Virus record (IMG/VR): IMGVR_UViG_3300016649_000355
Reading direction: 5' to 3' (one strand)
Origin: a virus
Lineage: Duplodnaviria > Caudoviricetes
Length of the DNA: 64,000 nucleotides
Position 1 is the stretch's first letter. Each line of letters begins with the position of its first letter. The position numbers and the translations under genes were made by a program. Below are positions 1-64,000 of the stretch, in pieces. The notes beneath the pieces were generated by a model. That model did not search any database, was not told where the DNA came from, and saw nothing but the letters and a program-made list of their open reading frames with translations.

Positions 1-44
1 CCGGTCATTAAAAATGGTTCTAATTTATTTCCAACGGTTTTCAT
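1..44 (-). CDS. Probable peroxiredoxin (AhpC/TSA family), N-terminal fragment running off the window edge
   Basis: ATG at 44 with an AGGAG RBS upstream gives MKTVGNKLEPFLMTG, which resembles the N-terminus of betaproteobacterial AhpC (MKTVGDKLE.F.VTG). Only ~14 codons are visible. Confidence 0.5.
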   Translation of the reverse strand, partial: MKTVGNKLEPFLMT

Positions 45-71
45 ATCTTCTCCTTGTGTGTGAAATATAAA

Positions 72-251
72 TTATTTACTAGATTCTTTCCTGGCTTTGA
101 TATTTATAAGTATCAATGATTTTTCCTGATCACTAATTGAAGACCAAGACGATATCTCGCCTAGGGTTCTATAACAACCTATGCAGATATCGTCTTTTAG
201 TTTACATACTTTGTTGCAGGGACTCTTGATTTTTGTTTCTGTAGTCTTCAA
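72..251 (-). CDS. DUF1289 family small Cys-rich (predicted Fe-S) protein, 59 aa, absent from the ORF track
   Basis: Manual translation from TTG at 251: (M)KTTETKIKSPCNKVCKLKDDICIGCYRTLGEISSWSSISDQEKSLILINIKARKESSK*. It matches the SPCxxxC...CxGCxRTxxEIxxW signature and overlaps the iscU 3' end. Confidence 0.8.
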   Translation of the reverse strand: MKTTETKIKSPCNKVCKLKDDICIGCYRTLGEISSWSSISDQEKSLILINIKARKESSK

Positions 252-603
252 TAGCTGCTTTTATCGCATCTTCGGCGAGGATCGAACAGTGGATTTTGAC
301 TGGCGGGAGGCAGAGTTCTTCTGCGATTTGTGTGTTTCTAATTGTTGCTGCTTCGTCAAGCGACTTGCCCTTAACCCACTCCGTAACGAGACTTGAGCTA
401 GCAATCGCTGACCCGCACCCATATGTCTTAAATTTAGCATCTTCTATGATTCCTTTATCATTTACTTTGATTTGTAGTTTCATCACATCACCGCATGCGG
501 GGGCGCCGACCATTCCTGTACCCACTGACGGGTCAGATTTGTCGAGTGCTCCTACATTTCTAGGATTTTCATAGTGATCGATTACCTTGTTTGAATATGC
601 CAT
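202..603 (-). CDS. iscU: Fe-S cluster assembly scaffold IscU
   Basis: MAYSNKVIDHYENPRNVG, GAPACGD, KTYGCGSAIASSS and LPPVKIHCSILAEDA motifs, with all three Cys ligands present. Confidence 0.97.
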   Translation of the reverse strand: MAYSNKVIDHYENPRNVGALDKSDPSVGTGMVGAPACGDVMKLQIKVNDKGIIEDAKFKTYGCGSAIASSSLVTEWVKGKSLDEAATIRNTQIAEELCLPPVKIHCSILAEDAIKAAIEDYRNKNQESLQQSM

Positions 604-606
604 TCT

Positions 607-729
607 TTATTCCTTTGGTTTATTAATCATTCCAAGTACTTTTTCTTTTAAAGCTTTTGCCCACCAAGGTTCTGGAAAATGCCAACCTATAAATGCTCCC
701 AATAAAACATAGAAAACGATGTCTAGCAT
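607..729 (-). CDS. Small membrane protein, 40 aa, absent from the ORF track
   Basis: MLDIVFYVLLGAFIGWHFPEPWWAKALKEKVLGMINKPKE*, with an AGGAG RBS upstream and one hydrophobic segment. It fills the gap before iscU. Confidence 0.7.
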   Translation of the reverse strand: MLDIVFYVLLGAFIGWHFPEPWWAKALKEKVLGMINKPKE

Positions 730-750
730 GTTGATCTCCTGTTAGACTAG

Positions 751-756
751 TATTTA
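751..756 (-). promoter_or_regulatory. Putative late promoter (TAAATA) upstream of the orf40-iscU-DUF1289-AhpC run
   Basis: Minus strand reads gaaTAAATActagtctaacAGGAGatcaacATG, the same box seen before structural genes. Confidence 0.5.
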
Positions 757-1305
757 TTCGTTATCTAAGACGATCCAGCCAAGTTTTAATAAATCTTCAC
801 GGATCTCATCAGTGACGACACCTTCGGCTACATATCCTTTAGAACCTTCAATATCTCCGTTACCTATACCCTCTCCGATGCCTGAACAATACCAGTCGAT
901 GTAATCACCCTCTAGACGCATATCTGCGATGATGCCGCCCGCGTATCTCCATGAACAATGCCAAATTTCTTCTTTCAGTATAGGCAATACATCATTTCGC
1001 ATGAAATCACGATTGCACATGGCAGCATAAAGATTTTGTGCGTACTTATCGGTATTTCTTACTTTTTCACAGATCCATTCTGTTGACCGTAAATCATATT
1101 CCATATTATTTTTTTTAAAAGCATCAGTTGATTCAGTTTTACCTTTTTCTATAGGTATATTCTGATAATACTCAACCATAGCTTTAACATCTTCATCATT
1201 GTCCACGGTTCTACCCTCTTCGGCTTTATGCTCAATGTATTTTTCTAATTGAAACTTATGCCGGTCAGGGCTTTTGGATAAATCACTCATACATTGATGA
1301 TACAA
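754..1305 (-). CDS. Hypothetical phage protein
   Basis: 183-aa ORF in the same orientation as its neighbours; no motif recognised. Confidence 0.7.
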   Translation of the reverse strand: MYHQCMSDLSKSPDRHKFQLEKYIEHKAEEGRTVDNDEDVKAMVEYYQNIPIEKGKTESTDAFKKNNMEYDLRSTEWICEKVRNTDKYAQNLYAAMCNRDFMRNDVLPILKEEIWHCSWRYAGGIIADMRLEGDYIDWYCSGIGEGIGNGDIEGSKGYVAEGVVTDEIREDLLKLGWIVLDNE

Positions 1306-1321
1306 AAATATTGGCTAACTG

Positions 1322-1810
1322 TCAAGGAATAGGATTACCGTTTTCGTCTACTTCTAACCAAGTATAGTCACCTAACCATTTGATGCGACATATATACTCC
1401 CATTCTTGCGGAGGACCAGTATACCAATCATTGGGACCTAAAGTCACTAGCCTTGATATATTTTTTCTGTGGTCGAAACAAAGCCAATAGTGCTGACCAT
1501 GACATAACTGTATCTGATACTCTGCTTTATTAACAAGATCAGTTAAATCTAATCTTTTCTTGATCAATGCAGCCTGGCGTTGCAATACTTCTACTAACTC
1601 CATGATGCGATCATACTCTTGCTTGGCATGCAGCCTAGCAACATTGAGCATGATATCTTTTTGTTTGGTGACGGGCACAAGATCAAATTTGGGCCCGCCT
1701 ACCTCAGTTGGATATTGACTTACATTTCTATTGAAGAATTGTATGAGGCTATTGCCAACCGTGGCATCAAAGCTCTCTCTACCCTTCGATAGATTGCTTT
1801 TTTCATCCAT
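1322..1810 (-). CDS. Hypothetical protein, probable DUF2452 family
   Basis: The pattern LQRQAALIKKRLDLTDLVNKAEY...GQHYWL...LGPNDW recalls DUF2452. Its start overlaps the metK stop. Confidence 0.55.
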   Translation of the reverse strand: MDEKSNLSKGRESFDATVGNSLIQFFNRNVSQYPTEVGGPKFDLVPVTKQKDIMLNVARLHAKQEYDRIMELVEVLQRQAALIKKRLDLTDLVNKAEYQIQLCHGQHYWLCFDHRKNISRLVTLGPNDWYTGPPQEWEYICRIKWLGDYTWLEVDENGNPIP

Positions 1811-2910
1811 TAAAATAAGTCAACTTTTTCCCATGGAAGATATTCTTTTCCAAAATGTCCATAGTTAGTAGTAGTTCTATAAATAGGACGGAAAAGATCA
1901 AATCTATCAATGATGCCTTTGGGAGTAAGATCAACATTGTCTTGAATCCAGTTAGTCAAAAATCTACCCACTTTACTATCACTTGTCTCTACATAGAAAC
2001 TCATGGGCTGTGCGAGACCGATAGCATAACTGATCTGACAAGTAGCCCAATCTGCTTTACCGCTAGCTACGATATTTTTTGCTAGATATCGCATCATATA
2101 ACTAGCACTACGATCTACCTTAGTGGGGTCCTTACCACTGAACGCCCCGCCACCGTGAGGGCTATATCCACCGTAAGTGTCAACAATGATCTTGCGTCCT
2201 GTCAAACCCGTATCTCCATCTGGTCCACCGATGACAAATCGACCGGTGGGGTTGATAAAGAATTCTGTCTGATCGTCAACATACTTAGATGGTAATAAAT
2301 CACGGATGATCTGCTCTACATGAATTCTAACTAAATTAATATCAGAGCCTTCAGTGTGTTGTGTGCTACAAACCACCTTTGCTATTCTCACTGGACGATT
2401 ATCGTCGTCATATTCGAAAGTTACTTGACTCTTGCTATCAGGGCCCAAGAAATCAACGGTTCCGTTTTTCCTCAACTCGGCAAGTCTTTCAACGATACGA
2501 TGACTCCAATAGATCGCGTTCGGCATATATTGATCAGTTTCTTGGCATGCGTAACCAAACATCAACCCTTGATCACCTGCACCTAGAGTATCAGTACCTA
2601 ACGCGATATCAACACTTTGTCCATGCATCAAGTTTGTGAATTTTAAAGTATCCGCGTGAAACCCTTCTTGAAAATATCCTATATCCCTCACTGTTTCACG
2701 GACCCGTCTTTCAATAGCGTCCTTATCGAATTGCCCTTTATATTCACCTGCTATGATTGCTGTATTGGTCGTGACCAATGTCTCGCATGCGCATCTCACG
2801 ATGTCTCCTGTCTGTTCCATGAAATAGTCTAAAACAGTATCAGATATCGCGTCTGCCACTTTATCGGGATGTCCCTCGCTCACACTCTCACTAGTAAATA
2901 GATAGCTCAT
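1810..2910 (-). CDS. metK: S-adenosylmethionine synthetase
   Basis: FTSESVSEGHPDK, GAGDQGLMFGYA, FVIGGPDGDTGLTGRKIIVDTYGG and GGGAFSGKDPTKVDRS signatures are all intact. Confidence 0.97.
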   Translation of the reverse strand: MSYLFTSESVSEGHPDKVADAISDTVLDYFMEQTGDIVRCACETLVTTNTAIIAGEYKGQFDKDAIERRVRETVRDIGYFQEGFHADTLKFTNLMHGQSVDIALGTDTLGAGDQGLMFGYACQETDQYMPNAIYWSHRIVERLAELRKNGTVDFLGPDSKSQVTFEYDDDNRPVRIAKVVCSTQHTEGSDINLVRIHVEQIIRDLLPSKYVDDQTEFFINPTGRFVIGGPDGDTGLTGRKIIVDTYGGYSPHGGGAFSGKDPTKVDRSASYMMRYLAKNIVASGKADWATCQISYAIGLAQPMSFYVETSDSKVGRFLTNWIQDNVDLTPKGIIDRFDLFRPIYRTTTNYGHFGKEYLPWEKVDLF

Positions 2911-2929
2911 AATTTCCTTTTCTTTATGA

Positions 2930-2935
2930 TATTTA
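2930..2935 (-). promoter_or_regulatory. Putative late promoter (TAAATA) upstream of metK
   Basis: Minus strand reads gtTAAATAtcataaagaaAAGGAaattATG. Confidence 0.45.
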
Positions 2936-2947
2936 ACAGGTTATTAT

Positions 2948-3259
2948 CTACTTGAAAAATATCAATGCCATGATCATGGCTTGGATCATGAACCCTATCG
3001 AAATGGTTAGTATATTCAGTACATCTTTTTGAATAATAGATTTAAAAAACATTAATATCAAACCAGTCCATAACATCAATACGATATCCAATGCCGGAGT
3101 ATTATCAGTTAATCCTGTCATCAATGCCAATAGAGATGGAAGTGTAGCGGCGTGTAAAACGACGATGGCTAACCATCCAACCATTTCGCTACTAACTGTT
3201 TTCGCTTTATTATCAATAAAAGCTTTGATATTTTCTAAAAAATTAGACATCTTTTCCAT
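2948..3259 (-). CDS. Small multi-pass membrane protein (~103 aa)
   Basis: About three hydrophobic helices. The start is placed at ATG 3259 (MEKMSNF) rather than 3292; it overlaps the upstream hydrolase stop. Confidence 0.65.
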   Translation of the reverse strand: MEKMSNFLENIKAFIDNKAKTVSSEMVGWLAIVVLHAATLPSLLALMTGLTDNTPALDIVLMLWTGLILMFFKSIIQKDVLNILTISIGFMIQAMIMALIFFK

Positions 3260-3797
3260 TATATTTGTTCCTATAAAAAATGTGTGCGCCAATCTTTGTG
3301 ATCTTTTCTTTACTATGCCAGTTAGGATTCACATAATCTGCATGATAATATAATGCATCTTCTAAGCTGGGCAGTCTAAACCCCTCAAGATAAACCTTTT
3401 TCGCAACTTCATAACTGTCTTGATAAGCCTGTTTGTTGACTGGGCGATTTTTATGCGTAGCATCACAGTACCAACTAAATTGGCAAACTACCTTCTCAAA
3501 GACTATATTTTTTTGGTGTACTACATCACAAACATCTTTGGGAAATTTTGGATCGTTGACCCTATTCATCGTGACTTGTGCTACTGCTACCTTGCCTTCA
3601 AATGGTTCGTACCCTGCTTCCCTATAAATATTGAGAGCAATGCACTGCAAGTCTTTTTCGACCTTAGAAACAGAAATCATTTTATATCCAGTATATATGG
3701 ATGAATTAGCAAACTTATAATTCATGATCATATTGACTAGTGCGATGACTAAACACAAAGATAAAACATAATAGGTAAACTTTAAAAGTTTTTCCAT
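3243..3797 (-). CDS. Cell-wall hydrolase, SleB/Hydrolase_2 family, with an N-terminal membrane anchor
   Basis: CIALNIYREA, GKVAVAQVTMNRV, CQFSW, ALYYHADYVNPNW and IGAHIFY motifs, plus a hydrophobic N-terminus. Confidence 0.9.
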   Translation of the reverse strand: MEKLLKFTYYVLSLCLVIALVNMIMNYKFANSSIYTGYKMISVSKVEKDLQCIALNIYREAGYEPFEGKVAVAQVTMNRVNDPKFPKDVCDVVHQKNIVFEKVVCQFSWYCDATHKNRPVNKQAYQDSYEVAKKVYLEGFRLPSLEDALYYHADYVNPNWHSKEKITKIGAHIFYRNKYNGKDV

Positions 3798-3878
3798 TTT
3801 TTCTCCTTTCAGATAAAACTATCCTAAGATAGTACATGCTATCAAAATATTGATAGAAATTCTAACGAATTGGTGATA

Positions 3879-5669
3879 CTATTGTACCCAACAGTCGCAA
3901 TTGCAACGAATAACTTCGTCAATCGCTTCTTGTACTGAATAAATTGAAGGTGTGAGTGTTCCTGAGACTAGGGGGCTATTAAGATTTGGTGGCAATAAAT
4001 TTGAATATGGAGATCCAGAAAATGATTTTACAATGCTTCCACCCGCTGTATACACGGCGGGTGAACCATCCTGTGAGGGGACGCCCGGACCTGCGGGCTG
4101 CACGGGTCCAGTTAAAACAGCTTGAGCCGGGCCGAGAGGTTGTCCGTACAGCACAGCATTTAATATTGTGCCTAAAACTGTATTATCTGTTGTTGTGCCG
4201 CCTTGTCCATTAAAATTTGCATTTGTAATTCGTAAAATATTTGTAGCTGGATCTAAAAAACCAAAAGTTTCAGGAAGAACTGCTTTGGCATCGACTGAGC
4301 AATCACTGACACCTAGATTACTGGGATTGGTAAATTTTTGTTGTGAGTTAGGTACATCAATACCGTTACGGGCTCCGGGAATAGACCCATTTGCCAATAA
4401 TACTGATGCTAGTGAAGGATCTAGTGTGTCTGGTATGTTATTATCCTGATCAATTCCAAGCTCTTGTAATCTTAGTGCATTCCTAGACTCACGCATTAAT
4501 CCAATGATAGATTGCGCCCCGGGATTACAAACATCTGTTATAGCTTCCATCGTTTGTGCTGCACCATGAGGACTAGTATCCTGTGCCATGACAGGCAATG
4601 TATCTACAAAAACTTCTTGTGAAGTTGGATACAGATTAACGAATCTATCTCTGGGGGTAGGTACAGGAGGAATAGCGTTATATCTTGTTCTTTGTTCTAT
4701 TGTAAGCTGAGTACCTGCCATATCATAGTTGATGTTTAATGCCTTCGCTACATTCGGTTTACTATTGAAAATATTTTGAATTTCAGTATTGGAGTCGTCA
4801 ATATAAGATTGCACAATAGAACTCATGGTAGCTGACCATGCGCTAGCGTTAGTTACAGTATATGCAGTGTTTGTTAATCCTGTATATCCGTAGGCTGTCG
4901 GAGGTGATTGTATTCTCAAAGTAAATCCTGGGTCAGGTGGAGTTGGACTTCCTCCCGAACCGTTAGGTTGTTCTGAGGTTGCTCCTAATATAAGATTCGT
5001 AACACAACCAAATGTTCCAGGAACATTTGTACTATTAGTATCAATTACGACTGTAACGGTTGGTATAGTTCCGCCTGAGGTAGTGCCCACAATTTGTGCT
5101 GTAGGAGTGGGCGCTTCTCCTCTAGAGTATCCTTTTCCTTCAGTGGTGAGAGTAACTCCAGTAATAGTATAGTAGTAATTATAATTTCCACTGAGTGGCG
5201 GACTTTCTTCTGCTCTTGTGGTATACTGCACTGTTCCTGCTGAATTATTCCATATCACTGCTAGATAGAGTTGTTTATATATATTTTCTAAGGTAGGTGT
5301 ACTAAGGTCTTGTATACCTTTATAAATATCTTGCCAATGATATGGCAATCCACTCATGCAACCAAAAAAGTCGCTAAATGTATATGTCCCGTAAGGACCA
5401 GTACCTAAAGCAGTAAGATTTAACCCTTCATTGGCTAATGTTGTATCTACAGGTACATTAGTTCCATTTACTGAATTTAATCCTTTGGTGGTCTCCATAG
5501 AATTTACGATTTGAGCAAATTTTTCTATGGGAATAGTTGTTATGTTTCGTATCTGCTGCATTGCCGCAGAAAATGCGCCGGAAGTAATCGCTATATCTTC
5601 TGGAACTATATTTGTGAGATACGACCCGAACCCCGATCTAGCTACTTGTAAATTTAAATATTCTGCCAT
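3879..5669 (-). CDS. Hypothetical protein, possibly virion-associated
   Basis: 596-aa ORF, Thr/Gly/Pro-rich, downstream of PAAR; no family recognised. Confidence 0.65.
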   Translation of the reverse strand: MAEYLNLQVARSGFGSYLTNIVPEDIAITSGAFSAAMQQIRNITTIPIEKFAQIVNSMETTKGLNSVNGTNVPVDTTLANEGLNLTALGTGPYGTYTFSDFFGCMSGLPYHWQDIYKGIQDLSTPTLENIYKQLYLAVIWNNSAGTVQYTTRAEESPPLSGNYNYYYTITGVTLTTEGKGYSRGEAPTPTAQIVGTTSGGTIPTVTVVIDTNSTNVPGTFGCVTNLILGATSEQPNGSGGSPTPPDPGFTLRIQSPPTAYGYTGLTNTAYTVTNASAWSATMSSIVQSYIDDSNTEIQNIFNSKPNVAKALNINYDMAGTQLTIEQRTRYNAIPPVPTPRDRFVNLYPTSQEVFVDTLPVMAQDTSPHGAAQTMEAITDVCNPGAQSIIGLMRESRNALRLQELGIDQDNNIPDTLDPSLASVLLANGSIPGARNGIDVPNSQQKFTNPSNLGVSDCSVDAKAVLPETFGFLDPATNILRITNANFNGQGGTTTDNTVLGTILNAVLYGQPLGPAQAVLTGPVQPAGPGVPSQDGSPAVYTAGGSIVKSFSGSPYSNLLPPNLNSPLVSGTLTPSIYSVQEAIDEVIRCNCDCWVQ

Positions 5670-5675
5670 AATATC

Positions 5676-7163
5676 TTACTTTTGACTTAAATAATCTAAT
5701 GCATCAAAGGAAAGCTTTGTTCCGCCCCCCCCACGAACAACTTCTTGAACTTGAGGGGCTGAGGGAACTTGTGCTGCCCTCGAAAGATAGTCTTCTGCTT
5801 CTGATTGTATGTAATCTTTAAACGGAAATTCTTGCTTAATTACTTCCTGTACGATTTGCTGCACCTCTTGTGCAGTGGGTTCTGGTTCAGTGATAGGTTG
5901 TTCAATGACAGGGGGAGTAACTTGCGGTATAACAGGTTCAATTTGTGCGGCAATTGCCGGAGTAGATAACCTGCTGCTTACAAAGCTATCTTCATATATA
6001 GGATAATATGTCTTGCTGTTAGTGATTCCTGGTGTAGCGTTATATATTGGTACCGTCAATGAATAATAAGAATTTGAAAATAATTTTTTAACATTTAACA
6101 AATCTGCCAATGATTCAAGTCCCTGTGTCTTGCAATTCAACGGCACTAGGATATCAATTAAATCTTGACCTACGATTATCAGAAAAGCACCATACATTTG
6201 CTGCTCTTGTTCAGTAGTAGCCTGAATAACTCCTGAAGAAATTTCTTCAATTTCAGTGCTCCTTAATCCAGACGCTAGTAATGCTAGACTTAATGACTGC
6301 GTAAATCCGTTATTTTTTCTAAGGTTGATCAATAAATTAGATGGTAATCCAAATATTGATATGGTTGATAAATCTATCGCTTTTCCTAATGCGATAAGAT
6401 CCTGTCCAAAAGTATTCGTAGCCAAACATACATCGGTAATATCTCCAGTAATCAATGAATCCATATTACTGTATGTGCCTTCTAAGAATTCTAAGGAATT
6501 TTGCATAGCATAGATCATTTTATTTGTATATTCGATAAACGCAAATGCTTGAGTTACTGATGAAAGGTAATCACGATATTCAGGCATGTCATCCCAACCA
6601 TTGGTACCATAGTAAATACCATTCCAGTTAAACTCGTTCCATGCTTGTAATGCATAACATCTTATAAATCCCCACTGAGTAATTCCTTTGCCAGTGCCGT
6701 TATTTGACGGACCGTTTTGATATGTCCAGGGCAACCAAGCCAATGCTTGTGCGGCTGTGCTGCTTGGATCACCTGTGTTAGCAGCTTCTTTGAGATAGGT
6801 TACGGGTTTAGAATCGGGAACAGGGTCGTCATTTGGAGGGTAATTGCCCCATGTAAAAGTATTTGTCGGGCTATTACCTAAGGCAGGAATTACATTGGCT
6901 CCAATAGTTATGAGATTATTATATGTTGTACCATTTAATTTACTACCACTATTAAAAGTGCCATTAGTATACGCATCATTAATAGCATATGTTAGTAATC
7001 TCAATACTGTTTGATTTACTAATTTACCGGGTTCGTAGTTAGCATAATACTTACTACGGCCCATATAGCTTTCGGAAACAGGATTAATATTAAGTCCCTC
7101 ATCCTGTAACAAGGTGCTTAAAGCATTAACGCCTAGTGGGCTTTGTTTTCCTGAATTAGCCAT
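5676..7163 (-). CDS. Hypothetical protein, possibly virion-associated
   Basis: 495-aa ORF directly downstream of PAAR; no family recognised. Confidence 0.65.
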   Translation of the reverse strand: MANSGKQSPLGVNALSTLLQDEGLNINPVSESYMGRSKYYANYEPGKLVNQTVLRLLTYAINDAYTNGTFNSGSKLNGTTYNNLITIGANVIPALGNSPTNTFTWGNYPPNDDPVPDSKPVTYLKEAANTGDPSSTAAQALAWLPWTYQNGPSNNGTGKGITQWGFIRCYALQAWNEFNWNGIYYGTNGWDDMPEYRDYLSSVTQAFAFIEYTNKMIYAMQNSLEFLEGTYSNMDSLITGDITDVCLATNTFGQDLIALGKAIDLSTISIFGLPSNLLINLRKNNGFTQSLSLALLASGLRSTEIEEISSGVIQATTEQEQQMYGAFLIIVGQDLIDILVPLNCKTQGLESLADLLNVKKLFSNSYYSLTVPIYNATPGITNSKTYYPIYEDSFVSSRLSTPAIAAQIEPVIPQVTPPVIEQPITEPEPTAQEVQQIVQEVIKQEFPFKDYIQSEAEDYLSRAAQVPSAPQVQEVVRGGGGTKLSFDALDYLSQK

Positions 7164-7171
7164 TAGTATCC

Positions 7172-7456
7172 TTAAGGTACAAATACATCGGGACTACCTT
7201 CTACTATCTTGTGTCCACATGTATTTCCGGAACCTACTCTCAGTACAGGGTCTCCCTCACAAAAAACAGTAGGGCTACCTTCTGTAGTTTTTGCAGCTTT
7301 ATGGGGAGGATGGGGTTTTTTGCCCCAAGGAGCATGAGGGGTGATCGAGCTGACATGCAAGCCCACTTGTATGCCGTTAGCAAACACTGTTCCGGCTCCA
7401 CGAACAATCTGCCCGCCTGTTGTATTTTTATCACCCTTCCTGCTTAAATTTGGCAT
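7172..7456 (-). CDS. PAAR-domain spike tip protein (T4 gp5.4-like)
   Basis: 94 aa: LSRKGD..TTGG....G..TVFANG, His/Cys metal ligands, GSPTVFCEG.PVLRVG...CGH...GSPDVF. Confidence 0.9.
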   Translation of the reverse strand: MPNLSRKGDKNTTGGQIVRGAGTVFANGIQVGLHVSSITPHAPWGKKPHPPHKAAKTTEGSPTVFCEGDPVLRVGSGNTCGHKIVEGSPDVFVP

Positions 7457-7457
7457 A

Positions 7458-7763
7458 TTATCCCATTACAATTTTTTTATCAGGAACTTTTATTCCTGTT
7501 GTTACTTCCAGATATTTAACTTTAACACTATCATCGGTTTCGCCCATGAGTGCAATACTATTTGTATTTAGCTTGATTTCACCCTTAGGATTTGCAGTGA
7601 ACATGCTAGGCACTAGCCCCATTCCTTGAGGTCCGGGTGCGATTGATACCGGTTCTTGAATAACCACATAGGTATCAGTGATAGATAAAACTTTTGATAC
7701 CAATTCTTCACCTGAATTTAATTTGAATGTGTAAACCTGATTTTCTTTGATAGTGTTTTTCAT
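7458..7763 (-). CDS. Hypothetical protein, Sm-like beta-barrel common in T4-like phages
   Basis: TFKLNSGEELVSKV...VIQEPVSI pattern, 101 aa. Confidence 0.55.
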   Translation of the reverse strand: MKNTIKENQVYTFKLNSGEELVSKVLSITDTYVVIQEPVSIAPGPQGMGLVPSMFTANPKGEIKLNTNSIALMGETDDSVKVKYLEVTTGIKVPDKKIVMG

Positions 7764-7780
7764 TTATTTCCTTAGTTAAA

Positions 7781-8011
7781 TTATGCTGCTTTTGATAAAA
7801 GTTGTTTTAATTCAGTAAATCCACCCACATAACTTTCATCTAAAAATATTTGTGGTACGGTTCGTGCAGTAGGGACAGCCTCAAGCAATTCTTCTTTAGA
7901 CCATCCGTCTCCTATTTTTCTTTCTTCGAACTCTATTCCCTTTGATTCTAAAAGTGATCTTGCTTGATCACAGTAAGAACAATTATACTTACTCCACATG
8001 ATTGCTTTCAT
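7781..8011 (-). CDS. Glutaredoxin (Grx3-like), RNR electron donor
   Basis: CSYC active site, TVPQIF and YVGGF motifs; adjacent to nrdB. Confidence 0.93.
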   Translation of the reverse strand: MKAIMWSKYNCSYCDQARSLLESKGIEFEERKIGDGWSKEELLEAVPTARTVPQIFLDESYVGGFTELKQLLSKAA

Positions 8012-8022
8012 AGATTTTCTCC

Positions 8023-9123
8023 TTATAATTGTGGTAATTCTTCATATTCTATACTATCACTCATGACACCGATCACATAGTTAGTGCTTTCATTTTCTTG
8101 CAATGCTGTCTGCTTTTTGCTCGTATCACTATGTTTGTTAAACCAGGGGATAGGAGTAGTCTTTGGAGCATTATTCCAGTATTTGATTCCAATATCTTTC
8201 AACGCATTATTTGCTGTATAGTCAACAAAATCTTTGAGAATATTAGCATTCAATCCGATAACAGGACCTTTCTTGAACAAGTATTCTGCCCAAGCTTTTT
8301 CTTCTTGTATCACATCCCTATAAATCTGCAAGACTTCTTCCTGACACTGTTGTGCTATTTTTGCAAATCTACTGTCGTCTTTGATCACTTGATTAATAAG
8401 ATAGGCTGTCCAACCCTTGTGTAATAGTTCGTCTTGTAGGATCAGGCTGATAATATTGCCATTACCGATGAAGATTTTATTCTCTACCATTGCTAGACTT
8501 GTAGCGAACGATACCATGAAGCGAAATGCTTCTAGAGCATATGATGCATGGAGCGCGAGATAAATTGCTTTGATGTGTTTTTCTTCATCGATACTTTCGC
8601 CGATTTCAATGAGGCAATTGATCTTGTGCAGGTCATCGTAATATTTTCCAATACTACTTGCCATGTCAATGATCTCTTTAGTGTCATGAATGGTATTAAA
8701 CACATCTTTAGGCACATTGTATATGTTGCGGATGATGTGGCTGTAGCTGCGGCTATGTATATTTGTCTCAAAGAATGTCCAGTTGTATACTAATGCTTCT
8801 AATTCAGGTAAGCTGATGACGGGTGTAAAGATTTGACTAGGACCTCGACCCTGAAGACTATCTAATGCTGTCTGTCTTAATAGATTGCTCGTAAATATGT
8901 GTTTGACTGCCTCGCTGGAATTCTTGAAATCTTGAGCATCTTTCGTCAAACTGATCTCTTCAGGAACCCAGAAAAAACCCCTCGCAGTTTTTTCAAAATC
9001 GGCGATCTTGTTATATTTTACTTCCTCGAACCGTTGGATAGTTACAGGTCCCTCTGGATCGAGAAACATCTTGCGATTTAAGTAATCGGTTTTAGTTGAT
9101 AGATTATATTGTTGTTTGCTCAT
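8023..9123 (-). CDS. nrdB: Ribonucleotide reductase class Ia beta subunit
   Basis: FWVPEEISL, LLRQTALDSLQGR, ETNIHSRSYSHI, EAFRFMVSFA and DELLH di-iron motifs; C-terminal QENESTNY. Confidence 0.97.
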   Translation of the reverse strand: MSKQQYNLSTKTDYLNRKMFLDPEGPVTIQRFEEVKYNKIADFEKTARGFFWVPEEISLTKDAQDFKNSSEAVKHIFTSNLLRQTALDSLQGRGPSQIFTPVISLPELEALVYNWTFFETNIHSRSYSHIIRNIYNVPKDVFNTIHDTKEIIDMASSIGKYYDDLHKINCLIEIGESIDEEKHIKAIYLALHASYALEAFRFMVSFATSLAMVENKIFIGNGNIISLILQDELLHKGWTAYLINQVIKDDSRFAKIAQQCQEEVLQIYRDVIQEEKAWAEYLFKKGPVIGLNANILKDFVDYTANNALKDIGIKYWNNAPKTTPIPWFNKHSDTSKKQTALQENESTNYVIGVMSDSIEYEELPQL

Positions 9124-9132
9124 GATATTCCT

Positions 9133-10140
9133 TTATAATTTGCAGGACTCGCATTCTGCATCCTCTAATTCCTCAGAGGGTAAATCTATTAATTCTTCCT
9201 CCGCCTTTGATCCTTGTTTGTTGATCAGGCTATAATAAAAAGTTTTCAAGCCCCAATAATGTGCCTGCATCAAATTCTTAGCGATCAATGTAGTTGGGAC
9301 TTTGCGATCTACGAAATGTGCAGGATTATAGAAAGTATTCGTGCTGATACTTTGATCAACATATGCCGCTAGTATTGCCGCAGTCTTTAGATACCCTGCA
9401 CAATCTTTCTGATCCCACATCAATTGATACTTGTTCTTTAATTTATGATATTCAGGTACTACTTGTGTGAACGATCCTGCTTTGCTCTCTTTAGTGCTGA
9501 TCAATGACATGGGTAATTCTATCCCGTTAGTTGAATTGATCACTACAGAACTTGATTCTACAGGGGCGATTGCCATCAAAGTAGCATTGCGAACTCCATA
9601 TTGTTTCATATTCTCACGCAAGGGTTCCCAATCTAATTCGGGGGCGAAGCTTGCCAACTCGTTCGCGCCTTTAGCCCTTCTTTCCCAAGGAAATATTCCT
9701 TTGCCGTAATATGTTTTGTCGCTATGTAAGCATTTACCTCTTTCTTTAGCAAGCTCAACTGTAGCTTCTGTTAGATAATATGCTTGATGTTCCATCCAGG
9801 TTTTAACTTCTTGCAATGCATCACTGTCACCGTACTTCAATCCACGCTTTGCGTGCCAATATGCTAGATTGGTAACGCCTATGCCTAAGGGGGAAATTTC
9901 GTCGTTACTTAATTTGCTCTGAATACTCAAGAAATCCTGATAATCAAGTATGTTACACAAGCTACGGTGAAGTATGCGGCAAGCTCTGCGCATGTCTTCT
10001 GGATTTCTGAAAGAGCCCCAGTTGATACTTCCAAGTGTACATAAGGCCACTCTGCCCTCTGCTTCGTCTATCTCATAATATTCGTATTCATCATCCAATT
10101 CTTCCGGAAGACATTCTATTTCTTCATATAATTCGTTCAT
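9133..10140 (-). CDS. nrdA: Ribonucleotide reductase class Ia alpha subunit, C-terminal fragment (NrdA-b)
   Basis: GRVALCTLGSINW (E. coli C462 equivalent), LGIGVTNLA, AIAPVESSS, KTFYY (Y730/731) and C-terminal CESCKL. It has its own AAGGA RBS and a novel acidic N-terminal head. Confidence 0.93.
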   Translation of the reverse strand: MNELYEEIECLPEELDDEYEYYEIDEAEGRVALCTLGSINWGSFRNPEDMRRACRILHRSLCNILDYQDFLSIQSKLSNDEISPLGIGVTNLAYWHAKRGLKYGDSDALQEVKTWMEHQAYYLTEATVELAKERGKCLHSDKTYYGKGIFPWERRAKGANELASFAPELDWEPLRENMKQYGVRNATLMAIAPVESSSVVINSTNGIELPMSLISTKESKAGSFTQVVPEYHKLKNKYQLMWDQKDCAGYLKTAAILAAYVDQSISTNTFYNPAHFVDRKVPTTLIAKNLMQAHYWGLKTFYYSLINKQGSKAEEELIDLPSEELEDAECESCKL

Positions 10141-10370
10141 ATAAATCCTTTTTGAATCTGTTCTCGTTTTTCCCGATAATCTTGATATAGTTCAATCTCT
10201 TTCATGTTTATTACATATGAAGTGCCGCCTGTCATGTGATTCTTCAACATTCCTTCACTTAGCCACTGAAGTCTCTGCTTGAATTCTTCAAGGTTAGCAC
10301 ACTTCATATATTCATATGAATTCATTAGTTGTTTTCTAAGTGCGGCAAGTGCTTTAGTTTTATCACTCAT
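10137..10370 (-). CDS. Hypothetical protein inside the nrdA interruption
   Basis: 77-aa ORF with ATGA overlaps to both the endonuclease and nrdA-b. Confidence 0.65.
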   Translation of the reverse strand: MSDKTKALAALRKQLMNSYEYMKCANLEEFKQRLQWLSEGMLKNHMTGGTSYVINMKEIELYQDYREKREQIQKGFI

Positions 10371-11134
10371 ATCCTCTTTCCATATTTTGTAATTAGGTAA
10401 TAACTTTTACCTGTCGCTTCTTTTGCTTCTGCAATACTAGCATAAACAACACCATCATATTCAATTTTTACCGCTTCATGATGATTGCTACCTTTGATTG
10501 CTAACTCTTTGAGTTGTTTACTTCTTTCTTCTTTAGTCATAAACACATATTCTTTGTGTTCGTATTCAACATCTCTTTTATTGGTTAATTTTTTACATTT
10601 ATAACCTTTATACATACTCTTTCTACCACGGGCAACTGCACTCATAGCGCTGGCATTTAGTTTATGTTGACGACAAAATTCAAGCATATTTGTGATAGTT
10701 AAAACTTCTTGCTCAGGAGTAATAACTTCCCATTCATCTGCTATCTTTAGTTTTTGCTCGTCTTTCATCGCTTTGCCTTTGTTGTTTATAACTAAATCAC
10801 CCGAAGCAAATTTCTTTTTCTTAGTAGCAGATATTTTAGGACCATTACCGCAATCGCCTCCGCCGGCAGTAGGAGAAATATTGTAGTACATTGGACTTCT
10901 AGCACAATTCAATGTATCTAAATAATATTGCTCTCTTACCAAAATATCTTCTTCCTTTTCAATATATTCTACAATAGTTCTTTCAAAATTTTCAATACCA
11001 TATTTGTTTTTGGCATTTTCAAATCTTCTACCACTTCCAGTATAACCATCATTGATTGTACCTTTATGTGATCCCAGATATTTCATTCCATCTAATTTAT
11101 TTGTCCATTCGTATATAAAACCTGAATAATTCAT
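10367..11134 (-). CDS. Free-standing GIY-YIG (Seg-like) homing endonuclease
   Basis: GFIYEWTNKLDGMKYLGSHKG...GYTGSG...KYGIENFERTIVE N-terminal nuclease domain, followed by basic NUMOD-like DNA-binding segments; AGGAGG RBS. Confidence 0.9.
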   Translation of the reverse strand: MNYSGFIYEWTNKLDGMKYLGSHKGTINDGYTGSGRRFENAKNKYGIENFERTIVEYIEKEEDILVREQYYLDTLNCARSPMYYNISPTAGGGDCGNGPKISATKKKKFASGDLVINNKGKAMKDEQKLKIADEWEVITPEQEVLTITNMLEFCRQHKLNASAMSAVARGRKSMYKGYKCKKLTNKRDVEYEHKEYVFMTKEERSKQLKELAIKGSNHHEAVKIEYDGVVYASIAEAKEATGKSYYLITKYGKRI

Positions 11135-11135
11135 T

Positions 11136-11182
11136 TGTGCCTCCTGTACATTTATTTATCATTACTCTGTACTTTAGGCACA
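11136..11182 (-). promoter_or_regulatory. RBS-sequestering hairpin with an embedded late promoter upstream of the GIY-YIG gene
   Basis: Minus strand: TGTGCCT-aaa-GTACA-gagtaatgaTAAATAaa-TGTAC-agg-AGGCACA-aATG. The stem pairs with part of AGGAGG, and TAAATA (11153-11158) sits in the loop. Confidence 0.8.
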
Positions 11183-11187
11183 TTTAA

Positions 11188-12660
11188 CTATTTTATTCGC
11201 CTGATTTTTACTATATCGTTGGATTTGTTCTTCATAAACTCATCAACATTGGATTTTTTAACTCTAATCAACTTGCGTTCTGGATCCATTCTCTTGAATG
11301 GTTTGGTGGGCAATAGTATTTCACAGCATAGGTTACTTTGATATATGGTATGGTAGTCTGGATCAAATGGGCCTTGGTTCATGACATTATCGATAAACAC
11401 CAGATATATACGACCAGTATCTGTGCGTTCTTTCAAAATGCCGCCTTTGAAGACTTCTTCAGCACTCATGGTCTTCTTGCGCAATCCGTTCTGTTTTTCA
11501 TACTTTACATAGAGTTCTTCGAACAATCCTGTATCCTTATAAAACGCTTCGTATAGATCAGGTACTTCATTAGGGTCGAAGAAAGTGATATTTTCTTTGT
11601 TCTTGAATCTGCGCCAGAAGAACGCACTAAGAACAACACCGTAATCCATGTGCCTTACCCTTGTTTCTTCAGTTCCTTGATTATTCTTGAGTACGATCAG
11701 ATCATCAAATTGATAGTGCCATATAGGATAGAATATAGTGGCACTGGCGTTTCTAATTCCGCCTTGGCTGCAACTTCTAAGATCTCCAAACCATTTCTTT
11801 AAGAAGGGAATCATACCAGTGTGCATGATCTCACCGCCGCGAATAGGACTACCCAGTGGGCGTAGTCTGCCAATTTCTAAACCAATGCCTGCGCGTTTGC
11901 TGGCATATTTGGCCATCATTTCGCCAGATGCAAAGATACTATCCAAATCGTCATCACTGCGGATAAGAACACAACTACTAAACTGTTTAGTTGGCGTTCC
12001 GAGACCAGCAAGAACAGGAGTAGCGAGAGTAAAAAGACCGTCACTGGCTGCATTGTAATATTCCTTTATATAACGCATACGAGTCGAATTGGGCTCTTCT
12101 CGATGAAACACTGTGGCTGCTGCCACCATGTATCTAACCTGGGGAGTTTCGTAGATTTCTTTTGTCGCCCTATTTTTAACAAGATATTTCTCTATCAATT
12201 GCTCGATTGCGGCATAACTGTATGCTTCATCCTTAGAATGGTCGATGATCTCATCCATTTTATTCCATTCTTCTTCAGTATACCATTCAAGTAATTCATG
12301 TGTATAAAGACCTTTACCTACATTTTTCTTTACGATCTCATAAAGTTTAGGTGGGTTATAACCGCCATAAACATCTTTACGCAACATGCTCACACGCTGT
12401 TTTCCTGCCACAAACTGATAATTAGTGTGACCAACATCAGGATTCGATTCTACATCGATCAAATCCACGACTGCTCTCAAAGTGATATCATCGATCTCTC
12501 TTGTTGTGATGCCATCATAAAATTGTGGTTGAGCTTTGATCTCAATCATCGACTGACTAACATCTGCTATGCCCTGACATATCTTTGCTACTTGTGCTTG
12601 CCATTTTTCTAGAGTCAATGGCTCTTTTTTCCCCGATCTTTTGGTTACATTTATGATCAT
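11188..12660 (-). CDS. nrdA: Ribonucleotide reductase class Ia alpha subunit, N-terminal fragment (NrdA-a) with ATP cone
   Basis: N-terminal ATP cone (VTKRSG..EPL), TPVLAGLGTPTKQFSSCVLI (C225 equivalent), SQGGIRNA and QSNLCCEILLPTKP (N437/C439/E441). It ends in a basic non-NrdA tail. Confidence 0.95.
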   Translation of the reverse strand: MIINVTKRSGKKEPLTLEKWQAQVAKICQGIADVSQSMIEIKAQPQFYDGITTREIDDITLRAVVDLIDVESNPDVGHTNYQFVAGKQRVSMLRKDVYGGYNPPKLYEIVKKNVGKGLYTHELLEWYTEEEWNKMDEIIDHSKDEAYSYAAIEQLIEKYLVKNRATKEIYETPQVRYMVAAATVFHREEPNSTRMRYIKEYYNAASDGLFTLATPVLAGLGTPTKQFSSCVLIRSDDDLDSIFASGEMMAKYASKRAGIGLEIGRLRPLGSPIRGGEIMHTGMIPFLKKWFGDLRSCSQGGIRNASATIFYPIWHYQFDDLIVLKNNQGTEETRVRHMDYGVVLSAFFWRRFKNKENITFFDPNEVPDLYEAFYKDTGLFEELYVKYEKQNGLRKKTMSAEEVFKGGILKERTDTGRIYLVFIDNVMNQGPFDPDYHTIYQSNLCCEILLPTKPFKRMDPERKLIRVKKSNVDEFMKNKSNDIVKIRRIK

Positions 12661-13103
12661 AACTTACCCGTTTTTTCTATTATTTGTCGTATGTTTATAT
12701 TTTTTTTGATTGTGAATTGTGATAATGAGTTATTTAATACCGTGTCTGGCCAGTAATTCAGTATATATTTTGCGTTATCGACCAAGACTAATATCACATC
12801 TTCGCTATTATCATCTGTGGCCTCTACTAATTCAATATTTTTGGCACCCAGTAATAACAATGTATATATCATTCCCAATCCACGGGCATATGAGCAATAA
12901 AGATTTTCGTTCAATAGTTGCCACGGGTCAGGCCATTCATCCATAAAATCTGGGTGCAAGTAGTGATTTTGTATTGGAACTTTCTGCCAAAATTCATCGA
13001 CAGCGATGCATTGATCTTGAAGAGATTGAGTTTTTAGATTGTTTCTTAGTTCAGACCAATATGAAAGGCGATTTTCGTAATCTAATTGAAATATATTCAT
13101 CAC
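12657..13103 (-). CDS. Hypothetical phage protein
   Basis: 148-aa ORF (GTG at 13103 or ATG at 13100) with an ATGA overlap to nrdA-a and a TAAGTA box at 13107-13112. Confidence 0.7.
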   Translation of the reverse strand: MMNIFQLDYENRLSYWSELRNNLKTQSLQDQCIAVDEFWQKVPIQNHYLHPDFMDEWPDPWQLLNENLYCSYARGLGMIYTLLLLGAKNIELVEATDDNSEDVILVLVDNAKYILNYWPDTVLNNSLSQFTIKKNINIRQIIEKTGKL

Positions 13104-13139
13104 ATGTACTTATCAGTTATAAAAATAACAGAAAAATAC

Positions 13140-13163
13140 AAAAGGGGGCTTAAGCCCCCTTTT
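13140..13163 (-). terminator. Rho-independent terminator after the fibre gene array
   Basis: GGGGGC-TTAA-GCCCCC stem flanked by A and T tracts, immediately after the stop of 13165..17376. Confidence 0.85.
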
Positions 13164-13164
13164 C

Positions 13165-16100
13165 TTAGAATCTACCAATTACTACTTCAATCACGCCCTT
13201 TTCACCATTGAAGTTCTCTAATGATTTTCCAATGATCGTACCTGCCTTAGCCTCGTTATTAGCCTTAGCGTAACCATTTAGAGATGATACCATTAGATCA
13301 CCTTTTTCTACTGGACCTATAACTTTGACTGGTACGCGACCTTGTAGTGCTAAGATCGCAACATGATCACCTGCACAGCCTGCATTCATGACATATGCGG
13401 GGTCTGTAGATACTACCCCTGCCACCCTTGTAGAATCAAATGTATTAGCTTCCGTGACTTCAAATTCGCCACCAAACACCAATACTGTACCTGGCTCATA
13501 GTCTTTATCAGCTACATATTTTTCTGCTAAGTCAGCGTATGTAGCATTCCATCTAGAACCTGCGCTCAATGTCCAGTTACCTGTTACTGTACCTGCTGTT
13601 GTGTTAGCGCCGGTTGTTAGTGTATTACCAAGAAGTGTCGCTCCCGCACCACCTATCGTTCCAGTTGATGTTACATTACCAGCAGAAACATTACCTGTAA
13701 CTGAAAGTGATGTCAATGTACCAACTGATGTGATGTTTGGTTGTGCGTTTGTTGTTACAGTGCCAGCTGTAGTTGCTGCACCGCTCAGTGTGGCAGTAAT
13801 GATATTAGCATCAAAGCTTCCGTTTGCATCGCGGGCTACAACTTTACTGGCAGTGTTAGTTGTAGTTGCATCAACTGTGGCTGTTACTGCGGTACCACCA
13901 TTGAAACTTGTACCAGTTAGATATGAACCTAATGTCAATGTTTGTGTGGTGTTTGCAGTAATAGTTGATGAGGCGCCTAATGTTACTGTTGTGCCGTTAA
14001 CGGTTGCTGATGCATTTGCAAGTCTTGCTTGATCAAGAGTTCCACTTGAGATATTGCTTGCATTTAGTGCTGTCAATCCACTACCATTACCAGTAAAGAC
14101 ACCTGTGTTAGCAGTGATGTTAGCCGCAGTGATATTTCCGTTAACACTTAAACCAGTTAATGTACCTACTGAAGTTATATTTGGCTGTGCGGCTGTTGTT
14201 AGTGTACCTGTCAATAAATTAGCGCCAATTGTACCTGAGTTAGCATAGACATTACCTGATGTAGTATTGCCTGTAACAGCTAATGATCCTAATGTTCCCA
14301 CACTTGTTAAACTTGATGTAACGATACCTGAATTTAATGCTGTGCCTGTCAAGTTAGCAGCATTCGCAGTTATAACTGTATTTGCTGCCGCTGTCAGTTG
14401 TCCCTGTCCGTTAACGGTGAATGTAGCTACACTGTCGCCATTACCATAGCTACCCGCAGTTACAGTAGTATTGCTTATGCTGAATTGAGTACCAGTTAAT
14501 GTTAAACCTGTACCTGCTGTAAATGCACCTGAACCACTGAATTGAGTCCAGTTAACATTGCTTGTACCAACTGTTGTGACTGGATCAGTCAATACCCAAC
14601 CAGTGTTATCATACAATGTACCAGCAGTTATGAATGTGAAGTCGCCACCGGCCATTTCGACTGGAGTATCGAAATCAGCGGAACGAGTTAAAACTGTGCT
14701 GCTTGTACGATCATAGATACCATTATGTGCAGCATTTGCCTCGTTCTTTACAAGGATACGCATACCATCTGATAGTGTGACACCATCGATAGTTGTGTAT
14801 GAGCCTGTTGTTGTCAATGTCGCGCCGACACCGCTTGTACCATTATTATATGTTACTGTACCGCCTGAAATAGTTGCTAGTGTGCCTGTTGTAGCAGCAT
14901 TACAACTATCGTGAGTATGTAGACCCTGAGCAACATCATCAACATATTGTTTTGTTGCTGCGTCAGTAGCTGCTACAGGAGTAGCTACATTGCTAATTAT
15001 AAAGTTTCCAACATTAACTGTACCAGTACCTGTAGGCACTAAATTGATGTTTTGATTTGCACCTGCAGCAGTAATTGTTACGCTCGTGGTTCTACCCACA
15101 ATCAAATCTGTTACAACATTAGCATTTGAAGATATATTACCTGTGACACTTAATGCACCACCTGTAGAAATATTACCAGCACTTGCGTTACCTGTGACAC
15201 TTAATGCACCACCTGTACTGATATTACCAGCACTTGCGTTACCTGTGACACTTAATGCACCACCTGTAGAAATATTGCCACCTGAAACATTACCTACTGC
15301 AGCCATAGAACCGCCAGTAGCTATGTTTGCTGCTGCTAAATTACCTGTAACTGTGAGACTTGATAATGACCCAACGCTTGTAATATTTGGCTGTGCATTA
15401 GTTGTTAGTGTACCACCTAGTGTGGTAGCTACTACTCCGGTCGCTCCTAAATTACCCACATTAGCATTACCGGTGACACTTAATGCACCACCTGTAGAAA
15501 TATTACCAGCACTTGCGTTACCTGTGACGGTTAATGATGTTAGTGTGCCAGTGCTTGTGATATTAGGTTGTGCATTTGTTGTTAATGTACCGGTCAATAA
15601 ATTAGCACCCACTGTGCCTGAGTTAGCATAGACATTACCTGCTATTACATTGGCCGTCACGCTTAATTCGCCACCGGTTGATAAATTACCTGCACTTGCA
15701 TTACCTGTCACAGTAAGACTTGTTAATGTGCCAACACTTGTTATATTTGGTTGCGCATTTGTTGTTACAGTGCCGGCTGTAGTTGCTGCACCACTCAATG
15801 CACCCACGAATGTTGTAGCATATAAGGCACCATTAGATGCATTGGCAATAAACGCAGTGTTGCCCAATGGCTGAACATTTCCCGATGTTCCACTTATAAG
15901 AGCAATATTGAAATTACCGTTTTGTGCAGAGCCTGCACCGACATAATCTGAAACATTCGCATACGCTACATTCAAATTAGCAACACGGGTAGTGCTTGTC
16001 ACTGTTAATGGAGCAGTACCTGTTGCGATATTACTTGTTAATGTGCTTGCCGCCACCGCACCTGCTGTGCTAATATTACCAGCACTTGCGTTACCTGTGA

Positions 16101-17376
16101 CACTTAATGCACCACCTGTAGAAATATTACCAGCACTTGCGTTACCTGTGACACTTAATGCACCACCTGTAGAAATATTACCAGCACTTGCGTTACCTGT
16201 GACACTTAATGTGCCAGACATTGTAACACCTTCATTACCATCATTGGTGCTTATTGCAAAAATGTTTGCTTTACCCGTAGAGTTGAATGCAAACGCTGAA
16301 TTACTATTATCAATTAAATCCCATAATGTGTCATTTTCGATAGAAGCAACATTACCTGCTTGAATGTAGAATGCATAATTACCTAAACCTGAACCTGCTG
16401 CATTTCCTAGAACACCCACATTGAAACCACCTGCGTGTGTCATTGTTGCATAACCACGAACACCTACTGCTGCACCGGTGTCATTTGTATTTGTTACATA
16501 AGCACCACCTTGGACACCCGTCGCTTTTGTAGCGCCGTTCGCTCTGGCTTCTCCTAGAACACCAATTCCCCATGTACTAGTATTGCCTGAATCTGCAACA
16601 GCCTCACCAACTAAACCAATGTTTTCAAAGTGTGATTGACCTGAATTATCCTGAGATACAATTACTGTAGCATTGGGAAAATCACTTGCATTAGCGGTAT
16701 TTCCTACCCTTAGCCCAGTCAATAATCCTACGCTTGTTACATTTGGCTGTGCGTTTGTTGTTAAAGCTCCTGCTAATAAACTTGCACCAATTGTACCCGA
16801 ATTAGCATAGATATTTGCTGCTGTCGCATTACCTGTGACTGCAAGATTAGCGAGTGTACCGACACTTGTAATATTTGGTTGAGCATTTGTTGTTAATGTG
16901 CCCGCTAAAAAGTTCGCTGTTGCTAGATTACCAAGATTAGCATTATTAAAGTTAGCATTTCCATTTACTGTCAATAAATTAGTAGTTTTGTTAAAGGTAA
17001 AATTTGCTTCTCCACCAAAATCTCCCGCATCATTAAACTGAACATATGTGTTGCTGCCACCAGGAGTACCGCCTAGATCCCAAGCGGTGCCGTTCGCATA
17101 TAATAAATTGTCTGTTTTTATATTTGTTGCCCCGACATTACCATTAACAGTTAAAACTGCTGTAGTTTTATTAAAGGTTAAGTTAGCATTTGCTCCGAAC
17201 GACCCTGCATCATTGAAATATACTTCAGTATTAACACCAGCGGCTACCGGGAAAACAGCAACATTTCCGTCTGAACTCTTAACTGACAAGTCATCATTTG
17301 AATTCAAAAAAACAGTACCTTTTCCGGCGGGCGGAATCGGTACAGAATTTGGGTTATTTTGTTTTAAAATCAGCAT
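13165..17376 (-). CDS. Long tail-fibre-like repeat protein with a C-terminal chaperone-like domain
   Basis: 1403 aa with TTNAQPNITSVGTL repeats, a DAATKQYVD block and C-terminal YADLAEKY...YEPGTVLVFGG...GRVPVKVIG, typical of phage fibre ends. Confidence 0.8.
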   Translation of the reverse strand: MLILKQNNPNSVPIPPAGKGTVFLNSNDDLSVKSSDGNVAVFPVAAGVNTEVYFNDAGSFGANANLTFNKTTAVLTVNGNVGATNIKTDNLLYANGTAWDLGGTPGGSNTYVQFNDAGDFGGEANFTFNKTTNLLTVNGNANFNNANLGNLATANFLAGTLTTNAQPNITSVGTLANLAVTGNATAANIYANSGTIGASLLAGALTTNAQPNVTSVGLLTGLRVGNTANASDFPNATVIVSQDNSGQSHFENIGLVGEAVADSGNTSTWGIGVLGEARANGATKATGVQGGAYVTNTNDTGAAVGVRGYATMTHAGGFNVGVLGNAAGSGLGNYAFYIQAGNVASIENDTLWDLIDNSNSAFAFNSTGKANIFAISTNDGNEGVTMSGTLSVTGNASAGNISTGGALSVTGNASAGNISTGGALSVTGNASAGNISTAGAVAASTLTSNIATGTAPLTVTSTTRVANLNVAYANVSDYVGAGSAQNGNFNIALISGTSGNVQPLGNTAFIANASNGALYATTFVGALSGAATTAGTVTTNAQPNITSVGTLTSLTVTGNASAGNLSTGGELSVTANVIAGNVYANSGTVGANLLTGTLTTNAQPNITSTGTLTSLTVTGNASAGNISTGGALSVTGNANVGNLGATGVVATTLGGTLTTNAQPNITSVGSLSSLTVTGNLAAANIATGGSMAAVGNVSGGNISTGGALSVTGNASAGNISTGGALSVTGNASAGNISTGGALSVTGNISSNANVVTDLIVGRTTSVTITAAGANQNINLVPTGTGTVNVGNFIISNVATPVAATDAATKQYVDDVAQGLHTHDSCNAATTGTLATISGGTVTYNNGTSGVGATLTTTGSYTTIDGVTLSDGMRILVKNEANAAHNGIYDRTSSTVLTRSADFDTPVEMAGGDFTFITAGTLYDNTGWVLTDPVTTVGTSNVNWTQFSGSGAFTAGTGLTLTGTQFSISNTTVTAGSYGNGDSVATFTVNGQGQLTAAANTVITANAANLTGTALNSGIVTSSLTSVGTLGSLAVTGNTTSGNVYANSGTIGANLLTGTLTTAAQPNITSVGTLTGLSVNGNITAANITANTGVFTGNGSGLTALNASNISSGTLDQARLANASATVNGTTVTLGASSTITANTTQTLTLGSYLTGTSFNGGTAVTATVDATTTNTASKVVARDANGSFDANIITATLSGAATTAGTVTTNAQPNITSVGTLTSLSVTGNVSAGNVTSTGTIGGAGATLLGNTLTTGANTTAGTVTGNWTLSAGSRWNATYADLAEKYVADKDYEPGTVLVFGGEFEVTEANTFDSTRVAGVVSTDPAYVMNAGCAGDHVAILALQGRVPVKVIGPVEKGDLMVSSLNGYAKANNEAKAGTIIGKSLENFNGEKGVIEVVIGRF
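15140..15292 (-). repeat. Tandem 51-nt coding repeat (NASAGNISTGGALSVTG) x3
   Basis: The unit cctgtgacacttaatgcaccacctgtagaaatattaccagcacttgcgtta starts at 15140, 15191 and 15242, with further copies near 15470 and at 16094-16211. Confidence 0.9.
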
Positions 17377-17400
17377 TTTTCAGTTCCTTAAGCTTTTATA

Positions 17401-17406
17401 TATTTA
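17401..17406 (-). promoter_or_regulatory. Putative late promoter (TAAATA)
   Basis: TAAATAAATA lies upstream of the AAGGA RBS of the 1403-aa fibre gene. Confidence 0.6.
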
Positions 17407-17451
17407 TTTATGCGGGCTAGACTTGTTAATAAGTCTGCCCGCTTTTCTCTA

Positions 17452-20409
17452 TCAAGTTAAAATGTATGATGCTACTAGATTTACCACAGCATTCGCACTA
17501 TTAGAACTAGCATATACTGTGACATTTCCTGTACCGACATCAACATTGCTACCTATTTCTATTATGTCTGCTGTGACATTAGAACATACAGAACCGTAAA
17601 TCGTGATGTAAGAATCTGCGTTATCATGAACTAATAGAGCCTCTACTGATTGGAAACCATTATCACCTGATGCGCTGAACACATATTTCGCAGTTCTGAA
17701 TGCCGATGTTGCGAATTCATCAAGTACTGTGTTTGTTGTCACAGATACATTACTACGGTTACTTGTAAGACCCTTGTTCAATCTAGCATACTGTGCAGTA
17801 ATATTGCCAGATGTTGTTAGGCTCGTTAATGTACCGACACTAGTGATATTTGGCTGAGCATTAGTTGTTAATGTACCTGTTACATAATTCGCTACTGCTA
17901 AGTTACCTAGATTAGCATTAGCAGCAATCAAGTTGCCACTGAAGTTTGCTGTGTTACCGGTTAAATCTAAGTTAACACTTGCATTTCCGCTAACCACTAA
18001 GTTAGATGCGATATTAGCAAAGTTAGCTGTTACTAAGTTACCAAGATTACCATTAGCAGCAGTCAAGTTACCACTAAAGTTCGCTACATTACCAGTTAAT
18101 GTTAAGTTAACATTTGCGTTACCGCTGATCACTACATCGTTTGCAAAGTTAGCATAATTAGCAGTGACTAAGTTACCAAGATTACCGTTAGCAGCAGTTA
18201 AGTTGCCGCTGAAGTTCGCTACATTACCTGTCAGTGTTAGATTGACATTAGCATTACCAGTAATAACTACATCATTTGCGAAATTAGCAAAGTTAGCAAG
18301 TACTAAGTTACCAAGATTACCATTAGCAGCAATTAAGTTACCACTGAAGTTTGCTGTGTTGCCTGTCAATGCTAAGTTTACTGTGATATTATTGGATCTG
18401 ATAGTACTCGTTACATCAACCAAATTAGCCTCAACTAAGTTTCCAAGATTAGCATTTGCAGCAATTAGGTTACCACTGAAGTTTGCCGTGTTACCTGATA
18501 AGAAACCTGTGATCGTAAGGTTAGCTAGGTTACCAAGACTTGTGATGTTTGGCTGTGCTGCTGTTGTTAATGTACCTGTCAATAAATTAGCACTGATCGT
18601 GCCAGAGTTAGCGTACACATTACCAGATGTTGTATTACCGGTAACTGCTAGATTGCCTAATGTACCTACGCTTGTTAAGCTTGATGTTACAACGCTTGAA
18701 TTTAATGTTGTGCCTGTCAAGTTAGCAGCGTTTGCTGCTATAGCAGTATTACTTGCTGCTGTCAACTGACCTTGCTGATTTACAGTGAAAGTAGCTACAT
18801 AATCACCATTACCATATGAACCTGCAGTTACCGCAGTGTTAGAAATACTGAATACGGTACCAGTTAATGTTAAACCTGTACCTGCTGTATATGTTCCTGC
18901 ACCCGCAAATTGTGTGAATACAATGTTTGTTGTGCCAACTGTTACAGGGGCATTTGTGATACATACCCAACCTGTATCAGCCATTGTAGCACCCGCCTCA
19001 ACGAACACGAATGCTCCTGGAATCTCGCTTCCGGGTGCCCCATCAAAGTCATTTGCTCTTGTTAGAACGAATGCTGTGCTTCCGTCACCAACTGTTGTAA
19101 CAACATAGATACCATTATATGGCTGATTGGTAGATGTTTCATTCTTGATCAAGACTCTTGCATTTGCCGAAGGACTGCTACCATCAATACTGAGTGCACC
19201 AAATGCGTTAGCTGTGATTGTTGCCCCAACACCACTTGTACCGTTATTATATGTAAATGCTGGAAGTGCTGCTGCTGTAGCATACTCTACTGATGCTTTA
19301 GGATCTAGACCTTGTGCTACTTCATCAACATATAATTTTGTTGCTGCATCGGTTGATGCTGTAGGTGTACCAATATTTGAAACTTTTGCACCGTATGTAT
19401 CTACGAAACCTGTACCATTTGGCTTCAATGTAATATTAGTATTTGAACCTGCTGCTGTGATTGTAACGCCTGTAGTTTTACCAGCAATCAAATCAGTAAC
19501 TATATTTGCATTTGTTGTGATATTGCCAACAACATCTAAGTAGCTTAAATTGCCAACTGTAGTGATGTTTGGCTGTGCATTTGTTGTCAATGTACCTGTT
19601 AAGAAGCTAGCACTTAATAAATTAGCACCACTCAACTGACTTGAGTTACCACTCATCGTGATGTTGCCATTAGCAGCAATAGTTAATGATGTCAAGTTAC
19701 CAACGCTTGTGATGTTTGGCTGTGCTGCTGTTGTTAATGTGCCTGTCAATAAATTAGCACCGATCGTGCCAGAGTTAGCATAGACATTGGCTGCGATCAC
19801 ATTACCACTAAAGTTTGCTGTGTTACCAGTTAATAATAAGCTGATGTTAGCATTTCCAGTAACAACTAAATCATTTGCTAAATTAGCAAAATTTGCAGTT
19901 ACTAAGTTGCCTAAATTTGCATTATTTGTTACTAAATTACCCAACAATGTTAAAACATTGCTTGTGCTATTGAATGTAAAAGCATTAGAACCACCAAAGT
20001 TACCATTATTATTGAATTGAACATCTGTGTTGCTTCCACCTGTTTGCTGGAAGTCGATGGGTGAACCATTGGCATGATAATAGTTATCAGTAAATATAGC
20101 ATTAGTTGAAAGGTTACCATTAACTGTTAAACCTGTTAAGTTACCAACACTAGTTATATTTGGTTGTGCGTTTGTTGTAACTACTCCGGCAAAACTTGCA
20201 AAGTTTGCGTTTGAGATGTTTCCCGAAATGTTACCAACAATATTAGCGGCGTTGATATTTGATAGGTTCGCTCCTGAACCTATAAAGAAGTTAGCAACTA
20301 CAGCATTGCCTAAATTGGCATTAGCAGCAGTAATAAAGCTATTGGCAGCAGTAATAATGACATTACCGACTTGCAATCCATTTTTTACGACGAAATTCTT
20401 AGTTGTCAT
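17452..20409 (-). CDS. Fibre-like Asn-rich structural protein
   Basis: 985 aa: N-terminal MTTKNFVVKNGL, QPNITSVG repeats, DAATKLYVD block and C-terminal FRTAKY domain. Confidence 0.75.
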   Translation of the reverse strand: MTTKNFVVKNGLQVGNVIITAANSFITAANANLGNAVVANFFIGSGANLSNINAANIVGNISGNISNANFASFAGVVTTNAQPNITSVGNLTGLTVNGNLSTNAIFTDNYYHANGSPIDFQQTGGSNTDVQFNNNGNFGGSNAFTFNSTSNVLTLLGNLVTNNANLGNLVTANFANLANDLVVTGNANISLLLTGNTANFSGNVIAANVYANSGTIGANLLTGTLTTAAQPNITSVGNLTSLTIAANGNITMSGNSSQLSGANLLSASFLTGTLTTNAQPNITTVGNLSYLDVVGNITTNANIVTDLIAGKTTGVTITAAGSNTNITLKPNGTGFVDTYGAKVSNIGTPTASTDAATKLYVDEVAQGLDPKASVEYATAAALPAFTYNNGTSGVGATITANAFGALSIDGSSPSANARVLIKNETSTNQPYNGIYVVTTVGDGSTAFVLTRANDFDGAPGSEIPGAFVFVEAGATMADTGWVCITNAPVTVGTTNIVFTQFAGAGTYTAGTGLTLTGTVFSISNTAVTAGSYGNGDYVATFTVNQQGQLTAASNTAIAANAANLTGTTLNSSVVTSSLTSVGTLGNLAVTGNTTSGNVYANSGTISANLLTGTLTTAAQPNITSLGNLANLTITGFLSGNTANFSGNLIAANANLGNLVEANLVDVTSTIRSNNITVNLALTGNTANFSGNLIAANGNLGNLVLANFANFANDVVITGNANVNLTLTGNVANFSGNLTAANGNLGNLVTANYANFANDVVISGNANVNLTLTGNVANFSGNLTAANGNLGNLVTANFANIASNLVVSGNASVNLDLTGNTANFSGNLIAANANLGNLAVANYVTGTLTTNAQPNITSVGTLTSLTTSGNITAQYARLNKGLTSNRSNVSVTTNTVLDEFATSAFRTAKYVFSASGDNGFQSVEALLVHDNADSYITIYGSVCSNVTADIIEIGSNVDVGTGNVTVYASSNSANAVVNLVASYILT

Positions 20410-20429
20410 TGTTTTTATCCTTTGTTATA

Positions 20430-21902
20430 TTAATCGGGCACATATGTGCCCATTAGATTCAAACTAGTATTTGCCCCCACCCCGGTGGCGATCAACTCTA
20501 CATTCCCTGAACTTACTGCTGTACTCATTGTCACCAATTCATTTCCGGTTGTTGACAAGCTTCCATAAACTGTTATAACACTATTTATGTCGTCGTGTAC
20601 TAAAAGCACTTCTAACGCTTGATATCCTAGATCACTGGAAACCTTTAAGGTATACTTCGCTGATCTAAATTCACTTATACCAAACGAATCAACAACTGTG
20701 TTTGATGTCACTGCTACAGGACTTCTCTGGCTGTAAAGGTCACTCACCTTTAAGTTTACAATAGATGCTGTACCAGAAATATTTGCATTTCCTGTGATTA
20801 CAGCTCCACTATTTGCTAGTACCAAGACATTACTTGTGCCTGCCACAGATATAGAAATATTGCCATTTGCAACAGGAGTAATACTAGTATTTCCATTCGT
20901 TAAATTTGCAGTCACGGATGGTACCGTGATAGCATTAGCGGTTATAGATGCGTTACCTAAGCTTATCGTATTCGCTGAAATATTTGCATTACCTAAAGTA
21001 ATAGTATTCGCTGAGATATTTGCATTTCCCAATGTTATTGAGGTATTAGAAATTACAGCATTACCTACTGTGACATTGCTACTGGATATTGCTGTGTTTC
21101 CAACGCTGATGGTATTTTGTGTTATATTAGCATCACCTAATGTGATGGCATTAGTTGATACAACAGCATTACCAATAGTGATATTACTACTAGAGATTGC
21201 TGTGTTACCAACACTGATAGTGTTAGGTGTAATATTTGCATTACCTAAAGTGATCGAATTAGTAGAAACTACCGCATTTCCGATAGTTATATTGCTGCTT
21301 GATATAGCTGTATTCCCAAGACTGATGCTATTAGAAGTGATGTTTGCATTACCGATCGATATTGAGTTTGAAGTGATGTTCGCGTTACCTAGCGTTATGC
21401 TGTTACTTGATACTACAGCATTTCCCACAGTAAGATTGCTGCTTGATAAAGCTGTGTTACCAACAGAAATAGTGTTTGCTGTTATGTTAGCGTTGCCTAA
21501 TGTTATTGAATTATTAGAAACTACAGCATTTCCCACTGTGACATTACTACTAGAAATTGCAGTATTTCCCACAGCGATCAAATTTGGGCTAATATTACTG
21601 TCACCAACTTTAAGATCATTATTACTGACTACTGTATTGCCGACTTGAATATTAGAACTCGATACAACAGTGTTGCCAATAACTAGATTAGCATTTGAAA
21701 TAGCGGTATTACCCACAGTGACGGTGTTTGCTCCGATAGTGGTATTACCAGTAGTTACTTGAGCATTTGATGTTACAACATTAGCTACATTACTAAGAGT
21801 TTGATTTATCTTAGTCCATGATCTGAATACAGAATTATATCTGTAGGTATAAGTACCATCGCTGTAAGTTTGATTGTTGGTTGGGTTAGTTGGAAATGGC
21901 AT
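20430..21902 (-). CDS. Structural protein with 23 x 12-aa beta-repeats
   Basis: 490 aa: MPFPTNPTNNQTY N-terminal motif, GNxxIS/TxNxIT(L/V) repeats and C-terminal FRSAKY domain. Confidence 0.75.
   Translation of the reverse strand: MPFPTNPTNNQTYSDGTYTYRYNSVFRSWTKINQTLSNVANVVTSNAQVTTGNTTIGANTVTVGNTAISNANLVIGNTVVSSSNIQVGNTVVSNNDLKVGDSNISPNLIAVGNTAISSSNVTVGNAVVSNNSITLGNANITANTISVGNTALSSSNLTVGNAVVSSNSITLGNANITSNSISIGNANITSNSISLGNTAISSSNITIGNAVVSTNSITLGNANITPNTISVGNTAISSSNITIGNAVVSTNAITLGDANITQNTISVGNTAISSSNVTVGNAVISNTSITLGNANISANTITLGNANISANTISLGNASITANAITVPSVTANLTNGNTSITPVANGNISISVAGTSNVLVLANSGAVITGNANISGTASIVNLKVSDLYSQRSPVAVTSNTVVDSFGISEFRSAKYTLKVSSDLGYQALEVLLVHDDINSVITVYGSLSTTGNELVTMSTAVSSGNVELIATGVGANTSLNLMGTYVPD
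20922..21749 (-). repeat. 23 tandem 36-nt (12-aa) coding repeats
   Basis: Counted in the translation from GNTTIGANTVTV to GNASITANAITV. Confidence 0.85.
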
Positions 21903-21911
21903 GTTTATCCC

Positions 21912-23174
21912 TTAGAAGCTTGGTGGTAAGAAGTCATAAAAGTAATCACTGGTACCATCTGTGACCCACATATATAGTCTTTGAAAATTGTTGGGTGTAT
22001 CAATATAGAAAAATATGTCACCGTAGTTAATCACATTAAAGTCAGGGGGTGTATTTCCATAATAAAATTGTGTGGCCCATGATGTGGAATTACCATTTGA
22101 CACAAGAACCTGTCCTTTGCTGCCTGTTGAATTGCCCACATGAATGGCTGTGTTTGCCGCGAGCGTTAGATTACCGGTGAGTGTGATGGGTCCCCCAACA
22201 GTTAATAAATTGGTTGAGGAATTAAATGTTAAATTCGCTGAACCTCCGAATGCACCATTACTATTAAATTGAACTTGATTGTTAGATCCGCCTGCGTTTG
22301 CAAATGTATAAGGTGAGCCATTTGCATAATAAATATTATCTGTTTTTAATCCCGATACTGCAACATTTACTGATGAAAAGTTAGCAAGATTATTTGTAAG
22401 TACTGCTACCGTTGTATTATTAGCAACCAATTCGATATTGCTTGTGTGCGTAGCGACCCTAGAATTACCATTCGCAATCTTAGAAGAGTCTGCCTCAGTG
22501 TTTCCAATAACAACAAATCTTCCACCATCAGGATTTTGTAATGTGAGATTACCACCACTTGTTGTAGATAATTGAGCATTGCCTATATATATGGTATTAC
22601 CTGCAAGATATAGATCATTCCATTTATTCGTAGCACTTCCTAAATTATATGTAGTATTTGCTGCAGGAATGACATTTCCTGAAACATTAATGTTTCCGGG
22701 AACTGCCATGTTACCTGAAACTTGATCGAAAGTAAATCCGGTATTGCCTGTGGGAACATCATCTACGCTGAAAAATATTTCTCCTGTCTGTTCTGAATCG
22801 ATTGGTGTCCCTAACTCGATGAGATAACCATCAACTACTAATTCGCCATCAATGGTGATTGGATAAGAATATAAACCTTGAAATTTATCGGGAACGATAT
22901 AAGAATTTCCCACATCGATCTGATATGGCATAGGTGCAGCGATGTTTCCACCTGTGTCTACTGTACCAAAACTTAAAACACCATTTCCATCAGTAATAAT
23001 GGCCTGACCATTACTACCACCTGAAATCGTGATATTTGCGATATTTCCTAGATTACTTAGATTTGCTACTACTAAATTTGAAGCAGCGACATCACCATTT
23101 GCATAGATTACATCAATTTGAGGATCATTTCCAACTGAGAATCCTTGAATCGAATTTAAAGGTCTTAATGCCAT
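21912..23174 (-). CDS. Fibre-like structural protein
   Basis: 420 aa: N-terminal MALRPLNSIQGFSVG and a GGSNNQVQFN module shared with neighbouring genes. Confidence 0.7.
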   Translation of the reverse strand: MALRPLNSIQGFSVGNDPQIDVIYANGDVAASNLVVANLSNLGNIANITISGGSNGQAIITDGNGVLSFGTVDTGGNIAAPMPYQIDVGNSYIVPDKFQGLYSYPITIDGELVVDGYLIELGTPIDSEQTGEIFFSVDDVPTGNTGFTFDQVSGNMAVPGNINVSGNVIPAANTTYNLGSATNKWNDLYLAGNTIYIGNAQLSTTSGGNLTLQNPDGGRFVVIGNTEADSSKIANGNSRVATHTSNIELVANNTTVAVLTNNLANFSSVNVAVSGLKTDNIYYANGSPYTFANAGGSNNQVQFNSNGAFGGSANLTFNSSTNLLTVGGPITLTGNLTLAANTAIHVGNSTGSKGQVLVSNGNSTSWATQFYYGNTPPDFNVINYGDIFFYIDTPNNFQRLYMWVTDGTSDYFYDFLPPSF

Positions 23175-23190
23175 ATATTTTTCCTATTTT

Positions 23191-26100
23191 TTATATAGTT
23201 CTATATTGTGTTATCCAAATGGTACTGTTACTGCTGCTAGGAGTTACTTGCAGTGCTACATTCCCTGCTGATATATTTATCGCCAATGTGCCAGGACTGC
23301 TTCCTAAGAACGCAGAACCGTAAATTGAATAATCAGCGGATGTACCGTCTGTGACGGTCTGCACGGTTGCGATAGAATATTTTGCACCTGCTGCGTCTAT
23401 GCCTTTAACTAAGAATTCTATTCCGGTTACATTGGCTACCGGAAACTCAGCAATAGTTTGATTAGCTGTAATGGATGTCGTAGTGACATTGCCCCATCCG
23501 ATAACGCTATTACCTATAGATACTATGTTATTGGATGCTAAGTTATTTGCTGTTAGATTTCTTGCAAAAAGAACATTTCCTGAGAAATTAGCGGTATTTC
23601 CAGAAAGTTCTAAATTGACCGATACATTGTTTGAAACAACATTGTTTGAAACAATATTGCTTGCGATGTTTGCAAAATTAGCAGTAACTAAATTACCAAG
23701 ATTTGCATTTAATGCAGAATTGATATTACCTGTGAAGTTTGCTGTGTTACCAGCCAACTCAAGATTGACAGTAATATTATTTGATCTAATATTGCTTGTT
23801 ACATCAACAAAATTAGCCTGAACTAAATTACCAAGATTTGCATTTAATGCAGAATTGATATTGCCAGTGAAGTTTGCTGTGTTACCGGATAACTCAAGGT
23901 TGACATTGAGATTATTAACCCTGACATTACTAGTAAAATTAGCCGTGTTTCCTGCAAGTTCTAGATTAACAGTAAGGTTATTAGAAACAACATTGCTTGC
24001 AATGTTTGCGAAATTAGCCTGAACTAAATTACCAAGATTTGCGTTTAATGCAGAATTGATATTGCCGGTAAAGTTTGCGGTATTACCTGATAATTCGTAA
24101 GTTATGTTAGCATTACCTGCGTTAACGATGTTTGAGACATTCGCAGTTGGAACTGCCACTAATGTGTTGGCATTGACATTATTAGCTAATACATTTGCCC
24201 CCGCTTCTACATTACCCGTTGTTGTGAGATTTAATCCACTTACATTTGCGTTTGAGCTTATCTGTAAATTAGCTTGAATACTTCCTGCAACCGTGAGATT
24301 TCCTGTAATATTAGCAATGTTACTGATGCTTAGATTGTTTGCTGTTACATTACCGTTGCCGTTACCACTCCAAGTAATGCTCTGGAATGTAGCGTCACCG
24401 ATGTTTGGTGTCGTTAAATTCGCGCTTGCTTTGACAACGATATTACCACTTACTATGTCAGTTGTCACGCCATCGGTATTTGCGCTAATAGTAGTACCAG
24501 TAATCGCAATACCATTACCTGCTGTATAGCTGCCGGCTGCGCTGAACTGGCTAAATGCGATATTTGTGTAGCCAAATACTATCTCGCCAACTGGTGCTGT
24601 TAATACATAAGAACTTCCCGCATAACCACTACCTTGTTGAACAAAGAAATAATCGCCATATCCTAACGCATTTGTCAGTGTAGGACTATAGGTATCAGTG
24701 TCACTGGATCTTGTCAAGACCCAAGCAGCAGATCCATTACCTACTGTTGTAACTACATAGACACCGTTTTCAAATGCGTTTGTCTGTCCTTGCACTAACA
24801 CCCTATTGTTAGACGAGAGTGTTATCCCATCTATCTGTATCGCAGCGTTTGCTCCAGCATTAGTTAATGTGGCTCCTACACCAGTCAATGCTCTAGCTGT
24901 CTCAGTAAGACCTGTACCATTGGTCAATGTCGTTACTTCAGGACCAAAATATCCGTTCTTGACAGTGATAGTATCGCCAGCGGGTGTACTATAGACAAAG
25001 TATGCATTGTTGCCAGTGATACCATTAAATGAATTGTCCCATGCTAGTTCATCACCTACACTTAATCCGTGTGCTGCGCTAAACTGTATCGTCTTATTAC
25101 CCGTGATTGCTATCGTTGTCAATACGCTGCCACCATTTGCGTATGTGGCATTTAGATTTGTGACGCTTGTAACGGCTACAGCAGTGTGTATCGTAAGGCC
25201 TTGAGCAGTGCTATCGACATATTCTTTTGTAGCTGCGTCCCTCGGTTGGGTAGGATCAGCAACTTGACTTATCCTGAAGTTACTGACATTGACTGTTCCG
25301 GTACCGTTAGGTACTAAATTGATCGTACCATTAGCTCCGGCATTTATTGAAAGATCGGCAGTTGTTGCCGTGATGTTGGAGGTCTTTAAACTTCCAACAT
25401 TTGCTTCGCCGGTTACGCTAGCATTTGCCCCTACTAAGAAACCGTTAGCAGTGATGTTGCCATTTGCCAACATACTTCCTGTAGTCGCTTGTATGTTACC
25501 AGCAACCTGTAAACCTGTACCTGTCACTGTTGCGACATTGGCATTTCCTGCAACACTTATCTCTACATTGGCATTGCTGTAAATCTGAATATTACTATTA
25601 CCGTTAGCAAGAGGACCTACTAAGTTGCCTGCATTTACATTTCCCGTAACATTTAAATTGCTAGAAACATTGACGAAGTTTGCTGTTACTAAATTACCAA
25701 GATTTGCATTTAATGCAGAATTAATATTGCCTGTGAAATTAGCTGTATTGCCCGAAAGTTCTAAGTTGACTGTGAGATTACTAGTAGTAACATTACTTGC
25801 CACATTCACAAAATTTGCTGTTACTAAATTACCAAGATTTGCGTTTAATGCAGAATTGATGTTGCCGGTAAAGTTAGCTGTGTTACCTGATAACTCAAGA
25901 TTGACAGTGAGATTACTTGTTGTTACATTACTTGCTACATTAACAAAGTTAGCTTGAACTAAATTACCAAGATTTGCATTTAATGCAGAATTGATGTTGC
26001 CGGTAAAGTTAGCTGTGTTACCTGATAACTCAAGATTGACAGTGAGATTACTTGTTGTTATATTGCTTGCTACATTTACAAAGTTAGCTTGAACTAAATT

Positions 26101-28668
26101 ACCAAGATTTGCATTTAATGCAGAATTGATATTACCTGTGAAGTTGGCTGTATTACCTGCAAGTTCTAGATTGACAGTGAGATTATTAACCCTCACATTA
26201 CCAGCAAAATTGGCTGTATTACCTGATAACTCAAGATTTATATTGGCATTATTAGCAATTATATTACTTGCTATATTAGCAAAGTTTGCTACTACTAAAT
26301 TACCTAGATTAGCGTTATTAGCGTTTACATTTCCTCCTATAGTAAGATCATCGCTTACAGCAGTTAATGTTATATTACCAAGATAGATCGTGCTATTTGC
26401 TAGATATATGTCTTTAAAACGGTTAGTGTTATTACCTAGATCATATGTGATATTTGCGTTTGGTGTAATGTTACCGGCGACCACTAATCCATTTAATGTA
26501 CCAACACTGGTGATGTTATTCTGCGCGTTGGTTAATAGCGTACCAGTTATATTATTAGCAAGAATATTTCCAGTTACAGATAAATTATTTGTCGATGGAT
26601 CAAAAGTAAAGTTAGCACTAGCACCAAAATCTCCATTAGCATTGTACTGAACCTGATTGTTTGACCCAGCAGGTTGCTGGAAATCGACCGGGACGCCATT
26701 TCCATAGTAGTAATTATTAGTCCATATACCATTAGGTTTGATGTTGCCAATTACAACTACTTCATTATTTGATGCATTGCTTGAATCACCCGAGATAGTT
26801 ATAACATTGGTACCTGCAGCAGCGACAGTAATGTTTGCATTTGCTGTAATAGAAATATTACTATTGCCATTATAAACTAAAGGTGTTCTAACACTGTTAG
26901 AGAAGTTTGCTGTATTACCTGCAAGTTCTAAATTAACAGCTAGATTGCTTGTTGTTACATTACTTGCTACATTAACAAAGTTGGCTTGAACTAAGTTACC
27001 AAGATTTGCGTTTAATGCAGAATTGATGTTGCCGGTAAAGTTCGCTGTGTTACCTGCAAGTTCAAGATTTACTGTTAGATTAGGAACTACAACATTACCA
27101 CTGAAGTTAGCCGTGTTGCCTGTTAGAGATAGATTAACAGTTATATTATTGGATCTAACATTACTTGCCACATCAACAAAGTTAGCCTGTGCTAAGTTAC
27201 CTAAATTAGCATTTAATGATGTTATATTACCGCTAAAATTACCTGTATTTGCTTCTAAAGCATTTGTAACGCTTACATTATTAGCATTGGCTATATTACC
27301 TGTTACTGATAGATTGCCACCAAAATATCCGTTTCCTGTTACACCGATACCACCATTGGCCTGAATTACACCTGTAGTTGTATTTGATGCGTTTGTATTA
27401 AGTATGTCAACTTTGACAATATTGCCTAAACCAGATCCTGGGTTAGTGAATATAAATGCATTAGCTTCGGAAAATCCAACACTATTTCCACTTACATTAC
27501 CTTGAATACTTAGTTTACCCCAATTGTTGCTATTAGCATAATCTCCAGCAACAATATTGACTCCTGTAGACGCACTATTATTCCATCCGCCCCTGATCTC
27601 AACCTGCGTATTTGAATTGTTTACTATCTGATTTTCGCCAGTACCACCTAACAGTAGACTACCATTCAATGATAAATTGTTTGTAGATGGGTCGAAAGCA
27701 AAGTTTGCGCTAGCTCCGAAATCACCATTAGCATTGTATTGTATCTGATTATTTGATCCTGCTGCCTGTTGAAAATCTACAGGAGCTCCATTTCCATAGT
27801 AATAATTATTTGTAAGTATTCCACCAACCGATATATTACCTGTTACATTACTATTACCATTTACTGTTAGTAAATTAGAAGCATAATCAAAAGTAAATGC
27901 ATTGCTACCTACAGCAGAACCATTGGCACTATACACAACTTGCGTATTAGCAGCAGCAATTGTTACATTACCTGAAAAGTTACCTTGAAAGTAAGGTGCT
28001 ACAATGTTAGCTGAAGAGTTTACCACTCCAGTACCATTGGGAGCGAGTTCTATATTTGCATTACCAACAATTGTAGATATCGTTACATTATCAAATTTAA
28101 GATTGCCGATCGTGACATTGCTGGGTAGGTTTGTGACACCCGTTTTACCGATATATCTGTAACCAACAATATATAACACTTTGCCTGCGGTCAATGCTGC
28201 AGGAATAGTTTCACCGATAAAATTCAATACACCTGATTGATAATTGTAGTACCATTGACCCGTGCCGCCTGATCCATCAGCAAATATCTGTGTACCTGAT
28301 ACTGTTGGGTTGGCTACTCCAGAGTTATCTACCCATACTTGTACTTGATATGTTGACCCAAACTCAGTTGGAATCCAGTATGTTAAATTAGTTTTCCATG
28401 TTGGATATATGCTTCCAATGGGTACTGTTGTGTTGTCTGCCACACACTCTACCGCATTGGCGCCGGTATATGCTTGTACAATTCCTGCTGTGGCGGCTGC
28501 TGTTCCTGGTATTTGATCAGCCTGAGTCCATGCAGTATCACCCCTATTCAATAATGGGCTAGGAATAGACTCGTTGCTGGGGCTCTTATTTGTTTCCGTA
28601 TCAGTTTTAGTGACACCGAATGCCTGTTTGTATAGTAAGTCAATTATTTGATCATTAGATACGGCCAT
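23191..28668 (-). CDS. Very long fibre-like structural protein
   Basis: 1825 aa, Asn-rich, with 45-aa repeats, a DAATKEYVD/NRVLVQGQ..ENGVYVVT block and a C-terminal beta domain. Confidence 0.75.
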   Translation of the reverse strand: MAVSNDQIIDLLYKQAFGVTKTDTETNKSPSNESIPSPLLNRGDTAWTQADQIPGTAAATAGIVQAYTGANAVECVADNTTVPIGSIYPTWKTNLTYWIPTEFGSTYQVQVWVDNSGVANPTVSGTQIFADGSGGTGQWYYNYQSGVLNFIGETIPAALTAGKVLYIVGYRYIGKTGVTNLPSNVTIGNLKFDNVTISTIVGNANIELAPNGTGVVNSSANIVAPYFQGNFSGNVTIAAANTQVVYSANGSAVGSNAFTFDYASNLLTVNGNSNVTGNISVGGILTNNYYYGNGAPVDFQQAAGSNNQIQYNANGDFGASANFAFDPSTNNLSLNGSLLLGGTGENQIVNNSNTQVEIRGGWNNSASTGVNIVAGDYANSNNWGKLSIQGNVSGNSVGFSEANAFIFTNPGSGLGNIVKVDILNTNASNTTTGVIQANGGIGVTGNGYFGGNLSVTGNIANANNVSVTNALEANTGNFSGNITSLNANLGNLAQANFVDVASNVRSNNITVNLSLTGNTANFSGNVVVPNLTVNLELAGNTANFTGNINSALNANLGNLVQANFVNVASNVTTSNLAVNLELAGNTANFSNSVRTPLVYNGNSNISITANANITVAAAGTNVITISGDSSNASNNEVVVIGNIKPNGIWTNNYYYGNGVPVDFQQPAGSNNQVQYNANGDFGASANFTFDPSTNNLSVTGNILANNITGTLLTNAQNNITSVGTLNGLVVAGNITPNANITYDLGNNTNRFKDIYLANSTIYLGNITLTAVSDDLTIGGNVNANNANLGNLVVANFANIASNIIANNANINLELSGNTANFAGNVRVNNLTVNLELAGNTANFTGNINSALNANLGNLVQANFVNVASNITTSNLTVNLELSGNTANFTGNINSALNANLGNLVQANFVNVASNVTTSNLTVNLELSGNTANFTGNINSALNANLGNLVTANFVNVASNVTTSNLTVNLELSGNTANFTGNINSALNANLGNLVTANFVNVSSNLNVTGNVNAGNLVGPLANGNSNIQIYSNANVEISVAGNANVATVTGTGLQVAGNIQATTGSMLANGNITANGFLVGANASVTGEANVGSLKTSNITATTADLSINAGANGTINLVPNGTGTVNVSNFRISQVADPTQPRDAATKEYVDSTAQGLTIHTAVAVTSVTNLNATYANGGSVLTTIAITGNKTIQFSAAHGLSVGDELAWDNSFNGITGNNAYFVYSTPAGDTITVKNGYFGPEVTTLTNGTGLTETARALTGVGATLTNAGANAAIQIDGITLSSNNRVLVQGQTNAFENGVYVVTTVGNGSAAWVLTRSSDTDTYSPTLTNALGYGDYFFVQQGSGYAGSSYVLTAPVGEIVFGYTNIAFSQFSAAGSYTAGNGIAITGTTISANTDGVTTDIVSGNIVVKASANLTTPNIGDATFQSITWSGNGNGNVTANNLSISNIANITGNLTVAGSIQANLQISSNANVSGLNLTTTGNVEAGANVLANNVNANTLVAVPTANVSNIVNAGNANITYELSGNTANFTGNINSALNANLGNLVQANFANIASNVVSNNLTVNLELAGNTANFTSNVRVNNLNVNLELSGNTANFTGNINSALNANLGNLVQANFVDVTSNIRSNNITVNLELAGNTANFTGNINSALNANLGNLVTANFANIASNIVSNNVVSNNVSVNLELSGNTANFSGNVLFARNLTANNLASNNIVSIGNSVIGWGNVTTTSITANQTIAEFPVANVTGIEFLVKGIDAAGAKYSIATVQTVTDGTSADYSIYGSAFLGSSPGTLAINISAGNVALQVTPSSSNSTIWITQYRTI
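25665..26200 (-). repeat. Four tandem 135-nt (45-aa) coding repeats
   Basis: The anchor actaaattaccaagatttgc recurs at 25688, 25823, 25958 and 26093, with related dispersed copies near 23690-24040 and 26990. Confidence 0.88.
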
Positions 28669-28670
28669 AA

Positions 28671-30512
28671 TTAGTTACTCGCTGTTTGTAAGGAAAGTGC
28701 TGTCACTGACTGCCCACTAGTCAATGCAATACGCACATATATTTCATTTGTTGCTGTACTTGAAGATGATACTGTACCAAAGGTTGCTGTTACTGCTTTA
28801 TTAGTCTGTGCAGCGTTCAATGGCGCTACCCCTCCCAATGCACAACCATCGCTACCGTTGCCGCCAGCTCCTATATTTGAACCAGGAACGCCGGCACCTG
28901 CATAAGCTACACTCATATCTAACCAACCGTTCAATCCTGAAGTTGAATCTATAGTTGATCCCGGTAGTGCTACCCATAAACCCGCAATTGTTCCGGTCCA
29001 TTTGATGTCGAACTTACTCACCGAAGTTCTTATAAATTTGAATGTGAAATACTGTGTACCACTTCTTGCTACACTTAAATTGGGGCCTGAAGGGAGATAC
29101 CCTGAACCATAATTAGTTTGATCATGCTTAAGAATATTAGCAACCACTGTGGCATCATAGGTTTGTAATGGCCCAGTTTGACTATTGAACGCAGCAGCAT
29201 TCGCAGTATATACAGGGGTATTTCCAACACCCGGATTATCTATCCTGAATGCTAATCCAGATCCAGACCCAATCGTTGATCCAATAAAAACATTTGCCTC
29301 TTCGATTCTCGATGCAGAACTTGCAGTACCTGTCTTATATAATACAGTTGCGCTAGGATTAAATGATTGAACTCCCGTAGCATAGCTGTTTACAACACTA
29401 ACACTAGGAGATCCTGAACTAGAACCAAATCCTGATATAACCGTTGCAGTAGTTGATACTGCTTGATTTCCGCTAGATACATATAAATTTTGTGCTAGGG
29501 GAGTAGAAACACCTGCTTGTGCATATGTCTTACTTACTGGAGCACCAAATGCTCCGCCTGCTGTTCCAGTAACAAATGTATCACTAGTTGGATACATATT
29601 ACCACTCAACCGATTCACATCAAATGTGATAGTAAATTGATTTGTATTATCATAATGCGGAACAGTACTAGAATATACATAACTAGGCGATCCAGGGGCT
29701 GTTATCGCTGTATTAGAAAACTGGGGTGTACCTGGAGCACTTGAGTCATAGAACCATGAAGGTGTATTTGTGTTGCCGGCAGCGCTATCCGCAATATATA
29801 CTTCGTTCCATCCTTCTGTAACAGTGCCTGCTGCTCTTGCTGAAAATACACTCCAAAAACCAGCAGTGATGTTTGCATTTGCTGCATTGTAATCGTAGTT
29901 ATTAAAGATGACCAAATTACTATATGTTCCGTTACCATCTAAGTTTGCGGTAAGGGTTCTATTACCTGCATCGGTACCATTCAAGTATACAGTAATTGTT
30001 CCGCTATCTCCGGGACCTGCTGTTGTGATATTTGCAGTCTGATAACTACTTGCTCTACGGACTGTAGTAACTGTTGTGCCACCTGCTACTGATTTATTTG
30101 CTCCAGGGGTATTATCAGTTTGTGTATAGTTTGCCATTCTATATGTTGACAAAGTATTAATAGAAATACTTTGACTAGCAGGAAAAGCAGGAGGAGCCGG
30201 AGGAACTAATTTTCCTAAGACTACATTTAGTTGTGCGATTGCGTTTGATACTGAAGAACTATTTGATAGTGATACTGCGTTACTTACTAAGTTTCCTAAA
30301 GTAGGATCGCCCATCGCCACCGCGGTTGCTCCACCTGCAGTGTTGGCAATCACAACTAAACCGGAACCATCCGGTTCTAATTTGATATTAGCATTCGATC
30401 CCGAAGCAGTTAAAATATTTCCAGTAATTACTGTACCATTGGCAAGGATCACATTAGCAGGAACTTCTCCTACCGAAAATCCGCCAACTGAATTAAGTGG
30501 TTTTAGTGCCAT
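28671..30512 (-). CDS. Virion structural protein
   Basis: 613 aa, N-terminal MALKPLNSVGGFSVG, Ser/Thr/Gly-rich beta protein, preceded by TAAATA (30531-30536). Confidence 0.7.
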   Translation of the reverse strand: MALKPLNSVGGFSVGEVPANVILANGTVITGNILTASGSNANIKLEPDGSGLVVIANTAGGATAVAMGDPTLGNLVSNAVSLSNSSSVSNAIAQLNVVLGKLVPPAPPAFPASQSISINTLSTYRMANYTQTDNTPGANKSVAGGTTVTTVRRASSYQTANITTAGPGDSGTITVYLNGTDAGNRTLTANLDGNGTYSNLVIFNNYDYNAANANITAGFWSVFSARAAGTVTEGWNEVYIADSAAGNTNTPSWFYDSSAPGTPQFSNTAITAPGSPSYVYSSTVPHYDNTNQFTITFDVNRLSGNMYPTSDTFVTGTAGGAFGAPVSKTYAQAGVSTPLAQNLYVSSGNQAVSTTATVISGFGSSSGSPSVSVVNSYATGVQSFNPSATVLYKTGTASSASRIEEANVFIGSTIGSGSGLAFRIDNPGVGNTPVYTANAAAFNSQTGPLQTYDATVVANILKHDQTNYGSGYLPSGPNLSVARSGTQYFTFKFIRTSVSKFDIKWTGTIAGLWVALPGSTIDSTSGLNGWLDMSVAYAGAGVPGSNIGAGGNGSDGCALGGVAPLNAAQTNKAVTATFGTVSSSSTATNEIYVRIALTSGQSVTALSLQTASN

Positions 30513-30539
30513 TATTGCTCTCCGATAGTATATTTATCA

Positions 30540-33500
30540 TTAATTGTCGTATGTGGTTATTTGCATTTTATGGGTCATTGTGTTTGCGCTTTGCGGACTA
30601 AAGTATAATCCAACCGTAGCAGGAGTAATGATATTACCTGGATCATATTGTACGGAAAAATCTCCATTATATCCGTTCACCGCTATTGTATTTGTCTCGT
30701 TATAGTTTACATCGCTTCCTAATACTACTGCAAAAATCTTGCTCACTTGTCTCACATTAGCTGATGTATCAGTAGAAACGATAACAAAATCTACTCCTGA
30801 TATCTCATCTGCTTCTACGGACCATAAAACTTGATTTGCTGTTCCCGTGTTTGTGATCGCTTGAAAAACATTACTATAACTAAATCTATAGATGCCCGCA
30901 CCCATCTGAAAGCTATTTGCGATCAGATTTCCTGCAACTGTTACAGTGTTAGTGTTCTCATTAAAGGTAAAGAAAGCACTACCGCCAAATGCTCCTGTGT
31001 CGTTGTATTGAATTTGTGTGTTGCTGCCGCCGGGGGTCCCGTTACCACCTCCCCCTGTTTGTGCTGTCCAGCTTAGTCCCCCAGCACCATCTGTTTGTAA
31101 TACATATCCATTTATTCCACCGTCAATATGTAAATTAGATACATTTCCTAAATTTACATTCGCGGCGTTAGCGGCATTTACATTTCCATTAATTCTAAGT
31201 AGACCAGATCCACTTATGACAGTGTTATTAGTAAATGTTGCATTGCCTGAAACTGTTAATCCAGTAGTATTTGTTTGCCCCGGAGTTGAAATGTTTCCAG
31301 CGCTGAAGTTACCAGTTAAATTAAAGCTACCACCTACACCTAAATTACCAACATTAGCATTGCCTGAAACAACGAGTGATGTTAAATTGCCTAGACTTGT
31401 AATATTTGGTTGATTAGCACTCCTAACAGTAGCGGCTGTTTCGACTGCCAAATTAGCTACTGGAGTAGTTGATGTTACTAAGAGAGGTGAAGTGCCAGTA
31501 GCTACACTTGAAACAAGTCTTAAAGCTGAAACAGTATTTGCTACCGTAATATTATTTCCTACAATTAATACTTTTGTAGCGTCATTCCAAGTAAAATTTG
31601 GATCACCTGCAAAAGTACCATTGCTATTATACTGTACCTGTGTAGTCAATCCTCCGGGAGTACCATTGCCGTTTCCGCCCCCTGTTTGTGGAGCCCAATT
31701 TAAATTACCAGTTCCGTCAGTTATTAAAACATAATTTGCAGTTCCGCCTAATATTTTAATATTACCTACATTACCTAAATTAGAAATACCGATAACATTT
31801 AAATTTGTTAGATTTCCTAAACTTGTAATATTAGGCTGAGAAGATGTTGTTAGGCTACCCCTTAGTTCATCTGCACTGATATAATTTCCAGCATCAAGAT
31901 TTCCAGTAATATTAATATTACTGAAGGACCCAGTACCAGACATACTTCCATTAAATGTAATATTTCCATTACTATTTGCAATCGATGTATCAACATTTAA
32001 CCAACCTAAATTTCCAAGATAATTTATATTAGGTTGTGAATTTGTTGTTAATGTACCTGTAAGGTAGTTAGCTGAAACTAGATTTCCCCCTGATACATTA
32101 CCGGCATTGACATTTCCTGTAATGTTTGCTCTGAGTAAAGTAGTATTACCTGTACCAACTAAATTAACTGTTTGTACAGTATTTGTAGCGGTTATAGAAG
32201 AAACATTGGCATTCGCGTTGACTAATATATTATTAGTTGTAATGTTTCCTGATACAGACAAATTTCCTAAAGTACCAACTGTTGTGATATTTGATTGCGC
32301 TGCTAAAGTTACATTACCTGCATAACTTGCGAAATTAGCGTTAGAAATATTACCGGTAATATTACCTATAAAATTAGCTGCTGTTATATTTCCAGTAACT
32401 GTTAAATTGCCAAGCGTACCTACATTTGTGATTCCGGGTTGATTACCTGTAGATAATATACCGCTCACATAGTTTGCTGATATGTTTCCACCGGTGATTA
32501 AATTGCCAACAGTTGTATTACCTGATACTGACAATGAACTCAATGTACCTACACTAGTAATATTTGGTTGAGCATTTGTTGTTACTGTGCCTGCTGTATT
32601 CGCTGATCCGGCACTTATTGCATAAGTTGCATTTGCGACTGTACCGGTTACATTAGCACCGGCAACTGAGTTCGCACTTGCTGCTACCGTAGCACTATTT
32701 GCAGTATTCGCTTGTCCCGAATTCAATGCATAGTTTGCGTTTGCTACAGTGCCGGAAACATTAGCACCACTTACTGAATAAGCAATATTTGCAATATTTG
32801 CAATATTTGCAGCAGAGACCACGCCAGTTACATTGGCTCCTGCTACCGAGTTAGCACTTGCAGCCACCGTAGCACTATTTGCTGTATTAGCTTGACCAGC
32901 GTATAGCGCATAGTTTGCATTTGCAACTGTTCCGGAAACATTTGATCCACTTACTAGATACGCAACATTTGCTATAGCCGCTAAATTTGCGTAATTTGCA
33001 GTATTAGCAAAATTAGCGTTGCTGATGTTTCCAGAAAAGTTACCAATAAAGTTATTAGCACTTACATTACCTGTTACTGATAAATTTGTTAATGTTCCAA
33101 GGCTCGTTATATTTGGTTGACTATTTCCTACTACTGAATTTGCGAAATTTGCCGAATTAGCATTGGTAACAGTGCCAATGAAATTGCCTAAAAAATTCGC
33201 TGCTGTTACATTTCCTGTTACTGATAATCCTGTTAGTGTTCCTAAACTAGTGATATTAGGCTGTGCTGCTGTTGTAAGTATACCGGTAACTAAATTACTA
33301 ATTAATCGATTAGCGTATACATTATTACCTACATTAGCATTACCTGTTACTATTAAATTGCCTAAAGTTCCTACGCCGGTTATGTTTGGTTGATTGTTGT
33401 CTATAATTTGACTTGCGTAATTAGCAAGATTAGCATTAGATATGACACCAACAAAATTACCTACGAAATTACTTGCACTTATATTTCCCGAAACATTTAA

Positions 33501-34583
33501 TGTAGTTAAAGTGCCTAAACTTGTGATGTTAGGTTGTGATGCTGTGCTAATTACTCCCACTATCGTGTTTGCTGTAAGTCTATTGGAGGTAATATTATTA
33601 CCAACTGCAAGATTAGAAACTACATTTAAATTTTGTAAATTTCCTACTGTTGTTATATTTGCTTGGGTAGCAGTAGTCAAAATTCCAGATAGATAATTTG
33701 CTGTTACTAAGTTGCCACCGTTTACATTTCCAAAAATTCCATTTCCTGAAACAGTGAGATTGCTTAAAGTTCCGATTGAAGTAATGTTAGGCTGAGCAGA
33801 TGTTACTAATGAACCAGTTAATAAATTAGCTACTACATTATTTGATGTGATATTTCCTGTATTAGCATTTAAAAAAGAAGCATTACCTAAAACAGTTAAA
33901 GTAGCAAGATTACCTATCGATGTTATATTTGGCTGTGCACCGGTCGTTAATGTTCCTGTCAAAAAGTTTGCTGAAACATTATTTGCATTAGAAATATTTC
34001 CTACTAAATTACCTATAAAATAATTTGCTATTGCATTACCGTCAACAGTGATGAGGTCGGTAAGTATTTCAGCTACATCGATAGTCTGTGCTGATATATT
34101 TGAAACCGCCAAAAGTTCGAGGGCTGAATTATAGAAAAAGTTAGCATCGGCGCCTAAATTACCATTATTATTATATTGTATCTGCTGATTTGATCCTGCA
34201 GCAGATACTTGAAATGTGAATGGATCCCCGTTACTATCTAGATAATTGTCAGTAAGTATTCTAGTTACAACAATATTTCCCGACAATGATAATACATTAG
34301 AACTGTAATCAAACTGGAATGCATCGCTAGCACCGGCATTGCCTTCTTCATTAAAAAGTATAGATGTATTTGTGCCAGGCACTACAAAATTGCCTGATAC
34401 ATTACCTATAACATTACCTAAAAAATATGATGCTGTTACATTTCCTGAAACATCAATTATATTTGATGTTAAGTATGCTATAACCGCGCGGTTAGAGGTT
34501 ATGTTTCCATTGGCATCTACAACTGTGATAGGAGGTATACCTACAGAATAGCCACCTAATGTATTAAAGAGTTCAGCAGACAT
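30540..34583 (-). CDS. Long fibre-like Asn-rich structural protein
   Basis: 1347 aa with ~13 QPNITSLGTL-type repeats and N-terminal FNTLGGYSVG, preceded by TAAATA (34613-34618). Confidence 0.75.
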   Translation of the reverse strand: MSAELFNTLGGYSVGIPPITVVDANGNITSNRAVIAYLTSNIIDVSGNVTASYFLGNVIGNVSGNFVVPGTNTSILFNEEGNAGASDAFQFDYSSNVLSLSGNIVVTRILTDNYLDSNGDPFTFQVSAAGSNQQIQYNNNGNLGADANFFYNSALELLAVSNISAQTIDVAEILTDLITVDGNAIANYFIGNLVGNISNANNVSANFLTGTLTTGAQPNITSIGNLATLTVLGNASFLNANTGNITSNNVVANLLTGSLVTSAQPNITSIGTLSNLTVSGNGIFGNVNGGNLVTANYLSGILTTATQANITTVGNLQNLNVVSNLAVGNNITSNRLTANTIVGVISTASQPNITSLGTLTTLNVSGNISASNFVGNFVGVISNANLANYASQIIDNNQPNITGVGTLGNLIVTGNANVGNNVYANRLISNLVTGILTTAAQPNITSLGTLTGLSVTGNVTAANFLGNFIGTVTNANSANFANSVVGNSQPNITSLGTLTNLSVTGNVSANNFIGNFSGNISNANFANTANYANLAAIANVAYLVSGSNVSGTVANANYALYAGQANTANSATVAASANSVAGANVTGVVSAANIANIANIAYSVSGANVSGTVANANYALNSGQANTANSATVAASANSVAGANVTGTVANATYAISAGSANTAGTVTTNAQPNITSVGTLSSLSVSGNTTVGNLITGGNISANYVSGILSTGNQPGITNVGTLGNLTVTGNITAANFIGNITGNISNANFASYAGNVTLAAQSNITTVGTLGNLSVSGNITTNNILVNANANVSSITATNTVQTVNLVGTGNTTLLRANITGNVNAGNVSGGNLVSANYLTGTLTTNSQPNINYLGNLGWLNVDTSIANSNGNITFNGSMSGTGSFSNINITGNLDAGNYISADELRGSLTTSSQPNITSLGNLTNLNVIGISNLGNVGNIKILGGTANYVLITDGTGNLNWAPQTGGGNGNGTPGGLTTQVQYNSNGTFAGDPNFTWNDATKVLIVGNNITVANTVSALRLVSSVATGTSPLLVTSTTPVANLAVETAATVRSANQPNITSLGNLTSLVVSGNANVGNLGVGGSFNLTGNFSAGNISTPGQTNTTGLTVSGNATFTNNTVISGSGLLRINGNVNAANAANVNLGNVSNLHIDGGINGYVLQTDGAGGLSWTAQTGGGGNGTPGGSNTQIQYNDTGAFGGSAFFTFNENTNTVTVAGNLIANSFQMGAGIYRFSYSNVFQAITNTGTANQVLWSVEADEISGVDFVIVSTDTSANVRQVSKIFAVVLGSDVNYNETNTIAVNGYNGDFSVQYDPGNIITPATVGLYFSPQSANTMTHKMQITTYDN

Positions 34584-34686
34584 TAAAAGTTCCTAAATCG
34601 CACACCATGATGTATTTATCAAATTATTATTATATAATAAATGGAAAAAAGATTGGAATGTAACTTTATTTTTATTAAATAACAAT

Positions 34687-35052
34687 ATGTTGACGCAGCA
34701 ACCCAATAGACCTTTTTGCCAGCATTGTAAAATCGTCCTTGCTAAACCTAACGGGACGAGCAAGCACGGATTCAAAAAATGGCACAAATATTGTTCAAGT
34801 TGCTCAAAATATTTTTACGATAAGAAATATAAACATCTAGCAGTTAAGAAATCGATCTGCGATTCTTGTGGTTTTGTTCCAGTCGATATGTGCCAGCTAG
34901 ATTTGATCTATCTAGATGGGGATCAAAATAACAAAAAGAATTCTAATCTTAAAACACTGTGCGCTAATTGCAATAGGTTATTTCAAAAAAATATCAAGAA
35001 GAGCAAAAAGAAACTGTTAGACATAACAGTAGATGCCGATGTGAGACTATAA
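34687..35052 (+). CDS. Zinc-finger / degenerate HNH-like protein
   Basis: Four CxxC pairs. LDLIYLDGDQNNKKNSNLKTLCANCNRL resembles the HNH motif (xDHIDGN..NN...NL..LCxNCH) but lacks the His residues. Confidence 0.65.
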   Translation: MLTQQPNRPFCQHCKIVLAKPNGTSKHGFKKWHKYCSSCSKYFYDKKYKHLAVKKSICDSCGFVPVDMCQLDLIYLDGDQNNKKNSNLKTLCANCNRLFQKNIKKSKKKLLDITVDADVRL

Positions 35053-35055
35053 AAC

Positions 35056-35079
35056 AAAAAGCACTCCGAAGAGTGCTTT
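35056..35079 (-). terminator. Rho-independent terminator of the major capsid gene (possibly bidirectional)
   Basis: Minus strand: AAAGCACTC-TTCG-GAGTGCTTTTTGTTTT, a UUCG tetraloop followed by a U tract. Confidence 0.9.
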
Positions 35080-35107
35080 CTGAACTTCCCATCCCGAGAG
35101 AAGATTT

Positions 35108-36304
35108 TTACTGGAATGTAAGATTCTGAACTGCGATCTCACCAACATAGTCAGCAGCGTTACCGAATGATGACGCTGTGTTTGTTAATTCGATGTAGCC
35201 GTATCTTGTCATGAATGATACGACTGGCTCGAATGTTGATGGGTCTAGAACAACACCGCTGCTCATTAAAGGAATATATGGGCAGTAGAATGCTGCTGCA
35301 TCAGTCTCGCTTGAACCTTTGTAACCAACTAGAACAGGTTGTGTGTCAGGAGCATATGAGTCAACGAATACACGCATTGCACCGTTCAATGTACCAACAA
35401 ACTTTGTATTTGTTGGAGCTTCGAATGTACCTTCTGTTGTTCTTGCGAAAGCAGAAGTTGTTGCGGACTGTAGAACTGTTAATGCTGCTGAAGATACAAC
35501 TGCCCAGTTACCAGCACCACGACGGGTACGCTGTGCAATCAAGTTTGCAACACGGTTGATTAGAACTGCTAATGCAGCATGCTCGTCACCAACATAAGTT
35601 GCTGTACCTGATACTGTTGCTTGGTTGTATGTGAACTCAGTTGAAGCTAGAGTGCGTAGAGATAATAGGATCTCTTGATCAATTTCAGCAGTGATCTCTT
35701 GTGCTAATGCTGCCATGATCTCTGCTTCAACATCGATACCGTGTTGACTCTGTGCATCTTGTGCAGCTTCAAATGTCCAGCGTGCCTGTAACTTACGGCT
35801 CTTGGCTTCAACTGCCTGACGCAAGATTTGTACGCTGATCTGCTTACCGCCGTTACCTTCTAATGATGCTGTATCAGCACCAGTATAATAGTTAGTGCTT
35901 GTTGCACTTGAAGGAACGCGCGAGTATGCCTGAGCGATTAAGAATGGACTTAATGCTTCTTGACCTGCTGTTACAGATGTTTGTGCTGCTGAGTTATCTG
36001 TTAAAGACTGTGCATATCGAACACGCAATGTGTGGATTTGACCAACTGGTCCTGTCATTGGCTGAACACCAACTAGCTCATTAGCGATAACTGTTGGCAT
36101 TACACGACGGATAACTGGAAGAATCACACGGTTAAGTGTTGCGATGTTTCCTGCTGTTGTTGTACCTGCTGAACTTTCAGCAAGTAACTGCTTTTTGGTG
36201 TTTTCTAAGATAACACCCATAGTTGAACGACGAGTTCCTTTTAAGCCTTCTAGTAGGGCCTCTTTGGTCTCGTTCCAACGGCTTTCTAAGAGTACTTTAG
36301 ACAT
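35108..36304 (-). CDS. gp23: Major capsid protein (T4 gp23-like)
   Basis: LVGVQPMTGPVGQIHTLR, AKSRKLQARWTFEAAQD, EITAEIDQEI and FYCPYIPL...MTRYG motifs. Confidence 0.96.
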   Translation of the reverse strand: MSKVLLESRWNETKEALLEGLKGTRRSTMGVILENTKKQLLAESSAGTTTAGNIATLNRVILPVIRRVMPTVIANELVGVQPMTGPVGQIHTLRVRYAQSLTDNSAAQTSVTAGQEALSPFLIAQAYSRVPSSATSTNYYTGADTASLEGNGGKQISVQILRQAVEAKSRKLQARWTFEAAQDAQSQHGIDVEAEIMAALAQEITAEIDQEILLSLRTLASTEFTYNQATVSGTATYVGDEHAALAVLINRVANLIAQRTRRGAGNWAVVSSAALTVLQSATTSAFARTTEGTFEAPTNTKFVGTLNGAMRVFVDSYAPDTQPVLVGYKGSSETDAAAFYCPYIPLMSSGVVLDPSTFEPVVSFMTRYGYIELTNTASSFGNAADYVGEIAVQNLTFQ

Positions 36305-36331
36305 TTTATTTTTCTCCTAATCTATGTCAAA

Positions 36332-37432
36332 TTAAAGCCCTGCCAGACGCTTAATTTCGATGACATTATCTTTGCCCTCGAATTCAATTTCGTGCTTTTT
36401 GGCAGATTTATCACCAGTTACTTCAACCACGCTCTCACTAATCATAGCTTTTTCAGCTTTTTTACTAGCTCCAGTGTTTAGAACTGCTGGTAGATACTTA
36501 TCGAAAGATGCTTGCAATTTGGTTGTCTGCACACTTTCAAGTAAACTTCTCATTACTTTAGCTTTCTCTTCATTGAGAGTAGATAGTAGGTCACCCATTA
36601 CCTTCTCACGCTGAACAGATTCTTTGATAATGCGAACTTCACGATCCTTTGATTCAACTAATTTCTTAGTCTCTTCAGTTTGTTTCATTGCTTCGGAAAG
36701 TTGAGCTTCTTTCTGAGCTAACCTTTGCATTAGCTTCTTAGTTTCTGCCTTTTCACTTAAATGAGTGACAGAGAACTCTCCTGCAAATGCTTCAAATATC
36801 TTGCGTCCAAAATTATTTTCTTGGGCAACTTTGATATCTTCTTTAAGTTGTGTTAGTTCATTCCTTAAATGCGATGATACAACAGAACTCAATTTCTTAG
36901 AACTTTCAGCTACAAATTTAGCTTTAAGTGCTTCTAATTGTTTTCTGCCTTCAGCAACTAATCTGACCTTAGCTTCAACAACAGCTTGTTTATCTTGTGC
37001 AAACTCTTTGATTTCTCTTGCAAGTGCATGTACGATAAATTTCTCAAGCTTTTCTTGATTTTCTTTCTGAATCTTACGATCTGCGCGTAATTCTTTGATT
37101 TCTTCTGCTAACTTTGTTACCATAAAATCATTAAACTTTGCTGCATCTTCTTTAAGTTTCATTCTAGCTTTAACACGGTCTTCATTGATTGCTTTTTTCT
37201 CCTCTTGAAATTCTCTAATTTCTTGAGAAAGATTGTCAGTAATCATCTTATCAAGGGCTTCTACCATCACACTTCTATCATGTTCATATCTTTGTGCAAA
37301 CTCATCACGGAGTTCTGCACGAACTTGTTCACGGGCTTCATTGAGTTTTACTTCCCAAGCTTCGTTAAGAGCCTGAGAAACATCTTCGTTGATCAGTCCG
37401 CTTTCAAGTAATGGTTTGATAGCATCTAACAT
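36332..37432 (-). CDS. Prohead core scaffold protein (gp22-like)
   Basis: 366-aa charged coiled-coil protein between the protease and the capsid gene, ending in ...IKRLAGL. Confidence 0.85.
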   Translation of the reverse strand: MLDAIKPLLESGLINEDVSQALNEAWEVKLNEAREQVRAELRDEFAQRYEHDRSVMVEALDKMITDNLSQEIREFQEEKKAINEDRVKARMKLKEDAAKFNDFMVTKLAEEIKELRADRKIQKENQEKLEKFIVHALAREIKEFAQDKQAVVEAKVRLVAEGRKQLEALKAKFVAESSKKLSSVVSSHLRNELTQLKEDIKVAQENNFGRKIFEAFAGEFSVTHLSEKAETKKLMQRLAQKEAQLSEAMKQTEETKKLVESKDREVRIIKESVQREKVMGDLLSTLNEEKAKVMRSLLESVQTTKLQASFDKYLPAVLNTGASKKAEKAMISESVVEVTGDKSAKKHEIEFEGKDNVIEIKRLAGL

Positions 37433-37443
37433 GCTGATTCCCC

Positions 37444-38082
37444 TTATTTGATTTTAAGTTCTGTAATCAGACGAGTTACCTCATCCTTTAGGAACTTTTG
37501 AACTTTTTTGTCGCCTTTAGCTTCTTTAACAACATCCAACACTTTATGACCATTCTTCATATTCATGAGACTTTCATAAATTGCTTTTGGATATGCGTTA
37601 GGAGCACTTGGCTGAGCGACAATATCTACAGTGACGATTTCAAAGTCACTGACACGGCCATCTAGATCGTTTACATTACCACTACCACGACTAGATACAC
37701 CAAGTTTCACACCACTCTCCAACATAGTTCTTACTAATTGACCCATTGGAGTTGGAAGAATTTTTAATTTACCGTACCCATTAGGACCGTCCATCCACAT
37801 ACTAGTAATCATATGAGATACACGATCTAAATTAATCTTGAGATCATCAGGGTGATCTACTTCCCCTAGAACTGAAAAACCTTCTGTGATTTGCTTATTC
37901 AATGTATCAACGGCTGATTCGATCTCAGAAACGGGGTAAACACGCTCGTTTGCGTTCTTTACCCCACCCTGAATAAAGATACCCTTCATATAAAGGGTCT
38001 TAAAGTCACCGTCTTCCTTGACAGACTCTAGAACCATATTAGCTCTATCGAATGTCAAGTGTTCTTTGAGATACAAAGCCAT
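37444..38082 (-). CDS. gp21: Prohead core protease (gp21-like)
   Basis: GIFIQGGVKNANERVYP, LGEVDHP, LDRVSHMI, GVSSRGSG and VDIVAQPSAPNA motifs. Confidence 0.95.
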   Translation of the reverse strand: MALYLKEHLTFDRANMVLESVKEDGDFKTLYMKGIFIQGGVKNANERVYPVSEIESAVDTLNKQITEGFSVLGEVDHPDDLKINLDRVSHMITSMWMDGPNGYGKLKILPTPMGQLVRTMLESGVKLGVSSRGSGNVNDLDGRVSDFEIVTVDIVAQPSAPNAYPKAIYESLMNMKNGHKVLDVVKEAKGDKKVQKFLKDEVTRLITELKIK

Positions 38083-38096
38083 TTGCTCTCAGTTCC

Positions 38097-38894
38097 TTAT
38101 CTTGCTACTGGACTGTGTGTACCAGTCGCGCCATCTTTTGTTACTGGTTTTGGTGTTGAACCTAGATCCTGGCTCTTTTGTCCGGGAGCATTTTTGAATG
38201 ATCCCGCACCCTTTACACTTGTTTCGCCTTTAGTATAAGCATTGCTAGGATTCTTAGGTCCTGTAGGAACAGACTCATCATGACCTGAGAACTTGACAGG
38301 TTTGCTGTCCATCCCTTTTGCACCAGAATTAGCTGCTACCGTGCTTTTTGTTTGTACTCCGTTGTCACCGTGTGTCACGGCAACTTTTTGTAGCTGAACA
38401 GCTTCCATCATAGCTTCATCTTCTTCGCTGTCTGACATTTCTTCTTCGTCACCCATGTCACTACCACTCATGATCTCTTCGAATTCAGCCATTAATTCAT
38501 CTAATTTATCTTCGATCTTAACAACACGGTCTTCTAACTCTTCATTACCACCCATGTCAGCATGATGATCTTCATCGTCATGCTCGTCTTCTAAGTCTTT
38601 TGTTAAATCTTCACCGTCTTCTTCTGCTTCATCATCAAATTTAATATCAGCATCATCTTCTTCTGCTTCTGTCATTCCACCGGCTTCGTCAGCATTAATC
38701 TCATCAAGTAAATCACCTACTTGACCGCCCATGCCTTCTTCCATATCTTCTTCACCCATCATTTCTTCATCCATGATTGACTCATAGATTTCACGGGACT
38801 TTTCGACTACGATTTCATGAAAAAGTTCACGGGCCTGCTCTTCGTTCTCATTGATAATCATATCAATAAGTTGTTCAAATTTTCTGTTATCCAT
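38097..38894 (-). CDS. Acidic prohead core / internal head protein
   Basis: 265 aa, very Glu/Asp-rich, located between the portal and protease genes like T4 gp67/68; TATAAATA upstream. Confidence 0.6.
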   Translation of the reverse strand: MDNRKFEQLIDMIINENEEQARELFHEIVVEKSREIYESIMDEEMMGEEDMEEGMGGQVGDLLDEINADEAGGMTEAEEDDADIKFDDEAEEDGEDLTKDLEDEHDDEDHHADMGGNEELEDRVVKIEDKLDELMAEFEEIMSGSDMGDEEEMSDSEEDEAMMEAVQLQKVAVTHGDNGVQTKSTVAANSGAKGMDSKPVKFSGHDESVPTGPKNPSNAYTKGETSVKGAGSFKNAPGQKSQDLGSTPKPVTKDGATGTHSPVAR

Positions 38895-38931
38895 TATAAG
38901 TTTCTCCTGAATGAAAATGGCTTTGTAGATT

Positions 38932-38939
38932 TATTTATA
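38932..38939 (-). promoter_or_regulatory. T4-type late promoter TATAAATA
   Basis: Exact T4 late consensus upstream of the head operon. Confidence 0.75.
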
Positions 38940-39022
38940 GCATAGTCATAAAAATAACTCTAAATGTGCTATTTTTTTGCGTTTTTTGTAATATAAATGT
39001 AAAAAACGCTTTGAGTGTTGAA

Positions 39023-48603: not shown

Positions 48604-49616
48604 AGATTTCTATAGATGTCCAACAATAATTTTGGATCATAAAACTTGCTCTCAATGTTCTTAATTTGATCTAGTATTATCTGATCAACTGACTCAAATT
48701 TCAACTCGCTTGGGGCAAGATCCATTGCATGCTGTTCGTTCTTCATTGGGATCAATGCCATCTCACGCAATTCATGCTTTGGGATCAGTGTTTCCCGGAT
48801 ATAGTTTGCTTCTTCATAACTGATGTCAATGTCTAAATGTACCCTAACATGACTATCTTTGACTAGATATCCATCAGGATTTTCTAACACTTCGCTTAAT
48901 TTATAGACACGGAATAACGGTTGATTGGGCCAGCTATGAAATACGGGATCTTTATCCCATTCTAATATCATCATTCCCCGTTGATCATCACCCGCATCCG
49001 CATAATTGTGCGGGAAAGCGTTTCCGATATACCAGACATTCTTCCTGCATTGGCGTTTATGAAAATGCCCACTGAATACCTGATCAAAGCCTGACAACTG
49101 ATCAGCGTTGAGTTCTCCGTGATCTGGCATCTCAACCATTGCGTTCATATAAAAGTGTGGAAGTTCTAGGTGAGCAAATAGATATTTTCCACCCATCTTT
49201 TGTAATTTTTTATAATCATCCTGCACTAACCAGGGAGCGATCACAACATCCCCGTCACGCAACCAGTCATTGACAATGACAACATTTGGTAGATGTTTAG
49301 CCCATTCAACACTATGAATATCACGGCGATCCCTGTAATATAGATCGTGATTGCCCGGAATAAAATATACCCGTTCAAAGTTATCATTTAATTTTTCTAG
49401 TGCATTCAATCCAAATTGTAATGTATGAATATTGATGCTTGCCCTGTGATGATTGTAATCACCTAAGAACAAACATGTTTCACACCCCTCACTTTTAGCT
49501 TTTGATATGAACCAATCTACAAAATTAGCACAATCATTGTTATGAACTAGAGAATTAGACTTCAATCCAAAGTGTATATCCGTAAATACTGCTGCTTTTT
49601 TAAAAAGTTTACTCAT
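48600..49616 (-). CDS. gp47: Recombination endonuclease nuclease subunit (gp47/SbcD/Mre11-like)
   Basis: Metallophosphoesterase motifs FTDIHFG, LGDYNH, IPGNHD, AHLE and SGHFH. Confidence 0.95.
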   Translation of the reverse strand: MSKLFKKAAVFTDIHFGLKSNSLVHNNDCANFVDWFISKAKSEGCETCLFLGDYNHHRASINIHTLQFGLNALEKLNDNFERVYFIPGNHDLYYRDRRDIHSVEWAKHLPNVVIVNDWLRDGDVVIAPWLVQDDYKKLQKMGGKYLFAHLELPHFYMNAMVEMPDHGELNADQLSGFDQVFSGHFHKRQCRKNVWYIGNAFPHNYADAGDDQRGMMILEWDKDPVFHSWPNQPLFRVYKLSEVLENPDGYLVKDSHVRVHLDIDISYEEANYIRETLIPKHELREMALIPMKNEQHAMDLAPSELKFESVDQIILDQIKNIESKFYDPKLLLDIYRNL

Positions 49617-49662
49617 CTAGGTTATGTTACACGCTTTCTATATTGATGTTCAACATTTTTGG

Positions 49663-50535
49663 TTATTCTTCATAAGTGCTGCTACTTGAATACTGACGGC
49701 TCCAGCTTGGGTTCAACCCATTGATCTCTAAGATATCGTCACGGATATTTTGATTTCTTTTCTCTGTGTTCAACACACGGCAGAAACTGTTAGTGATAGC
49801 CGCAGTGTAATATGCGAATGGATTAGCTGATTTGGCTTCATTGAATCGCAAACCCACATATGTCAATTGAAGTATAGCACTATTACGCATCTCATCGTTA
49901 TATGTGTAACCACGCCAGTTAAACTTCATGGCATATTTTTCACAAAGCATGATATACATTTTTGCCAATTTGTTAGTAATATTTCCATGATCTTTGCTGA
50001 AAGATCCTGTTTGTAGATCACCTTGCCAATGACTCTTGCCTACGCAATAGAATGATCCATTGTCATCGATCTTGTAATGTTGGAAAGGTGGAAAATTTAC
50101 CTTGACATGAACCATATCATCTACTTCCCCCGCTGTGGTTGGATCTTCTAGATCGGCGAATATTTCTTCTAAATCCGGTTCTTCGAATTCTAAAATATCT
50201 TTGGCTGTTTTTTTCTTCACGACCTTTCTAGGTTGTTTTGGGCTAACGGGAATATGTTCCCATGTCATGATTCGGAAAACTAGATCGGTATTCTTTACTT
50301 CTGAGACATCGATTCCTAATCGATTCGCCCTGATTTCGCGGGCTTGTTGAATAGTTTCTGGTTTGCATGCATATTCAAAGCTTTTGATCAGATCCTCTTG
50401 GGGAAGATCAACAATAAAATCATATCGATTATATTCTTTATCAGTGAAATAGCAATAAGAGTTTTTGCTTTCGTGGATTTCTTTTAAGATATCCTTATTA
50501 TTTAAATAATTTACTTTTTTGGTTGTTGTAGACAT
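49663..50535 (-). CDS. gp55: Late-transcription sigma factor (gp55-like)
   Basis: VNYLNNKDIL N-terminus; NWRGYTYNDEM and FNEAKSANPFAYYT..I.NSF.R....EK C-terminal core. Confidence 0.88.
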   Translation of the reverse strand: MSTTTKKVNYLNNKDILKEIHESKNSYCYFTDKEYNRYDFIVDLPQEDLIKSFEYACKPETIQQAREIRANRLGIDVSEVKNTDLVFRIMTWEHIPVSPKQPRKVVKKKTAKDILEFEEPDLEEIFADLEDPTTAGEVDDMVHVKVNFPPFQHYKIDDNGSFYCVGKSHWQGDLQTGSFSKDHGNITNKLAKMYIMLCEKYAMKFNWRGYTYNDEMRNSAILQLTYVGLRFNEAKSANPFAYYTAAITNSFCRVLNTEKRNQNIRDDILEINGLNPSWSRQYSSSSTYEE

Positions 50536-50623
50536 ACTTTCCTTTAAAATTTGAAAAATTATAACATGCTTTGTAACAGAATTACAAGCTAACGGGAAAG
50601 AAAAAAGGGAAAAACTACGCCTT

Positions 50624-51046
50624 TTATTTATCTCTTAGGATTTTTTGACCCTGCGCTATAAACTTATCTAACTGCTCAACTGACATATTCTTAGCCATCT
50701 CAACTACCTGACTTGCTTTTAAATATCTTTCTGTGTCATCTCGATGCCAGACATTTTCCATTACTGTAGTCCATTCCAGATTGTCTACTTTATTATTTTT
50801 TTTATTTTTATCTTTGTGATTGACAACTAGTGCCTTGTTCACAGTCGGTATGAACACTTCAGCAACTAATCTATGAATATAACTAGTGTATCGTTTTTTA
50901 CCATCGGATAGGCAGACTAACTCATATCCGTGATTGTTGGTACAAACCTTTAACAATCTGTTCTTCCCTTTTTTGATAGACCTTACCTTACCGTAACTAC
51001 TAACCTCATAATTTGGTATTCGTTCAAGGGTTTTCCATACTTCCAT
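50624..51046 (-). CDS. NUMOD4-HNH homing endonuclease
   Basis: EVWK...NYEVSSYGKVRS (NUMOD4) and HRLVAEVFI...VNHKDKNKKNNKVDNLEW (HNH). The start is placed at ATG 51046, following an AAGGA RBS. Confidence 0.88.
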   Translation of the reverse strand: MEVWKTLERIPNYEVSSYGKVRSIKKGKNRLLKVCTNNHGYELVCLSDGKKRYTSYIHRLVAEVFIPTVNKALVVNHKDKNKKNNKVDNLEWTTVMENVWHRDDTERYLKASQVVEMAKNMSVEQLDKFIAQGQKILRDK

Positions 51047-51063
51047 TGCCATTCCTTTATTTT

Positions 51064-51077
51064 TATTTATATAAATA
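51064..51077. promoter_or_regulatory. Palindromic bidirectional late promoter (TATAAATA on both strands)
   Basis: TATTTATATAAATA is a perfect 14-bp palindrome between the HNH gene and the baseplate operon; an extra TAAATA lies at 51111-51116. Confidence 0.7.
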
Positions 51078-51138
51078 TTTTGTTGATTAAACACTGATAT
51101 TTTAAAACACTAAATATAAGTAAGGATAATAAGATAAT

Positions 51139-52791
51139 ATGGCAACCCTTCTTGAACAATCAATAGAATATCAAAAACGAGAGATAGCTCAATTAGAGGC
51201 TCAGCAAGCGCAGCTTGAGCAGGCCAGCAGCCAACTTTTCAACAGATACCGTGACGCTAGAAGTGCCTTAAATGCAGCCAAAGCCAATCCTGCTACGCCA
51301 CCCGCAACATTGAATCAACTTCAGCAAGCATTTGATAATGTAGCGGCAGAAAGAGAAACAGCTAATGATAACTTAGAATCTACAAGTGCTAGATTAGATA
51401 GACTAAGACAAGCACTATCAAACAATGAAGCAAAATTATCAGATCCGGCAAATAACACTTCACTAGCAACTTCTGGAAATACCACATCTGACCCTGGCAC
51501 TAATCCACAGATCAATGCACAGGCTACGGCACAGGCAAATGCACAATCAGGTACGATACCTCCAAACCAAGAGGCAACACCTACCCCACCGCCCGTTCCT
51601 ACCCAAGACCCTGCAATTACCTCAACCACTGCTGGCACCGTTGAAAACAGCACGCCCGTCGAACTCGATCTTGAAACCGGCGAGGTTACCGATCAACCCT
51701 TCATATCAAATAGCGAAGAAATTGAGCTTGATCTTGAAGAACCCACAGATGAACAGATTCAAAATGAAGACAATCCCACTACTAATCCTTTTGATAGGGA
51801 TACGGATACGATAGATCCAACAGAAGAACAGATTCAAAACGAAGATAATCCCACTGCCGATCCATATGATCGTGATACTGACATCGGAGTATTGACCGAA
51901 GAAGATATACAAGAACAAGACAATCCAGGGTACACCGCAAAAGGAAGTGGTCGTGGATTACAGGGAGCTGAAACTAGAACTAGGGAACAAGCTACGGCAC
52001 AAGATGTTGCAAACTTCAAGCAAAGAGAAGACTGGCGTGTTAGATTAGCCTTAGCTCCAAACGCATCATATCTGTATAAAGACACCAATAACACATTGTT
52101 AAAGCCTTTGCGCGACACTGATGGAATTATCTTCCCCTACACACCTAGCATAAGCGTACAATATAATGCAACTTATGATCAATCAGTATTGACTCATAGC
52201 AATTATAAAATATTTCAGTATACGGGAAGTTCTGTAGATAGTGTTACTATAGGGTGTGACTTTACTGCACAAGATACATTTGAAGCAAATTATCTCATGG
52301 CAGTGATACATTTCCTACGATCAGTGACAAAAATGTTTTACGGTAAAGATCAGGACCCTAAACCCGGAGTTCCTCCTCCCTTGTGTTATTTGACCGGGCT
52401 TGGTGCATTTCAATTTGACGCACATCCATTAGCGATCACGAGTTTTAATTATCAATTACCCACTGATGTGGACTATATACGGGCGGGGACTATTAATTCT
52501 GGCGCAGGGGTGAATAGATCGTCGGCAAGCACCCCCAACAACTCGCAAGTGACATCTACAAACAGATTGGGAACACAACTTCAACCCGGGGGTATAGGAA
52601 GAGCAGCAGTGTTTCAATCTGAACCTGCAGGAACTACAGAACCTACATATGTACCTACAAAAATGAATATACAAATATCAGCTATACCAATCGTGTCAAG
52701 GAATGATATAAGCAATAACTTTAGTTTGAAAAAGTATGCCACTGGTGAGTTGTTGAGGGGAACTAGAAGAAAAGCGGGAGGTATCTGGTAA
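51139..52791 (+). CDS. Baseplate / tail-tube initiator protein (gp48/gp54-like) with an N-terminal low-complexity extension
   Basis: C-terminal DWRVRL...GIIFPYTPSI..Y.ATY....LTHSNY...FTAQ...EANYLMAVIHFLRSVTKMFYG..PPPL tube-fold region. Confidence 0.7.
   Translation: MATLLEQSIEYQKREIAQLEAQQAQLEQASSQLFNRYRDARSALNAAKANPATPPATLNQLQQAFDNVAAERETANDNLESTSARLDRLRQALSNNEAKLSDPANNTSLATSGNTTSDPGTNPQINAQATAQANAQSGTIPPNQEATPTPPPVPTQDPAITSTTAGTVENSTPVELDLETGEVTDQPFISNSEEIELDLEEPTDEQIQNEDNPTTNPFDRDTDTIDPTEEQIQNEDNPTADPYDRDTDIGVLTEEDIQEQDNPGYTAKGSGRGLQGAETRTREQATAQDVANFKQREDWRVRLALAPNASYLYKDTNNTLLKPLRDTDGIIFPYTPSISVQYNATYDQSVLTHSNYKIFQYTGSSVDSVTIGCDFTAQDTFEANYLMAVIHFLRSVTKMFYGKDQDPKPGVPPPLCYLTGLGAFQFDAHPLAITSFNYQLPTDVDYIRAGTINSGAGVNRSSASTPNNSQVTSTNRLGTQLQPGGIGRAAVFQSEPAGTTEPTYVPTKMNIQISAIPIVSRNDISNNFSLKKYATGELLRGTRRKAGGIW
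51742..51930 (+). repeat. Three imperfect 75-nt (25-aa) acidic repeats
   Basis: TDEQIQNEDNP / TEEQIQNEDNP / TEEDIQEQDNP, spaced 75 nt apart. Confidence 0.8.
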
Positions 52792-53099
52792 TGGCAAATT
52801 CGATCTATCCTGCAACTAGTCCTTACTACAACACCGGTGTAGTGAATGGCAAGTTTTTAGATATCATGGTAAACAGACCTATACCAATGCTACCGTCTGA
52901 CATCTATTATGTTATACCTCCTGTATACGAGTTTAGACCTGACATGCTCGCATATGACTTATATACTGATCCCAGATTGTGGTGGGTCTTTGCCCAACGA
53001 AATCCTAATAGACTTAAAGATCCATATTTTGATTTTGTGGGCGGTCTTGGAATTTATGTTCCTAAATTAGAGACACTAAGACAAGTTTTAGGAATCTAA
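52791..53099 (+). CDS. Baseplate wedge protein (gp53-like, LysM-like)
   Basis: FRPDMLAYDLYTDPRLWWVFAQRN motif. Confidence 0.85.
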   Translation: MANSIYPATSPYYNTGVVNGKFLDIMVNRPIPMLPSDIYYVIPPVYEFRPDMLAYDLYTDPRLWWVFAQRNPNRLKDPYFDFVGGLGIYVPKLETLRQVLGI

Positions 53100-55955
53100 A
53101 TGGCAAAAATATATGAAGTGCAATCTTTAGACATTGGTGGAAGACTGTTTGCCATTTCGGCACAGCTAGATACTGAAACTGGAAATATTTTAGCTCAAGT
53201 ATCAGTTGATGGTGTTCCGGGAGCAGCCGGTGAAGAATCTATTGATGCTAAAATTCAAAGAGCAGCTGGATTACCTGCCCCATATAACGGGCCTTTAGTT
53301 CAAGCATTGGAGGGAATTAAATCAACCCTTCAGGCACAAAATACGGCATTACAACCTGAGAATGTTGGCACCGATCCGGGTGCCCCTGAAAATACCAACA
53401 CTGAACAACAGAACAAAGAATATGCTGCTAGCGGATCAGCAGACGACGATAAGAATCCCCAAACAACGCCTGAAGTAACTCCATATACACAATCAACTAC
53501 CAGTCAGACTAATTCTACGCCCGGTGAAATTTCTTCTAATAATGCTGGAACAACGGTTGCGGGAAAATCCGGTACACAGGCTAATCCACAGGCACAGGAA
53601 AAACCAGGCAATAGATTGTTCAATCCTCTTGGATACTTATCGAGTTATAATTATCAAATTACCCTATATATGATAACTCCTGATGCATATGATGCGTTCA
53701 TACAGGGAGGCAGGAAAAATATCAATGCGATTCAAAATCCAGGAAATACAAACGCTGCTGCGTCATTGGCAAATAGTCAAGCCGGCGCGTTCATCATTGC
53801 GCAGTCCGGGGGAGTTAATAACTCGTTTGACCGCAGAGCCCCAGGGTTCGATGTAGACTTTTATATAGACGAATTGAAATTTACAACTATTACTAATAGC
53901 AAATCTCAATCTGCATCTGCATTTCAAACTAACATTTCTTTTAATATCTACGAACCATATGGATTTTCTTTTATCACGAAGTTGAGGGAAGCTAATCAGG
54001 CTTTACAAAAATATACAAGTACTGTTAAGAATTTTAAAAATGTTGTTAATGCTTTAAGACAATTTTTTGTTTTAGGAATAAGGTTTTATGGTTATGACAG
54101 GGCGGGAAATTTAGTCAAGGGCAATGAAACTATAAATGGACAACCGTTAGATCCTACAAGTAATGGACAATCATTATTTGAAAAATATTTTGATATAGAA
54201 ATTACTGATTTCAAATTTAAGATTGATGGTAAGGCAACCACCTATTATGTAAAAGCAGCACAAAAATCTGCCCGCACTGCCTTCGGAATCAAAAGAGGTA
54301 GATTGGATAATGGTGTAACAGTAGCAGCGAGCAATGTCACTGAAGCACTATCAGACTCCAGCCCCAACGGTTTATTGGCTAAATTGAATGACACGCAACA
54401 AAAACTATTAGCAGCTAAAAATATAGAGATTCCAAATGTGTATAAGGTTAGATGGGTAACTGGTACAGAGGATATACAAAAAGCTAACCTTGTTACGCAG
54501 GCAGACATAGATAAAGCGAAAAAGCCAATGGCCCCGGTAGCATCGACCACACAAGTAAATGATGCCACGGCAGCAAAAGCTAGCCCCGATCTAACAAAAC
54601 AAACAATCGCATTCAAGAATGATACTTCTATTATTCAAGCGATAGATCAAATCATAGCTCAGAGTTCTTTCTTGACTGACGCATTAAAAGCCGTAGCGAA
54701 AGCTAATGAGCCACCTGATCCAAACAATCCTGAAAAATACAAGGAAAATTTAGATAGTCCCAAATATATATCTTGGTATAATTTAAGTTCGGAAGTTAAG
54801 TGTCTGGGTTTTGATACAGTCGTGGGAGATTGGGCATACGAGATTACCTATGTGATTCAACCATATATAACTCCTATCGTTGTGAGTCCATATGCTAATC
54901 CGGGCGGTAAATATTATGGTCCTCATAAACGGTATGATTATTGGTACACAGGACAAAATAGGGAAATATTATCCTATGAACAGCAAATGAATACAGGATA
55001 TTTCACTGTTACAGTAGCAGGGTTAGATGTCAAAGCACAGCAAGGGCAGGGAGGCGCGACACAGGTACCCACTGTTCCTAATAAGAGAAATGACGAGTCA
55101 AGGATAGGCAGCAATGACCAAGGATTGGAGGCACAGAATAGCTATAGAACAAGTTTATATGATCCCGGGGCATATGCAAAGTCAAAAATCACTATTTTAG
55201 GCGATCCTGATTTTTTGATGGATACATCACCGACGGCAGCAAATGCAGTCTATAGTCAATTCTATAAGGGTGATGGACTAACGATCAATCCTAACGGGGG
55301 TCAAGTGTTTGTGGAAATTGATTTTAAAGAAGCAGTCGATTATCAACATAGCAAAGGTTATTTAAATTTAAATGACAGCATATTATTTTGGCCCTATCCT
55401 CCCGAGATAGCGAAGGTCGTAAAGGGTGTGAGTTTTCAGGTATTGCAAGTCAACAGTGATTTTAGTAAGGGCAAATTTACTCAGACCCTAGACCTCTTTA
55501 TCAATCAATTCTCTGATACTAAAAAAACAAGTAATACTATTGATTCAGGAAGACCTGATTTTATTGGGGAATCATATGCAGTTCCTGGAACCGTTCCCGA
55601 TCTTGTGGGAGAATCATATGCAGTTCCCGGAACAATACCGCAGAATACCAATACTGGCCTCAAACCCGATCCTGCTGTACAAGCGTCCAGCAACGAGACC
55701 GCTATACAAAGTTCATTAGAGTCTTCAAATCAAAGCGTGCCTTCGAACGACCCTAATTTTAATCCTACCCTTACTCCAGTGACCTCGCCTGCTAGGATCG
55801 TGACAAATAATGCTGCTGAAAATACAGGAGCGGTACAAACGGGAAGTGGCGGGAATAATCCTTCTCCCAGCATAGTAAACGACGACGATGCAGTGAGTAG
55901 CAATCCAACTAGTCCGGGATTATCAGGCAGTTCGTATGATGGAGGAAGAGATTAA
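53100..55955 (+). CDS. Baseplate hub protein (gp27-like)
   Basis: 951 aa between gp53 and gp5: NPL..LSSYNYQITL, IYEPYGFSFI and KITILGDPDFL...F.Q.L. Confidence 0.65.
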   Translation: MAKIYEVQSLDIGGRLFAISAQLDTETGNILAQVSVDGVPGAAGEESIDAKIQRAAGLPAPYNGPLVQALEGIKSTLQAQNTALQPENVGTDPGAPENTNTEQQNKEYAASGSADDDKNPQTTPEVTPYTQSTTSQTNSTPGEISSNNAGTTVAGKSGTQANPQAQEKPGNRLFNPLGYLSSYNYQITLYMITPDAYDAFIQGGRKNINAIQNPGNTNAAASLANSQAGAFIIAQSGGVNNSFDRRAPGFDVDFYIDELKFTTITNSKSQSASAFQTNISFNIYEPYGFSFITKLREANQALQKYTSTVKNFKNVVNALRQFFVLGIRFYGYDRAGNLVKGNETINGQPLDPTSNGQSLFEKYFDIEITDFKFKIDGKATTYYVKAAQKSARTAFGIKRGRLDNGVTVAASNVTEALSDSSPNGLLAKLNDTQQKLLAAKNIEIPNVYKVRWVTGTEDIQKANLVTQADIDKAKKPMAPVASTTQVNDATAAKASPDLTKQTIAFKNDTSIIQAIDQIIAQSSFLTDALKAVAKANEPPDPNNPEKYKENLDSPKYISWYNLSSEVKCLGFDTVVGDWAYEITYVIQPYITPIVVSPYANPGGKYYGPHKRYDYWYTGQNREILSYEQQMNTGYFTVTVAGLDVKAQQGQGGATQVPTVPNKRNDESRIGSNDQGLEAQNSYRTSLYDPGAYAKSKITILGDPDFLMDTSPTAANAVYSQFYKGDGLTINPNGGQVFVEIDFKEAVDYQHSKGYLNLNDSILFWPYPPEIAKVVKGVSFQVLQVNSDFSKGKFTQTLDLFINQFSDTKKTSNTIDSGRPDFIGESYAVPGTVPDLVGESYAVPGTIPQNTNTGLKPDPAVQASSNETAIQSSLESSNQSVPSNDPNFNPTLTPVTSPARIVTNNAAENTGAVQTGSGGNNPSPSIVNDDDAVSSNPTSPGLSGSSYDGGRD

Positions 55956-58900
55956 TGGCACAAGATGAATTTTTGCCGCGTGGCTCTACAAAAGCCAGCA
56001 AACCCACGGCCGGTGGTGCAAACATACGATCAGTACCTGTAATAGGCATCGTAAAAAATAATATAGACCCTATCAAGGCAGGCCGTATACAAGTATATCT
56101 ACTAGATAATAGCGGAACAGACCCCGATAATTCTGAAAATTGGAAAACAGTAAACTTCCTCTCTACCTTCTTTGGATTCACATCCGGTAGCGCAGCAAAC
56201 GAAGGTTATGGTACATACACAAAGAATCCAACAGCTTACGGTCAATGGAATAGTCCTCCCGATATCGGAACTAGGGTGTTATGCATTTTTGTAAACGGTG
56301 ATGAAAATTATGGTTATTACATAGGCTGTATTCCAGAACCTGAGACACTTTTTATGGTTCCTGCAATCGGCGCTACTGAAAATATCGTAGCTAATGAGGG
56401 TGAAGCTCAGAGTTACGGTGGTGCTACAAAATTACCGGTCAGTAGTTTAAATGTAAACAATCAAGGAATCAACGATAATCCGTCTTTTTTAAAAGAAGCG
56501 AGACCTGTACATAGCTATGCTGCAAGCGTGATGTTTCAGCAAGGTATATTGCGTGATCCTATAAGGGGAGCGATATCAAGTTCATCACAGCGAGAAACTC
56601 CTAGCAGGGTAGGCTGGGGAGTAAGCACTCCAGGCAGACCTATATATGAGGGAGGTTTCACGGATGAATCAGCAGTACAGAATTTAGATTCACCAAATCC
56701 AAAACAACTTAAAATCATTTCCCGGCGAGCAGGACATACTATTGTCATGGATGATGGGGACCAGATAGGTAGGGACCAGTTGGTTCGCATCAGGACAGCA
56801 ATGGGTCATCAGATTTTAATGAGCGATGATGGACAGTGTTTGTTCATATTACACAGCAATGGACAATCTTGGATAGAATTAGGAAAAGAAGGCACTATTG
56901 ATATGTATGCTACAAATAGTGTCAATATAAGGACTCAGGGTGATCTTAACCTGCATGCTGATAATAATATCAATTTACATGCTAAGAAAAATTTCAATTT
57001 GCAAGCAGAAAATATCAATGTAAACACTGAAAAAGAATACAAACAACGGGTGGGAACAAATTATCTCAACTACACAATGGGCAAATATATGCACAAAGTA
57101 GATGGCACCATGAGCTGGGATAGCAAGGGCGTTGCATCCTATGCAAGCAGTGATGTAACATATATCAATGGGTCTAAGATAAATCTCAATACTGGCTCTA
57201 CCAGCGCGGTGCCTGAAGTTGTTCCTCCTATTCCAGTCATAGCGCATACTGACACATTGTTCGATCAAACTAAAGGATTTATAGCAGCGCCCGCTAAATT
57301 GATAAGCATAACATCGAGGACCCCCGCACATCAGCCTTGGGTAAATTCAGGACAGGGAGTAGATGTAAAAGTTAGCTTGAACGCAAGTTCAGAATTACCC
57401 TCACCACCTAGCGCATCTGTTACTGCGTTGAACTCTGCTAGCCAAGGTGCTGCCACGGCTACTCCAACCGTGGCTTCATCAGCAACGGTTCCAGGCAGCA
57501 TACCGATTAGTTCTGCATTGGATAAGGCAACTACAAGCACACTTGTTAGTGCAGCAGCGACATCAGCAGCAGCAGGACCCGCTGCATCTGCTATAGCTAA
57601 GGGTGCGGGTATAGTTAATACCGCACAAGGAGCCATAGCAGTAGTAGGTTCTACCGCTTTAAATCCAAAACAATTACAAACGGCCGGCATACTCAAGCCC
57701 GGAGCAGCAACATTGATCAATGGATTGACGCAGGGTGGTGCCAATGTCAACGCAGCCATGACTACGAATTTATTTACAGGAAAACCCGGGGCAGAATCAT
57801 TGTCATCTTTAGTACAAAATCCTGCTGGGCAGGTAAACGCAACTGTAGTGAATCTTCAAAAGGCACAGACTGCACTTACATCATCAGGCGTACTCACAGG
57901 AAAAGAAGCTCCCGGCGCGATAGCAGGAGTTGTTAATGCTGCGTCAAGTCTTGGAGTAACGCCAACATTAGATGCCCTCAAAACAGTAGCAGGTAATCCT
58001 AACGCAGTTTCTTCGTTGATACCTTCTAGTAAATCATTAGGGGCAGTAAGTCAAGCAGTCAGTACCGGCAATTTCGCAGCTGGATTAGCAACAAATGTAA
58101 CTGGAGGATTGGGCGCTGTTGCAGGAGCATTGGCGGCTAAATCGGGAGGCGTACCCGGATTGTCAGGCGCCATCGATCAAGCGAAAGGTCTTGCAGGTTC
58201 AGCATTCGCTGCAATTGCATCTTCATTCCAACCACTCAAAGCAGGAGTACCGCAAAATCTTGGGGCTATCGCGGGGGCAGCGGCTGAGAAAGTTGCATCT
58301 GAAGCAGCAAGTCCACTAAGTGGAGGTAGCCTACCTAAACTATCAGTGCCATCGATTGGGAGTCTAGGTTCGGGATTGATTCCAACTGCGGGGGGAGTAA
58401 CAGGAATATCTAGCACTATTGCTAGTGGACTATCATCACTACCGGGAGGACAAAGTGCAATCTCATCGGTATTTAATAATGCACCCGGTGTGAAGTACCA
58501 ATTGCCCGGTGGAGAGGGTGTAAGTAATCTTGTTAAAAATGCATCAACATCCGCATTGAATAATATATCATTAGGCAAAGCAGCCACATCGGGACTAACA
58601 AGCGCATTGAGTACAGCAGGAGGAGGATTAAATGTTGGATCATTGCAGTCATCTGTTGGTTCATTAGCGGGATCATTAACCGGCGGACTGGATAAATTAA
58701 AATCAGGATCAGGTAGTTTAGCATCTTTAGCACTATCAGGGATACCTGCAGGAATCGCAGCACAGATGAATTCTGCATTGAGTTCATTGAGTTCAGGTGG
58801 AAGTTTACCGATCAAAGTACCTGCAGTTGCTATTAATACCACCAATAGAGATGAGATAGGAGCTAGTGTTACTTCAACTTTAGGGGACGCTAAAATTCCT

Positions 58901-59176
58901 CCCCCAATATTCGGGCAACCTCCTAGTGAAGGGACAAAGAGTGCGTTACAAAAACAATTAGATAAACAGAATGAAATTTCTAATACTGTGAAAGAACTAC
59001 AAAAAATAAATGAGCAAGCTGTATTGGCACAGAAAGCATACTATCAAGCAAAAGTTGATTTACCACAAGGAGACCCAAAAATTCAACAAGCGTTGGATAA
59101 CTGGACTAGTATAGTGGATTCTCCTGAAAGACAGAATCTAAAGAAAAAACTAGCTGAATTATCAGGTACAGGATAA
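55955..59176 (+). CDS. gp5: Baseplate central spike (gp5/VgrG-like) with a long C-terminal extension
   Basis: OB-fold GIVKNNIDP..AGRIQVY, PPDIGTRVL.IF.NG; RRAGHTIVMDDG and GQSWIELGKEGTIDMY beta-helix, then ~600 aa of low-complexity Ala/Ser/Gly. Confidence 0.85.
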   Translation: MAQDEFLPRGSTKASKPTAGGANIRSVPVIGIVKNNIDPIKAGRIQVYLLDNSGTDPDNSENWKTVNFLSTFFGFTSGSAANEGYGTYTKNPTAYGQWNSPPDIGTRVLCIFVNGDENYGYYIGCIPEPETLFMVPAIGATENIVANEGEAQSYGGATKLPVSSLNVNNQGINDNPSFLKEARPVHSYAASVMFQQGILRDPIRGAISSSSQRETPSRVGWGVSTPGRPIYEGGFTDESAVQNLDSPNPKQLKIISRRAGHTIVMDDGDQIGRDQLVRIRTAMGHQILMSDDGQCLFILHSNGQSWIELGKEGTIDMYATNSVNIRTQGDLNLHADNNINLHAKKNFNLQAENINVNTEKEYKQRVGTNYLNYTMGKYMHKVDGTMSWDSKGVASYASSDVTYINGSKINLNTGSTSAVPEVVPPIPVIAHTDTLFDQTKGFIAAPAKLISITSRTPAHQPWVNSGQGVDVKVSLNASSELPSPPSASVTALNSASQGAATATPTVASSATVPGSIPISSALDKATTSTLVSAAATSAAAGPAASAIAKGAGIVNTAQGAIAVVGSTALNPKQLQTAGILKPGAATLINGLTQGGANVNAAMTTNLFTGKPGAESLSSLVQNPAGQVNATVVNLQKAQTALTSSGVLTGKEAPGAIAGVVNAASSLGVTPTLDALKTVAGNPNAVSSLIPSSKSLGAVSQAVSTGNFAAGLATNVTGGLGAVAGALAAKSGGVPGLSGAIDQAKGLAGSAFAAIASSFQPLKAGVPQNLGAIAGAAAEKVASEAASPLSGGSLPKLSVPSIGSLGSGLIPTAGGVTGISSTIASGLSSLPGGQSAISSVFNNAPGVKYQLPGGEGVSNLVKNASTSALNNISLGKAATSGLTSALSTAGGGLNVGSLQSSVGSLAGSLTGGLDKLKSGSGSLASLALSGIPAGIAAQMNSALSSLSSGGSLPIKVPAVAINTTNRDEIGASVTSTLGDAKIPPPIFGQPPSEGTKSALQKQLDKQNEISNTVKELQKINEQAVLAQKAYYQAKVDLPQGDPKIQQALDNWTSIVDSPERQNLKKKLAELSGTG

Positions 59177-59184
59177 ATAATATC

Positions 59185-59634
59185 ATGCCGACATATATAG
59201 GATTTTCAACAATAAACGCGAATGAAATAAAATCAACTAATCTTACTTCAGGAGTTGACGGTGGTATAGGTAATACTACTAAGCCATTAATAATGGGAAA
59301 AAAGTATAGATTAGTTGACGAACCACTGGTGATCAGGGATTTTATTAATGCATTATCGATCAGACAGGGAGAAAAGGTTGGCAATCCTGAATATGGCACA
59401 ACACTCTGGAACTTTGTATTTGAACCCAATACTGCTGATACTCAGTTTCAATTAGAAAATGAGATCAGGCGTGTTGCGAATCTTGATCCCAGATTGATAG
59501 TTAACACCGTAAAAGCATTTCCACAAGAAAATGGAATACTTGTCGAAGTAGAGATAGCTATCGCTCCCTTCAATAATGCAGAGATAATAAGTGTGTTTTT
59601 CAGTCAGGCACTTAATCAAGCCATCTTACAATAA
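59185..59634 (+). CDS. gp25: Baseplate wedge protein (gp25-like)
   Basis: YIGFST, D..LVIRDFINALSIRQGEKVGNPEYGT.LW.FVFEP and DPR motifs; TAAATA at 59174-59179. Confidence 0.92.
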   Translation: MPTYIGFSTINANEIKSTNLTSGVDGGIGNTTKPLIMGKKYRLVDEPLVIRDFINALSIRQGEKVGNPEYGTTLWNFVFEPNTADTQFQLENEIRRVANLDPRLIVNTVKAFPQENGILVEVEIAIAPFNNAEIISVFFSQALNQAILQ

Positions 59635-59687
59635 CCTTAAAAAAGTGGATTTTTAGGTATGATAAATACTTAAAAGAGAATAGGGTT

Positions 59688-62600
59688 ATGGCAACAAGTT
59701 CAAGACAATCTCAATTATTTGGTGTGAATGACTGGAAAGCAATATACCAGACATTCCGTGAAGCTGACTTCCGTAGTTATGACTACGAGACACTGCGCAA
59801 AAGCTTTATCGACTACCTTCGCATTTACTATCCCGAAACATATAACGATTTTATCGAGAGCAGTGAATTCGTTGCATTAATGGATGTTATCGCATTCATG
59901 GGTCAAGGTTTAGCTTTTCGCAATGATCTGAATACCCGCGAAAATTTTATAGACACCGCTGAGAGAAGGGATAGTGTAGTAAAACTGGCTAATTTAGTAA
60001 GTTATACAGCAAAAAGAAATCTTTGTGCTGAGGGCGTGTTAAAAGTAGTTAGCATACAAACAACACAAAATGTAACTGATCTAAACGGTGTAAATCTAAG
60101 CAATATTCCTATATTATGGAATGATCCTGCTAATCCTAATTTTTTAGAGCAATTCAACGCCATCATTAATGCAGCACTTGTAGATTCACAGCGCATAGGT
60201 AGACCCGGAAATAGTGCAGATATTCTTAATGTAAAAACGGATGAGTACTCTATCAGTGTCCCATCAACTGTTCTTCCAGTCGTCCCCTTCACATCTACCG
60301 TTGATACTATCAATATGCCTTTTGAGTTAGTTAGTGTTACTAGTGTTGATAGTCAATCATTATATGAAATACCACCGGCACCTAGCGGCAGATTTAATAT
60401 ATTATATAGAAATGATAGACTTGGATTTGGAAGTCCAAATACTGGATATTTTTTCTATTTTAAACAAGGCACGCTTTTAAATTATGATTTTAATTTAGAG
60501 CAACAGATTTCAAATCAGGTTATCGATATAGATATTCAAGGTGTCAATAATACCGATACATGGTTGTATCAACTAAATGTAAACAACGATCCCAATGGTA
60601 GATTATTATGGAAGCAAGTTCCTAACATCTATGCAGACGCATATCTACAAACTGAGACAAGCGCAAAGAAAATCTTCTCGGTGGGTTCAGGATTCAACGA
60701 TGCGGTAAATTATGTTTTCGGTGATGGAGTCTTTTCTGAAATTCCTGTAGGAAGCTTTAGAGCGTATGTGAGATCCAGTAACGGTCTTACATACACTGTC
60801 GATCCCAATGAAATGCAAGGAATAACTGTATCTTTCACATATGTGTCTAGGTTAGGTAGAGCAGAAACATTGACTGTTGTTTTATCTTTGCAATTGCCGG
60901 TATCTAATGCACAGGCTAGAGAAAGCCTGTCAAGCATCAAGCAACGGGCTCCCACAAGATACTATACACAAAATAGAATGGTTAACGGAGAAGACTACAA
61001 CAACTTTCCATATACCTTGTATAGTTCAATAATTAAATCAAAAGCAGTCAACCGTAGTTCTGTGGGTGTTTCAAAAAATATTGATTTATTAGATCCCACA
61101 GGAAAATATTCCAGTACTAATTCTTTTGCAAGTGATGGCGCATTATATAGTGATGATACTGATGGTGCATTGACCTTGCAAATTTTTACATTGGGTAATA
61201 TTATCACCTTCTTAACAGATACTTTATCTTCAGTTTTATCATCTAATAGAGCTATTCAATATTATGTTGCTAATTATTCAAGATACAATATTAATTCTTC
61301 GTCCGGTGATGGAACAGTATATTGGCAAACAAGCACTGTCGATTCTAACTCTGAAACAGGTTATTTTTATATAATTAGTAACAACATTGATACTCCCATA
61401 GCATTAGGAACATATTCTACAAACAATGTAAAATATGTCACCAACGGTGCCTTGATAAAATTTGTTGCTCCCTCTGGTTTCTATTTTGATAATAATAATC
61501 GATTGGTAGCAGGCATCCCCCCATCTGAAAATCAAACTTATTTTTGGACATCAGTATTAAATGTGATCGGGGACGGATACAATAACGGTGAGGGGCAGTT
61601 TTCTAACGGAACGGGACCCGTAGTATTAAATGGATATGTCCCTTCAGGTGCAGTACTTACTGAAGTACTTCCAGCTTTTGATAGCACTTTACCTAACGAT
61701 GTAGTGCAAGAAGCAATTGTAAGAATGGAGTTACAACAAAATTTCTCACTGGTTTTTAATAATTCATTATCTATAAATCAAAATAGGTGGATAATTAGAC
61801 CATACAGTGAAACGAATTATTTTGTAAACTTTTTAAGCAATGGAAATAACAGATATACTGTTACATATAAATCATTAGCATATTATTTTGGTAGTGTGAG
61901 TGATGTTAGATTTGCATTTGAAGCTGATAAGTTAGTATATGATCCCTTTTCAGGAAAAATTTTACAGGATTTTGTAAATGTGTTAGCAACTAACACACAA
62001 CCCTCTTCAAATAACCCTCTGTCAAATAATATAATTTTAAATGTCATCGGTCAAACAGTAGAATCAGATGGATATATCAACGACTTTGAGGTAGAAGTTT
62101 CTACTACTGATGTCAATAATAGATCATTGATCACGAATCCAGACTTTTTCAACATCGTGACGGGTTACACTGTTGGCAATGCTAACATTGGAATCTATGT
62201 ATTTTTTGAAGAAATACAGGATGCGATAAGCTTAACAAGATTGCAGATTGTTCCAACCAGTGAGGTAGTGTTTTCGTATCCTACAAAAACTCAAATAGAA
62301 ACTGTAAAATATGATTATCCATTGGGTCAATTATTCTATGCCTATACTGATAATAAATTTTACATTTCAGTTCAAGATCAGGCAATCAATACTCCTTTTT
62401 ACACTTTGGTGGAGCAACCACAGTATAGTGTTAAACCCGGTAGACAGGCATTAGCATATCAATATAGACACAATTCAAATAATACAACACGCATCGATCC
62501 AGCAACCACAAATATCATCGATTTATATCTAGTAACACAGGCATACTATACACAGTATCAAAATTACATACAAGATACGACAGGTAGTGTAACAGAACCT

Positions 62601-63065
62601 GCTAGACCCACAATCAATGAGTTGAATGCTGCATATGGGCAATTACAAGATTACAAGATGCTTAGTGATAGTGTGGTGCCTAACAGTGTTATTTTTAAAC
62701 CGTTATTTGGTTCAAAGGCTGCTCCAGCATTGAGAGCCACGATCAAGGTGATCAAAAATTCAAATACTGATGCAAGTGATAGTGAGATCAGGAGTTCAGT
62801 ACTTGCTGCTATGAATTCTTACTTTAATATCAATAATTGGAATTTTGGGGATACTTTTTATTTTTCAGAATTAAGTGCATATCTGCACTCTGAAGTAGGA
62901 GAACTAATCAGTTCCGCTGTTCTCGTTCCAAATGATCCTACAATGAAATTTGGCGATCTTTATGAAATAAAATCAGCACCCTATGAAATTTTTGTTAATG
63001 CCGCCACAGCAACAGATGTTCAAGTTATAGCTGCATTGACGCCCACTGAGCTACAAATTGGATAA
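59688..63065 (+). CDS. gp6: Baseplate wedge protein (gp6-like)
   Basis: DFRSYDYETLRKSFIDYL, ESSEFVALMD.IAF, NFIDTAERRDSV.KLA, VFGDG and QNRMVNGEDY motifs; TAAATA at 59663-59668. Confidence 0.9.
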   Translation: MATSSRQSQLFGVNDWKAIYQTFREADFRSYDYETLRKSFIDYLRIYYPETYNDFIESSEFVALMDVIAFMGQGLAFRNDLNTRENFIDTAERRDSVVKLANLVSYTAKRNLCAEGVLKVVSIQTTQNVTDLNGVNLSNIPILWNDPANPNFLEQFNAIINAALVDSQRIGRPGNSADILNVKTDEYSISVPSTVLPVVPFTSTVDTINMPFELVSVTSVDSQSLYEIPPAPSGRFNILYRNDRLGFGSPNTGYFFYFKQGTLLNYDFNLEQQISNQVIDIDIQGVNNTDTWLYQLNVNNDPNGRLLWKQVPNIYADAYLQTETSAKKIFSVGSGFNDAVNYVFGDGVFSEIPVGSFRAYVRSSNGLTYTVDPNEMQGITVSFTYVSRLGRAETLTVVLSLQLPVSNAQARESLSSIKQRAPTRYYTQNRMVNGEDYNNFPYTLYSSIIKSKAVNRSSVGVSKNIDLLDPTGKYSSTNSFASDGALYSDDTDGALTLQIFTLGNIITFLTDTLSSVLSSNRAIQYYVANYSRYNINSSSGDGTVYWQTSTVDSNSETGYFYIISNNIDTPIALGTYSTNNVKYVTNGALIKFVAPSGFYFDNNNRLVAGIPPSENQTYFWTSVLNVIGDGYNNGEGQFSNGTGPVVLNGYVPSGAVLTEVLPAFDSTLPNDVVQEAIVRMELQQNFSLVFNNSLSINQNRWIIRPYSETNYFVNFLSNGNNRYTVTYKSLAYYFGSVSDVRFAFEADKLVYDPFSGKILQDFVNVLATNTQPSSNNPLSNNIILNVIGQTVESDGYINDFEVEVSTTDVNNRSLITNPDFFNIVTGYTVGNANIGIYVFFEEIQDAISLTRLQIVPTSEVVFSYPTKTQIETVKYDYPLGQLFYAYTDNKFYISVQDQAINTPFYTLVEQPQYSVKPGRQALAYQYRHNSNNTTRIDPATTNIIDLYLVTQAYYTQYQNYIQDTTGSVTEPARPTINELNAAYGQLQDYKMLSDSVVPNSVIFKPLFGSKAAPALRATIKVIKNSNTDASDSEIRSSVLAAMNSYFNINNWNFGDTFYFSELSAYLHSEVGELISSAVLVPNDPTMKFGDLYEIKSAPYEIFVNAATATDVQVIAALTPTELQIG

Positions 63066-63070
63066 GTATA

Positions 63071-64000
63071 ATGGCTACGAGAATTAGAACGCTTAATTTT
63101 TTACCGGAAGTTTTTAAGACCCCAACTAATGCACAGTTCTTAAATGCAACATTAGACCAGATCGTATCACAGCCTGCAGTCAGAAGAGTTGAAGGTTACA
63201 TAGGTAGTAAATTGGGTTATGGAATAAATGCCAAAGATTATTATGTAACAGAACCTACTAAAGTAAGAACGGATTACCAGCTTGATCCCGGAATCGTCAC
63301 AACAAAAATCGATGAAAGTACGGCTAAAGATTTTATCTCATATCCCGGTTTATTAGATAGTATCAAGTTAAATGGCGGCATCACAGATAATAACAGTAGG
63401 TTATTCAAGAGTCAGATTTATTCGTGGGACTCATTTACCGATCTAGATAAAATAATAAACTTCAATCAATACTATTGGTTGCCTGACGGCCCCGAAGCAG
63501 TGACAGTAGCAAGCGATACGATTTATAGTACCACCGATTATCTTGTTACAGATGTGATAAATGGTTATCAAATAAATCCTTTAGGTCAGTCAGGCGGAGC
63601 TTTAAACCCAACATTGACACTTTTAAGGGGCGGTACTTATAGATTTTCAGTAAATCAACTCACACAATTTTGGATTCAAGGCGAGCCCGGGGTAACTGGA
63701 TTCGATCCTTCCCAACCTAATATACAAACTAGAGATATATTAGGAGTAGAAAATAATGGCGCCACAAATGGAATAGTAACTTTTACAGTACCTAGTAAAG
63801 ATGCACAAAGTCAGTATAATTTTCCAGGAAATAATATTGTCGATGTAGTGAGTACCAGTACTTTTGCAGAAATTAATGGTAGACGAATAAGTGATATAGG
63901 TTCGATTGATGGAATAACTAGTCTCGATGGGTTAACTGTTATGTTTTATGAGACCGGTTTACCTAATGAAGTTGGGTATGTGTCAAAATTTTATGATGCG
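63071..64000 (+). CDS. Large baseplate-associated structural protein (probably gp7-like), truncated by the window edge
   Basis: Open frame MATRIRTLNFLPEVFKTPTNAQFLNATLDQ...DLDKIINFNQYYWLP...NPTLTLLRGGTYRF directly after gp6; it is not in the ORF track because it has no stop in the window. Confidence 0.7.
   Translation, partial: MATRIRTLNFLPEVFKTPTNAQFLNATLDQIVSQPAVRRVEGYIGSKLGYGINAKDYYVTEPTKVRTDYQLDPGIVTTKIDESTAKDFISYPGLLDSIKLNGGITDNNSRLFKSQIYSWDSFTDLDKIINFNQYYWLPDGPEAVTVASDTIYSTTDYLVTDVINGYQINPLGQSGGALNPTLTLLRGGTYRFSVNQLTQFWIQGEPGVTGFDPSQPNIQTRDILGVENNGATNGIVTFTVPSKDAQSQYNFPGNNIVDVVSTSTFAEINGRRISDIGSIDGITSLDGLTVMFYETGLPNEVGYVSKFYDA

Follow-up and report, generated by a model that had tools for sequence, protein, structure and literature searches.

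The closest described relative of the locus reported here is found in Aeromonas phage Aeh1, where the ribonucleotide reductase (RNR) large-subunit gene exists as nrdA-a / mobE / nrdA-b (Friedrich et al. 2007, as summarized in PMC3045599). The break lies in the loop between the equivalents of C439 and C462; a basic tail closes NrdA-a and an acidic head opens NrdA-b, with pI values of 10.4 and 3.8, respectively (Crona et al. 2010, PMC3045599). Both pieces were purified as separate proteins with their tails still on, and the tails were dispensable for a/b pairing and required for dimerisation of the heterodimer and for activity (PMC3045599). The same authors found nothing resembling the tails in databases and regarded them as a singular case. 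Escherichia phage F2 (MN864145), a T4-like coliphage, is split at the same site. Two further systems bear comparison. In the fractured genes with split inteins outlined by Dassa et al. 2009 (PMC2677866), an RNR gene is likewise divided into two ORFs, a free-standing endonuclease gene separates these, and mutual electrostatic attraction of the ends was proposed. At the T4-type locus, the free-standing endonucleases SegH and Hef are described as taking the place of mobC and mobE (Sandegren et al. 2005, cited via PMC10448857).

The window analysed here, meaning the whole stretch of 64,000 nucleotides, comes from a giant freshwater phage which bears nrdA in the split state, with the halves as separate ORFs. 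Megablast found no counterpart of the locus among cultured phages, and the phage group is accordingly regarded as uncultured. Our best reading, with a probability of roughly 85%, is an Aeh1-type genes-in-pieces nrdA with a mobile cassette inserted into the C439–C462 loop. It is based on the observed anatomy, conservation, homology to the Aeh1 cassette and polymorphism among relatives; assembly of the halves, enzyme activity, homing and regulation are the parts of it that we infer. The cassette would consist, in order, of a basic tail, a stop codon, a gap with the endonuclease gene and cargo, a start codon and an acidic head.

All genes of the locus lie on the minus strand. The NrdA-a ORF (11188–12660; 490 aa) comprises a body (11284..12660) with the ATP-cone, the all-alpha domain and the barrel's first half up to and including the C439-equivalent loop, followed by a basic C-terminal tail (P460–K490 plus stop; 11188..11283), which belongs to the cassette and not to native NrdA. 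The NrdA-b ORF (9133–10140; 335 aa), preceded by an AAAGGA Shine-Dalgarno sequence, starts with an acidic head (M1–I24; 10069..10140), also a cassette part, and continues into a body (9133..10068) with the second half of the barrel, C34, Y302/Y303 and a C-terminal CxxC. Between the halves are a GIY-YIG endonuclease ORF (10367–11134; 255 aa) and a small conserved cargo gene, ORF77 (10137–10370; 77 aa). Immediately 3′ of nrdA-b follows nrdB for the small subunit (8023..9123) and then an ORF for an NrdC-like glutaredoxin (7781..8011), which probably serves the phage RNR as reductant.

The break is clean and all core residues are kept, as the Pfam Ribonuc_red_lgC match runs from NrdA-a (profile positions 1–222, residues 228–455) directly into NrdA-b (positions 222–431, from residue 28). 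The catalytic residues occupy invariant alignment columns, namely C230, N443, C445 and E447 of NrdA-a and C34 (the C462 equivalent), Y302, Y303, C330 and C333 of NrdA-b. The preliminary description, made from the DNA letters alone, had placed the split between C439 and C462 with every catalytic residue retained across the two ORFs, and both points hold. The NrdA-a body is 88–91% identical to the N-terminal part of intact nrdA from related viral contigs. All junctions are covered by contigs from independent 2024 freshwater runs, so the arrangement is not an assembly artefact.

The tail departs from the intact allele directly after the codon for D459. It contains 11 K/R and 4 D/E (net charge +7), exactly as first counted, and the count for the head (14 D/E, no K/R; net −14) was equally accurate. 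The foreign part of the head is shorter than proposed, about 24 aa, because its last 4–5 residues (DEAE) line up with the native loop that intact relatives have. Net charges of tail and head are +6/−10 in Aeh1 and +4/−9 in coliphage F2. GC content is 31% in the tail, 29% in the head and 29–34% in the cassette, against 41% in the nrdA body. dN/dS is 0.11 for the tail and 0.03 for the head, compared with 0.06 and 0.12 for the two bodies, and synonymous changes within the tails are numerous; both peptides are under purifying selection. The head is present in 113 of the 120 best NrdA-b-sized database proteins. NrdA-b-sized proteins starting with MNQGPFDP were considered as another break and turned out to be gene calls truncated at contig ends. 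In AlphaFold2 monomer models, head residues 1–36 of NrdA-b alone have a pLDDT of about 30, and the NrdA-a model is poor (mean pLDDT 46), which makes its helical call for the tail unusable. The charged junction tails are genuine and very probably functional; their opposite charges, pointed out in the preliminary description, had already been published for Aeh1 at the same split (PMC3045599).

A comparison with Aeh1 NrdA-a and NrdA-b, suggested in that description, reveals the same split loop and a homologous a-tail. Local alignment of the window and Aeh1 tails scores 49, against 22 ± 4.4 for shuffled sequences (3 of 20,000 as good), and for the tail of a second allele, L093, none of 20,000 shuffles does as well. 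A multiple alignment of the three lineages extends the likeness to coliphage F2, which has two motifs in common with the window, L-I-K-I-K-K-S-D-V-x-K-F in the tail and Y-E...D-D-E-Y in the head. In the shuffle test, heads taken by themselves do not resemble the Aeh1 head significantly, owing to their acidic composition, and for head homology to Aeh1 it is the multiple alignment only that lends support. A tblastn tail match in the intact NrdA of Klebsiella phage Marfa was discarded, as its translation has a normal short loop and the alignment extension is spurious.

The endonuclease carries an N-terminal GIY-YIG nuclease domain (10793..11134; Pfam PF01541, residues 5–76; 25.0 bits against a cut-off of 22.6) and a C-terminal MobE-type domain, presumably DNA-binding (10367..10792). 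The protein matches phrog_314 (homing endonuclease; E 9e-32), and its C-terminal part also matches phrog_2081. Residues 115–250 are 34% identical to residues 107–229 of Aeh1 MobE (E 6e-21) and 35% identical to residues 113–224 of the coliphage F2 HNH endonuclease (E 5e-20). A catalytic domain combined with a separate DNA-binding region places the predicted protein among GIY-YIG homing endonucleases. It is not an HNH enzyme of the mobE type, since the N-terminal domain is GIY-YIG and only the C-terminal half is MobE-like; we therefore file the locus as a variant of the Aeh1-type cassette. We hypothesize that the endonuclease cleaves the intact nrdA of co-infecting relatives and thereby copies the whole cassette into them.

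Aeh1 and the window have in common the split loop, the basic a-tail and acidic b-head, an AT-rich cassette, and an endonuclease gene in the gap with the same C-terminal domain and a hairpin over its ribosome-binding site. They differ in the nuclease domain (HNH in Aeh1, GIY-YIG in the window), in the additional cargo gene ORF77, in the NrdA lineage (40% identity over NrdA-b) and in the polymorphism of the window cassette in its natural population, where empty and cargo-only gaps occur. Phage F2, whose endonuclease is homologous to that of the window in its C-terminal half, differs by its HNH nuclease domain, the lack of a cargo gene and an nrdA of the Tequatrovirus lineage.

These comparisons bear on the view, taken in the preliminary description, that the locus is an independent, GIY-YIG-driven case in which a convergent split of nrdA was accompanied by charged tails arising anew. 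The nuclease domain is indeed not the HNH domain of MobE, and the NrdA body is nearest to the intact NrdA of Xanthomonas and Ralstonia phages, standing far apart from Aeh1 over NrdA-b. However, the tail is homologous to those of Aeh1 and F2, the C-terminal domain of the endonuclease is the one found in MobE, the loop and the charge polarity are those of Aeh1, and the tails stay unchanged with other endonucleases or none in the gap. We consider an independent origin improbable and do not retain that claim.

The same description had recognized the GIY-YIG endonuclease in the gap and missed the 77-aa ORF. ORF77 is coupled to the endonuclease gene and to nrdA-b by ATGA overlaps. Its homologues form 53 clusters, Pfam and PHROG searches assigned it to no family, and a homologue sits between nrdA and nrdB in relatives whose nrdA is intact.

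An RNA hairpin (11125..11192, minus strand) spans the nrdA-a stop codon, the Shine-Dalgarno sequence of the endonuclease gene and the bases just past its ATG. Its folding energy is −18.3 kcal/mol (z −4.7), and 0 of 200 shuffled sequences fold equally well; the loop holds a late-promoter-like GATAAATA at 11153–11160. The spacer of L087, the sole other copy aligned, is identical except for the stop codon, so the alignment offers no covariation support for the hairpin. With T4 and Aeh1 mobE as precedents for a regulatory reading (PMC2988022), the hairpin may regulate endonuclease expression, probably repressing translation from the ribosome-binding site until the late promoter in its loop fires. 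A scan for sigma-70 promoters found sites no more numerous than in shuffled sequence. Two wastewater runs that bear an RNA-Seq label and are probably DNA contain short pieces of the endonuclease gene only and are uninformative on expression or splicing.

Among related freshwater phages nrdA is mostly intact. The same tails occur in thirteen viral contigs, in which the gap is occupied by the window-type endonuclease, a 243-aa relative, a GIY-YIG endonuclease of unrelated type or cargo ORFs alone, or is empty; the empty gaps span 7 nt (L009) and about 45 nt (L013). The split L087 and the intact L079 represent the filled and empty states of the site between almost identical flanks. On an NrdA-b tree of 108 rows the split state requires at least 8 changes, at least 5 of which are forced by well-supported branches. 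The gap acts as an exchangeable slot. The replacement of mobC and mobE at the T4-type locus is similar, as far as it is described in the citing source, in that different endonuclease families fill the same slot in related phages; the slot of the window differs in lying inside a split essential gene, and one of its occupants has an exchanged nuclease domain on a retained MobE-type C-domain.

The presence of an endonuclease ORF within nrdA also raises the question of splicing. A group I intron, with tail and head as mere read-through and a spliced mRNA encoding continuous NrdA, would resemble the T4 td and nrdB introns in layout, the ORF being flanked by about 140 and 320 nt (PMC3653736). We regard it as very improbable. 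No Rfam match at E ≤ 1 was obtained over 8900–12800, in a search that detects the endonuclease-bearing T4 nrdB intron (E 6.5e-6) and finds none in the Aeh1 or F2 cassettes. The interval is nearly all coding, with only 53 nt of intergenic sequence, both peptides are kept through synonymous change, and L009 and L013 retain both tails with 7–45 nt between them, leaving no room for an intron core. The homologous Aeh1 pieces, moreover, were purified separately with tails retained.

Trans-splicing of NrdA-a to NrdA-b by an active split intein, of which tail and head would be the halves, is suggested by close relatives in which a genuine split intein lies 20 residues upstream, at NLC|C (L066, L081, L110, P0110), and by the metagenomic nrdA split inteins recorded in PMC2677866, whose halves have an endonuclease gene between them. 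The window pieces, however, have none of the split-intein hallmarks that were sought: the tail begins with P/E and not C/S, the head lacks a terminal H-N followed by C/S/T, and Hint blocks A, B, F and G are missing. With 30 and 24–28 aa, against 105 and 34 aa in the neighbouring real split intein, the pieces are also far too short, and the Aeh1 tails remain in the mature proteins. We find this explanation scarcely credible; unlike the fractured genes, as these are outlined by Dassa et al., the pieces would remain separate. The absence of splicing assumed in the preliminary description is in line with the lack of Rfam intron and intein signatures. That the split nrdA is a dead gene, the phage depending on the host RNR, is hardly tenable either: nothing beyond the interruption itself speaks for it, whereas purifying selection acts on halves, tails and catalytic residues in more than 100 split alleles, and nrdB and the glutaredoxin gene are kept.

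Under the preferred Aeh1-type reading, the separate halves would join noncovalently into a large subunit whose active site is split over both chains. A two-fragment complex model, also proposed as a check in the preliminary description, gives an ipSAE of 0.92, compared with 0.03 for the best of 3 controls; the mark used is reached by 58 of 80 solved complexes and by 2 of 110 mismatched pairs. Model runs have 91% of contacts in common, with a partner pLDDT of 88. Both tails are at the modelled interface, which includes residues 445–469 and 478–490 of NrdA-a and 4–11 and 18–40 of NrdA-b, and which is to be read as a set of interface residues, not as a specific tail–head pairing or as secondary structure of tail and head. 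The electrostatic, probably beta-sheet, zipper put forward in the preliminary description is a conjecture. The good score largely reflects resemblance to solved structures of intact NrdA. Aeh1 biochemistry and the structure model together suggest that assembly is tail-mediated, and that the tails are cassette components without which the enzyme would not work. On the Aeh1 analogy, they are likely to pack on each other and on the dimer interface, enabling dimerisation of the a/b heterodimer.

Two hypotheses on the origin of the tails are compatible with this mechanism. According to the first, also raised in the discussion of Crona et al. (PMC3045599), the loop formerly held a split intein, and the tails are its shrunken remnants that no longer splice. 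An NrdA-a-type fragment, P0203, is broken in the same loop and lacks the catalytic Cys1; its tail aligns with the last 40 residues of the L066 N-intein at a score of 65, against 24.8 ± 4.6 for shuffles (0 of 20,000 as good), and there is a resemblance between its DPTKLVKI and the DPTRKLIRV in the L007 tail. Against this, pairwise tests of the tails and heads of the window type, Aeh1 and F2 reveal no significant similarity to the co-resident split intein (p ≥ 0.05), all 12 tails stay at p ≥ 0.05 against a profile built from four intein segments, P0203 compared with the window and L007 tails reaches p of about 0.05–0.1, and the cassette site is without a +1 nucleophile. We therefore see this origin as rather unlikely. 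We tentatively add, also at long odds, that tail and head may be halves of an older in-frame insertion in the NrdA loop, later cut by endonuclease insertion, or that the contiguous form is a re-fusion. A contiguous 828-aa NrdA (P0194), verified on a 9.1-kb contig adjoining nrdB, has a loop insertion of ~50 aa resembling the window tail (matched by 108 of 20,000 shuffles) as well as that of Aeh1 (by 376 of 20,000); it is known from one contig only, its head-like half is not significantly similar, and it would fit fusion as well as fission. The P0194 insertion and the dead N-intein relic of P0203, found in the same loop, may be a clue to the origin of the module.

The idea of using the tails as a split-protein assembly tag is not new and follows from the Aeh1 work, although natural variation could guide tag design. 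The population offers sites with and without the cassette, alleles whose gap is empty, two alleles of the tails and endonucleases that share a C-domain and differ in the nuclease domain, and such natural variants are material for testing tail function and the swapping of endonuclease domains and targets. What was treated as a one-off in Aeh1 is a conserved family of tails under selection, present in more than 100 environmental alleles and in three phage lineages, whatever fills the gap. This favours the view that a split within the active site is made tolerable by the tails and not by the endonuclease. We would give even odds that the tail–gap–head unit is a self-standing mobile module, a non-splicing counterpart of inteins, which has entered at least three divergent nrdA lineages (Aeh1, T4-like coliphages and giant freshwater T4-related phages), outlasts the loss of its endonuclease, and holds an exchangeable slot in which one HNH-to-GIY-YIG swap took place on a MobE-type DNA-binding domain.

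The nrdA gene of the window lies on the minus strand in two pieces. A 148-aa ORF (12657–13103) comes first, followed by nrdA-a (490 aa; 11188–12660), a 53-nt spacer, a gene for a 255-aa GIY-YIG protein (10367–11134), ORF77 (77 aa; 10137–10370), nrdA-b (335 aa; 9133–10140), nrdB and a glutaredoxin gene. Shine-Dalgarno-like sequences accompany the endonuclease gene, ORF77 and nrdA-b, and ATGA overlaps occur at the endonuclease gene/ORF77 and ORF77/nrdA-b junctions. The break divides the Pfam barrel model precisely into two parts (profile positions 1–222 in NrdA-a to residue 455, 222–431 in NrdA-b from residue 28), while alignments reveal a full set of catalytic residues across both chains, invariant in relatives. 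All junctions are covered by contigs of independent 2024 freshwater metagenomes, and no joint across the gap was seen. The split with charged extensions claimed in the preliminary description is therefore real, and the peptides and charge counts it quoted for the basic C-terminal tail of NrdA-a and the acidic N-terminal head of NrdA-b are exact; the one part of the locus that it overlooked is ORF77.

The 148-aa ORF belongs to no known family and shares 4 nt with the start of nrdA-a; ORFs of comparable size and position precede nrdA in the related contigs L160, L164 and L166. A strong terminator-like hairpin (13140–13163, minus strand; 10 pairs, then a T run) lies directly 3′ of a 1403-aa repeat-rich fibre gene (13165–17376) and 5′ of the nrd operon.

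An Rfam scan of 8900–12800 (E ≤ 1) found nothing, although the same scan detected the endonuclease-bearing T4 nrdB intron used as a control (E 6.5e-6); the corresponding cassettes (tail, gap and head) of phage Aeh1 and coliphage F2 also gave no match. Only 53 nt of the interrupting interval are non-coding. Among aligned split alleles the first tail residue is P or E, and the head end lacks H-N plus a nucleophile. Judged from sequence, the interruption appears to be neither an intron nor an intein, and the two chains would very probably be made separately and then assemble.

A genuine split intein occurs in close relatives (L066, L081, L110 and protein P0110) between NLC and C, which lies 20 residues upstream of where the cassette sits. 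Its halves measure 105 and 34 aa (L066, L110), with no intervening gene in L066 and about 1 kb between them in L110. Contig L013 carries nrdA in three pieces (300–2700): upstream, an atypical split intein whose N-piece is very short (after LRSC, before C) and a 381-aa ORF, then a tail-type split with an empty gap. Proteins P0200, P0201 and P0180, middle pieces of multi-piece NrdA from other lineages, start with a C-intein half and end with a basic tail of the window-type family.

The cassette tails could themselves descend from a dead intein. Searching with a profile of the final 62 NrdA-a residues led to P0203, broken in the same loop, whose tail is a clear homologue of the end of the L066 N-intein (0/20,000 shuffles as good) minus Cys1. 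It also led to P0194, a contiguous 828-aa NrdA (L170, 296–2782) whose loop contains an insertion of about 50 aa resembling the window tail (108/20,000); it may represent an ancestor from before the split or the product of a re-fusion. However, neither protein is significantly connected to window-type tails through an intein, and such an origin is therefore possible but unsupported for the window cassette.

In Aeromonas phage Aeh1 (nrdA-a/mobE/nrdA-b), the split falls between the same cysteines, the C439 and C462 equivalents (Crona et al. 2010, PMC3045599). The Aeh1 tails, encoded by AT-rich DNA, have pI values of 10.4 (NrdA-a) and 3.8 (NrdA-b); their deletion lowers activity about 2000-fold, and they are dispensable for a/b pairing but required for dimerisation of the heterodimer (PMC3045599). 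Alignment with the Aeh1 pieces from the database record places both splits in the same loop. The tail core KLIRVKKSNVDEF matches Aeh1 MLFKVKKSEVDKF at 8 of 13 positions, and the tails score 49 against 22 ± 4.4 for composition-preserving shuffles (3/20,000 as good; 0/20,000 for the L093 tail). A third cassette version is found in about 35 T4-like coliphages, and the three-lineage alignment yields a common tail motif and a common head motif, Y-E-x-[IV] ... D-[DE]-E-Y; the heads by themselves, being acidic in composition, do not pass the shuffle test. Residues 115–250 of the endonuclease share 34–35% identity with the C-terminal halves of Aeh1 MobE (E 6e-21) and the F2 HNH endonuclease (E 5e-20), which makes it a chimera of a GIY-YIG nuclease domain and a MobE-type, presumably DNA-binding, domain. 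Given the shared cysteines, tail similarity and MobE-type half, the claim of an independent case does not hold: the feature, itself very well supported, is related to the Aeh1 cassette.

In wastewater runs X20 and X21, short contigs 90–99% like the endonuclease gene (window 10488–10687, 10889–11140) almost lack nrdA flanks, which hints that the endonuclease is also present in other contexts.

A hairpin in the spacer (−18.3 kcal/mol, z −4.7) covers the endonuclease Shine-Dalgarno sequence and the bases just past the ATG; its loop carries GATAAATA, a 7/8 match to the T4 late-promoter box. The same arrangement is known for I-TevI and Aeh1 mobE (PMC2988022). Similar regulation of the endonuclease is an inference, since the spacer of the single other copy aligned, from L087, differs in its stop codon alone and so offers no covariation.

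The extensions are conserved. A length-restricted search with NrdA-b returned 1797 proteins, and 113 of the best 120 have the same acidic head. Among 10 split viral contigs, tail and head codon differences are mainly synonymous, with dN/dS of 0.11 (tail) and 0.03 (head) against 0.06 and 0.12 in the flanking bodies, rough ratios since synonymous sites are near saturation. Both extensions are under selection and probably translated. GC content is 29–34% in the cassette versus 41% in the nrdA body.

The proposed modelling of the pieces as a complex gave an ipSAE of 0.92 versus 0.03 for the best of 3 controls, a mark reached by 58/80 solved complexes and 2/110 mismatched pairs, with 91% contact agreement among runs and a partner pLDDT of 88; alone this shows little, because halves of a known fold are expected to pass by likeness to solved NrdA structures. 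In the model, nearly the whole tail (NrdA-a 445–469, 478–490) and head (NrdA-b 4–11, 18–40) confidently contact the other chain, and the head is predicted to be disordered in NrdA-b alone.

Most relatives of 81–85% identity have intact nrdA, and 13 viral contigs are split with the same tails and varying gap contents. The gap holds a window-type endonuclease (82–96% identical; L006, L093, L094, L164), a 243-aa relative (38% identical; L012, L038, L092), cargo ORFs together with a GIY-YIG protein whose C-terminus is unrelated (L007, L010, L166), only cargo ORFs (L008), or nothing (L009, 7 nt; L013, about 45 nt). Two tail alleles exist; the second (L013, L164), in which the native loop after LPT is also replaced, as in Aeh1, is found alongside the endonuclease type seen in the window. 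The split state changes at least 8 times on the NrdA-b body tree (108 rows), at least 5 changes being forced by well-supported branches. Split L087 and intact L079 have nearly identical flanks, identity ending on the left at the D459 codon and restarting on the right near the D25–G29 codons of NrdA-b, followed by a ~40-nt patch of mainly synonymous differences. The split is polymorphic among relatives, and its gap acts as a slot whose contents can be exchanged.

The ORF77 family comprises 53 clusters. Where nrdA is intact, its homologue sits between nrdA and nrdB and is overlap-coupled to them (L160, L161, L162, around 5001–5228); in the window it has shifted into the nrdA gap as an ORF-sized module (81% nucleotide identity), with its final codons remade to overlap the nrdA-b start. 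In the other split alleles L006 (4795–4998) and L164 (4331–4498), a 55-aa hydrophobic ORF distinct from ORF77 lies 3′ of the window-type endonuclease gene.

What the window adds is a putative nuclease-domain swap on a MobE-type C-domain, a cargo gene, ORF77, sited between nrdA and nrdB where the gene is intact, and population evidence for an exchangeable gap slot.
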